From: a virus
IMG/VR virus record: IMGVR_UViG_3300031555_004811
DNA length: 30,107 bases
Strand: one strand, 5' to 3'
Shown here: positions 1 to 30,107 of the stretch, piece after piece
How the letters are laid out: every line of letters starts with the position of its first letter
Numbering within the stretch: position 1 is the first letter of the stretch
Translations under genes and position numbers: made by a program
Notes under the pieces: model-generated
The model's database searches: none
Told to the model about the DNA's origin: nothing
The model's input: the letters and a program-made list of their open reading frames with translations, nothing else

Positions 1-127
1 TAGTATATGCTGTAGATTTCTCAATAATTGAAAAGTTAGATTTATTATATTTGTCAAATATTTTAATCCAATTTTCTAATATTTTTTTTCTAAATTATAG
101 TTGTTGTTTTTTATGTTTTCTTTTTTT
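1..127. repeat. Left copy of an exact 127-bp terminal duplication (same as 29981..30107)
   Basis: Read directly: tagtatatgctgtagatttc...ttatgttttcttttttt occurs verbatim at both ends of the window. Confidence 0.95.
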
Positions 128-150
128 CCTATAATAAATTCAAGTTCCAC
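76..150 (-). CDS. 5' segment of a frame-interrupted gene downstream of the repressor (24 codons: MELEFIIGKKENIKNNNYNLEKKY)
   Basis: GTG at 150-148 overlaps the repressor stop (TAGTG). The frame ends at TAG 78-76, immediately after an A8 run (T8 on the plus strand, 82-89). A -1 shift on A_AAA_AAA joins it to the long open frame 29739..30074. Confidence 0.4.
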   Translation of the reverse strand: MELEFIIGKKENIKNNNYNLEKKY

Positions 151-791
151 TATAACCTCGTTCTTTTTTCTTTAGCAATACCAACAACTTTAATTGGCAG
201 TTGGTTAACTTGTTCTTTGCTAAACATCATAATATCATAAGCCATGTTATAAGGTTGTAATACTATACCTTTTTCATTCACTAATATCTTTTTAAATGTA
301 CTTTCAGTTCCGTTAATCATAACTGCAACATCCTTACCATTAAACAATTCTGAATCATTATTTTGCTCAAATATAACAATATCATTTTCATCATACTTAG
401 GGTACATAGAATCACCACTAATTTTAAGACCAAAGAATTTTTTTCCACCTTTAATCCAAGACTTTGGTATTTCTACATATTCAGTAATATCACTTTGACT
501 TTCAATTGGTATTCCTGCTTTAATAGTACCAAATACAGGTATTTGAACTACATCATAGGTATCTATATATTCAGCATTATCAAATTGTAGATTTTTGCTT
601 ACTAAATCATTTAATGGAACATTTAAGACATCGGCAATTTTTATTGCATTGTCAATAGTTGTTTCTATTTCACCATTTTCAATTCTTGAAATTGTGGACC
701 TATCAACTCCAATTTCATCAGCTAATTTTTGTTGCGAAATATTTTTTTCGTTGCGTAAATATTTAACATTGTTATTTAAAAATTCTGCCAT
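150..791 (-). CDS. CI/LexA-like phage repressor (HTH_XRE plus S24 autopeptidase)
   Basis: N-terminal HTH (ISQQKLADEIGVDRSTISRIENGE), Ala-Gly cleavage site (IKAG/IP), and S24 motifs GDSM and TFKK. ATG 791 sits behind AAGGAGGG, whereas the track start at 824 lacks an SD. The gene is divergent from the Cro-like gene. Confidence 0.9.
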   Translation of the reverse strand: MAEFLNNNVKYLRNEKNISQQKLADEIGVDRSTISRIENGEIETTIDNAIKIADVLNVPLNDLVSKNLQFDNAEYIDTYDVVQIPVFGTIKAGIPIESQSDITEYVEIPKSWIKGGKKFFGLKISGDSMYPKYDENDIVIFEQNNDSELFNGKDVAVMINGTESTFKKILVNEKGIVLQPYNMAYDIMMFSKEQVNQLPIKVVGIAKEKRTRL

Positions 792-844
792 ACAATCCCT
801 CCTTACATAAATAGTATAACACAAAAAATAAAAAAAACAACAAA

Positions 845-899
845 AAATGTGAAAAAATGCACATTTGATATTGACAAGTGCAAATGTGCACGATATAAT
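845..899 (+). promoter_or_regulatory. Early rightward promoter (TTGACA-17-TATAAT) with operator-like repeats
   Basis: TTGACA 871-876, a 17-bp spacer, TATAAT 894-899. The half-site AAATGTGCA occurs at 882-890, inverted at 858-866 (TGCACATTT), and in degenerate form at 845-853. Confidence 0.75.
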
Positions 900-923
900 A
901 GAGGTGTAGATTGGAGGGAAGAA

Positions 924-1154
924 ATGTTAGAAGCAATAGGTAAAGAATTGAAAGTAATTAGAATTAGAAATGACCTATCTCTTGATGATGTTGCACATGA
1001 TATAAATATTAATAGAGAAACTTTAAGAAGATATGAAAACAATTCTAATGGATTATCTGTTGAAAGACTAGAAGAATTACTTAATTATTATAATATTGAA
1101 AAATCTATTTTTTTTAGCAATGTATGTGAATATATGCACGAAAAAAGCAATTAA
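924..1154 (+). CDS. Cro-like HTH_XRE transcriptional regulator
   Basis: HTH (LSLDDVAHDININRETLRRYENN). ATG 924 is preceded by GGAGGG. The upstream part of the track ORF (849-923) overlaps the promoter and operators. Confidence 0.8.
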   Translation: MLEAIGKELKVIRIRNDLSLDDVAHDININRETLRRYENNSNGLSVERLEELLNYYNIEKSIFFSNVCEYMHEKSN

Positions 1155-1165
1155 GAAGGAGTGAG

Positions 1166-1187
1166 ATTAAAATATGTAACCAATACA
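1166..1187 (+). repeat. Box a: ATTAAAATATGTAACCAATACA, abutting the SD of the 1199 gene
   Basis: A copy, with 3 mismatches, of the box at 1783-1801 and of the reverse complement of 29640-29661. Confidence 0.7.
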
Positions 1188-1198
1188 AGGAGGAATTA

Positions 1199-1414
1199 GT
1201 GTTATATAGTTATTTAAAAGAATATTTTTATAAAAATAAAATAAGTAATTATGAAATTGAAAGAAGAACAAAAATAAAACAATCTAAAATAAATTTAAGT
1301 TTAAATGGTAAAAGAAAACTTACTGCTGAAGAATTAATGTTAATCGCAATTAAATTTAATTTAGATTTAAACAAAATAAAAAAGATATTAAGCCAGTCGC
1401 CAAACAAGTCTTAA
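1199..1414 (+). CDS. Small HTH DNA-binding protein (XRE-like)
   Basis: GTG start behind AAGGAGGA. HTH-like segment ISNYEIERRTKIKQSKINLSLNGKRKLTAEEL. Confidence 0.6.
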   Translation: MLYSYLKEYFYKNKISNYEIERRTKIKQSKINLSLNGKRKLTAEELMLIAIKFNLDLNKIKKILSQSPNKS

Positions 1415-1811
1415 TATCTATACACAATTAATGAAGATACAACAATACTAGTATATTGCTGTATTTCCAGATTTAATACTAAGTCCACTACAGATATTTA
1501 TATTTAATATCCCAGTTAATTACTAGATTAATTGGTGTAGTAGTTTAACAATTACGAGTTTACTCTCTACAAATTACTTTTACTTGCCCCATAGTTGTTA
1601 AAACTTAACATATAGCTATCCAGCCTTATCTCTAGAAACTATCCAGTTACTTTATAACGAGAAAGTTAAGCACTTAGACAGGGCAAGTATAAAAACGCTT
1701 CTAATTATTTGAATCATCTCTTTCTTGCCATACAGGGCAAATAAAGTATATCAAAAAATAATTAGAAAATCAAATCAAAATAAAAATATGCAACCAACAT
1801 AAGGAGGAAAT
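1415..1811 (+). other. ORF-free structured leader or candidate ncRNA region (about 400 nt)
   Basis: No ORF above a few codons on either strand. It looks visibly less AT-rich than its surroundings. Complementary segments: 1581-1589/1681-1689 (9 bp) and 1724-1729/1735-1740. CTATCCAG occurs as a direct repeat at 1616-1623 and 1639-1646. Confidence 0.45.
1783..1801 (+). repeat. Box b: AAAATATGCAACCAACATA, abutting the SD of the 1812 gene
   Basis: Exact reverse complement of 29643-29661. It is followed directly by AGGAGG (1802-1807) and ATG 1812. Confidence 0.8.
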
Positions 1812-2012
1812 ATGAATATAGAAGAAATAAAAAATAAGGACTATATAAATGCAAATGAACTAATGCAAATAATTCCAAATCTAACTTATGATAATGCAAT
1901 AAAGTATATCAATGAAGTTAGAGAAGATATGAGAAATAAAGGCTATTGTATACCAATATCAAGACCTAAAGTAGCATTAACAAAATTAGTAAAGAAAAAA
2001 TTTGGCTGGTAA
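1812..2012 (+). CDS. Small DNA-binding protein, possible excisionase or early regulator
   Basis: 66 aa with strong SD AAGGAGGA. The pattern ANELMQIIPNLTYDNAIKYINEVREDMRNKGY....RPKVALTKLVKKKFG resembles small HTH Xis-like proteins of Firmicutes mobile elements. The functional assignment is tentative. Confidence 0.4.
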   Translation: MNIEEIKNKDYINANELMQIIPNLTYDNAIKYINEVREDMRNKGYCIPISRPKVALTKLVKKKFGW

Positions 2013-2024
2013 AGGAGAATAAAA

Positions 2025-2234
2025 ATGAAGAAAAAAAGAATAAATTATTTCAATGTAATGATAACTATTGTGTTTCTATTTTGTATTGGATTTATAACTA
2101 GGGATTTATATATTTTAATGTTTAAATTTGCAACATGGACAATTTTTGGATTTATAACTTTTCTAATCGTACTATACATTACTATAAAAATTGGTGAATA
2201 TTTATCAAGAGAAAGTAATAAAGGAAAAAAATAA
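2025..2234 (+). CDS. Small membrane protein (2 predicted TM helices)
   Basis: Hydrophobic stretches VMITIVFLFCIGFIT and TIFGFITFLIVLYITI; SD AAAGGAGAA. Confidence 0.6.
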   Translation: MKKKRINYFNVMITIVFLFCIGFITRDLYILMFKFATWTIFGFITFLIVLYITIKIGEYLSRESNKGKK

Positions 2235-2962
2235 TGGCTGAAAAAAGAATGTTTTCAAAAAAAATAACAGATAGTGATGTATTTGTAGAATTATCAAGTT
2301 CAACACAAGCATTATATTTTCATTTAAATCAGGGTGCCGATGATGATGGATTTAATAATCAAGTACAAAATGCAATGTTTAAAGCCCATGCAAGTGCAGA
2401 TGATTTAAAGGTTTTGTTAATGAAGAATTTTATTATTAGATTTGAAAGTGGTGTAATTGTAATAAAACATTGGCGAATGCATAACACCTTAAGAAAAGAT
2501 AGATATACACCTACAAGTTTTCAAGAAGAACTGAGTGCTTTAGATATAAAAGACAATGGTTCCTATACATTAATTGATAATGGTTGCCAAGTGGTTGCCA
2601 AAAGGTTGCCACAGAATAGTATAGATAAGAATAGTATAGATAAGAATAGTATAAATAATATATATGCTCAAAAATTTGAAAAATTTTGGAAAGAATATCC
2701 TAAAAAAACAGGTAAAGATAAATCCAAAAAATGGTTTGAGAAGAATAAACCAGATGATGAATTATTTGAATTAATGATGTCCCAGTTAGAAAGATTTAAA
2801 GATACAGAAGACTGGAAGAAACAAGGTGGTCAATATATACCATATCCAACAAGTTGGCTTAATGGTAAAAGATGGGAAGATGAATTTGAAACAGATACTG
2901 AAATAGAAATTAGAATAGAAAAAGAAATTATAGAGGGTACCTATGGAATTGAAGGATGTTAA
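2234..2962 (+). CDS. Phage replisome organizer (N-terminal Phage_rep_org_N-like domain)
   Basis: MFSKKITDSDVF..SSSTQALYFHLNQGADDDGF...DDLKVLLMKNFIIRFESGVIVIKHWRMHN matches the conserved N-terminal replisome-organizer motif. Iterons lie inside the gene. Confidence 0.8.
   Translation: MAEKRMFSKKITDSDVFVELSSSTQALYFHLNQGADDDGFNNQVQNAMFKAHASADDLKVLLMKNFIIRFESGVIVIKHWRMHNTLRKDRYTPTSFQEELSALDIKDNGSYTLIDNGCQVVAKRLPQNSIDKNSIDKNSINNIYAQKFEKFWKEYPKKTGKDKSKKWFEKNKPDDELFELMMSQLERFKDTEDWKKQGGQYIPYPTSWLNGKRWEDEFETDTEIEIRIEKEIIEGTYGIEGC
2582..2658. repeat. Iteron cluster (candidate origin): 3 x 11-bp GGTTGCCA units, then 3 x 15-bp GAATAGTATAGATAA units
   Basis: GGTTGCCA occurs at 2582, 2593 and 2604, an 11-bp phasing. 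GAATAGTATAGATAA occurs at 2614-2628 and 2629-2643, with a degenerate copy at 2644-2658. The repeats are translated as NSIDKNSIDKNSIN. Confidence 0.7.
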
Positions 2963-3497
2963 AGCAATTCTAAGAAGAATACAAGCAAATTATTCAAGTT
3001 TTAATCCAGATGCATATATGGTACAAGAATGGTTTAAAGAACTTAAAGATTATGATTTAGAAGATATTATGGAAAAATTAGATAAACACTTTAGGTCTGA
3101 AGAATATGGGAACCAAATACCAAAAGTATATTTTTTAACAAGATACTGTCAAAAATCTGAGATTAAAAGAAAAAATATAACAGCTAAATTAAAAGTAGTA
3201 TGTAAATTGTGTAGTGAAGTTGTAGAGTTAAAAGATTATGATACTCACTATTCAAGATGTAGTAGTACAAATTACATAATAACTCAAACTCAAAAATATT
3301 TTAATAAAAAAATTAATAGAGAGGGATTAATGAAATTACCTCAGCAGGAGTTTGATAACAAATATAATCAATTACTAAAATATATTCAAAAAAGTACTGA
3401 TGATATGGGAGAAATAGAAAGAATATATAAAATATTAAATTCAAAAGATGAAAGACAAATTGAGGTAAAGGTAGGTGAAGTATATGAAACTATTTAA
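2943..3497 (+). CDS. G39P-like replicative helicase loader with a C-terminal Cys/His cluster
   Basis: The N-terminus (VKAILRRIQANYSSFNPDAYMVQEWFKELKDYDLEDIMEKLDKH) resembles the SPP1 G39P loader family. CKLC...H..RC is a putative zinc site. Confidence 0.55.
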   Translation: MELKDVKAILRRIQANYSSFNPDAYMVQEWFKELKDYDLEDIMEKLDKHFRSEEYGNQIPKVYFLTRYCQKSEIKRKNITAKLKVVCKLCSEVVELKDYDTHYSRCSSTNYIITQTQKYFNKKINREGLMKLPQQEFDNKYNQLLKYIQKSTDDMGEIERIYKILNSKDERQIEVKVGEVYETI

Positions 3498-3702
3498 ATA
3501 TGTAGATTTAATAAAAGAAAATAATACTTTAAGATTAGAAAAAGAAGAGTTAGAAAATCTTATTAAATCAGAGTTATTTATTTCATTAAAAGCATCTGTT
3601 AATGAAAATGAAAAAATAAAGAAATTAATTGAAGAGAATAAGCAATTAAGACAAACAATAAAAAAGTTAAGAAATGATTATAAGAATAAGGGAACTAAAT
3701 AA
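3484..3702 (+). CDS. Hypothetical coiled-coil protein
   Basis: ATG 3484 behind AAGGTAGG; heptad-rich sequence. Confidence 0.5.
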   Translation: MKLFKYVDLIKENNTLRLEKEELENLIKSELFISLKASVNENEKIKKLIEENKQLRQTIKKLRNDYKNKGTK

Positions 3703-3703
3703 T

Positions 3704-3853
3704 ATGAATCCAAATTTAAAAGAAGATTTAATAGTTGAATTAACAAGACTATTAATAAAAACTGATTTTTATGAACAAGAAAAGCAAGTAGATGTATATA
3801 TAAAAAAAACGAGAGTATATAAAGATTTAATTAAATTGGTAAAAATGCTGTAG
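3704..3853 (+). CDS. Hypothetical small protein (49 aa, hand-called)
   Basis: ATG 3704 lies 1 nt after the upstream stop, and the frame is open to TAG 3851-3853 (MNPNLKEDLIVELTRLL...). It fills an otherwise empty gap in a tightly packed operon and is below the track length cutoff. Confidence 0.45.
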   Translation: MNPNLKEDLIVELTRLLIKTDFYEQEKQVDVYIKKTRVYKDLIKLVKML

Positions 3854-3861
3854 GAGGAATT

Positions 3862-4299
3862 ATGAATATATTTCAAAAAATAAAAAACTATGACAGGGTG
3901 GTTGAGGAATTTAATAATGAAACTAAGCAGCTAGAGAATGAAATTGAAAAATTAATAAAAGAAAATAATAGATTAAATCATAACTTAACAACAGTTAAAG
4001 AAAGATATAATAATTACCTAAAATATTCACAAGAATTTGCACAAAACTTATTGTCTAATGAAAAAGTATTAAATAATAAAATTAAGTCACTACAGGGTGC
4101 AAAAGGTGGTTTAGTAACAGAAAATAATAAACTAAAGGCTAAAGTAATTGAGCTTACAGAACAATTAAAAGATGCTATGTCAGATAAATATTTAGTTAAA
4201 AGAATACCAAGTGGCAAATTACCTAAGGGGCAACCAATGAAAATAAAAGATTCTAGTAAGTTAAGTAAAATTATTAAGGATTTAAAAGTGGACCAGTAA
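3862..4299 (+). CDS. Hypothetical coiled-coil protein
   Basis: SD GGAGGA; long heptad-repeat sequence with a basic C-terminus. Confidence 0.55.
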   Translation: MNIFQKIKNYDRVVEEFNNETKQLENEIEKLIKENNRLNHNLTTVKERYNNYLKYSQEFAQNLLSNEKVLNNKIKSLQGAKGGLVTENNKLKAKVIELTEQLKDAMSDKYLVKRIPSGKLPKGQPMKIKDSSKLSKIIKDLKVDQ

Positions 4300-4310
4300 A
4301 AGGAGAATGA

Positions 4311-5159
4311 ATGAAGAAAGAAGAATTAATTCTAAAACTTGATGAATGGATTAATGAACAAAATTTTCAAGAGTATTCAAAAAATACATTAAGTCAATAC
4401 AAAGCAAATGTATTAAAGTTTATTGAGTGGTTGCCATCAGATGAAATAATAACTAAGACTACAACTATGAGATATAAAGAATATTTATATTCATTAGAAC
4501 CAAGACCAAAAACTAATAGTATTAATACTTGGATTATAGAGTTAAATAAATTTCTTAAATGGTTGTCATTGGAAGAATTAACATTAAAAAAAATAAAGCA
4601 ACAGTACAAAACTAGTAATGATGAAATATTAAGCATATCAGATTATAAAAGACTTTTAAGGTTTTCAAAAAAATTAGGATTTAATCAATTGTACTACATA
4701 ATGAAAACATTGGTAATGACAGGAATTAGAATATCAGAATTAAAATATTTTACTGTTGAAAGTATTAAGTCTAACTATATCTTAGTCTTCAATAAAGGTA
4801 AGGAAAGATATATTATTATTAGACAAGATTTAGCAAGAGAATTAAGAAAATATTGTAGGGAAAACAATATTAAATTTGGTTATGTATTTGTAAATAAGAA
4901 AACAAAAAAGATGCCAAATACATCAACTATATGGAGGCAAATGAAAAAGGTGGCAGGTGCTGCTAGAGTAAATAAAAATAAAGTTCATGCACATTCTTTT
5001 AGACATTTATTTGCTCAAATATATCTAGAAGAAAATCCACAAGACATAACAGGTTTAGCTGATTTAATGGGACATAATTCTTTAGAAACAACAAGAATTT
5101 ATACAAGAACATCAAATGTTCAAAAGAAGACTAAACTTGAAAAATTAAAATTTACATAA
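4311..5159 (+). CDS. Second tyrosine recombinase (XerC/XerD-like, 282 aa)
   Basis: The full catalytic set is visible: R (TGIRISELK), K (NKGKERY), HxxR (HSFRH), H (MGHNS), Y (TRIYT). An N-terminal SAM-like domain is present. Confidence 0.85.
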   Translation: MKKEELILKLDEWINEQNFQEYSKNTLSQYKANVLKFIEWLPSDEIITKTTTMRYKEYLYSLEPRPKTNSINTWIIELNKFLKWLSLEELTLKKIKQQYKTSNDEILSISDYKRLLRFSKKLGFNQLYYIMKTLVMTGIRISELKYFTVESIKSNYILVFNKGKERYIIIRQDLARELRKYCRENNIKFGYVFVNKKTKKMPNTSTIWRQMKKVAGAARVNKNKVHAHSFRHLFAQIYLEENPQDITGLADLMGHNSLETTRIYTRTSNVQKKTKLEKLKFT

Positions 5160-5181
5160 TATACAAAATGAAAGGGAAGAT

Positions 5182-5430
5182 ATGAAAAACAATTTAAATG
5201 AATTAAACAATTATCTGTTTGAAGAATTAGAAAGATTAAATGATGATGAAGAACTAAAAACAAATATGGATAATGAAATAAAAAGAGCTAAAGCAATTAC
5301 AAGTATAAGTACTGCAATAATAAATAATGCAAGAGTAATACTTGAAGCAAAAAAATATGCTGATGAATTTGGAATAGAAAATGAAAATCAAATATTAAAA
5401 TTGAGTGATGGTAATGAAAAAGTGGGCTAA
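5182..5430 (+). CDS. Hypothetical protein
   Basis: SD AAAGGGAAG; acidic helical protein with no recognised motif. Confidence 0.5.
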   Translation: MKNNLNELNNYLFEELERLNDDEELKTNMDNEIKRAKAITSISTAIINNARVILEAKKYADEFGIENENQILKLSDGNEKVG

Positions 5431-6214
5431 AGAACAAGAGGAATACTTAATTGAAATACATAAAAATAGATCTAATCGGGAAATAGCCAATATGATAAAT
5501 AATAAATTTGATACGCAATTTACACCATCTGCTATTGGAAGTAAAAAGAAAAAACTAAATCTTATATCCAATTATAAATATATGCCTAAATATAATGATG
5601 AAGTAACTAACTTTATTCTAGAAAACTATCAAGGTAGAGATAATATTGAACTTGCAAATTTATTAAATGAAAAATTTAATCTTGATACAAATGGTGATAA
5701 GGTTGGTATGTTTAAAGCTAATTATAAAAGAAGATTTGGAATTGATTTAAGAACAGGAATTAATAGAGGTTGTTTTAAAAAAGGTGCTGAACCATTTAAT
5801 AAGGGTAAAAAATGGGAAGATTTTATGTCAAAAGAGGGAATTATTAATAGTTCTAAAACACAGTTTAAAAAAGGATATATACCACCGAATAGAAGAGAAG
5901 TTTTAGAAGAAAGAATTGCAAAAGATGGATATATAGAAATAAAAATACGAGATGGTAAAAGAAATAAAAATTGGATATCTAAACATAGATACATATATGA
6001 AAGTGTCTATGGGGAAATACCAGAAGGACATAAGGTTATATTTGCAGATAAAGATAAAAGAAATTTTGAAATAAGTAATTTAATATTAGTTTCTAATTCA
6101 GAAGAATTGATTATGAACCGTAACAAATTAATATTTGATGATAAAAATTTAACAAAAACAGGTTCTATTATTGCTAAGGTAATAGATAAAACTAATAAAT
6201 TAAAAAATGAATGA
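5405..6214 (+). CDS. Free-standing HNH endonuclease (HNH_3-like) with an N-terminal Myb/SANT-like domain
   Basis: C-terminal KHRYIYESVYGEIPEGHKVIFADKDKRNFEISNLILVS is typical of HNH_3. The N-terminal W..EQEEYL....NREIA is Myb-like. The start may be ATG 5414. Confidence 0.75.
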   Translation: MMVMKKWAKEQEEYLIEIHKNRSNREIANMINNKFDTQFTPSAIGSKKKKLNLISNYKYMPKYNDEVTNFILENYQGRDNIELANLLNEKFNLDTNGDKVGMFKANYKRRFGIDLRTGINRGCFKKGAEPFNKGKKWEDFMSKEGIINSSKTQFKKGYIPPNRREVLEERIAKDGYIEIKIRDGKRNKNWISKHRYIYESVYGEIPEGHKVIFADKDKRNFEISNLILVSNSEELIMNRNKLIFDDKNLTKTGSIIAKVIDKTNKLKNE

Positions 6215-6551
6215 TTACGAGCAATTATACTACGACCAATTTTATAAGAATAAAAAACTAATAGAAGAAAATGAAATTTTAAAACAAGAATTAGAATTAC
6301 TTAATAATCCAAAATTAGATTTAATTAATTTTTTGGTAAGAGAATACAAAAAGCAAAACAAGGATAAAAAAATAAGGAGGGAAGTTAAGATGAATATTAT
6401 TGAAGAATTAGAAAAATGGTTAATAAATTATGGAACAAGAAGTATTGGAATTTCAATATCTGGTAAGCAATTTAATCATGCAAAAGAAATAGAAGTACAA
6501 AAGGTATTAGATAAAATATATGAACTAAAAACAGGTGATGACAATGAATGA
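6207..6551 (+). CDS. Hypothetical protein (possible internal start at 6390)
   Basis: Continuous open frame. A strong internal SD, AAGGAGGG, precedes ATG 6390. Confidence 0.45.
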   Translation: MNDYEQLYYDQFYKNKKLIEENEILKQELELLNNPKLDLINFLVREYKKQNKDKKIRREVKMNIIEELEKWLINYGTRSIGISISGKQFNHAKEIEVQKVLDKIYELKTGDDNE

Positions 6552-7119
6552 TAAAATGAAAAAGCAATATATAGATTTGTTATTAGCTACTAAAAGAAAA
6601 GGTATAGATAATTTAATTAAATGGATAGAAACAACAGATTTCTTTACTGCTCCAGCAAGTACAAAATACCATTTATCAAAAGAGGGTGGTTTGTTAGAAC
6701 ATAGTTTAAATGTGTATGATGAATTATTAAAAGAAGTTGTTGTTGAAGGACTAGATATTAATAATAGTAGTTTAGTAATTGTTTCTTTATTACATGATTT
6801 GTGTAAAGCAAATTATTATTCAGTAAGTGAAAGAAATGTAAAACAAGATAATAAATGGGTTAAAGAACCATATTATACAGTTAATGACCTATTTCCTATG
6901 GGACATGGTGAAAAATCAGTAATTATAATACAAAAATATATAGAATTAACAAATGAAGAAATTGCAGCTATTAGATGGCATATGGGAGGATATGAATCTA
7001 AAGAAAATTATAGTTATTTAAGTAAAACATTTTCAGAATATCCACTTGCATTAATGTTGCATATAGCAGATTTAAAATCTACATATTTAAAAGAAAAGGA
7101 TAATGATATTGATGAATGA
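6535..7119 (+). CDS. HD-domain phosphohydrolase
   Basis: STKYHLSKEGGLLEHSL ... SLLHDLCK ... GHGEKS ... WHMG ... LHIADL: the metal-binding His/Asp pattern of the HD superfamily. Confidence 0.8.
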   Translation: MMTMNDKMKKQYIDLLLATKRKGIDNLIKWIETTDFFTAPASTKYHLSKEGGLLEHSLNVYDELLKEVVVEGLDINNSSLVIVSLLHDLCKANYYSVSERNVKQDNKWVKEPYYTVNDLFPMGHGEKSVIIIQKYIELTNEEIAAIRWHMGGYESKENYSYLSKTFSEYPLALMLHIADLKSTYLKEKDNDIDE

Positions 7120-7624
7120 AGTATCTAGATTAAAAGAATATATTGAATTTGATTCAATATATCAAGAATGGAAAAAAGGTGAAAATAAAAATGTCCTTAC
7201 TGACTTTGACTGGTTTTGTGTGCAACATTGCCAAGATATTGAAAAACTGTTAGAGGAAAATAAAAAATTAAAACAATGGGATTCTAATAAGGATTCTAGA
7301 AATTCAAGACAAAGGGTTGCTAATTGCAAACTTATTAAGGAAAATAAGTGGTTAAAAAATAGAATTAATAAAGAAATGATACAAATAGATTTAGATTTAA
7401 AAGATATGATTATTCAGTCATTAAGATATGCATTATATAGACATACATATGCATTAAATCAAACTTGTGAATATATAAAAAAACATCCTAATTTACTTGA
7501 TAGTAGAGTAAAAAAGGTAATGCTAACTGATATATATGAAAGATTAAAAGATAATGATTTAAAGGATTATGAAATAGCAGATATTAGATGTTTACAAATA
7601 TTTATAGAAAATATGGAGGAATAA
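7103..7624 (+). CDS. Hypothetical protein
   Basis: Open frame in the operon; no recognised motif. Confidence 0.5.
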   Translation: MILMNEVSRLKEYIEFDSIYQEWKKGENKNVLTDFDWFCVQHCQDIEKLLEENKKLKQWDSNKDSRNSRQRVANCKLIKENKWLKNRINKEMIQIDLDLKDMIIQSLRYALYRHTYALNQTCEYIKKHPNLLDSRVKKVMLTDIYERLKDNDLKDYEIADIRCLQIFIENMEE

Positions 7625-7930
7625 GTGAAAGAAGATTTATTAGAAATTATAGAGCATTATGGAATTAGTCATCAGTTAAGAAAATTTAATGAAGAAGCTT
7701 ATGAACTTATTGAAGCAGTAAGAGATTTTCAAGAAGAATATGCAATAGTTGGTTACGATATAGAAAAAGTTGATAAATATTTTTTAGACAACATATTAGA
7801 AGAATTTGCAGATGTTTGTGTAGTGTTAGAACAATTAAAAGCATATTATGATTTAGATAATGAAAAGATAATAGAAACAATGAAATATAAGATAGAAAGA
7901 CAAAAAAAGAGGATAGAAGATGAAATATGA
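7625..7930 (+). CDS. MazG-like nucleoside triphosphate pyrophosphohydrolase
   Basis: GTG start behind GGAGGA. EEAYELIEA ... LEEFADVCVVL matches the ExxE...ExxD metal-binding helices of all-alpha MazG. Confidence 0.7.
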   Translation: MKEDLLEIIEHYGISHQLRKFNEEAYELIEAVRDFQEEYAIVGYDIEKVDKYFLDNILEEFADVCVVLEQLKAYYDLDNEKIIETMKYKIERQKKRIEDEI

Positions 7931-8307
7931 AAATAATAGATTTATTAAATAAAATAGCAAATGGTGAAGCACCAAAGAAATTCAAATATAGAAATAGAGT
8001 TTTTTATTCAGTAGATAATGATTATTGGTGCGATGAAATTGGTGGATGGTTTAGTGTGGAGGTTTTAGATATATCTATTTTAAATGAAGAAGTAGAAATA
8101 ATAGAAGAAGATAAGAAAATAGAAAAATTAGATAATGAACATAAATTTTATTGCTATACACAATATGAATCATATAAAAACGATATAGATAAAGTTTTAT
8201 ACATAATAAAAGCAATTAATTATGTTAATGATAGAATTTCAAATAGCAATAATAAAATAAATGAACTAATAGAAGAAATAGAAAAGTTAAAGGGTAAGAG
8301 TGAATAA
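7927..8307 (+). CDS. Hypothetical protein
   Basis: Start overlaps the upstream stop (ATGA); no recognised motif. Confidence 0.5.
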   Translation: MKIIDLLNKIANGEAPKKFKYRNRVFYSVDNDYWCDEIGGWFSVEVLDISILNEEVEIIEEDKKIEKLDNEHKFYCYTQYESYKNDIDKVLYIIKAINYVNDRISNSNNKINELIEEIEKLKGKSE

Positions 8308-8640
8308 ATGAAATTAGAAGTAGGAATGTATGTAAGAACTCATAAAGGAATATGCAAAATAGAAGGATTTGCTAGTACTTTAACTGATGATTATATAGAA
8401 AACGAAAAAGGTTCTATGATACCTAAAAATGAAATTAAAAAAGTAAATCATAACATAATAGACCTAATAGAAGCAGGAGATTATGTTAATGGATTAAAAG
8501 TCATAGATATAGTAGAAAAGGATATTTATGCTTCAAATTTTTATGCAGACCAATATATTGAACTTATAAAAATTAAAGATATTAAATCAATAGTAACAAA
8601 AGAAATGTTTGAAAATATGAGTTATAAGATAGGAGATTAG
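8308..8640 (+). CDS. Hypothetical protein
   Basis: Start abuts the upstream stop; no recognised motif. Confidence 0.5.
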   Translation: MKLEVGMYVRTHKGICKIEGFASTLTDDYIENEKGSMIPKNEIKKVNHNIIDLIEAGDYVNGLKVIDIVEKDIYASNFYADQYIELIKIKDIKSIVTKEMFENMSYKIGD

Positions 8641-8642
8641 GT

Positions 8643-8876
8643 ATGTTAAAGATAAAAGATAATGTAGATTTAAAAGAACTATATAATTATGGTTTTAAAA
8701 GAAAATATTATAATGGCACAAAAAATCTTGTTTTAGAATATGAACTAAAAGACCATCCACATAAATATCAAGATATAGTATTTGATATACCTACAAGAAA
8801 GTTATGTTTTTGTAATTGGGGTAGTGATGTTATGTTTGATTTAATTAAAGATGGTTTAATAGAAAAATGTCAGTAG
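8643..8876 (+). CDS. Hypothetical protein (C-terminal LIKDGLIEK motif)
   Basis: Open frame in the operon. It shares its C-terminal motif with the next gene. Confidence 0.5.
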   Translation: MLKIKDNVDLKELYNYGFKRKYYNGTKNLVLEYELKDHPHKYQDIVFDIPTRKLCFCNWGSDVMFDLIKDGLIEKCQ

Positions 8877-9061
8877 TAGATATAAGCAAAATAACATTAG
8901 AAAATATAAATGATTTTGTTTTTGACAAAAGAGAAGTTACTAAAAAAGATATTGTAAAAGGATTAAATATAAAAGAATATCAACATCAATATTATTTGAA
9001 AGTTACAAAATTAAAAAGAAAATTAATAAAAGATGGATTAGTAGAGAAAGTAGAGGATTAA
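8867..9061 (+). CDS. Hypothetical protein (C-terminal LIKDGLVEK motif)
   Basis: Open frame in the operon, overlapping the upstream gene by 10 nt. Confidence 0.5.
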   Translation: MSVVDISKITLENINDFVFDKREVTKKDIVKGLNIKEYQHQYYLKVTKLKRKLIKDGLVEKVED

Positions 9062-9063
9062 AT

Positions 9064-9687
9064 ATGGAATATAATACAAAAGTAAAAATAACAGATTTTG
9101 ATGTAAATTGGAAAAAGATTAAAAGTGGTTGTATGACTACAATAAGTAAAGAAGCAGGAGATAAAGAGCCACCAAAAGAGTGGAAAAGAAAGTTATTGAT
9201 ATGTCAACATAGTCCAATTAGAAGAGGTACTATCAGTTGGAAGTGGGAAGAAATACCTTATGCTATAAGTACACATTTTGCAAGACACCACGAGGGTTGT
9301 GAAAAGTTTGTAGGTACATCAAGAGAAGATAGGACAAATGTAAATAGACACGAAAGAACACAGATGGATTATGTAATGATGGAGATGGATGCAAATATAC
9401 AAGCATTAATTTCTATAAGTGAAAAGAGATTATGTATGTGTGCAGACCCAACTACAAGAAAGTATTGGAAAGCAGTTGTAGAAGCAATAAAAGAATATGA
9501 TGAAGATATTGCTTGGGCTTGTGTACCTCAATGTGTAAGATGTGGAAGTTGTGTAGAACCTTTTGGGAAGTGTGAGTTTTATACAGGATTAATGACAGGA
9601 CACACACTAGAAGAACAACAAGATATTATGAAAAGATATGATATTTACAATGAACATAGAGAAAAGGTTAAAGTGAAGAAGTTATGA
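9064..9687 (+). CDS. Divergent ThyX-like protein with a C-terminal ferredoxin-like Cys cluster
   Basis: [43 protein letters not shown] aligns by eye with the ThyX core [55 protein letters not shown] aligns with NARSLMNFLNLR. RHR is replaced by RHH. The C-terminus carries [18 protein letters not shown]. Confidence 0.5.
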   Translation: [207 protein letters not shown]

Positions 9688-9899
9688 AAGTTATATGTTC
9701 AAATTTAAAATGCAAATTTAAAAATGAAAATAGTGATATTTGTGAGTGTGAAAAAGTAATTTTAACTTATTCAAATATAGCAACTGTAAATCAAGGAAGA
9801 AAAGATATATTAGAGTGTAAATCATTTGAATATGATGAAGAATATTTAACTTTAAAAGAGAAAATTGAAAATTTATTAAAGGAAATTGATAATAAATGA
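9684..9899 (+). CDS. Small Cys-rich protein (DUF1540-like pattern)
   Basis: VICSNLKCKF....ICECEKVIL......ECKSFE; start overlaps the upstream stop. Confidence 0.45.
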   Translation: MKVICSNLKCKFKNENSDICECEKVILTYSNIATVNQGRKDILECKSFEYDEEYLTLKEKIENLLKEIDNK

Positions 9900-10063
9900 T
9901 AGATATAGTAGATATAAAAAAAGCAGATTATTTAGTATTCTATGTTGAAAGAGTAAATAACAAAAATTATATTTATTGTGAAAACACAGTAACAAATGAA
10001 AGAGTAGTAATAAGTGAAATATGCAAAATGATAGTTCAAAAAAATAGTAATACTGGAGAATAA
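9896..10063 (+). CDS. Hypothetical small protein (55 aa, hand-called)
   Basis: ATG 9896 overlaps the upstream stop (ATGA), and the frame is open to TAA 10061-10063 (MIDIVDIKKADYLVFYVERV...). The track shows only an implausible antisense ORF here. Confidence 0.45.
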   Translation: MIDIVDIKKADYLVFYVERVNNKNYIYCENTVTNERVVISEICKMIVQKNSNTGE

Positions 10064-10068
10064 ATTAT

Positions 10069-10212
10069 ATGGAAAAATATTATTTAAAATTATTAGAAGA
10101 AAAACAAAAATTTTGGAAAGAAATTGTTGCATTTAGGTATGAATTAGAATACAAAAAGATGGAACAAGAGGAAATTATAAAACGTTTAGAAGAAATAATA
10201 AAAAATAATTAA
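10069..10212 (+). CDS. Hypothetical small protein (about 47 aa, hand-called; 3' end uncertain)
   Basis: The frame opens at ATG 10069 (MEKYYLKLLEEKQKFWKEIV...). My hand count around an A-run at 10195-10205 disagrees by 1 nt with the track start of the next ORF, so the stop is at either 10210-10212 or 10231-10233. Confidence 0.3.
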   Translation: MEKYYLKLLEEKQKFWKEIVAFRYELEYKKMEQEEIIKRLEEIIKNN

Positions 10213-10226
10213 GGAAGTGATAATAA

Positions 10227-10619
10227 ATGAGTGAAGAAGAAATAAAAGATATTAAAGAGTTAATTGAAAGAAAAATATTTTTAGCAGAAGTAAGTGGAGG
10301 TTTAACTTATAGTGATAATAAATTTATTGATTTGTGGAACTATACAATTGATTTAAAGGAAGAAAACTCACAACTAAAAGAAGATATAAAAGGTTTACAA
10401 TGTGAAAGAAAAACTTTATATAATACAATTTACGATTTAAAAAAAGCAAATAAACAATTAAATAGAAAAATAGATAGGGGAATAAATAAAATAGAAAAAG
10501 CACAAAAATTAATTGAAGTACCTACATATCCAGAAAACATATATTTAGGATTTTGTTATTTATTTGGTAAATATAATTATGATGAATTACCGAGCAAAAT
10601 AAAAGAGGCGTTAAAATAA
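10227..10619 (+). CDS. Hypothetical coiled-coil protein
   Basis: SD AAGGAAG; heptad-rich central region. Confidence 0.5.
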   Translation: MSEEEIKDIKELIERKIFLAEVSGGLTYSDNKFIDLWNYTIDLKEENSQLKEDIKGLQCERKTLYNTIYDLKKANKQLNRKIDRGINKIEKAQKLIEVPTYPENIYLGFCYLFGKYNYDELPSKIKEALK

Positions 10620-10793
10620 GGAAATAGTGGGCATAAAATATGTTCAAAAATTTGAAAAAGTATTTATTGTAAAAAAACAAATAAAATGACCTTATAATTC
10701 AAGGACAAAATTAAGAATAAACTTATGCAATATAATATTGTGGTAATATTGCACTAAGATAACAAGGTAAAAATACAAAATATAGGAGGATTT

Positions 10794-11003
10794 ATGAGTG
10801 GTATAGATATACAAAAAGGAGATATAGTTACATATAGAAGTGGGAGAATTAATAATGTAAATAAACCTGATAAATATTTGATATTTTACAATAGTGATTA
10901 TAAAAATAGGAATTTTGGTTGTGATTTTGATATTATGAAAGTTCAAAGGTATGTTAAATTATTATATTTTTACAGATTAAAAACAATATATGAGAGGAAA
11001 TAA
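10794..11003 (+). CDS. Hypothetical protein
   Basis: SD TAGGAGGA; preceded by a 174-nt intergenic region containing a palindrome. Confidence 0.5.
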   Translation: MSGIDIQKGDIVTYRSGRINNVNKPDKYLIFYNSDYKNRNFGCDFDIMKVQRYVKLLYFYRLKTIYERK

Positions 11004-11006
11004 GCA

Positions 11007-11246
11007 ATGAAATTATTAACAAACAAGAGATATAGTGAAATGGAAAATGCTATTAATTCATATAAAAATATGTATAATCAAGCAACTGAGTCTTTATTGT
11101 TAGATAACAAAGATTATGAATTAAAAATCCAAACTATTTGTGATATGTTGGTTGATATAGTTAATTTACCAAAATCAAAAACAGGTAAAGATATAATAAT
11201 TCAAAAGATTAAAGGGGTAATTAGATATATTCATAAAGGGGAATGA
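11007..11246 (+). CDS. Hypothetical protein
   Basis: Open frame in the operon. Confidence 0.5.
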   Translation: MKLLTNKRYSEMENAINSYKNMYNQATESLLLDNKDYELKIQTICDMLVDIVNLPKSKTGKDIIIQKIKGVIRYIHKGE

Positions 11247-11273
11247 AAATGAAATAAAATTACAGGAGAATAT

Positions 11274-11669
11274 ATGGATTTATTTAAATTAAAAGAATTA
11301 ATTGAAGATACAAAAATAGATATTAATTTTTATAAGAAAGAAAGAAATAGAATTGAATCAAAACTTATGCCAGGAGGTTCGAGTTTCAATAATATTTCAG
11401 TTCAAGGTGGAATACATGATAGAGATAAAGCATTATTAGAATATACAGAAATAGGCATATTATTAGATGATGCAATTAAAAAATTAAATAATCTCACTGA
11501 TGTACAAAATCAAAAATATAAAAATTATATTTCAGCTAATGATTATGATAAACAAATATATGTTGAAAAAAAATTATTTAAATGGAAAGATAGCAAGATA
11601 TCTTCTAGGCATAATGGTTTAAGTCGTTCTCAGATACATAGAATAGTTAAAAAAATAGAGAAAGAATGA
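11274..11669 (+). CDS. Putative late-gene regulator (ArpU/RinA/DUF1492-like, sigma region-4-like HTH)
   Basis: It is the last gene before the late leader. The MPGGSSFNNISVQGG loop and C-terminal HTH-like NGLSRSQIHRIVKKI resemble the small late activators of Firmicutes phages. Confidence 0.5.
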   Translation: MDLFKLKELIEDTKIDINFYKKERNRIESKLMPGGSSFNNISVQGGIHDRDKALLEYTEIGILLDDAIKKLNNLTDVQNQKYKNYISANDYDKQIYVEKKLFKWKDSKISSRHNGLSRSQIHRIVKKIEKE

Positions 11670-11828
11670 AACAAAATGCAACATTGTTTATGTAAAAATG
11701 TTATCGTAGAGATTTATTAAAATCATTACATTTAACCTTTAAATAAAAACACTACATTAATAAGTAGTGTACTGATGATATTGTAAGAAGTCTTTAGTTT
11801 TACTAAAAGTAGTAAATATCATTGGTAC

Positions 11829-11892
11829 AGTACTAATTAAGTACTTTTACCCCTTTTTATTTTGGATAGGAATTGCCTCCTATTCTTTTTTT
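11829..11892 (+). terminator. Two tandem intrinsic terminator-like hairpins in the late-operon leader
   Basis: The first is AGTACT-AATTA-AGTACT (11829-11845) followed by a T-rich tract. The second is GATAGGA-ATTGCC-TCCTATT (11865-11884) followed by T7 (11886-11892). Confidence 0.6.
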
Positions 11893-11925
11893 GTTATATA
11901 AAGTGGGTGATTTTAGGAGGAAAAT

Positions 11926-12303
11926 ATGGTTAAAACAATAACAATTGGAAGTAAAGAATATAATTTAAAATCAAGTGCATTTACAATGTTTTCATATAAG
12001 AATCAAACTGGAAGAGATTTTTTACAAGATATTAATTCTTTAAATGATAAAGTAAAGGAAATTAATAAATTACCTAAAGAAGAACAAAATTCAGCTTGGT
12101 TAAATGAATTTAGTTCTATAATGGAAATTGCTTTAAAGTTAACTCATATTATGATTACAGAACAAGATAGAACATTTAAGTCATATGATGAGTGGTTAAA
12201 AGAGTTAGATAATTTAATGGGTGAAGGTAACTCTTGGCTTCAGGAGGTTTTAGAAGTTGGTATAGCACCCTTTTTTGGGAGAATACAAAACTCCCAAAAT
12301 TGA
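11926..12303 (+). CDS. Tail assembly chaperone (gpG-like)
   Basis: The N-terminus ITIGSKEYNLKSSAFTMFSYKNQTGRDF matches the usual TAC pattern (I.I.GKEY.L......a...ye..tGk.f). A T6 slippery run lies just before the stop, and an overlapping downstream frame lacks its own SD. Confidence 0.6.
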   Translation: MVKTITIGSKEYNLKSSAFTMFSYKNQTGRDFLQDINSLNDKVKEINKLPKEEQNSAWLNEFSSIMEIALKLTHIMITEQDRTFKSYDEWLKELDNLMGEGNSWLQEVLEVGIAPFFGRIQNSQN

Positions 12304-12481
12304 TAGTGATGATGAACCATTAGATATTTATTCTATAGTTGCATTAGCTAAAAGGTTAAATATTACATTAGATGATATGAAAGAAATGTCTTTTGTATCA
12401 CTAGTAAATATACTTTATTCAACAGTTGAAGAAAGAGAAAATAAACCAACACAAAATGATATAGATAATTTTTTAAGATAG
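12275..12481 (+). CDS. gpT-like extension of the tail assembly chaperone, reached by a +1 or -2 frameshift
   Basis: The frame is open from 12266 and has no SD. The slippery CCC_TTT_TTT_GGG lies at 12268-12279, and the frame is +1 relative to 11926..12303. The sequence DIYSIVALAKRLNITLDDMKEMSFVSLVNIL is gpT-like. Confidence 0.5.
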   Translation: MGEYKTPKIDSDDEPLDIYSIVALAKRLNITLDDMKEMSFVSLVNILYSTVEERENKPTQNDIDNFLR

Positions 12482-12493
12482 TTGGAGGTAAAG

Positions 12494-12754
12494 ATGAAAT
12501 ATAAAGTAAGAACATTGAATACTTATCGATTATTAAATGTAAAAGATGAGGAATTAAATAGGATTCCTAATCAAGGAGAAGAAATAGAAGTATCTGAATC
12601 TAGATTAAATAAGTTACTTGGTAATAATAAATTTAATATAGCATTTGTAGAGGTAATAGAAATAGATAATCAAATAGAAAATGCAAAAATAAATAAAGAA
12701 AATATTAGTAAGAAGAGTGGAAAGAATGTCGAGAAAAGACCTTTACAAAAGTAA
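12494..12754 (+). CDS. Hypothetical protein
   Basis: ATG 12494 behind TTGGAGG; the track start at 12482 is a TTG inside the SD. Confidence 0.5.
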   Translation: MKYKVRTLNTYRLLNVKDEELNRIPNQGEEIEVSESRLNKLLGNNKFNIAFVEVIEIDNQIENAKINKENISKKSGKNVEKRPLQK

Positions 12755-13055
12755 AGCATGGCAAGATACTAGAAGATATATATGGTTAAAACAAAGTTGT
12801 TTATGTGCTAGATGTAATAAACCTGTATATGTTGATGGAATTAGTGAATGGATTCCAAAAGAAAAAAGATTAAAAGGAATAGTTCATCACAAGATATATT
12901 TAAATGATTATAATTATACAAATGATAAAATAGCATTTGCAGAAGAGAACCTAGAAGGTTTATGTATTGAATGTCATAATGAAGAACATTTTAACAAAGG
13001 TGTAACAAGAATGGATGTTAAATTTGATGAATTTGGCAACCTAGTTAAAAGATAA
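12717..13055 (+). CDS. Terminase-associated HNH endonuclease
   Basis: CLCARC ... VHHKIY ... NLEGLCIECHNEEH. It sits immediately upstream of cos and terS, as in HNH-dependent cos phages. The start may be ATG 12726. Confidence 0.85.
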   Translation: MERMSRKDLYKSKAWQDTRRYIWLKQSCLCARCNKPVYVDGISEWIPKEKRLKGIVHHKIYLNDYNYTNDKIAFAEENLEGLCIECHNEEHFNKGVTRMDVKFDEFGNLVKR

Positions 13056-13065
13056 TTTAGTTTAA

Positions 13066-13160
13066 ATACCCCCCCCACTTCTTAATTTTAAATATATGAA
13101 ATGGGAGAACGAGCAATGGGGCTTCAAAAAAAGTGCATCATCGTGCATGAGAGGGGGGTT
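13066..13160. other. Candidate cos (cohesive end) region
   Basis: It lies in the only G/C-rich intergenic segment. A C8 run (13069-13076) and a G6 run (13153-13158) are in inverted orientation about 76 bp apart, and GTGCAT occurs as a direct repeat at 13133-13148. The region lies between the HNH gene and terS. Confidence 0.45.
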
Positions 13161-13183
13161 TTTGAGAAAGAGGGTGATAATTT

Positions 13184-13492
13184 GTGAAAAAAAAGGAACT
13201 TCAAGAAATCTTCGAGAAAATACCAGAAGAAAAGAAAAGTGAAGCAAAATTAATATTAAATGAAATTAGTTTTATACTTCCAACAATAAATAAATTAAAA
13301 AAAGAGATAAAAGCTAAAGGTCCAACAGAAGATTTTGAACAAGGTAAGCAAAAGTTCACTCGTGAAAGACCAGCATTAAAATCATATAATCAATTAATGA
13401 AAACATATGATACCTTCTTAAAAAATTTATTAGCATTAGTTCCGAAAGAAACTAAGAATATAGAAGATGAGTTTGATGACTTCAACAAGTAA
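13184..13492 (+). CDS. terS: Terminase small subunit (P27-like)
   Basis: The call rests on its position before terL, its size, and a C-terminal region (GKQKFTRERPALKSYNQLMKTYDTFLKNLLALVP) resembling P27-family small subunits. GTG start. Confidence 0.6.
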   Translation: MKKKELQEIFEKIPEEKKSEAKLILNEISFILPTINKLKKEIKAKGPTEDFEQGKQKFTRERPALKSYNQLMKTYDTFLKNLLALVPKETKNIEDEFDDFNK

Positions 13493-15188
13493 TATAGAAA
13501 AATATTATGAATATTTATTAGAACATCCTAAGAGAGCTAATAAAAAAATATTAGCAGTTTATAAAAAACTTGTTAATGATTTAAAAAATGGAAATAAGGT
13601 TGAATATGTTAATAAAGATACTGGTGAAGTTGAAACAATTGAGTATGTTTTTGATTATAGTAAATCACAAAGACCAATTAAGTTTTTAGAAAAATTTTGT
13701 TGTCACTCTAAAGGTAAATGGGCAGGAAAGCCTGTAGTATTAGAATTATGGCAAAAAGCAATGCTGGAAGCAGTATATGGTTTTGTAGATAAAGAAACAG
13801 GACTACGAAAGTACAAAAAAGTAGTCTTTTTTGTTGCAAAGAAAAATGGAAAAAGTTTTATTTCAAGTGGTATAGGTTTGTTTGGATTAACTTCTGATGG
13901 TGAAGGAGGAGCTGAAATATACTCTGTAGCAACAACTAGGGACCAAGCAAAAATAGTATGGCAAGAAGCAAAAAATATGGTTGGTAAGAGTCCTGCATTA
14001 AAGAAAAGATGCAGAAGAACTATTAATTCAATATTTTATGATAAAGAAAATGCTTGGTTTAGTCCTCTTGCTAGTAAAACCGATTCATTAGATGGTAAAA
14101 ATCCTTACTATGTTTTAGAAGATGAAGTATGGGCTTGGACTGATATGGATATGATTACCATAATGGAAGATGGTGTTTCATCAAGAGAACAACCTTTAAT
14201 ATTAGAAACATCTACAATGGGAACTGTAAGAGAGAAGGTTTTTGATAATGAGTATAGTTATTGTGAAAGAATTGTAAAAGGTTATTTGTGTGAACCTGAT
14301 GGAATAATAGATGAAACAATTTTGCCAATTATCTATGAATTAGATGAAAAAAGTGAATGGCAAGATGAAGAAGCTTGGTATAAAGCAAATCCTAATTTAG
14401 GAGTATCAAAGAAGATAGAATATTTAAGGAATCAAGTACAAAAAGCAATAAATGACCCTACTAAATTAACTAATCTTTTATGTAAAGATTTTAATGTAAG
14501 ACAGTCTTCTACAAGTAGTTGGTTGACTTATGAAGAACTTAATAATGAATCAACATATAAAGATGAAGAATTTAAAGACTGTTATTGTATTGGTGGTTGT
14601 GATTTAAGTAGTACTACTGATTTAACTTGTGCAACATTGATAGGATTTAAATCTGGTGAAATGAAGGTAAAGCAAATGTACTTTATACCAGAAAGTTTAT
14701 TAGATAAAAAGGTACAGGAAGATAAAATTCCATATGACAAATGGAAGGCACTAGGTTGGTTAAGAACTAGTGAAGGTAGTAGAGTAAATTATTCAGATGT
14801 AACTAATTGGTTTGTAGAACAAGTTGAAAAATTTGAATTAAGACCACTTTGGGTTGGATATGATAGTTGGAATGCTCAGTATTGGTGTGAGGAAATGAAA
14901 ACATTTGGTTTTGATATGGTAGCAGTAAGACAAGGTGCAAAAACGATGTCAACACCTATGAAACAAATGAAAGCAGATTTAATGGATAAAAAAATTAATT
15001 ACAATAATAATCCTATATTAAAATGGTGTCTTAGTAATATGTCTATTAAATCAGATGAGAACGAAAATATTAGACCAGTTAAGGAAAATCAAAGAGCTAG
15101 AATTGATGGTGCTGTAAGTTTAATAGATGCATATTGTGTTTATGTTGAAAGACAGCAAGAATATCTAGGATTTATAGGAGGAGAATAA
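13467..15188 (+). CDS. terL: Terminase large subunit
   Basis: 573 aa. Walker A-like VAKKNGKS, Walker B-like YYVLEDEV, and a C-terminal nuclease region (GGCDLSSTTDL ... IDGAVSL). Confidence 0.9.
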   Translation: MSLMTSTSNIEKYYEYLLEHPKRANKKILAVYKKLVNDLKNGNKVEYVNKDTGEVETIEYVFDYSKSQRPIKFLEKFCCHSKGKWAGKPVVLELWQKAMLEAVYGFVDKETGLRKYKKVVFFVAKKNGKSFISSGIGLFGLTSDGEGGAEIYSVATTRDQAKIVWQEAKNMVGKSPALKKRCRRTINSIFYDKENAWFSPLASKTDSLDGKNPYYVLEDEVWAWTDMDMITIMEDGVSSREQPLILETSTMGTVREKVFDNEYSYCERIVKGYLCEPDGIIDETILPIIYELDEKSEWQDEEAWYKANPNLGVSKKIEYLRNQVQKAINDPTKLTNLLCKDFNVRQSSTSSWLTYEELNNESTYKDEEFKDCYCIGGCDLSSTTDLTCATLIGFKSGEMKVKQMYFIPESLLDKKVQEDKIPYDKWKALGWLRTSEGSRVNYSDVTNWFVEQVEKFELRPLWVGYDSWNAQYWCEEMKTFGFDMVAVRQGAKTMSTPMKQMKADLMDKKINYNNNPILKWCLSNMSIKSDENENIRPVKENQRARIDGAVSLIDAYCVYVERQQEYLGFIGGE

Positions 15189-16399
15189 TGGAAATAAAAA
15201 GTTTATTTAAAAAAATATTTAATACAGATAAAAGTGTAACATATGGAACATCTTTAAAACTATTAAATGGCTATCCAGCATCATTTACAAATTTTGATGG
15301 TGAAATATATGATGATGTAGATGCAAGGTCATGTATAGATGCAATAGCAAGAAATGGTGCAAAACTAAATCCTAGACATATAGCATTAACAAAGAATGGA
15401 TACAAGAATGTAGATGATAACTTACATAGATTATTGTCAGAACAACCAAATGAACTTCAAAATGCATATGACTTTTATTATTATGTTATTACTGAACTTA
15501 AAAGATATAATGATGCTTATGTTTATATAGCTAGAGATGAAAATTATAAACCAATAGGACTGTATCCTCTTCATAGTAGTAGATATTCATTTGTTGAATA
15601 TAAGAATGAGATTTATATACAGTTTCAATTTGGAAATGGTATGAAACATACTTGTAACATTAAGGATGTAATCCATTTAAAAAATATGGCATCATCATCA
15701 AGTATAACAGGAGGAAATTCTTCACCAATTATTAAAGCATTAAGTATTAAACATATTATTGATGAGGGAATAGTTAATGCAATAAGAACAACTCAAAGTA
15801 TTAAAGGTGTATTAAAGAGTACAAAGGCAATGTTAAAACCAGAAGATGTTACTAAAATGAGAAATCAATTTGTTTCTGATTTTGTTAATAATGCTGATGG
15901 TTCAGGAATAGGTGGATTAGATGCTACAACTGATTTTAAGGAAATAAATTTAAATCCACAAACTGCAACAGATACTCAAGTTAAAGCATTTGATAATAAA
16001 GTGCTAAATTATTATGGTGTTAGTGAAAATATTATTCAAAGTAAATATACAGAAGATGAATGGAATGCATTTTATGAATCAATTTTAGAACCAATTGCAA
16101 TTCAAATGTCTTTAGAATTTACAAATAAGATATTTACATTAGGTGAAAGAAACCATGGTAATAAAATTGTATTTACTTCAAATAGGTTACAATATGCTAG
16201 TAATAATACAAAAATAAATATAGCAAGATATATGAGTAATTATATGATGATAGATGAAATAAGAGAAATACATAATTTGCCACCACTTCCAAATGGTGAA
16301 GGACAAAAAGTATTACAAGATTTAAATCATATAGATAGTTCAAAAGCTAATCAATATCAAATAGGAGAAAATAATGATAATGGAGGAAACAATGAATAA
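15188..16399 (+). CDS. Portal protein (HK97 family)
   Basis: 403 aa immediately after terL (TAATG overlap); the size and order are typical of the HK97-type head module. Confidence 0.85.
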   Translation: MEIKSLFKKIFNTDKSVTYGTSLKLLNGYPASFTNFDGEIYDDVDARSCIDAIARNGAKLNPRHIALTKNGYKNVDDNLHRLLSEQPNELQNAYDFYYYVITELKRYNDAYVYIARDENYKPIGLYPLHSSRYSFVEYKNEIYIQFQFGNGMKHTCNIKDVIHLKNMASSSSITGGNSSPIIKALSIKHIIDEGIVNAIRTTQSIKGVLKSTKAMLKPEDVTKMRNQFVSDFVNNADGSGIGGLDATTDFKEINLNPQTATDTQVKAFDNKVLNYYGVSENIIQSKYTEDEWNAFYESILEPIAIQMSLEFTNKIFTLGERNHGNKIVFTSNRLQYASNNTKINIARYMSNYMMIDEIREIHNLPPLPNGEGQKVLQDLNHIDSSKANQYQIGENNDNGGNNE

Positions 16400-16991
16400 A
16401 GAAAAAAGAATGCTTGAGGTTGAAATGAGAGCATTAGAAAATAATGAAGATAAGATGATAATTGAAGGATATCCAATAACATTTAACAGTCCTGCAAAAC
16501 ATGGTTATACAGAAATAATTGCAGATACTGCATTGGATAATTGTGATTTGAGTGATGTACCACTAAAGTATAATCACGAAGACAGTCATTTAATAATGGC
16601 TAGAACTAGAAATGGTTCATTAAAACTAGAAAAAGATTCAGTAGGTTTAAAAATGATAGCTGAACTTATTGATACACAGTCTAATAAGGATATTTATAAG
16701 TCAATAAAAGCAGGTTTAATAGATAAGATGAGTTTTGCATTTACTGTTAGAGCTGATGAATATGATTATGATTCTGATACAAGAATAATTACAGATATAG
16801 ATAGATTATATGATGTATCAGTAGTTGATTTACCATGGTATGACACTACAAGTGTTTATGCTAGAGGATTAGATAATTCAAATGATTTTATGGAAAAACG
16901 CAATAAATTAAGAGAAGAGAGAGAAGAACAAATAAAAAATGATAGTGAATTAGCTAGTTTAAAAGAAGAAATATTAAATAAATTAGGTTAA
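16392..16991 (+). CDS. Prohead maturation protease (HK97 family)
   Basis: It lies between the portal and capsid genes. The sequence IIEGYPITFNSP ... LKYNHE ... MSFAF is typical of the S78/U35 family. ATG 16392 sits behind GGAGGA; the track start is 16374. Confidence 0.8.
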   Translation: MNKEKRMLEVEMRALENNEDKMIIEGYPITFNSPAKHGYTEIIADTALDNCDLSDVPLKYNHEDSHLIMARTRNGSLKLEKDSVGLKMIAELIDTQSNKDIYKSIKAGLIDKMSFAFTVRADEYDYDSDTRIITDIDRLYDVSVVDLPWYDTTSVYARGLDNSNDFMEKRNKLREEREEQIKNDSELASLKEEILNKLG

Positions 16992-17005
16992 TACTCTTAT
17001 GAAAA

Positions 17006-17028
17006 AGGAACTGGATAGTTCTTTTTTT
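17006..17028 (+). terminator. Weak intrinsic terminator or attenuator between the protease and capsid genes
   Basis: AGGAAC-TGGATA-GTTCTT hairpin followed by a T7 run. Confidence 0.45.
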
Positions 17029-17125
17029 GTTGGTGGATACCAACTACGAGTTTAATAAATGCTGGATAGCAATAATGGGAAAGAAAACTGCCCTAAAGAG
17101 TATCAAAAACAAGGAGGATTCAGTT

Positions 17126-18217
17126 ATGGACAGATTAAAAGAAATTGAAAGTCGTAAGACTGAAATTAAAGCTCAAATAGAAACTCTAACTGTACTAGAA
17201 GAAGTGAGAAAACTTAATGAAGAAGTTGATGCTCTTTTAATAGAAGAAAGAGATTTAAAAGAAAGAGCTAAAAGAGAAACAATTGCTAGAAATATTGAAG
17301 AAGGCAATTTAGAAACAAAATCTTTAAATTTAATGGAGGAAAAGAAAATGGAAGAAAAGAAATATGGTATTGAAAGCAAAGAATATAGAAGTGCTTTCTT
17401 AAAAAATTTAATGGGTAAAGAATTAACTGTTGAAGAAAGAGCAGTTATAGCAAGTGCAAATGTTGCTGGTGCAATTCCTACAGAAACACAAAACAACATA
17501 TTTGCTAAAGTTGTTGAAAAAGCACCAATGTTAGATGAAATTACATTGTTAAATGTAAGAGGGAATGTAACATTTGTTGTTGAAGGTGCAAGAACTGATG
17601 GTGTAGATCATAAAGAAGGGGAAGCTATTACTGAAAGTGCTATTAACTTAGTTAAGGTTGAATTAGCAGGAACTGAAATTGTTAAACTTGTAACAATTAG
17701 TGAAACTGTTAAAACTATGACTATTGATGCATTTGAAGAATGGTTAACAGATATGTTATCAGATTCAATTGCTAACGCAGTTGAAGGAAAAATCTTTACT
17801 GCTTTAGAAGCAAATGGAACTCAAATTGCAAAAGAATTAAATGCTGACTCTATTAGAGAAGCAGTTGGAACATTACCTGCTGCTTATGATAAAGGTGCAA
17901 AATTCTATGTAAATAAAAGACAATTCTTTACAGAAGTTCTAGGTTTACAAGATAAAGCAAAACACGATTTAGTAACTTTTGCTAATGGTAAATATTATTT
18001 ACTTGGTTATGAAGTTGCTATGTCAGATAAAGCAACAAAATTAACTCTTGCAAATGCTAAAAAATTTGTTGGAAATTTACCACAACAAATTGAAGTTAAG
18101 AGTGCATATAACATAAACAACAACACTTATAGTTATTCAGGTGTTGCTATATATGATGGTAAATTAGCTATTGCAGAAGCTGCAGTTGTAATTACTGGTG
18201 CTACAGCTACTGAATAA
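17126..18217 (+). CDS. Major capsid protein (HK97 fold) with an N-terminal coiled-coil delta domain
   Basis: ATG 17126 behind AAGGAGGA. A coiled-coil scaffold-like N-terminus precedes the capsid body, and the gene follows the protease. Confidence 0.85.
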   Translation: MDRLKEIESRKTEIKAQIETLTVLEEVRKLNEEVDALLIEERDLKERAKRETIARNIEEGNLETKSLNLMEEKKMEEKKYGIESKEYRSAFLKNLMGKELTVEERAVIASANVAGAIPTETQNNIFAKVVEKAPMLDEITLLNVRGNVTFVVEGARTDGVDHKEGEAITESAINLVKVELAGTEIVKLVTISETVKTMTIDAFEEWLTDMLSDSIANAVEGKIFTALEANGTQIAKELNADSIREAVGTLPAAYDKGAKFYVNKRQFFTEVLGLQDKAKHDLVTFANGKYYLLGYEVAMSDKATKLTLANAKKFVGNLPQQIEVKSAYNINNNTYSYSGVAIYDGKLAIAEAAVVITGATATE

Positions 18218-18236
18218 TAAAAAGGAGTGATAGACA

Positions 18237-18533
18237 ATGCTAGAAAAAATTAAAAAAATAATGGGATTTAATAATAATGAATTTGATGATGTTATCAATA
18301 CATATATTGAATCTGCTAAATTGGATTTAAAACAAGTAGGCATTGTTGATTCCAAAATAAATGGCAAAGATGGACAACCTGATTCGTTAGTTTGTTCTGC
18401 AATTGTAAGTTATGTATTATCTTTTTTAGATATACCAAATGCTGAGTTATATTCAAATGCATATTCATTACAAAAAGATTCTTTAAGACATTATTCAAGT
18501 TATACTGTGGAAAATGAAAGTGAAGGTGAGTAA
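18237..18533 (+). CDS. Head-tail connector (gp6-like)
   Basis: Position after the capsid gene, about 100 aa, N-terminal pattern typical of gp6-like connector proteins. Confidence 0.6.
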   Translation: MLEKIKKIMGFNNNEFDDVINTYIESAKLDLKQVGIVDSKINGKDGQPDSLVCSAIVSYVLSFLDIPNAELYSNAYSLQKDSLRHYSSYTVENESEGE

Positions 18534-18535
18534 GT

Positions 18536-18835
18536 ATGCAATATACTGAAATCCTTTATTTGATTTCACAAGAAGAAATTAAAGATTCAATTGGAAATAT
18601 TATCTATAATGAATCTACAAAAAAAGTCTATGCTAAGAAAAACAAAGTTGGTTCTAAAGAGTTTTATAATGCAGTAGCAGTAGGAATAACACCTACTGCT
18701 GAACTGCAAATAAAAGTTTCTAATTATAATGATGAAAAAGAAGTTAAATATAACAATATTAGATATTCAATAATTAGAACTGTACCAATAAATAGAACTG
18801 ATATTGTTTTGGTTTTAGGCTTAAAACAAGGATAA
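18536..18835 (+). CDS. Head closure / head-tail adaptor protein
   Basis: Position and size in the connector module. Confidence 0.55.
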   Translation: MQYTEILYLISQEEIKDSIGNIIYNESTKKVYAKKNKVGSKEFYNAVAVGITPTAELQIKVSNYNDEKEVKYNNIRYSIIRTVPINRTDIVLVLGLKQG

Positions 18836-18836
18836 A

Positions 18837-19220
18837 TTGGCTGATTCTATACTTGATATAAGTAAAGTGTTAGAAAATTATGTAGATGATATTAAAGAAG
18901 ATATTATAGCAAGTGCTGAAAAGATAGCAAGTGATGGTGTTAGTAAATTAAAAAATACTAAAAACACATATAAGATAAGAAGTGGAAATTATAATAAGGG
19001 TTGGGCTAAAAAAATAGAAAAAGGTCCTAATTATGTAAATATTACTATACATAATGGTTCTAGTCCACAGTTAACTTATTGGCTTGAAAATGGACATGCT
19101 ACTAGAAATGGTGGAATGACAAAGGCATATGTGCATATATCTCCAGTTGAAGAAGAGTGTGTTAATGAGTTTGAACTTGAAGTAGAAAATATTGTTAGGA
19201 GGAATACAAATGATAGATGA
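18837..19220 (+). CDS. HK97 gp10-like head-tail joining protein
   Basis: TTG start directly after the upstream stop; position and size fit. Confidence 0.5.
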   Translation: MADSILDISKVLENYVDDIKEDIIASAEKIASDGVSKLKNTKNTYKIRSGNYNKGWAKKIEKGPNYVNITIHNGSSPQLTYWLENGHATRNGGMTKAYVHISPVEEECVNEFELEVENIVRRNTNDR

Positions 19221-19521
19221 AGAAAAATTGTATAATTTACTGTCAACATTAGGTTATCCTGTTGCTTATAGTCAATTTAAAGATAAGAAAGTATCTATAC
19301 CATTTATTTTATATAAGAATGATGCTACAGATACATTTAAAGCTGATGATAAGACATATTTAAAAAGTAATGATTTTATTATTACTTTGGTTACTTCAAA
19401 AAAAGACTTACAGGTTGAATTAAAACTAGAATCATTGTTAAATGAGAATAATTTGCCATTTGATAAAAATGAAGATTATATTGAAGGAGAAGATATATAT
19501 CAAATTCAATATTTTATTTAG
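19210..19521 (+). CDS. Tail completion / tail terminator protein
   Basis: ATG 19210 behind AGGAGGA; it is the last gene before the major tail protein. Confidence 0.5.
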   Translation: MIDEEKLYNLLSTLGYPVAYSQFKDKKVSIPFILYKNDATDTFKADDKTYLKSNDFIITLVTSKKDLQVELKLESLLNENNLPFDKNEDYIEGEDIYQIQYFI

Positions 19522-19547
19522 AAGAACTTTTATGAGTTCTTTTTTTA
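19522..19547 (+). terminator. Intrinsic terminator or attenuator upstream of the major tail gene
   Basis: AGAACT-TTTATG-AGTTCT hairpin followed by a T7 run. Confidence 0.55.
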
Positions 19548-19568
19548 ATTAATTATAGGAGGAATATT

Positions 19569-20141
19569 ATGAGTAATAACAAAGTTAAATTTGGCTTAAG
19601 AAATGTTAAGTATTCAAAAATAACTATAGATGAAGAAGGAAAATATGTATATGGTACTCCTGTGGCTATCCCAGGTGCTGTAAATCTATCATTATCACCT
19701 AGTGGAGAAACTAGTGATATGAATGCTGATGATGTTGTATATTTTTCTGTATCATCTAACCAAGGTTATGAAGGTGATTTAGAAATTGCATTAATTCCTG
19801 AATCTTTCTTAATTGATATCTTAGGATTTACTAAAGATACTAATGGGGCATTAATTGAAAATGCTGATGCACTAGCTTCACCATTTGCATTAGGATTTGA
19901 AGTTCAAGGAGATAAAAAACCTCGTAGAACATGGTTATATAATTGTTCTGCTTCAAGAAGTCCACAAAATGCTGCTACAAAAGAATCAAGTGTAGCACCA
20001 ACAACTGAAACATTATCTCTTAAGGCAATGCCTAGATTAGATGATAAGAATGTAAAAGTTACATTGGAATTAGATGATGCTAATAAAGATGCATATGATT
20101 CATTCTTTACAACCGTTTATGAAAAAACAGAAAGTGTTTAA
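19569..20141 (+). CDS. Major tail (tube) protein, phi13 family
   Basis: KFGLRNVKYSKI...YGTPVAIPGAVNLSLSPSGE...NADDVVYF...NQGYEGDLEIALIP matches the phi13-family major tail signature. Confidence 0.85.
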   Translation: MSNNKVKFGLRNVKYSKITIDEEGKYVYGTPVAIPGAVNLSLSPSGETSDMNADDVVYFSVSSNQGYEGDLEIALIPESFLIDILGFTKDTNGALIENADALASPFALGFEVQGDKKPRRTWLYNCSASRSPQNAATKESSVAPTTETLSLKAMPRLDDKNVKVTLELDDANKDAYDSFFTTVYEKTESV

Positions 20142-20144
20142 AAT

Positions 20145-20173
20145 TAAGGCTCAGCAATGGGCCTTTTATTTTT
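20145..20173 (+). terminator. Intrinsic terminator after the major tail gene
   Basis: 8-bp stem AAGGCTCA/TGGGCCTT with a GCAA tetraloop, followed by TTTTATTTTTT. Confidence 0.7.
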
Positions 20174-20194
20174 TAAGTAAGGAGAGTGTTTTTT

Positions 20195-22408
20195 ATGGCA
20201 AAAAAATTAAAAGGGATAACTATTGAAATAGGTGGTAATACCACAGGTTTAAGTAATTCATTAAAGGATGTAAATAAAGTAATTTCAGAAACAAATTATG
20301 AGTTAAGACAAGTTGATAAATTGTTAAAAATGGACCCATCAAATATAGAATTATTAACTCAAAAACAAGGGTTGCTTTCTGATGCAATAAAAGGCACTGT
20401 CAGCAAATATGAGCAATTAAAATTAGCTAAAGAACAAGCAGATGCTAGAATTGCATCTGGAAAAGAAGATGAAAACTCTGAAAGTTATAGAGAACTTCAA
20501 AGAGAAATAGCAGCAGCTGAATTAAGTTTGAATAAATTAAATGATGAGTTAAAAAATAATGAAAAAGCAATGAGTGACACAGGTAAACAAACTAGTTTAC
20601 TAGGAGATATAATAAAGGGTAACTTGATAAGTGATGCTATTACTGCTGGAATAAAAGGTTTAGCAAATGCTGCTAAATCAGTATGCTCTGCTATGGCTGA
20701 TATAGGCAAATCAGCAATTCAAAGTTATGCAGATTATGAACAGTTAATAGGTGGTGTTGAAACATTATTTAAAGATAGTTCTGATGTAGTTGAGGAATAT
20801 GCTAACAATGCATATAAAAACTCTGGTTTATCAGCTAATGAATATATGCAAACAGTAACATCATTCTCTGCAAGTTTGCTGCAGAGTTTAAACGGAGATA
20901 CTGCAGAGGCAGCAAAAATTGCTGATATGGCAATTATTGATATGGCTGACAATGCAAATAAAATGGGTACATCAATGGATATGATTCAAAATGCATATCA
21001 AGGGTTTGCTAAACAAAATTATACAATGCTAGATAACTTAAAATTAGGTTATGGTGGTACTAAGACAGAAATGGAAAGATTATTGGCTGATGCTGAAAAA
21101 ATGCCTGAAGCAATGGGCCAAAAATTTGATATATCTAATTATGCAGATGTCGTAAAAGCAATAAATGTTGTACAACAAAATATGAAAATTACAGGAACAA
21201 CACAAGAAGAAGCAAGTAAAACAATAACTGGTTCAGTTAATTCAATGAAATCAGCATACGACAATTTATTAACTGGACTTTCAAATGGAGATGCTGACAT
21301 TGGACAATTAATTACAAATTTGGTTGATAGTGTAATTACTGCTAGTGATAATATACTTCCCGTGGTTGACCAAATAGCAACAAGTGTTATGAATGTATTA
21401 CCTGAATTATTAAATAGCATTATTGAACAATTACCACATTTTTTGGAAGTTGGAACTAATATTTTAAATAGTTTAATTAGTGGAATACAAAATAACTTAC
21501 CTGCAATAATGAATGCTGTTATGCAAATAGTTACAACATTGGTCAATGCGTTAATTAAAAATTTACCTACAATTTTACAGGCTGGAATATCAATTTTAGT
21601 AGCAATAATAGATGGAATTGGTAAATCATTACCAGAACTAATTCCTGCTATAGTAGAAGCACTAATGATGGTTGTAGATGTTATTGCTAACAATATTGAT
21701 TTAATAATTACTGCTGGTATTGATTTAATTTTAGCTTTAGCAGATGGATTAATTGATGCAATACCAAAATTACTAGACAAAATTCCTACAGTAATATCAA
21801 ATATAGTTGAAAAATTACTAGAACCTGAAATGTTAGCAAAAATTATAACAGCTGCTGTACAATTAATGGTTGCATTAGGAAAAGGACTAGTTCAAGCAAT
21901 TCCAAAAGTTGTAGCACTAATTCCAAATATAATAGCTCAGTTATTTAATTCTATAAAAGATATAATTACTAAAACTGACTGGCTTAGTTTGGGTAAAAAT
22001 GTATTAAAGGGAATACTAAATGGTATGTTAGACTTTGGAAGTGTTGTATTAAATACAATTAAGAAAGTAGGTAATAAAATAACAAATTCAATAAAAGATT
22101 TTTTTGGAATTGCAAGTCCATCTAAACTTATGAAAAATGAAGTTGGTAAATATTTAGTTCAAGGAATAGGTGTTGGTGTAGAAGATGAAATGCCAAATGT
22201 AATTGATGATGTAAACAATGCAATGGGTGTTTTATCAAAAGAGGTTCAAGCTAGTGTAAATCCAGTTATAAATCCAACTGCAAATACTAATCCATTAATT
22301 ATTCAAATAGAAAACTTCAACAATGAAAGAGAAACTGATGTTGAGGCTTTTGCAGAAGAGTTAGAATTTTACAGAAGACAAACTGCACTTGCTAAAGGAG
22401 GTAATTAA
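20195..22408 (+). CDS. Tail tape measure protein
   Basis: About 737 aa. ATG 20195 behind AAGGAGAG. N-terminal ITIEIGGNTTGL motif and long helical, hydrophobic repeats. It lies between the tube and Dit genes. Confidence 0.9.
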   Translation: MAKKLKGITIEIGGNTTGLSNSLKDVNKVISETNYELRQVDKLLKMDPSNIELLTQKQGLLSDAIKGTVSKYEQLKLAKEQADARIASGKEDENSESYRELQREIAAAELSLNKLNDELKNNEKAMSDTGKQTSLLGDIIKGNLISDAITAGIKGLANAAKSVCSAMADIGKSAIQSYADYEQLIGGVETLFKDSSDVVEEYANNAYKNSGLSANEYMQTVTSFSASLLQSLNGDTAEAAKIADMAIIDMADNANKMGTSMDMIQNAYQGFAKQNYTMLDNLKLGYGGTKTEMERLLADAEKMPEAMGQKFDISNYADVVKAINVVQQNMKITGTTQEEASKTITGSVNSMKSAYDNLLTGLSNGDADIGQLITNLVDSVITASDNILPVVDQIATSVMNVLPELLNSIIEQLPHFLEVGTNILNSLISGIQNNLPAIMNAVMQIVTTLVNALIKNLPTILQAGISILVAIIDGIGKSLPELIPAIVEALMMVVDVIANNIDLIITAGIDLILALADGLIDAIPKLLDKIPTVISNIVEKLLEPEMLAKIITAAVQLMVALGKGLVQAIPKVVALIPNIIAQLFNSIKDIITKTDWLSLGKNVLKGILNGMLDFGSVVLNTIKKVGNKITNSIKDFFGIASPSKLMKNEVGKYLVQGIGVGVEDEMPNVIDDVNNAMGVLSKEVQASVNPVINPTANTNPLIIQIENFNNERETDVEAFAEELEFYRRQTALAKGGN

Positions 22409-22410
22409 TA

Positions 22411-23094
22411 ATGATTATTTGGAATGGAAAATTATTTAGAGAAAAAGGTATTATTGTTGAAAATATACCTGTAATTTCAAAAGGAAAAAAGAGAATAAAT
22501 AAGTATCAAATAGATGGTAGAAATGGTTTTATTGCAATAGATGAAGAAACATATGATTCTTTTGTTATATCTATTTCTTGCCATTTGGATACAAATAAAA
22601 CTAATATTGATGAAGTAAAAGAGTTCCTAGATGGTTATGGAACTCTTTCATTTGATGGAAAAAGAGAATATACAGCAATGATACAAAATCAAATAGATTT
22701 CTCTAAAGTTATGCAATTTAGAAAATTTATTATTCAATTTTTATGTAATCCTATTTCACAAGATATTGAAGTTAGTAGAAATGAAATATTAGAAAACACT
22801 AGTAATCTTGAAATATTAGATGCAACAGCAAAAATGTACCCAATTTTAGAAGTTGTTGGTGAGGGTGATATAAGTATTACATTTAATAATAAAACTTTTT
22901 ATTTATATGGTTTGAATCCATTAAATACATATACATTAGACTGTGAAAACAAGGTTATTATAGACCAAAACAATAATAATGCTGCAAATCTAATGAGATA
23001 TGATTTTCCATATTTAAATCCTGGTGTAAATGTAATTGAATATACAGGCTCTATATCTTCTTTAGTTATAAATTATAGAAAGGCCTATTTATAG
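22411..23094 (+). CDS. Distal tail protein (Dit)
   Basis: It directly follows the tape measure gene, and its N-terminus is typical of siphovirus tail family proteins. Confidence 0.75.
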   Translation: MIIWNGKLFREKGIIVENIPVISKGKKRINKYQIDGRNGFIAIDEETYDSFVISISCHLDTNKTNIDEVKEFLDGYGTLSFDGKREYTAMIQNQIDFSKVMQFRKFIIQFLCNPISQDIEVSRNEILENTSNLEILDATAKMYPILEVVGEGDISITFNNKTFYLYGLNPLNTYTLDCENKVIIDQNNNNAANLMRYDFPYLNPGVNVIEYTGSISSLVINYRKAYL

Positions 23095-23103
23095 GTGATA
23101 TGT

Positions 23104-24771
23104 ATGAATGTTTATTTAAATTCTGAAACAAATTTTGATAATAATGGACTAGGATTTTTAAGTTATTGTTTATCAGCTAAAGTAACAGAAGTATTAAATG
23201 GTGATATGTATCTAGAATTTACATATCCATTAAAAGGTCCACTTAATGAATATTTAGTTGAAGATAATATAGTGAAGTGTAATATTGGAAATGATAATTA
23301 TCAGTTGTTTAGAATAAAAAGAGTAACAAAAGACCTTAAGCAAATAAGTGTATATGCTATGCATATATTTTATGATTTACTAGATAATTTTATAGAAGAT
23401 ACTTTTCCACAAAATTTAGATTGTATATCTTTTGGGAACTGGATATTAGATAAAACAAATTTTGCAACGCAATTTTCTTTTTATTCTGATATAAGTGCAA
23501 ATGCAAGTGCAAGATATATAAAAAGAAATCCAATTGAATGTTTTATAGGTGATATAGATAATTCGATGGTTAATCTATTTAGAGGTGAATTAGAAAGGGA
23601 TAATTATAATATTAAGTTATTATCAAGAAGAGGAAATAATAATAATGTTAAATTGCTTTTTGGAAAAAATATTGAAGATGTGAAAGTAACTATTGATATA
23701 ACATCTATGTATACAAGAGTAATGCCAGTTGGATTTGATGGATTACAGCTTCCTGAAATTTATGTTGATAGTCCACTAATTAATAACTACTTTACTCCAA
23801 AAATAGCAAAAGTAGAATTTTCTAATATAAAGTATGATTCAGATGATGAAGAAGCATTTTCTAATTTAGAAGATGCTTATCAGGCACTAAGAAATGCTGT
23901 AAATTCTCTTTATAATGCAGGATTAGATAAACCTGAGATAAATATAAAGATTAATTGGTTAGAATTATCTAAAACAAAGGAATATGAGAAATATAAAGCA
24001 TTAGAAACAGTACATTTGGGTGATACAATAACTGCTGAAATGTTAGGATTATATTATGAAACAAGAGTAGTAAAGACTGTTTATAATGTTCTATCAGATA
24101 GAATTGAAAATTTTGAAATTGGTACTTTTAAGAAAACAATTAATTCAACAATAACTGCTAATACAAAAGCAACTGAAAATATAAATGTATCAAGTATTTT
24201 AACTGATGCATCAAACAAAGCTACTCAACTAATTACTAGTGCTATGGGTGGTTTTATTTATAAAACAAATGAAGAATTATTTATTATGGATACTGATAAT
24301 ATAGCAACTGCTCAAAAGGTATGGCGTTGGAATCTAAATGGTTTAGGTTATTCATCTACAGGAATACAAGGACCATATGATTTAGCTATAACTATGAATG
24401 GAGCAATTAATGCTAATTTTATTACTGCTGGAAAGATTCAAGCTAATTTAATAGAAGGACTTGAAGATTTAATGATATCAGTAGGAGATATGTATTATAA
24501 TTTTTCAACGCAAGAATTAGCAATAAATTCAGTAGATAGCGAAGTTAGTGCAAAGATAGATAATCAGGGTATAAAAGTATACAACTATGCTAAATTAGCA
24601 TCAGTATTTAATCATAATGGTTCAGGAGTAGATAAACTAATTGTTACAGGATCTGCACAACTTGGATATTTAAGAATTGTTAAAGGAATAAAAAACTCAA
24701 AAAAAGTAACACAAATATTTCATCTTGATAATTTAATAGAAGATTTAAATGATTTGGTAGGTGATGAATAA
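23104..24771 (+). CDS. Tail-associated protein (Tal; prophage tail endopeptidase-like N-terminal domain)
   Basis: ATG 23104 behind AGGTGA. The N-terminus NSETNFDNNGLGFL...LNGDMYLEFTYP is typical of the phage minor structural protein N-terminal region. Confidence 0.75.
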   Translation: MNVYLNSETNFDNNGLGFLSYCLSAKVTEVLNGDMYLEFTYPLKGPLNEYLVEDNIVKCNIGNDNYQLFRIKRVTKDLKQISVYAMHIFYDLLDNFIEDTFPQNLDCISFGNWILDKTNFATQFSFYSDISANASARYIKRNPIECFIGDIDNSMVNLFRGELERDNYNIKLLSRRGNNNNVKLLFGKNIEDVKVTIDITSMYTRVMPVGFDGLQLPEIYVDSPLINNYFTPKIAKVEFSNIKYDSDDEEAFSNLEDAYQALRNAVNSLYNAGLDKPEINIKINWLELSKTKEYEKYKALETVHLGDTITAEMLGLYYETRVVKTVYNVLSDRIENFEIGTFKKTINSTITANTKATENINVSSILTDASNKATQLITSAMGGFIYKTNEELFIMDTDNIATAQKVWRWNLNGLGYSSTGIQGPYDLAITMNGAINANFITAGKIQANLIEGLEDLMISVGDMYYNFSTQELAINSVDSEVSAKIDNQGIKVYNYAKLASVFNHNGSGVDKLIVTGSAQLGYLRIVKGIKNSKKVTQIFHLDNLIEDLNDLVGDE

Positions 24772-26645
24772 TGGCAATAAAATTAACTACAAATTGGCAG
24801 TCAGTAATAAATAAATCAGTATATGCTGGTGGGGTAACAACCACTTTTTATTTAGATGCAAAATATTCTACACAAGATATTGCAAATAATATTACAAAAA
24901 TTTATACAAGGTTAAGGTCAGTTGTTAATTATACAGGTGCAGGTGGAACAGATTATGAATTTACATGTTCTTATTGTACTACTAGAAAAGGTAGTGATGT
25001 ATGGTGGATAGATACTGAAACAATATTAGAAAGTCCAGAAACATCTATCACACATAATGCTGATGGTTCGAAAATATTAACATTAGCTGCAACAATGAAG
25101 ATAGGATATTTAAAACTTAATGAATCGATGAGTGTAGATGTTGAACTTCCTACAATACCAAGAGCAAGTACTATAGCAGTTAGCAATGGAAATATTGGAA
25201 GTAATGTTGCAATAAACATAGACAGAGCAAGTAATTCATTTACTCATACATTGACTTATAAATATGGTAATTTGAGTGGAACAATTGTAGAAAAAACAAC
25301 TGGTACTAATATAAATTGGAAATTACCAACAGAATTTTATGCACAAACACCAAATACAAGTTTAGTTGGTACAGTTTATTGCACAACTTATAGTGGTAAT
25401 ACTCAAATTGGTGAAACAAAGCAAGATACTTTTACTGCATATGTTGATGAAAGTACAAATCAACCTACAATATTAGGAACATCATTAATTGAAGTATATG
25501 ATAATATTTCAAGGACATTAACAGGTAATTCCTTAACAATAATAAAAGATTATAGTGAATTAAATGTAACAATAACACCTGAACTACACGCAAATGCAAC
25601 ATTAAGTGAATATAGGATAGTTGTAGGCAACCAAACAAAGACTACACAATTTAATAATATATTTAATGATGTTGCAACTAATGTAATAAATGCTTATATA
25701 AAAGATAGCAGAGGGTTTAAATTAGAAGGAAAGTATCCTTATGAATTTAGTGGTTTAAATTTATTAGATTATTTTAAACCTAAAATAACTTCAATAAATA
25801 TAAGAAGAACTGAACAAACTTCAACAGAAGTTATTGCAGATTTAAGTGGAACATATTGGAATAAATCTTTTGGAAGTATTACTAATGTAGGTTCTATACA
25901 ATATTCTTGGAGATATAAGTTAGCCAGTAGTTCTTCTTGGAATGAATGGAGTAGTTGGGCAACACTTGCAATAAGTGGTTCTGGTTTTAATTTAGCAAGT
26001 TTATCATTAGGAAGTGGATATGCAACTAATACATCATATGATTTTCAAATTAGAGTAAAAGATGCTCTTAGTAATTTAGATAGTTCACAAATAGTTGTAA
26101 GTACTAGTCAAAATGTAACAGTAAGTACACCAATTATTGAGGTATATGAAGATGCTGTGAATGTTAATGGTAGTATAATGAAAAATGGTATAGATATAGA
26201 AATGAGAACATTTGCACAAATGCACTGTGGGAATAAACAAACATTTGCTAATACCACTCTAGAAACAGTAACAGCATGGGGAAATGATAACATATCAAAT
26301 GGTGAGTTTTATTGTGACCCGATTAATAATCGAATTGTAATACCCAAAGGAAGTGCTGAATATGTTGAAATTTATGGAAATGTTGCTGGTGCTGGATATT
26401 GTAGTGGTTATTTAAGTTTATTTGACGAAAATGATAAATTAGTTAAGGAAGTACAATTTTTACATCAACATGGTGGTAATAAATACGAAGTAAACTCTAT
26501 AGCTTCAATGAAAATAAAAATTAATGATACATCAAAAACTCATTATTTAAAATTGAGTTTGGCGGGTTATAATAACACGAGCTTTGACTTAAATGCTGGA
26601 TTTGGCAACGCACAAACATTTATTGGTGCAAAAAAGATTAAATAG
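24771..26645 (+). CDS. Tail fibre / receptor-binding protein (DUF859-like N-terminus)
   Basis: 624 aa, Ser/Thr/Asn-rich and beta-rich; it is the last structural gene before the lysis cassette. Confidence 0.65.
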   Translation: MAIKLTTNWQSVINKSVYAGGVTTTFYLDAKYSTQDIANNITKIYTRLRSVVNYTGAGGTDYEFTCSYCTTRKGSDVWWIDTETILESPETSITHNADGSKILTLAATMKIGYLKLNESMSVDVELPTIPRASTIAVSNGNIGSNVAINIDRASNSFTHTLTYKYGNLSGTIVEKTTGTNINWKLPTEFYAQTPNTSLVGTVYCTTYSGNTQIGETKQDTFTAYVDESTNQPTILGTSLIEVYDNISRTLTGNSLTIIKDYSELNVTITPELHANATLSEYRIVVGNQTKTTQFNNIFNDVATNVINAYIKDSRGFKLEGKYPYEFSGLNLLDYFKPKITSINIRRTEQTSTEVIADLSGTYWNKSFGSITNVGSIQYSWRYKLASSSSWNEWSSWATLAISGSGFNLASLSLGSGYATNTSYDFQIRVKDALSNLDSSQIVVSTSQNVTVSTPIIEVYEDAVNVNGSIMKNGIDIEMRTFAQMHCGNKQTFANTTLETVTAWGNDNISNGEFYCDPINNRIVIPKGSAEYVEIYGNVAGAGYCSGYLSLFDENDKLVKEVQFLHQHGGNKYEVNSIASMKIKINDTSKTHYLKLSLAGYNNTSFDLNAGFGNAQTFIGAKKIK

Positions 26646-26666
26646 AAATGATTAAAGGAGGACATT

Positions 26667-26876
26667 ATGATAAAAGAAAAAATAAGTAAATTAATTGATG
26701 TAAAATCAATATCAACATTAACATTATTAATAACATTAGAAATAATAACTATATTAGTTTTTGCAAAAGCAAATATGGAATTAATTCAACTTGTATTTGC
26801 ATTATTTAGTAATATTGTAACAATGGTATTTACATATTTCTTTGCAAGAGCAAAGGAGGTAAGTAAGAGTGAATAA
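26667..26876 (+). CDS. Holin
   Basis: 69 aa with two hydrophobic helices and a charged C-terminus. It lies immediately upstream of the endolysin and overlaps it. Confidence 0.75.
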   Translation: MIKEKISKLIDVKSISTLTLLITLEIITILVFAKANMELIQLVFALFSNIVTMVFTYFFARAKEVSKSE

Positions 26877-27735
26877 AATAAATGCATTAAAAATATTTCA
26901 TAATTTATATGAAGATAACCCACAAAAGAAGGTATTTATTTCTAGTCCATTTGGATATAGAGAAGTAGTTAAAGATAGTAAGGGCAATGTAGTAGCAAAA
27001 AAAGGATTTCATAGAGGAATTGATTATTCAGCACAAGGCAAATCAGTCCCTTGTTATGCTGTAGAAGATGGAAAAGTGCTTAATAAAGGAAAAGATACTA
27101 CAGGTGCTAATTTTGTGTATGTATATTATCCAAAACTTGATATGGTTGGTTTATACTATCATTTGGCTAGTATTGATGTTAAGAAAAGTCAAGAAGTAAC
27201 AAAGGATACTCAAATTGGTATGCTAGGTAGAACAGGTAATGCTACAGGTATACATTTACACTTTGAATGGTATCCATTTAAAGAACATTCTAAACCATTT
27301 GAAAGTAGACAAAGAATAGACTTTGATAGTTATATTTTTCCAAATGAAGAAGAATCAAAGGGAGAAACTAAACAAGAATTAAATGAACTAAAATTTAGAA
27401 TAGGAGATAAGGTTATAATTAATGGTAATTTATATGTAAGTTCAAATGCTGAAAAAGCAACAGGTTCAGTAAAAGAAAAAATTACAAAAATTACTAGAGT
27501 AGTAAACACTGCTAAGCATCCTTACAATACAGAAGGGGATTTAGGTTGGATGGATGAGGAAGATATAACATTATATAGTGAATCAGTTGCATATATAGTA
27601 AAGCAAGGGGATAATTTATCAAGTATTGCTGAAAAGTATAATACTACTTGGCAAAAAATATATAATGATAATAGAGAAGTAATTGGGGATAATCCAAATT
27701 TAATTAAACCAGGACAAAAATTAATAATTAAGTAA
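26869..27735 (+). CDS. Endolysin: M23 peptidase plus SH3-like and LysM domains
   Basis: M23 motifs HRGIDY and GIHLHFE. C-terminal LysM YIVKQGDNLSSIAEKYNTTWQKIYNDN...IKPGQKLII. Confidence 0.9.
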   Translation: MNKINALKIFHNLYEDNPQKKVFISSPFGYREVVKDSKGNVVAKKGFHRGIDYSAQGKSVPCYAVEDGKVLNKGKDTTGANFVYVYYPKLDMVGLYYHLASIDVKKSQEVTKDTQIGMLGRTGNATGIHLHFEWYPFKEHSKPFESRQRIDFDSYIFPNEEESKGETKQELNELKFRIGDKVIINGNLYVSSNAEKATGSVKEKITKITRVVNTAKHPYNTEGDLGWMDEEDITLYSESVAYIVKQGDNLSSIAEKYNTTWQKIYNDNREVIGDNPNLIKPGQKLIIK

Positions 27736-27746
27736 GGAATAGTAAA

Positions 27747-28190
27747 ATGAAAGACATTTTAACCACAATAAATGATAACCTTACATTAATTTTAACAGGG
27801 GTTGGTATAATTGTTGCAATAACTGAAAAATGGAAAAAAATACCATTTAAACCATTTACAAGGCTATTTAAATATATTGGTAATTTATGTAGAGATGAGG
27901 AAATGCATCAAAAAGTAGATAATATGACTAATAATTTAACTGAATTACAAAAAAGACATGATGAAGATGAAATGGATAGATTAAGATATGAAATATTAGG
28001 ATTTGAGAGAACACTAAGAAATTTAAAGAAAACTGAAACAGTATCACAAGAAGAGTTTATTACAATATTTGATATGGTAGAAAAATATCATATTTTAATT
28101 GAAAAACATCATAAGATGAATAACAAGTTTGAGAAAGCACAGGAATATATAACAGAAAAATATAAAATAATGTATGGAGCAAGAGTCTAG
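27747..28190 (+). CDS. Membrane-anchored coiled-coil protein in the moron position (unknown function)
   Basis: N-terminal TM LTLILTGVGIIVAIT followed by a helical domain. It lies between the endolysin and attP and has its own terminator. Confidence 0.55.
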   Translation: MKDILTTINDNLTLILTGVGIIVAITEKWKKIPFKPFTRLFKYIGNLCRDEEMHQKVDNMTNNLTELQKRHDEDEMDRLRYEILGFERTLRNLKKTETVSQEEFITIFDMVEKYHILIEKHHKMNNKFEKAQEYITEKYKIMYGARV

Positions 28191-28215
28191 AGAGTAAAAT
28201 CTCTAGTCTTTTTTT
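28187..28215 (+). terminator. Intrinsic terminator ending the late and lysis transcription unit
   Basis: CTAGAGA-GTAAAA-TCTCTAG hairpin followed by a T-run. Confidence 0.75.
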
Positions 28216-28231
28216 GTTGATATTTAATTTA

Positions 28232-28431
28232 TTTCACATCTAGATGATTACTAAAATGATAAAAAAATAGTACAAATGACTAGGTATGAGAATATAATAA
28301 ATCCTTAATTTACCTGTATTTATAGAAACGTAAAGTATTGTAAAACTTTTCCCTTATTCTCCACCAATAGGCAATTAACCCTTATTTTATAAGGGTTTTT
28401 ATTTTTTACATCTAGTTTCACATCTAGTTTT
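28232..28431. other. Candidate attP region
   Basis: Non-coding stretch adjacent to the 3' end of int. TTTCACATCTAG is directly repeated at 28232-28243 and 28416-28427, with TTTACATCTAG at 28405-28415; these are possible arm-type sites. Confidence 0.5.
28377..28407 (+). terminator. Orphan plus-strand terminator hairpin inside the candidate attP
   Basis: AACCCTTA-TTTTA-TAAGGGTT followed by TTTATTTTTT. No phage plus-strand gene ends here. Confidence 0.5.
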
Positions 28432-29544
28432 TTATAAATTGTTTAGTAAATCTACAATTTCATCTTGTACAGTAGGGAATAGATGCATATATGTTTTTTG
28501 CATAACATCTATTGTATGGCCCATACGGTCTGATAGCATTAAAAAGAATTTAGCTGTATCAGTTTGTCCTGATTTAATATATTCATTAATGAGTAAAGAA
28601 ACATGACTATGTCTAAATTCATGCATTGTAATTTCATTTACACCTGCTAATTTAAAATATGTTTTTTTATGTCTATCTATAGTTGTTGGTGCTAAATAAA
28701 CTGGTCCTCCAAAAACAAACCAATTATCTGAATAATCTTTATATTTAATTTGATTCAATTTATATGAGTATAAACATTCTTTTAATGTTTTACTCATTTT
28801 TATTTTTCTATTTTTATTAGTTTTTGTTGAAGTAATTATTGCTTTACCTTTATTTTTAGTGCATAAAGTTTTATTTATTTTAATTTCATTGTTATTAAAA
28901 TCTACATCTTCCCATGTTAAGGCAAGTAATTCTCCTTTTCTACAACCAGTATAATATGCAGTAAGAAAAAATGCTTTCCATAATTCATCATCAATGATTG
29001 ATATAAACTGGTTAAATTCAATTAATGTAATATATCTTAATCTTTTATCATCATCAATTATATCGTTATTTTTTCTTTTAAATCTGCCAAATAGACTAAT
29101 TGGATTTATTTCTAAACCATAATTTTTAATTGAATAATCAAATATGTTCTTTAATATATTTAAAATTTTATTCATATAATCTACAGTTAAATTTAATGAT
29201 TCAAGATTTTGGGCCCATTCTCTAATATTTGATATATTTATTTTGTTAATATATTTTTTTTCAAAATGAGGTAATATATGTTTTTCATAATCTTGTCTAT
29301 ATGTATATACAGTAGATGGTTTACTATATTTTTTTAAGTTTTCAAAATATTCATCAGCAACTAAATCAAATCTAATATTTATAGGATTATCATTTTTTAG
29401 AACAAACATTGATAATGCTTTTTCACACTCTTCACGAGTTTTATATTTTTTAGAAGTATATTGTTTATTATTTTTTGATTTTCTAAAATAATAGCATCTT
29501 CCATCTTTAGTTGGAGTGCCTTTATATATCTTATTTGCTTTCAT
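28432..29544 (-). CDS. int: Tyrosine integrase
   Basis: 370 aa. Catalytic R (GCRKGE), HxxR (HEFRH), H (MGHT) and Y (KTYMHL), with an N-terminal arm-binding/SAM-like region. It lies adjacent to attP and the repressor module. Confidence 0.9.
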   Translation of the reverse strand: MKANKIYKGTPTKDGRCYYFRKSKNNKQYTSKKYKTREECEKALSMFVLKNDNPINIRFDLVADEYFENLKKYSKPSTVYTYRQDYEKHILPHFEKKYINKINISNIREWAQNLESLNLTVDYMNKILNILKNIFDYSIKNYGLEINPISLFGRFKRKNNDIIDDDKRLRYITLIEFNQFISIIDDELWKAFFLTAYYTGCRKGELLALTWEDVDFNNNEIKINKTLCTKNKGKAIITSTKTNKNRKIKMSKTLKECLYSYKLNQIKYKDYSDNWFVFGGPVYLAPTTIDRHKKTYFKLAGVNEITMHEFRHSHVSLLINEYIKSGQTDTAKFFLMLSDRMGHTIDVMQKTYMHLFPTVQDEIVDLLNNL

Positions 29545-29561
29545 TTTACCAACTCCTTTTA

Positions 29562-29590
29562 TTTACAAATAATTAATATTTTGCTATAAT
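29562..29590 (+). promoter_or_regulatory. Near-consensus extended -10 promoter facing away from int
   Basis: TTTACA 29562-29567, a 17-bp spacer, TGcTATAAT 29582-29590. Confidence 0.6.
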
Positions 29591-29596
29591 ATAAAA

Positions 29597-29712
29597 GCAA
29601 AACTTAAAAAGATAAAAAATGATTTATTCTTTTTTACCTAAATATGTTGGTTGCATATTTTAATTAAGATTTGCATTTTGATTTATGTCCCTTGGCCGAG
29701 GGGCATTTTTTT
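29597..29712 (+). ncRNA. Candidate small antisense RNA of about 115 nt (promoter-to-terminator unit without an ORF)
   Basis: It is bracketed by the promoter at 29562-29590 and a terminator (stem 29686-29693/29698-29705, loop GGCC, T7 at 29706-29712). It contains the hairpin AAATATG-TTGGTTG-CATATTT (29640-29660). Bases 29643-29661 are the exact reverse complement of 1783-1801. Confidence 0.45.
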
Positions 29713-29738
29713 GTTAAAAAAGTTATCCACCACTATAT

Positions 29739-30074
29739 TTATTTATTAATGATATTTAAAATTTCGTTACATCTATTTTCTATAATGCTAATATAATTAT
29801 TTATATCATTAGTATTTGTAATGTAAGCTTTCCAAAATAGTTCATTTTTGTTACTTTGTGCATTAAATAGTGGGTTATTATAATGTTTCAGTTTATCTTC
29901 TTTTGTAAGAAATAATTTTATCCATTTTGAATTATTTGAATATTTAAGTCTTATTAAGTCATAATTGTAAAAGGTAAGTGTAGTATATGCTGTAGATTTC
30001 TCAATAATTGAAAAGTTAGATTTATTATATTTGTCAAATATTTTAATCCAATTTTCTAATATTTTTTTTCTAAA
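29739..30074 (-). CDS. Main body (111 codons) of the frame-interrupted gene between the repressor and int; no in-frame start codon
   Basis: Hand translation gives FRKKILENWIKIFDKYNKSNFSIIEKSTAYTTLTFYNYDLIRLKYSNNSKWIKLFLTKEDKLKHYNNPLFNAQSNKNELFWKAYITNTNDINNYISIIENRCNEILNIINK, then a stop. The frame contains no ATG, GTG or TTG. It continues from the 76..150 segment after a -1 shift in the A8 run. It spans the contig junction, so the ORF track misses it. Confidence 0.45.
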   Translation of the reverse strand, partial: FRKKILENWIKIFDKYNKSNFSIIEKSTAYTTLTFYNYDLIRLKYSNNSKWIKLFLTKEDKLKHYNNPLFNAQSNKNELFWKAYITNTNDINNYISIIENRCNEILNIINK

Positions 30075-30107
30075 TTATAGTTGTTGTTTTTTATGTTTTC
30101 TTTTTTT
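29981..30107. repeat. Right copy of the exact 127-bp terminal duplication (same as 1..127)
   Basis: Read directly; identical to bases 1-127. Confidence 0.95.

Follow-up and report, generated by a model that had tools for sequence, protein, structure and literature searches.

The ORF-free interval in the early operon of a temperate phage, best read as a leftward gene for a structured RNA related to the PGK motif

What occupies the long ORF-free stretch that interrupts the early operon of a temperate phage? The window analyzed here, the whole 30,107-nt sequence of IMG/VR record IMGVR_UViG_3300031555_004811, holds the complete, circular genome of a temperate phage of ~29,980 bp (1-127 being identical to 29981-30107), with a GC content of ~25%. 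Its switch region contains a LexA/S24-type, cI-like repressor gene on the minus strand (824..150), the rightward promoter P_R (871-899, plus strand), which is a perfect match in a promoter consensus scan, a cro-like HTH gene (924..1154, plus strand), and a second small XRE-type HTH gene (1199..1414, plus strand) for a 71-aa protein with weak Pfam HTH_3 and HTH_26 matches and a PHROG 'transcriptional repressor' match. An interval of 397 nt (1415-1811) separates this gene from the xis-like gene for a 66-aa protein (1812..2012, plus strand), which is followed by a small membrane protein gene, the DnaD-like loader gene (2234..2962) and more early genes. An earlier note, made from the letters of this DNA, had described the interval as ORF-free and structured, and had drawn attention to its place between the HTH gene and the xis-like gene. 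Lying between immediate-early regulators and the xis and replication genes, this is a sensible position for a regulatory checkpoint.

The interval contains no real ORF: the longest are of 25 aa (1725..1802, plus strand) and 21 aa (1717..1652, minus strand), and because all three stop types occur throughout all six frames, no alternative genetic code would open one. The tight packing claimed for the other genes of the phage applies only roughly, since gaps of ~256 nt (11669-11926) and ~241 nt (28190-28432) occur elsewhere, and a further one of ~585 nt lies between int and cI. Likewise, the interval is less AT-rich than its immediate flanks (GC 0.27-0.31 vs 0.18-0.24), but the difference is modest and similar GC is found at 2200-3000. 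When compared with dinucleotide shuffles, 1415-1811 folds better on both strands (z = -3.7 for the plus strand and -2.7 for the minus strand).

The 21-aa hydrophobic ORF was considered as a type I toxin or other small protein and rejected, as its reading frame is not conserved. It is broken by a stop at codon 3 in one relative and at codon 5 in another, has no start at the corresponding position in a third, and the region lies in a different frame in two more; a purine tract abuts its start codon with zero spacing, and the region forms a covarying hairpin (P2, below) instead. In one pairwise comparison, the ORF resembled its counterpart in the relative L014.

Relatives of the interval and linkage to the small HTH gene

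The same phage is present in 12 metagenome contigs, with the interval 100% identical in 11 of them and carrying one mismatch in the twelfth, and look-ups by exact protein gave identical copies only, hence no sequence variation. A BLASTN search with 1300-1900 against 50,697 GenBank phages gave no match. Relatives come from IMG/VR, from rabbit-gut 'uncultured Bacilli'/Bacillota MAGs and from human-gut assemblies, with 231 homologues of the 71-aa HTH protein. Almost all of the homologue loci carry an ORF-poor stretch of 140-700 nt directly 3' of the HTH gene, and in many relatives this stretch is 60-89% identical to that of the window. Identity at this level across many related prophages implies that 1415-1811 is no chance feature.

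A predicted leftward promoter and terminator lie 3' of the HTH gene at nearly every homologue locus examined, whatever gene comes next. The gene beyond the element varies, and may be xis-like, another small DNA-binding protein, HTH_36/DnaB, or of unknown type. This variation of the downstream gene beside a constant HTH gene suggests a convergent two-gene module, in which the RNA element travels with the HTH gene, the two being convergent with overlapping 3' ends. The module is optional among related phages. Among relatives of the xis-like protein in IMG/VR the interval is mostly absent, L014 being the only exception. Linkage is thus to the 71-aa HTH gene and not to a recombinase, which argues against the recombination-site role that the earlier note had listed among its candidates.

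Predicted promoter, terminator and strand

A scan for promoter consensus, combined with conservation, identifies a predicted sigma-70-type promoter on the minus strand at 1773-1745. It consists of the -35 element TTGATT (1773-1768), a spacer of 17 nt and the extended -10 element TGaTATACT (1753-1745). Written in shorthand, the pattern is TTGATT-17-TGATATACT. The block 1745-1773 is the best conserved across all relatives. Of the 18 distinct promoter variants found among them, 17 keep the -35 sequence TTGAT(T/A), while a spacing of 17 nt, the TG and TATA(C/A)T are common to all 18; the spacer stretch TTTCTAA(T/C)TA is almost invariant. A candidate plus-strand promoter for the xis-like gene, TTGCCA-16-TATATC, was rejected for its poor -10 element, which lacks the final T, and because the minus-strand elements account for its conservation.

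The far end of the element carries a predicted intrinsic terminator on the minus strand (1419-1372), which overlaps the 71-aa HTH gene over its final ~40 nt. It is composed of the hairpin AGAUAUUAAG...CUUAAUAUCU (1419-1383, -11.8 kcal/mol) and the U-run UUUUUUAUUUUG (1383-1372). A simple scan misses it, since a hairpin with two G-C pairs and a loop of 17 nt falls outside the limits of that scan (three or more G-C pairs, loop length 3-8 nt). The relatives contain at least 10 different terminator stem sequences, each with a perfectly complementary partner (e.g. GAUAUUAAG, GAAAUCAU, GAAAUCAAG, GGAAAUUAAG, CAAGUUAG and AAGUAAU), always with the U-run directly 3' of the hairpin on the minus strand. 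The hairpin energy lies between -5.6 and -15.1 kcal/mol in 20 of the 21 sequences with a located U-run. Read on the plus strand, no U-run lies beyond the 1419-1383 hairpin, and the terminator scan of 700-2300 found no plus-strand terminator-like site.

With the 5' end placed by the -10 element and the 3' end by the U-run, the predicted transcript is ~365 nt long (1738..1372, minus strand). Predicted lengths in relatives fall into long forms of 340-487 nt and short forms of 105-223 nt; in the latter the core described below is absent, while the promoter, first hairpin and terminator are kept. Both a promoter and a terminator, as expected of an independent bacterial sRNA gene, are present here as predicted elements. 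The functional strand of the 1415-1811 element is most likely the minus strand, a call that relies mainly on these two predictions and on similarity to an Rfam family.

A pseudoknotted fold with competing helices and a PGK-like core

The predicted RNA would fold into a 5' hairpin, a pseudoknotted PGK-like core, a 3' hairpin and the terminator, and would stop within the 3'-terminal part of the HTH gene. Comparative support for the core comes from an alignment of 18 distinct sequences, for which helices P3, a 2-bp extension of P3, P4, P5, a GAG/CUC hairpin and P8 were proposed. Pairing is retained in 95.1% of 511 cells, compared with 76.9% in shuffles, and none of 500 shuffles reaches the observed value. 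The covariation score of the core helices is 0.529 (0.196 in shuffles), and 21 of the 29 core pairs show compensatory, two-sided changes. As a control, sliding the 3' partners by 1-3 columns lowers pairing to 34-55%. By helix, compensatory changes affect 6/6 pairs of P5, 7/7 of P8 and 5/6 of P4, and the pairs of the GAG/CUC hairpin are invariant. The conservation and compensatory changes that the earlier note had asked for are thus present in the aligned cores, and together with the 60-89% identity and the closed frames they bear out a conserved structured non-coding RNA, neither junk nor a hidden gene.

The 5' part contains the P2 hairpin (1720-1691, minus strand), which includes a conserved GGAG(A/U)UG and folds in every relative, with a differing stem sequence (e.g. 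UUCUA/UAGAA, UUGAU/AUCAA and UUCC/GGAA). The P4 stem (1671-1666 with 1608-1603, minus strand) encloses a lineage-variable insert, which differs among relatives and is not conserved across the family. In the window, the insert consists of two GGAU-loop hairpins (1648-1637 and 1625-1614, minus strand), corresponding to the direct repeat CTATCCAG found, as noted previously, at 1616-1623 and 1639-1646. The sequence CTGGATAG occurs five times in the window, with 0.31 expected. GGAU-loop hairpins also recur three times ahead of the capsid gene (17008-17071), a site at which they are conserved in relatives; the relatives of this capsid leader and those of the ncRNA come from different contigs.

The PGK-like core (1609-1512, minus strand) comprises P5, segment d, P6, the GAG/CUC hairpin and P8. 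P5 is the outer stem (1602-1597 with 1549-1544) and holds segment d in its internal loop; P6 (1586-1570), the GAG/CUC hairpin (1568-1555) and P8, with the loop CUAGUAA (1535-1512), follow on the same strand. The local hairpin proposed earlier at 1598-1610 gives way to this arrangement, as its arms pair instead with distant partners in P4 and P5, and those pairings covary. The 3' domain (1511-1433, minus strand) consists of a small hairpin (1511-1493) and the P10 hairpin (1468-1433). Seven relatives have a middle module of ~150 nt, in place of which the window has the small hairpin. P10 has a conserved ACUAG-type loop and folds in all of 11 diverse sequences with differing stems (-7.8 to -14.8 kcal/mol). 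For P2, P6 and P10 the MAFFT columns are out of structural register, and RNAalifold is weak on P10, so that these hairpins were checked sequence by sequence; each of the three, P6 included, occurs in every sequence with a differing stem.

Four short segments allow competing pairings. The complementary sequences pointed out in the earlier note are all in place, namely TACTTGCCC (1581-1589), GGGCAAGTA (1681-1689), CTTGCC (1724-1729) and GGGCAA (1735-1740), and read on the minus strand they give segments a (UUGCC, 1740-1736), b (GGCAAG, 1729-1724), c (CUUGCCCUGU, 1687-1678) and d (GGGGCAAGU, 1590-1582), of which c may pair with b or d. Pairing of a with b would form a small 5' hairpin (1740-1724); its pairs are almost invariant and therefore uninformative, and with transcription predicted to begin near G1738, no more than ~3 bp of it would remain. 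Helix P3 joins c with d (1590-1585), extended by 2 bp between 1679-1678 and 1594-1595. It is 98% paired, with compensatory GC to UA and CG to UA changes, and the extension varies between CG, UA and UG. As P3 crosses P5, the core is a pseudoknot.

For b:c, a compensatory change of two pairs, from GGCAAG/CUUGCC to GGCAGA/UCUGCC, is found in four sequences (L014, L032, L050 and L051); most of the compensation in b:c traces to a single clade. In a shifted register, L023 has GGAGU/ACUCC and L080 has GGGUGA/UCGCCC as the counterpart. When the 5' ~60 nt are folded in isolation, the minimum-free-energy structure has b:c stacked on P2 in 12 of 13 relatives, with an advantage of 4-10 kcal/mol over the best one that leaves c single-stranded. 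The alternative pairings of the CTTGCC and GGGCAA types anticipated earlier thus find support, with good covariation for c:d, and some covariation together with favored energy in the 5' part for b:c. The mutually exclusive b:c and c:d helices appear to be a real, conserved property of the RNA, which may reflect a regulated switch or a folding pathway.

The architecture resembles attenuators and riboswitch platforms (1:2 + 3:4 vs 2:3) in having four segments of two complementary types, the middle pair of which competes with the outer pairings; compensatory changes are seen in both competing helices, for b:c mostly in one clade. It differs from them in that the 3:4 helix spans ~90 nt and is not a terminator, and in that no aptamer, leader peptide or regulated downstream ORF was found here.

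The PGK motif is an orphan motif from gut metagenomes, described upstream of phosphoglycerate kinase (pgk) genes. An Rfam scan of the whole window gave nothing at gathering thresholds, in agreement with the earlier statement that no named RNA family is recognizable. Under permissive settings, PGK (RF03040), which Rfam classes as cis-regulatory, is the only recurring match. In the window it matches 1609-1512 (minus strand) with 31.3 bits and E = 0.14 in a 1-kb search, the gathering threshold being 50.8, and in seven relatives it scores 38-46 bits, with the best values in L036 (46.0) and L053 (45.9). All eight loci have a minus-strand match that falls in the homologous place and spans the full model (1-92). 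The PGK architecture of an outer stem around a GAG/CUC hairpin, followed by a 3' hairpin, is present, and the score for membership is not reached; given full-model sub-threshold matches and covarying model helices, the core is regarded as a diverged relative of PGK, not as a member.

Shared with PGK are the outer stem, the GAGAAAG-AAAACUC hairpin and the 3' hairpin with a CU(G/A)(A/G)UAA-type loop. Unlike PGK, the core has a conserved GGGGCAAG in the internal loop, whose pairing partner lies further 5', beyond the 92-nt model, and it is embedded in an RNA 4-5 times longer, with its own predicted promoter and terminator, located in a prophage switch region and not upstream of pgk genes. Scans of IMG/VR with the PGK consensus gave nothing real, the one match being a chance one inside a collagen-like gene.

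Candidate functions of the RNA

The conserved feature is best read as a leftward gene for a structured ncRNA related to PGK. Specifically, 1372-1773 (minus strand) is probably an independent gene for a ~365-nt RNA, which would regulate early genes in the manner of OOP, by convergent antisense action or by interference. The RNA gene would be read leftward, head-on against an early operon comprising P_R, the cro-like, 71-aa HTH and xis-like genes and the replication genes. As no separate promoter was found for the xis-like gene, polymerases from P_R probably must cross the RNA unit to reach xis and the replication genes, and convergent transcription may interfere with their passage. The RNA would also be complementary over its whole length to the early transcript, where it takes in the HTH mRNA 3' end, and in combination with the strong convergent promoter it could depress the HTH, xis and replication genes. 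Switching of c between b and d would leave the core open or pseudoknotted, and so may change the stability of the RNA or its binding to a partner. That the element is inherited together with the HTH gene, and that the promoter spacer is so unusually invariant, suggests control of the RNA promoter by the HTH protein; the spacer would then be a candidate operator, closing a feedback loop.

In phage lambda, OOP is a simple RNA of 77 nt. It is transcribed leftward from pO and ends at tO, overlapping the 3' end of cII by 52 nt (PMC5869508). As in the OOP arrangement, a predicted leftward promoter lies here beyond a small early regulator gene, with the terminator hairpin inside the 3' end of that gene, and the unit is convergent with the early operon and upstream of the replication genes; the overlap with the regulator is ~40 nt here, against 52 nt for OOP and cII (PMC5869508). 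Unlike OOP, the RNA is ~365 nt long with a conserved pseudoknotted fold, and the two sequences are unrelated. There is also a likeness to pR/pL of coliphage 186, where a strong promoter (a predicted one in this phage) faces the lytic early promoter across a region of overlap. Unlike in phage 186, the promoters are ~850 nt apart with a terminator between them, and what interferes is a conserved structured RNA instead of an mRNA.

The short relatives, which keep promoter, first hairpin and terminator, point to antisense or interference as the common denominator, and their lack of the core suggests that the core may serve another function. Antisense action or interference alone would leave the conservation of so elaborate a fold unexplained; the core and its competing helices point to a further layer, for instance control of stability or the binding of a partner.

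This excess of structure is what an alternative, somewhat unlikely account starts from, namely that the RNA acts in trans, its folded core, with the PGK-like pseudoknot, conserved CUAG-type loops and the lineage-specific hairpins of the insert, binding a protein or small molecule or sponging a factor, and with the antisense position being incidental or a means of coupling its synthesis to the switch region. The conserved, tertiary-looking pseudoknotted fold exceeds antisense needs, the core is related to an orphan motif classed as cis-regulatory by Rfam, and the GGAU-loop hairpins of the insert recur before the capsid gene; on the other side, the insert is not shared by the family as a whole and the core is missing from the short forms.

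A more speculative reading, which we consider rather unlikely, would place the RNA in a class of its own, not described so far, of large regulatory RNAs of prophages (340-490 nt) with a pseudoknotted, PGK-like sensor core. Binding of a metabolite of the host, or of a protein from either phage or host, would flip c between b and d and so set how tightly the early genes for excision and replication are blocked, the capsid-leader-like insert hairpins tying the RNA to late-gene control. If true, it would provide the first biological context for the orphan PGK motif.

We know of no large structured RNA in the lysis-lysogeny switch of temperate phages of Gram-positive gut bacteria. For the six Gram-positive genera looked up in a 2025 review of phage-derived sRNAs, only one prophage sRNA, from Staphylococcus aureus, is listed (PMC12197685). 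Metagenomes of the rabbit and human gut carry the element widely, always together with its small HTH partner; it ties the orphan motif PGK to a concrete genetic context, and offers a model of an RNA-based checkpoint between immediate-early and delayed-early phage genes.

It is improbable that the interval instead encodes a cis-acting structure in the rightward early mRNA, comparable to nutR/tR1, put or an attenuator, that controls read-through into the xis and replication genes, as the earlier note had proposed by analogy. Its position between immediate-early and delayed-early genes would suit such a role, Watson-Crick helices form on both strands, with the plus strand, too, folding better than shuffles (z = -3.7), and alternative pairings exist. 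However, the best-conserved block is the predicted leftward promoter, the covarying terminator hairpin has its U-run in the leftward direction only, no plus-strand terminator or U-run is found anywhere in the interval, and PGK matches occur on the minus strand only. Paired positions contain 40 G-U and 8 A-C cells in the minus-strand reading, so that 40 cells would become A-C mismatches on the plus strand, including one invariant U-G pair that accounts for 18 of them. Pairing accordingly amounts to 95.1% on the minus strand and 88.8% on the plus strand, with an RNAalifold energy that is barely strand-dependent (-17.4 vs -16.7). Rfam scans gave no nut- or put-like family. With HK022 put and lambda nut the element shares only its location in the early operon, 3' of cro-like genes; it is on the opposite strand, of other size and fold, with no Rfam match, and no plus-strand terminator lies downstream to be overridden. 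The earlier note was thus right on structure and competing pairings, and probably wrong on the strand and the nut/put analogy.

Quite improbable, too, is a long 5' leader or attenuator for minus-strand genes further left, with conditional read-through of the terminator. The element shares its strand with the cI-like gene (824..150), its position recalls that of lambda P_RE, a minus-strand gene lies directly past the HTH gene in some relatives (a 123-aa gene in those of the L050/L058 type), and the 1:2 + 3:4 vs 2:3 segment pattern is attenuator-like. Against this, the terminator is ~550 nt from cI with two opposing genes intervening, the sequence beyond it varies among relatives, and it is not part of the alternative helices. 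Least probable is a structured ssDNA element (such as a priming or lagging-strand origin signal) or a decaying gene remnant: the interval adjoins the DnaD-like loader gene (2234..2962) and covariation alone does not distinguish RNA from ssDNA, but a predicted, canonical double-stranded promoter and a hairpin/U-run terminator bracket the structure, G-U pairs are frequent, linkage is to the HTH gene and not to the replication genes, which differ among relatives, and covariation excludes a remnant.

Within 1415-1811, and outside the predicted RNA, the motif AATATGCAACCAACA lies just 5' of the RBS of the xis-like gene (1785-1799, plus strand). It has two further copies, at 1171-1185 (plus strand) and, upstream of int, at 29659-29645 (minus strand), and is limited to the near-identical contigs of the source phage.

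A repeated motif near the HTH, xis-like and integrase genes

The motif AATATG(C/T)AACCAA(C/T)A is present in three copies in the window, of which one lies immediately 5' of the ribosome-binding site of the HTH gene (1171-1185, + strand), one immediately 5' of that of the xis-like gene (1785-1799, + strand), and one approximately 100 nt 5' of where the integrase gene starts (29659-29645, - strand). The motif is included in an inverted repeat formed by 1758-1810 and 29634-29686 (53 nt, 77%). Because it is found solely in near-identical contigs of this phage, the motif may be a phage-specific operator by which HTH, xis and int are coordinated. The integrase (28432-29544, - strand), a tyrosine recombinase, adjoins the repressor and is one of two such enzymes in this phage. 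The other is a 282-aa XerC/D-like tyrosine recombinase encoded in the early operon (4311-5159, + strand), which is kept in the near-identical contigs. Between int and the repressor-side genes, GTCCCTTGGCCGAGGGGCATTTTTTTG forms a hairpin that is rich in G+C and has a T-run after it (29680-29710, + strand). In a genome that is otherwise very AT-rich, it is a probable terminator.

Short variants of the proposed RNA gene

The relatives of the ncRNA include short variants of 105-223 nt (loci L025/L034, L027, L029, L052 and L066-L074), in which the promoter, first hairpin and terminator are as in the long form, while the body is different or missing. L052 and L071 resemble long forms that have undergone deletion. 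The L025 variant again contains a GGGGCA segment, able to pair with UGCC on either side. In the L050, L052, L058 and L071 loci, a 123-aa minus-strand gene of no assigned function lies directly past the HTH gene. Transcripts of the RNA gene that read through would run into this 123-aa gene in the sense orientation.

GGAU-loop hairpins and loader-gene repeats

The interval separating ORF 16374..16991 from the capsid gene contains three hairpins (17008-17071, + strand), each with a GGAU loop closed by a U-A pair: GAACU-GGAU-AGUUC followed by U7, GUUGGU-GGAU-ACCAAC, and UGCU-GGAU-AGCA. These capsid-leader hairpins are kept in the related sequences L086-L089, with GGAU or GGAG loops. Two hairpins of the same type (GGAU loop, U-A closed) occur in the variable insert of the ncRNA (1648-1614, - strand), and CTGGATAG is found in 5 copies in the window versus 0.31 expected. 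Tandem repeats within an initiator gene are typical of an embedded phage replication origin, and the DnaD-like loader gene contains three AATAGTATAGATAAG-type units in tandem (2625-2660, + strand).

Follow-up and report, generated by a model that had tools for sequence, protein, structure and literature searches.

A predicted small antisense RNA encoded divergently from the integrase gene of a temperate phage, with complementarity to the Shine–Dalgarno regions of two early genes

The c4 RNA of phages P1 and P7 is a phage small RNA that acts in trans on the phage's own mRNA and exposes, in its loops, complements to two sites around the ribosome-binding site; its specificity differs between related phages, and this difference is the basis of heteroimmunity (PMC12197685). 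The sar RNA of phage P22 and the OOP RNA of phage lambda are small, terminator-ended phage RNAs that pair near the ribosome-binding site or the 3' end of an early or regulatory mRNA, and both support lysogeny (PMC12197685). A 2025 review of phage small RNAs, covering c4, sar, sas, OOP, IsrK, and others, describes nothing at a position divergent from int and mentions neither "integrase" nor "excisionase" nor "Gram-positive" (PMC12197685). RNA-seq of Streptococcus pyogenes detected, in prophages 370.3 and 370.4, small RNAs with no known function that lie between int and the gene beside it and that were confirmed by Northern blotting; one of them, the 89-nt Spy_sRNA779816 of prophage 370.3, has its own promoter and terminator and lies between int3 and the next gene (PMC4829319). 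These Northern-confirmed RNAs show that lysogens of other Bacilli express small RNAs divergent from int, which is not proof of homology with the RNA described below.

The DNA analyzed here (IMG/VR record IMGVR_UViG_3300031555_004811; the whole stretch of 30,107 nt is referred to as the window) is a complete contig from a temperate phage of uncultured gut bacteria, with a G+C content of ~25%. Bases 1–127 are an exact 127-nt overlap with bases 29981–30107, and the window represents a circular or circularly permuted genome of 29,980 bp. The gene order at the junction is int (minus strand), the small RNA unit, a minus-strand orf, cI (minus strand), a rightward promoter, and a cro-like gene. Rightward, the cro-like gene is followed by an HTH gene at 1199, a 397-nt spacer, a gene at 1812, and DnaD-like and helicase-loader genes. 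The int gene (28432–29544) encodes a tyrosine integrase (Phage_integrase) and is divergent from the RNA gene, and cI (150 to ~791) encodes a protein with HTH_3 and Peptidase_S24 domains. The early rightward promoter on the plus strand at 871–899 (TTGACA, 17 bp, TATAAT) matched the consensus at 12/12 positions, and no plus-strand promoter comparable to it was found between 900 and 1811. A transcript from this promoter is presumed to carry both of the target sites discussed below.

Several other features were observed in the same region. The minus-strand orf extending from the RNA gene to cI (29734–149) carries a one-base frameshift in a homopolymer, a T8 run at ~82–89, and its homologues in three relatives (L075, L078, and L084) are unbroken and 130 aa long; the frameshift may reflect either faulty assembly or a run whose length truly varies. 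A TGTG-N6-TGCAC-like motif is present three times: the copies at 848–862 and 878–891 flank or overlap the rightward promoter, and the copy at 1124–1139 lies at the 3' end of the cro-like gene, ~30 nt before the target site in the 1199 leader. All three are probable CI/Cro operators. The noncoding spacer between the 1199 and 1812 genes (1415–1811) folds at −73.8 kcal/mol, better than its shuffles (z −3.7). It is partly kept in L002, with an apparent compensated stem (GGGCAAG..CTTGCC vs. GGCAGAT..ATCTGCC), and it is missing in many relatives, where the homologue of the 1812 gene directly follows cro; on its minus strand (1512–1609), an Rfam search gave only a sub-threshold match, to PGK RNA (31.3 bits vs. 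a cut-off of 50.8). Besides int, a second tyrosine-recombinase gene of 282 aa lies in the early region (4311–5159), and an identical gene in L073 is annotated Phage_integrase. On the other side of int, homology with L002, L079, and L087 ends at one base, 28231/28232, ~200 nt past the int stop codon, and terminator-like hairpins at 28187–28206 and 28377–28397 adjoin this break, which is a probable attP core or prophage end.

The small RNA unit begins with a plus-strand promoter at 29562–29590 (TTTACA, a 17-bp spacer, and TGcTATAAT with an extended −10), which matched the consensus at 11/12 positions with the TG extension present and was the top-scoring site in 28000–30107. Transcription from this promoter would start 6–7 nt past the −10 box and end in a T-run, giving a predicted noncoding RNA of ~116 nt on the plus strand (29597–29712) with a minimum free energy of −27.1 kcal/mol (z = −3.1). 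The RNA is predicted to form stem-loop 1 (29597–29674), in which an outer stem, GCAAAACUUAA / UUAAGAUUUGC, surrounds a variable region and a seed hairpin. The antisense seed spans 29636–29665, and its exact 19-nt core (29643–29661) sits inside the hairpin AAATATG-TTGGTTG-CATATTT (29640–29660), which is part of the minimum-free-energy fold. A second complementary block (29675–29684) follows, and then an intrinsic terminator (29685–29712) that consists of a 9-bp stem-loop at 29685–29706, a GGCC loop, and a T-run to 29712; on the minus strand, no T-run follows this hairpin. The near-consensus promoter between int and the orf, the perfect hairpin, and the downstream terminator had all been proposed in the preliminary description of this DNA, which was made from the letters alone, and all three were recovered. 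The 14-codon ATG frame that it had listed as lacking a Shine–Dalgarno (SD) sequence was also seen by reading, at 29620 (MIYSFLPKYVGCIF, then a stop). No open reading frame in the unit was conserved across relatives, and a peptide-coding reading of the unit was dropped, the short frames not being kept in them. None of the Rfam 15 families matched the window at its gathering score, and a search of 29500–29780 at E up to 10 returned four chance-level matches, with C4 not among them.

The predicted RNA is complementary to two leaders of the early region. In the leader of the 1812 gene (site b, 1758–1811), bases 1783–1801 are the exact reverse complement of the RNA core and directly adjoin the SD AGGAGG (1802–1807), which is followed by the ATG at 1812. 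The second block of the RNA pairs with 1772–1781 in the same leader, and the wider complementarity covers 53 nt at 77% (1758–1810 vs. 29634–29686). In addition, CCU at 29637–29639 can pair with the AGG of the target SD over a 3-nt internal loop. In the leader of the 1199 gene (site a, 1164–1198), the complement at 1166–1187 is followed by the SD AGGAGG (1188–1193) and the GTG at 1199, and the duplex, as read, contains two G:U pairs and one A.C mismatch over 22 nt. Within it, a third copy of the core (1169–1187) has three differences, two of the three being G:U-compatible; three such matches were found in 0/100 dinucleotide shuffles, with a mean of 0.09. The core duplexes were calculated at −30.2 kcal/mol for the 1812 leader and −27.3 kcal/mol for the 1199 leader, with z values of −7.6 and −4.6, respectively, against shuffled leaders. 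When both strands of the whole genome were scanned, the top partners of the RNA, apart from its own locus, were 1751–1830(+) and 1141–1200(+). The preliminary description had reported the exact match abutting AGGAGG, the second block, and the imperfect 22-nt duplex; the first held when its coordinates and sequence were checked, and the other two held on reading. The interaction energies that it had suggested computing for both leaders agreed with pairing at each.

The main target gene (1812–2012, plus strand) encodes a small, HTH-like protein of 66 aa and heads the early replication operon, and the second target gene (1199–1414, plus strand) encodes a 71-aa HTH protein. The 66-aa protein fell in PHROG 989, a PHROG of unknown function, and carried no NCBI-style name. 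Its AlphaFold model, a confident one (pLDDT 90.8), is beta-alpha-alpha-beta-alpha; the top viral fold matches were uncharacterized or "helix-turn-helix domain" proteins (TM 0.71–0.75), and fold matches labelled excisionase were weak. This is probably a small DNA-binding protein. The "xis-like" label attached to the 1812 gene at the outset was not sustained, as the protein had no Pfam match and no PDB sequence match and its fold is that of a generic small HTH-like protein; to call it an excisionase would be a guess.

Collections of genomes, viromes, and metagenomes were queried for relatives with int, cI, and the 1812-gene protein, and exact-protein-sequence look-ups were added, for a total of 31 distinct units. 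The relatives are prophages carried by uncultured Bacilli, Erysipelotrichaceae, and "Tenericutes", in genomes assembled from metagenomes of rabbit, goat, and human gut. INPHARED nucleotide searches yielded no relatives of the region, and a protein search with the target gene was likewise empty; the exact 21-nt box and terminator sequence were absent from IMG/VR, and the arrangement was absent from Erysipelothrix phage SE-1. Because the window CI protein, used as a query against IMG/VR and metagenomes, retrieved only relatives at ≤64% identity, the fine-scale co-variation within the window's class comes from the exact-protein look-ups.

The promoter was conserved among these units: the −10 box was TATAAT or TAAAAT in 31/31, the best spacer was 17 bp in 30/31, the TG extension was present in 27/31, and a −35 box with at least a 4/6 match was present in 25/31. 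Every relative unit ended in a GC hairpin and a T-run of at least 6, a uniformity that is partly built in for the units from the pattern scan, in which the terminator was a selection criterion. The scan pattern was derived from the family's own members, which inflates the uniformity and leaves the complementarity test unaffected. Most of the RNAs start with AUAGAAAAA, which pairs with a downstream UUUUUCUAU and closes a stem-loop with a variable apex; the relatives share this architecture, in which an A-rich/U-rich stem at the 5' end encloses an apical region that varies. Many seeds open with UCCU or CUCCU, complementary to the SD. MAFFT alignments of the RNAs were structurally inconsistent, and for this reason no covariance model was built and no column-wise structural co-variation is claimed. 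The window RNA appears to belong to a family whose conserved scaffold comprises a closing stem rich in A at the 5' end, in many cases an anti-SD (UCCU), a seed that varies, and a terminator.

About 30 loci with the unit emerged from the scan. In almost every one, the longest same-strand complement to the RNA (within 7–13 kb) was 10–22 nt long and was located 5–24 nt upstream of a start codon, at a distance of 1.2–3 kb from the RNA. In most loci, the gene so targeted was clearly homologous to the 1812 gene (hmmsearch E 1e-23 to 1e-45). The seeds comprised about 20 unrelated sequences, each matched to its cognate translation-initiation region, and they differed among otherwise closely related phages. 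RNAduplex, applied to whole RNAs and 120-nt leaders, was noisy, since long AU-rich duplexes with large loops dominated, and it ranked the cognate leader first in 11/17 loci (13 if L040 and L042, near-duplicates that are mutually tied, are counted). The longest contiguous complement was therefore adopted as the measure. The longest Watson–Crick run was at least 10 nt in 14/17 cognate pairs, compared to a mean of 7.9 and a 95th percentile of 10 in non-cognate pairs. When 13 class representatives were permuted, the diagonal sum was 159 versus 106.8 ± 6.4, and 0/100,000 permutations reached 159.

The exchange of seeds was most evident in relatives with nearly identical proteins. In the IMG/VR relatives L001 and L002, Int is 96–97% identical to that of the window and the promoter is the same; homology ends at ~29604, the predicted RNA start, and the next ~100 nt are unrelated and again terminator-ended. 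This RNA contains exact complements (16+12 nt and 17 nt) to two sites in the early region, and the first site directly adjoins the SD of the homologue of the 1812 gene. In L003 (Int 60%), TTTAACGGTATGGTGG pairs with CCACTATACCGTTAAA with one G:U, together with a CUCCU/AGGAG pairing. In L079 and L083, the target protein is 95–97% identical to that of the window and the leader box is AAAATATGCGCCAA, compared to AAAATATGCAACCAAC in the window; the L079 RNA tracks its leader box, reading TTGGCGCATATTTT versus TTGGTTGCATATTTT in the window. The compensatory change from the window to L079 is thus TTGGTTGC/GCAACCAA to TTGGCGC/GCGCCAA, with a target protein that is 97% identical. L079 also has an L001-type 3' block in its RNA and a matching second block in its leader, and between L001 and L079, CAACAC/GTGTTG is replaced by CTACAC/GTGTAG, an A-to-T change in the RNA answered by a T-to-A change in the target. 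In L078, an A-to-G change in the target gives a G:U pair, the RNA being the same as in the window class. The alignment of related phages, suggested earlier as a way of finding compensatory changes, thus did reveal them, both between the window and L079 and between L001 and L079. The window's RNA/target class was invariant in most close relatives, and fine-scale co-variation within it was seen mainly in L079/L083 and L078. G:U-compatible changes appeared to exceed A.C changes (~8–10 vs. 3–4), an excess that is only suggestive. In L081, the complementarity is unbroken over 69 nt. Mosaic joints were located at the box edges, where homology to the window starts at 1777 in L079, at 1779 in L081, and at exactly 1169 in L084. 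The joints suggest that the box, SD, and gene travel as one module and the RNA as another, and that the two are kept matched.

A convincing target was absent for three units (L008, L059, and L011), and for the L019 RNA the match is to another gene. The site in L013 and L035 falls at ~+10 to +34 within the coding region, at or beyond the usual translational-block window. Two further observations concern other genes. In L021 (~9262) and L026 (~10019; both RNA-strand coordinates), a 14–22-nt complement abuts the SD of a 66–68-aa protein with a hydrophobic helix, MKKLKLRKWVKVAIAIILLVII..., which is not HTH-like and recalls a type I toxin–antitoxin system or a small membrane effector; a small membrane protein was the target only in these two loci. 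In L001 (2351–2367), and also in L002 and L031, a 105-aa ORF contains a second, conserved 17-nt complement to the L001-class RNA, which is followed by AGGAGG, and the L034 RNA instead matches the SD of a homologue of that ORF. The 105-aa ORF may, on this complementarity, be a second target gene in the L001 lineage.

Considering all of the evidence from sequence comparison, we put the probability at roughly 80% that the window encodes a trans-acting antisense RNA of ~116 nt, with its own promoter and terminator, that pairs with two early SD regions. The stand-alone trans-antisense reading first offered for this unit gains support from co-variation at both the module level and the fine scale and from the conserved promoter and terminator. 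In the proposed mechanism, the extended −10 promoter of the unit would drive the RNA and the terminator of the unit would end it. The seed, exposed by stem-loop 1, would pair twice with the early rightward mRNA, immediately 5' of the SD of the 1812 gene and of that of the 1199 gene, in each case also covering part of the SD. Pairing within the ribosome footprint would most likely block translation initiation and may also result in polarity on, or decay of, the downstream early operon.

The position of the gene bears on a different reading. In 33/33 units, including those retrieved via cI or the target protein, a tyrosine integrase gene of one type or another lay immediately beside the unit in divergent orientation, and the int start codon was 32–62 nt from the unit in these 33; in the window, 18 nt separate the int ATG from the −35 box of the RNA promoter. 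No minus-strand promoter-like site was found between the RNA promoter and the int ATG, and the nearest, and only, upstream site is at 29760–29732; therefore, any int mRNA would cross the RNA gene and be fully complementary to the RNA. The RNA would be cis-antisense to transcripts entering int, which fits the invariant adjacency. A cis effect on int is reasonable as an added function, and a single RNA could restrain int in cis as well as the early gene in trans. That the RNA is real but acts only in cis on int, through convergent transcription or a duplex with the int 5' UTR, and that its likeness to the leaders is a by-product of inverted duplication or mosaicism, is in our judgment unlikely. 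The invariant adjacency is in line with such a role, the extended similarity of 53–69 nt does look like an inverted duplication of the leader, and the mosaic joints coincide with the boxes. A passive duplication would decay, however, whereas ~20 unrelated seeds keep their cognate match as the best in the locus, compensatory changes are seen, and many seeds carry an anti-SD UCCU that pairs with the target SD; a cis role is, moreover, compatible with the trans-acting antisense RNA as an extra function.

Less probable again is that the box is a protein-bound DNA operator, or an RNA element, common to the int, 1199, and 1812 genes, with no small RNA and with the promoter and terminator incidental. 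Operators at distal positions occur in other temperate phages, the box is oriented alike with respect to int and to both early genes, and the box of the window holds a 7-bp inverted repeat, although the seeds of most relatives are non-palindromic. The distribution of the box among relatives argues against an operator: it is unrelated in L001 and L002 despite an Int that is 96–97% identical, it is changed in L079 despite a target protein that is 97% identical, and it is shared, together with the RNA, by L081 and L084, which differ from the window in their repressor and cro modules. Because Int, the target protein, and the repressor modules vary independently of the box, no candidate DNA-binding protein tracks it, and none of Int, CI/Cro, and the target protein was found to co-vary with it. 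The 1199 gene is missing from many loci. The inverted orientation, the extended −10 promoter, and the terminator were recorded as conserved in all 31 units (the TG itself in 27/31), and the sites lie 5–24 nt from start codons, which is not required of a DNA operator. The shared operator or cis-element, which the preliminary description had set out as its alternative, is thus disfavored. A CI-operator reading of the box was rejected, since the cI–cro repeats are a different motif (TGTG-N6-TGCAC) unrelated to it. An attP arm-site reading was also rejected: the box lies ~1.4 kb away from the likely attP core, because homology to several relatives breaks at 28231/28232, and Int at 97% identity occurs with an unrelated box. 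A chance or low-complexity match in an AT-rich genome of ~25% G+C, or a unit that encodes a 14-residue peptide from the ATG frame at 29620, is effectively refuted by the shuffles (0/100 with three matches), the duplex z values (−7.6 and −4.6), the permutation (0/100,000), and a short frame that has no SD and is kept in no relative.

A broader proposal, to which we give somewhat less than an even chance, is that the trans-acting antisense RNA of the window belongs to a widespread, undescribed "programmable" RNA family in prophages of gut Bacilli, possibly also of streptococci, in which the scaffold is fixed, the seed is interchangeable and provides a CI-independent immunity specificity and int is held down in cis. 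A resident prophage's RNA would then silence the first early-operon gene of an incoming phage with the same leader box, and such silencing would drive RNA/box pairs to diversify and to be exchanged as modules. Reassortment of the pair is independent of the CI module, which suggests a second immunity specificity missed by current prophage annotation. If expressed, the RNA would represent an RNA layer of lysis–lysogeny control in temperate phages of low-G+C gut bacteria, in which, to our knowledge, almost all known switches are protein repressors. The ~20 natural seed/target pairs on one scaffold amount to a compensatory-mutation series for recognition of the ribosome-binding region and are a possible toolkit of orthogonal translational repressors. 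The family may also explain the small RNAs beside int in streptococcal prophage transcriptomes.

In comparison with known systems, the streptococcal RNAs are alike in position and architecture only. S. pyogenes phages 315.3 (L090, 1249–1371) and 315.2 (L091, 1235–1330) contain a promoter, stem-loop, and terminator unit divergent from int, and these units and Spy_sRNA779816, each ~90 nt long, share with the window RNA the position, an own promoter and terminator, and a 5' closing stem; no clear complement to an early translation-initiation region was found for the 315.2 and 315.3 units in the first 6 kb. A type I toxin–antitoxin system was considered and rejected, as the targets in the window are soluble HTH-type proteins and the 14-codon frame is not conserved. 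The preliminary description had also invoked the kissing-loop geometry of CopA/CopT and RNAI/RNAII. Complementary loops are possible in the window: a hairpin is predicted on the RNA side, with the seed in or across its apical loop, and 1783–1801 can form a hairpin with a complementary loop. Unlike in those systems, the target-side hairpin is, by reading, limited to 4 bp at site b and is weaker still at site a; relatives show no evident counterpart, so that the geometry is not general. Loop–loop initiation of pairing may be entertained as a hypothesis. CopA/CopT and RNAI/RNAII are, moreover, cis-encoded controls of plasmid copy number, unlike the window RNA. The sar and OOP RNAs overlap their target gene, whereas the RNA gene of the window does not overlap the 1199 or 1812 genes; its two supported targets are remote, and only its possible effect on int would be of the cis-antisense kind.

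By mechanism, the closest system is c4 of P1/P7, although the window RNA is not a C4 family member and had no match to C4 or any other Rfam family. Like c4, the window RNA would pair in trans with two short sites adjoining SDs (1783–1801 and 1166–1187), and the ~20 distinct seed/target pairs of the relatives show a varied specificity with the pairs kept matched. The c4 RNA is processed from a transcript that also carries its target, whereas the window RNA has its own promoter–terminator unit ~2.2 kb from the targets, with cI between them. The target in the window is a small HTH-like early protein rather than icd/ant, the hosts are low-G+C gut Bacilli rather than enterobacteria, and the RNA gene is invariably found at the 5' region of int. 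The RNA is best described as a new family, or a variant, of phage trans-antisense RNAs, with its gene fixed beside int and with the translation-initiation region of the first early-operon gene and, in this phage, that of a second HTH gene as its predicted targets.
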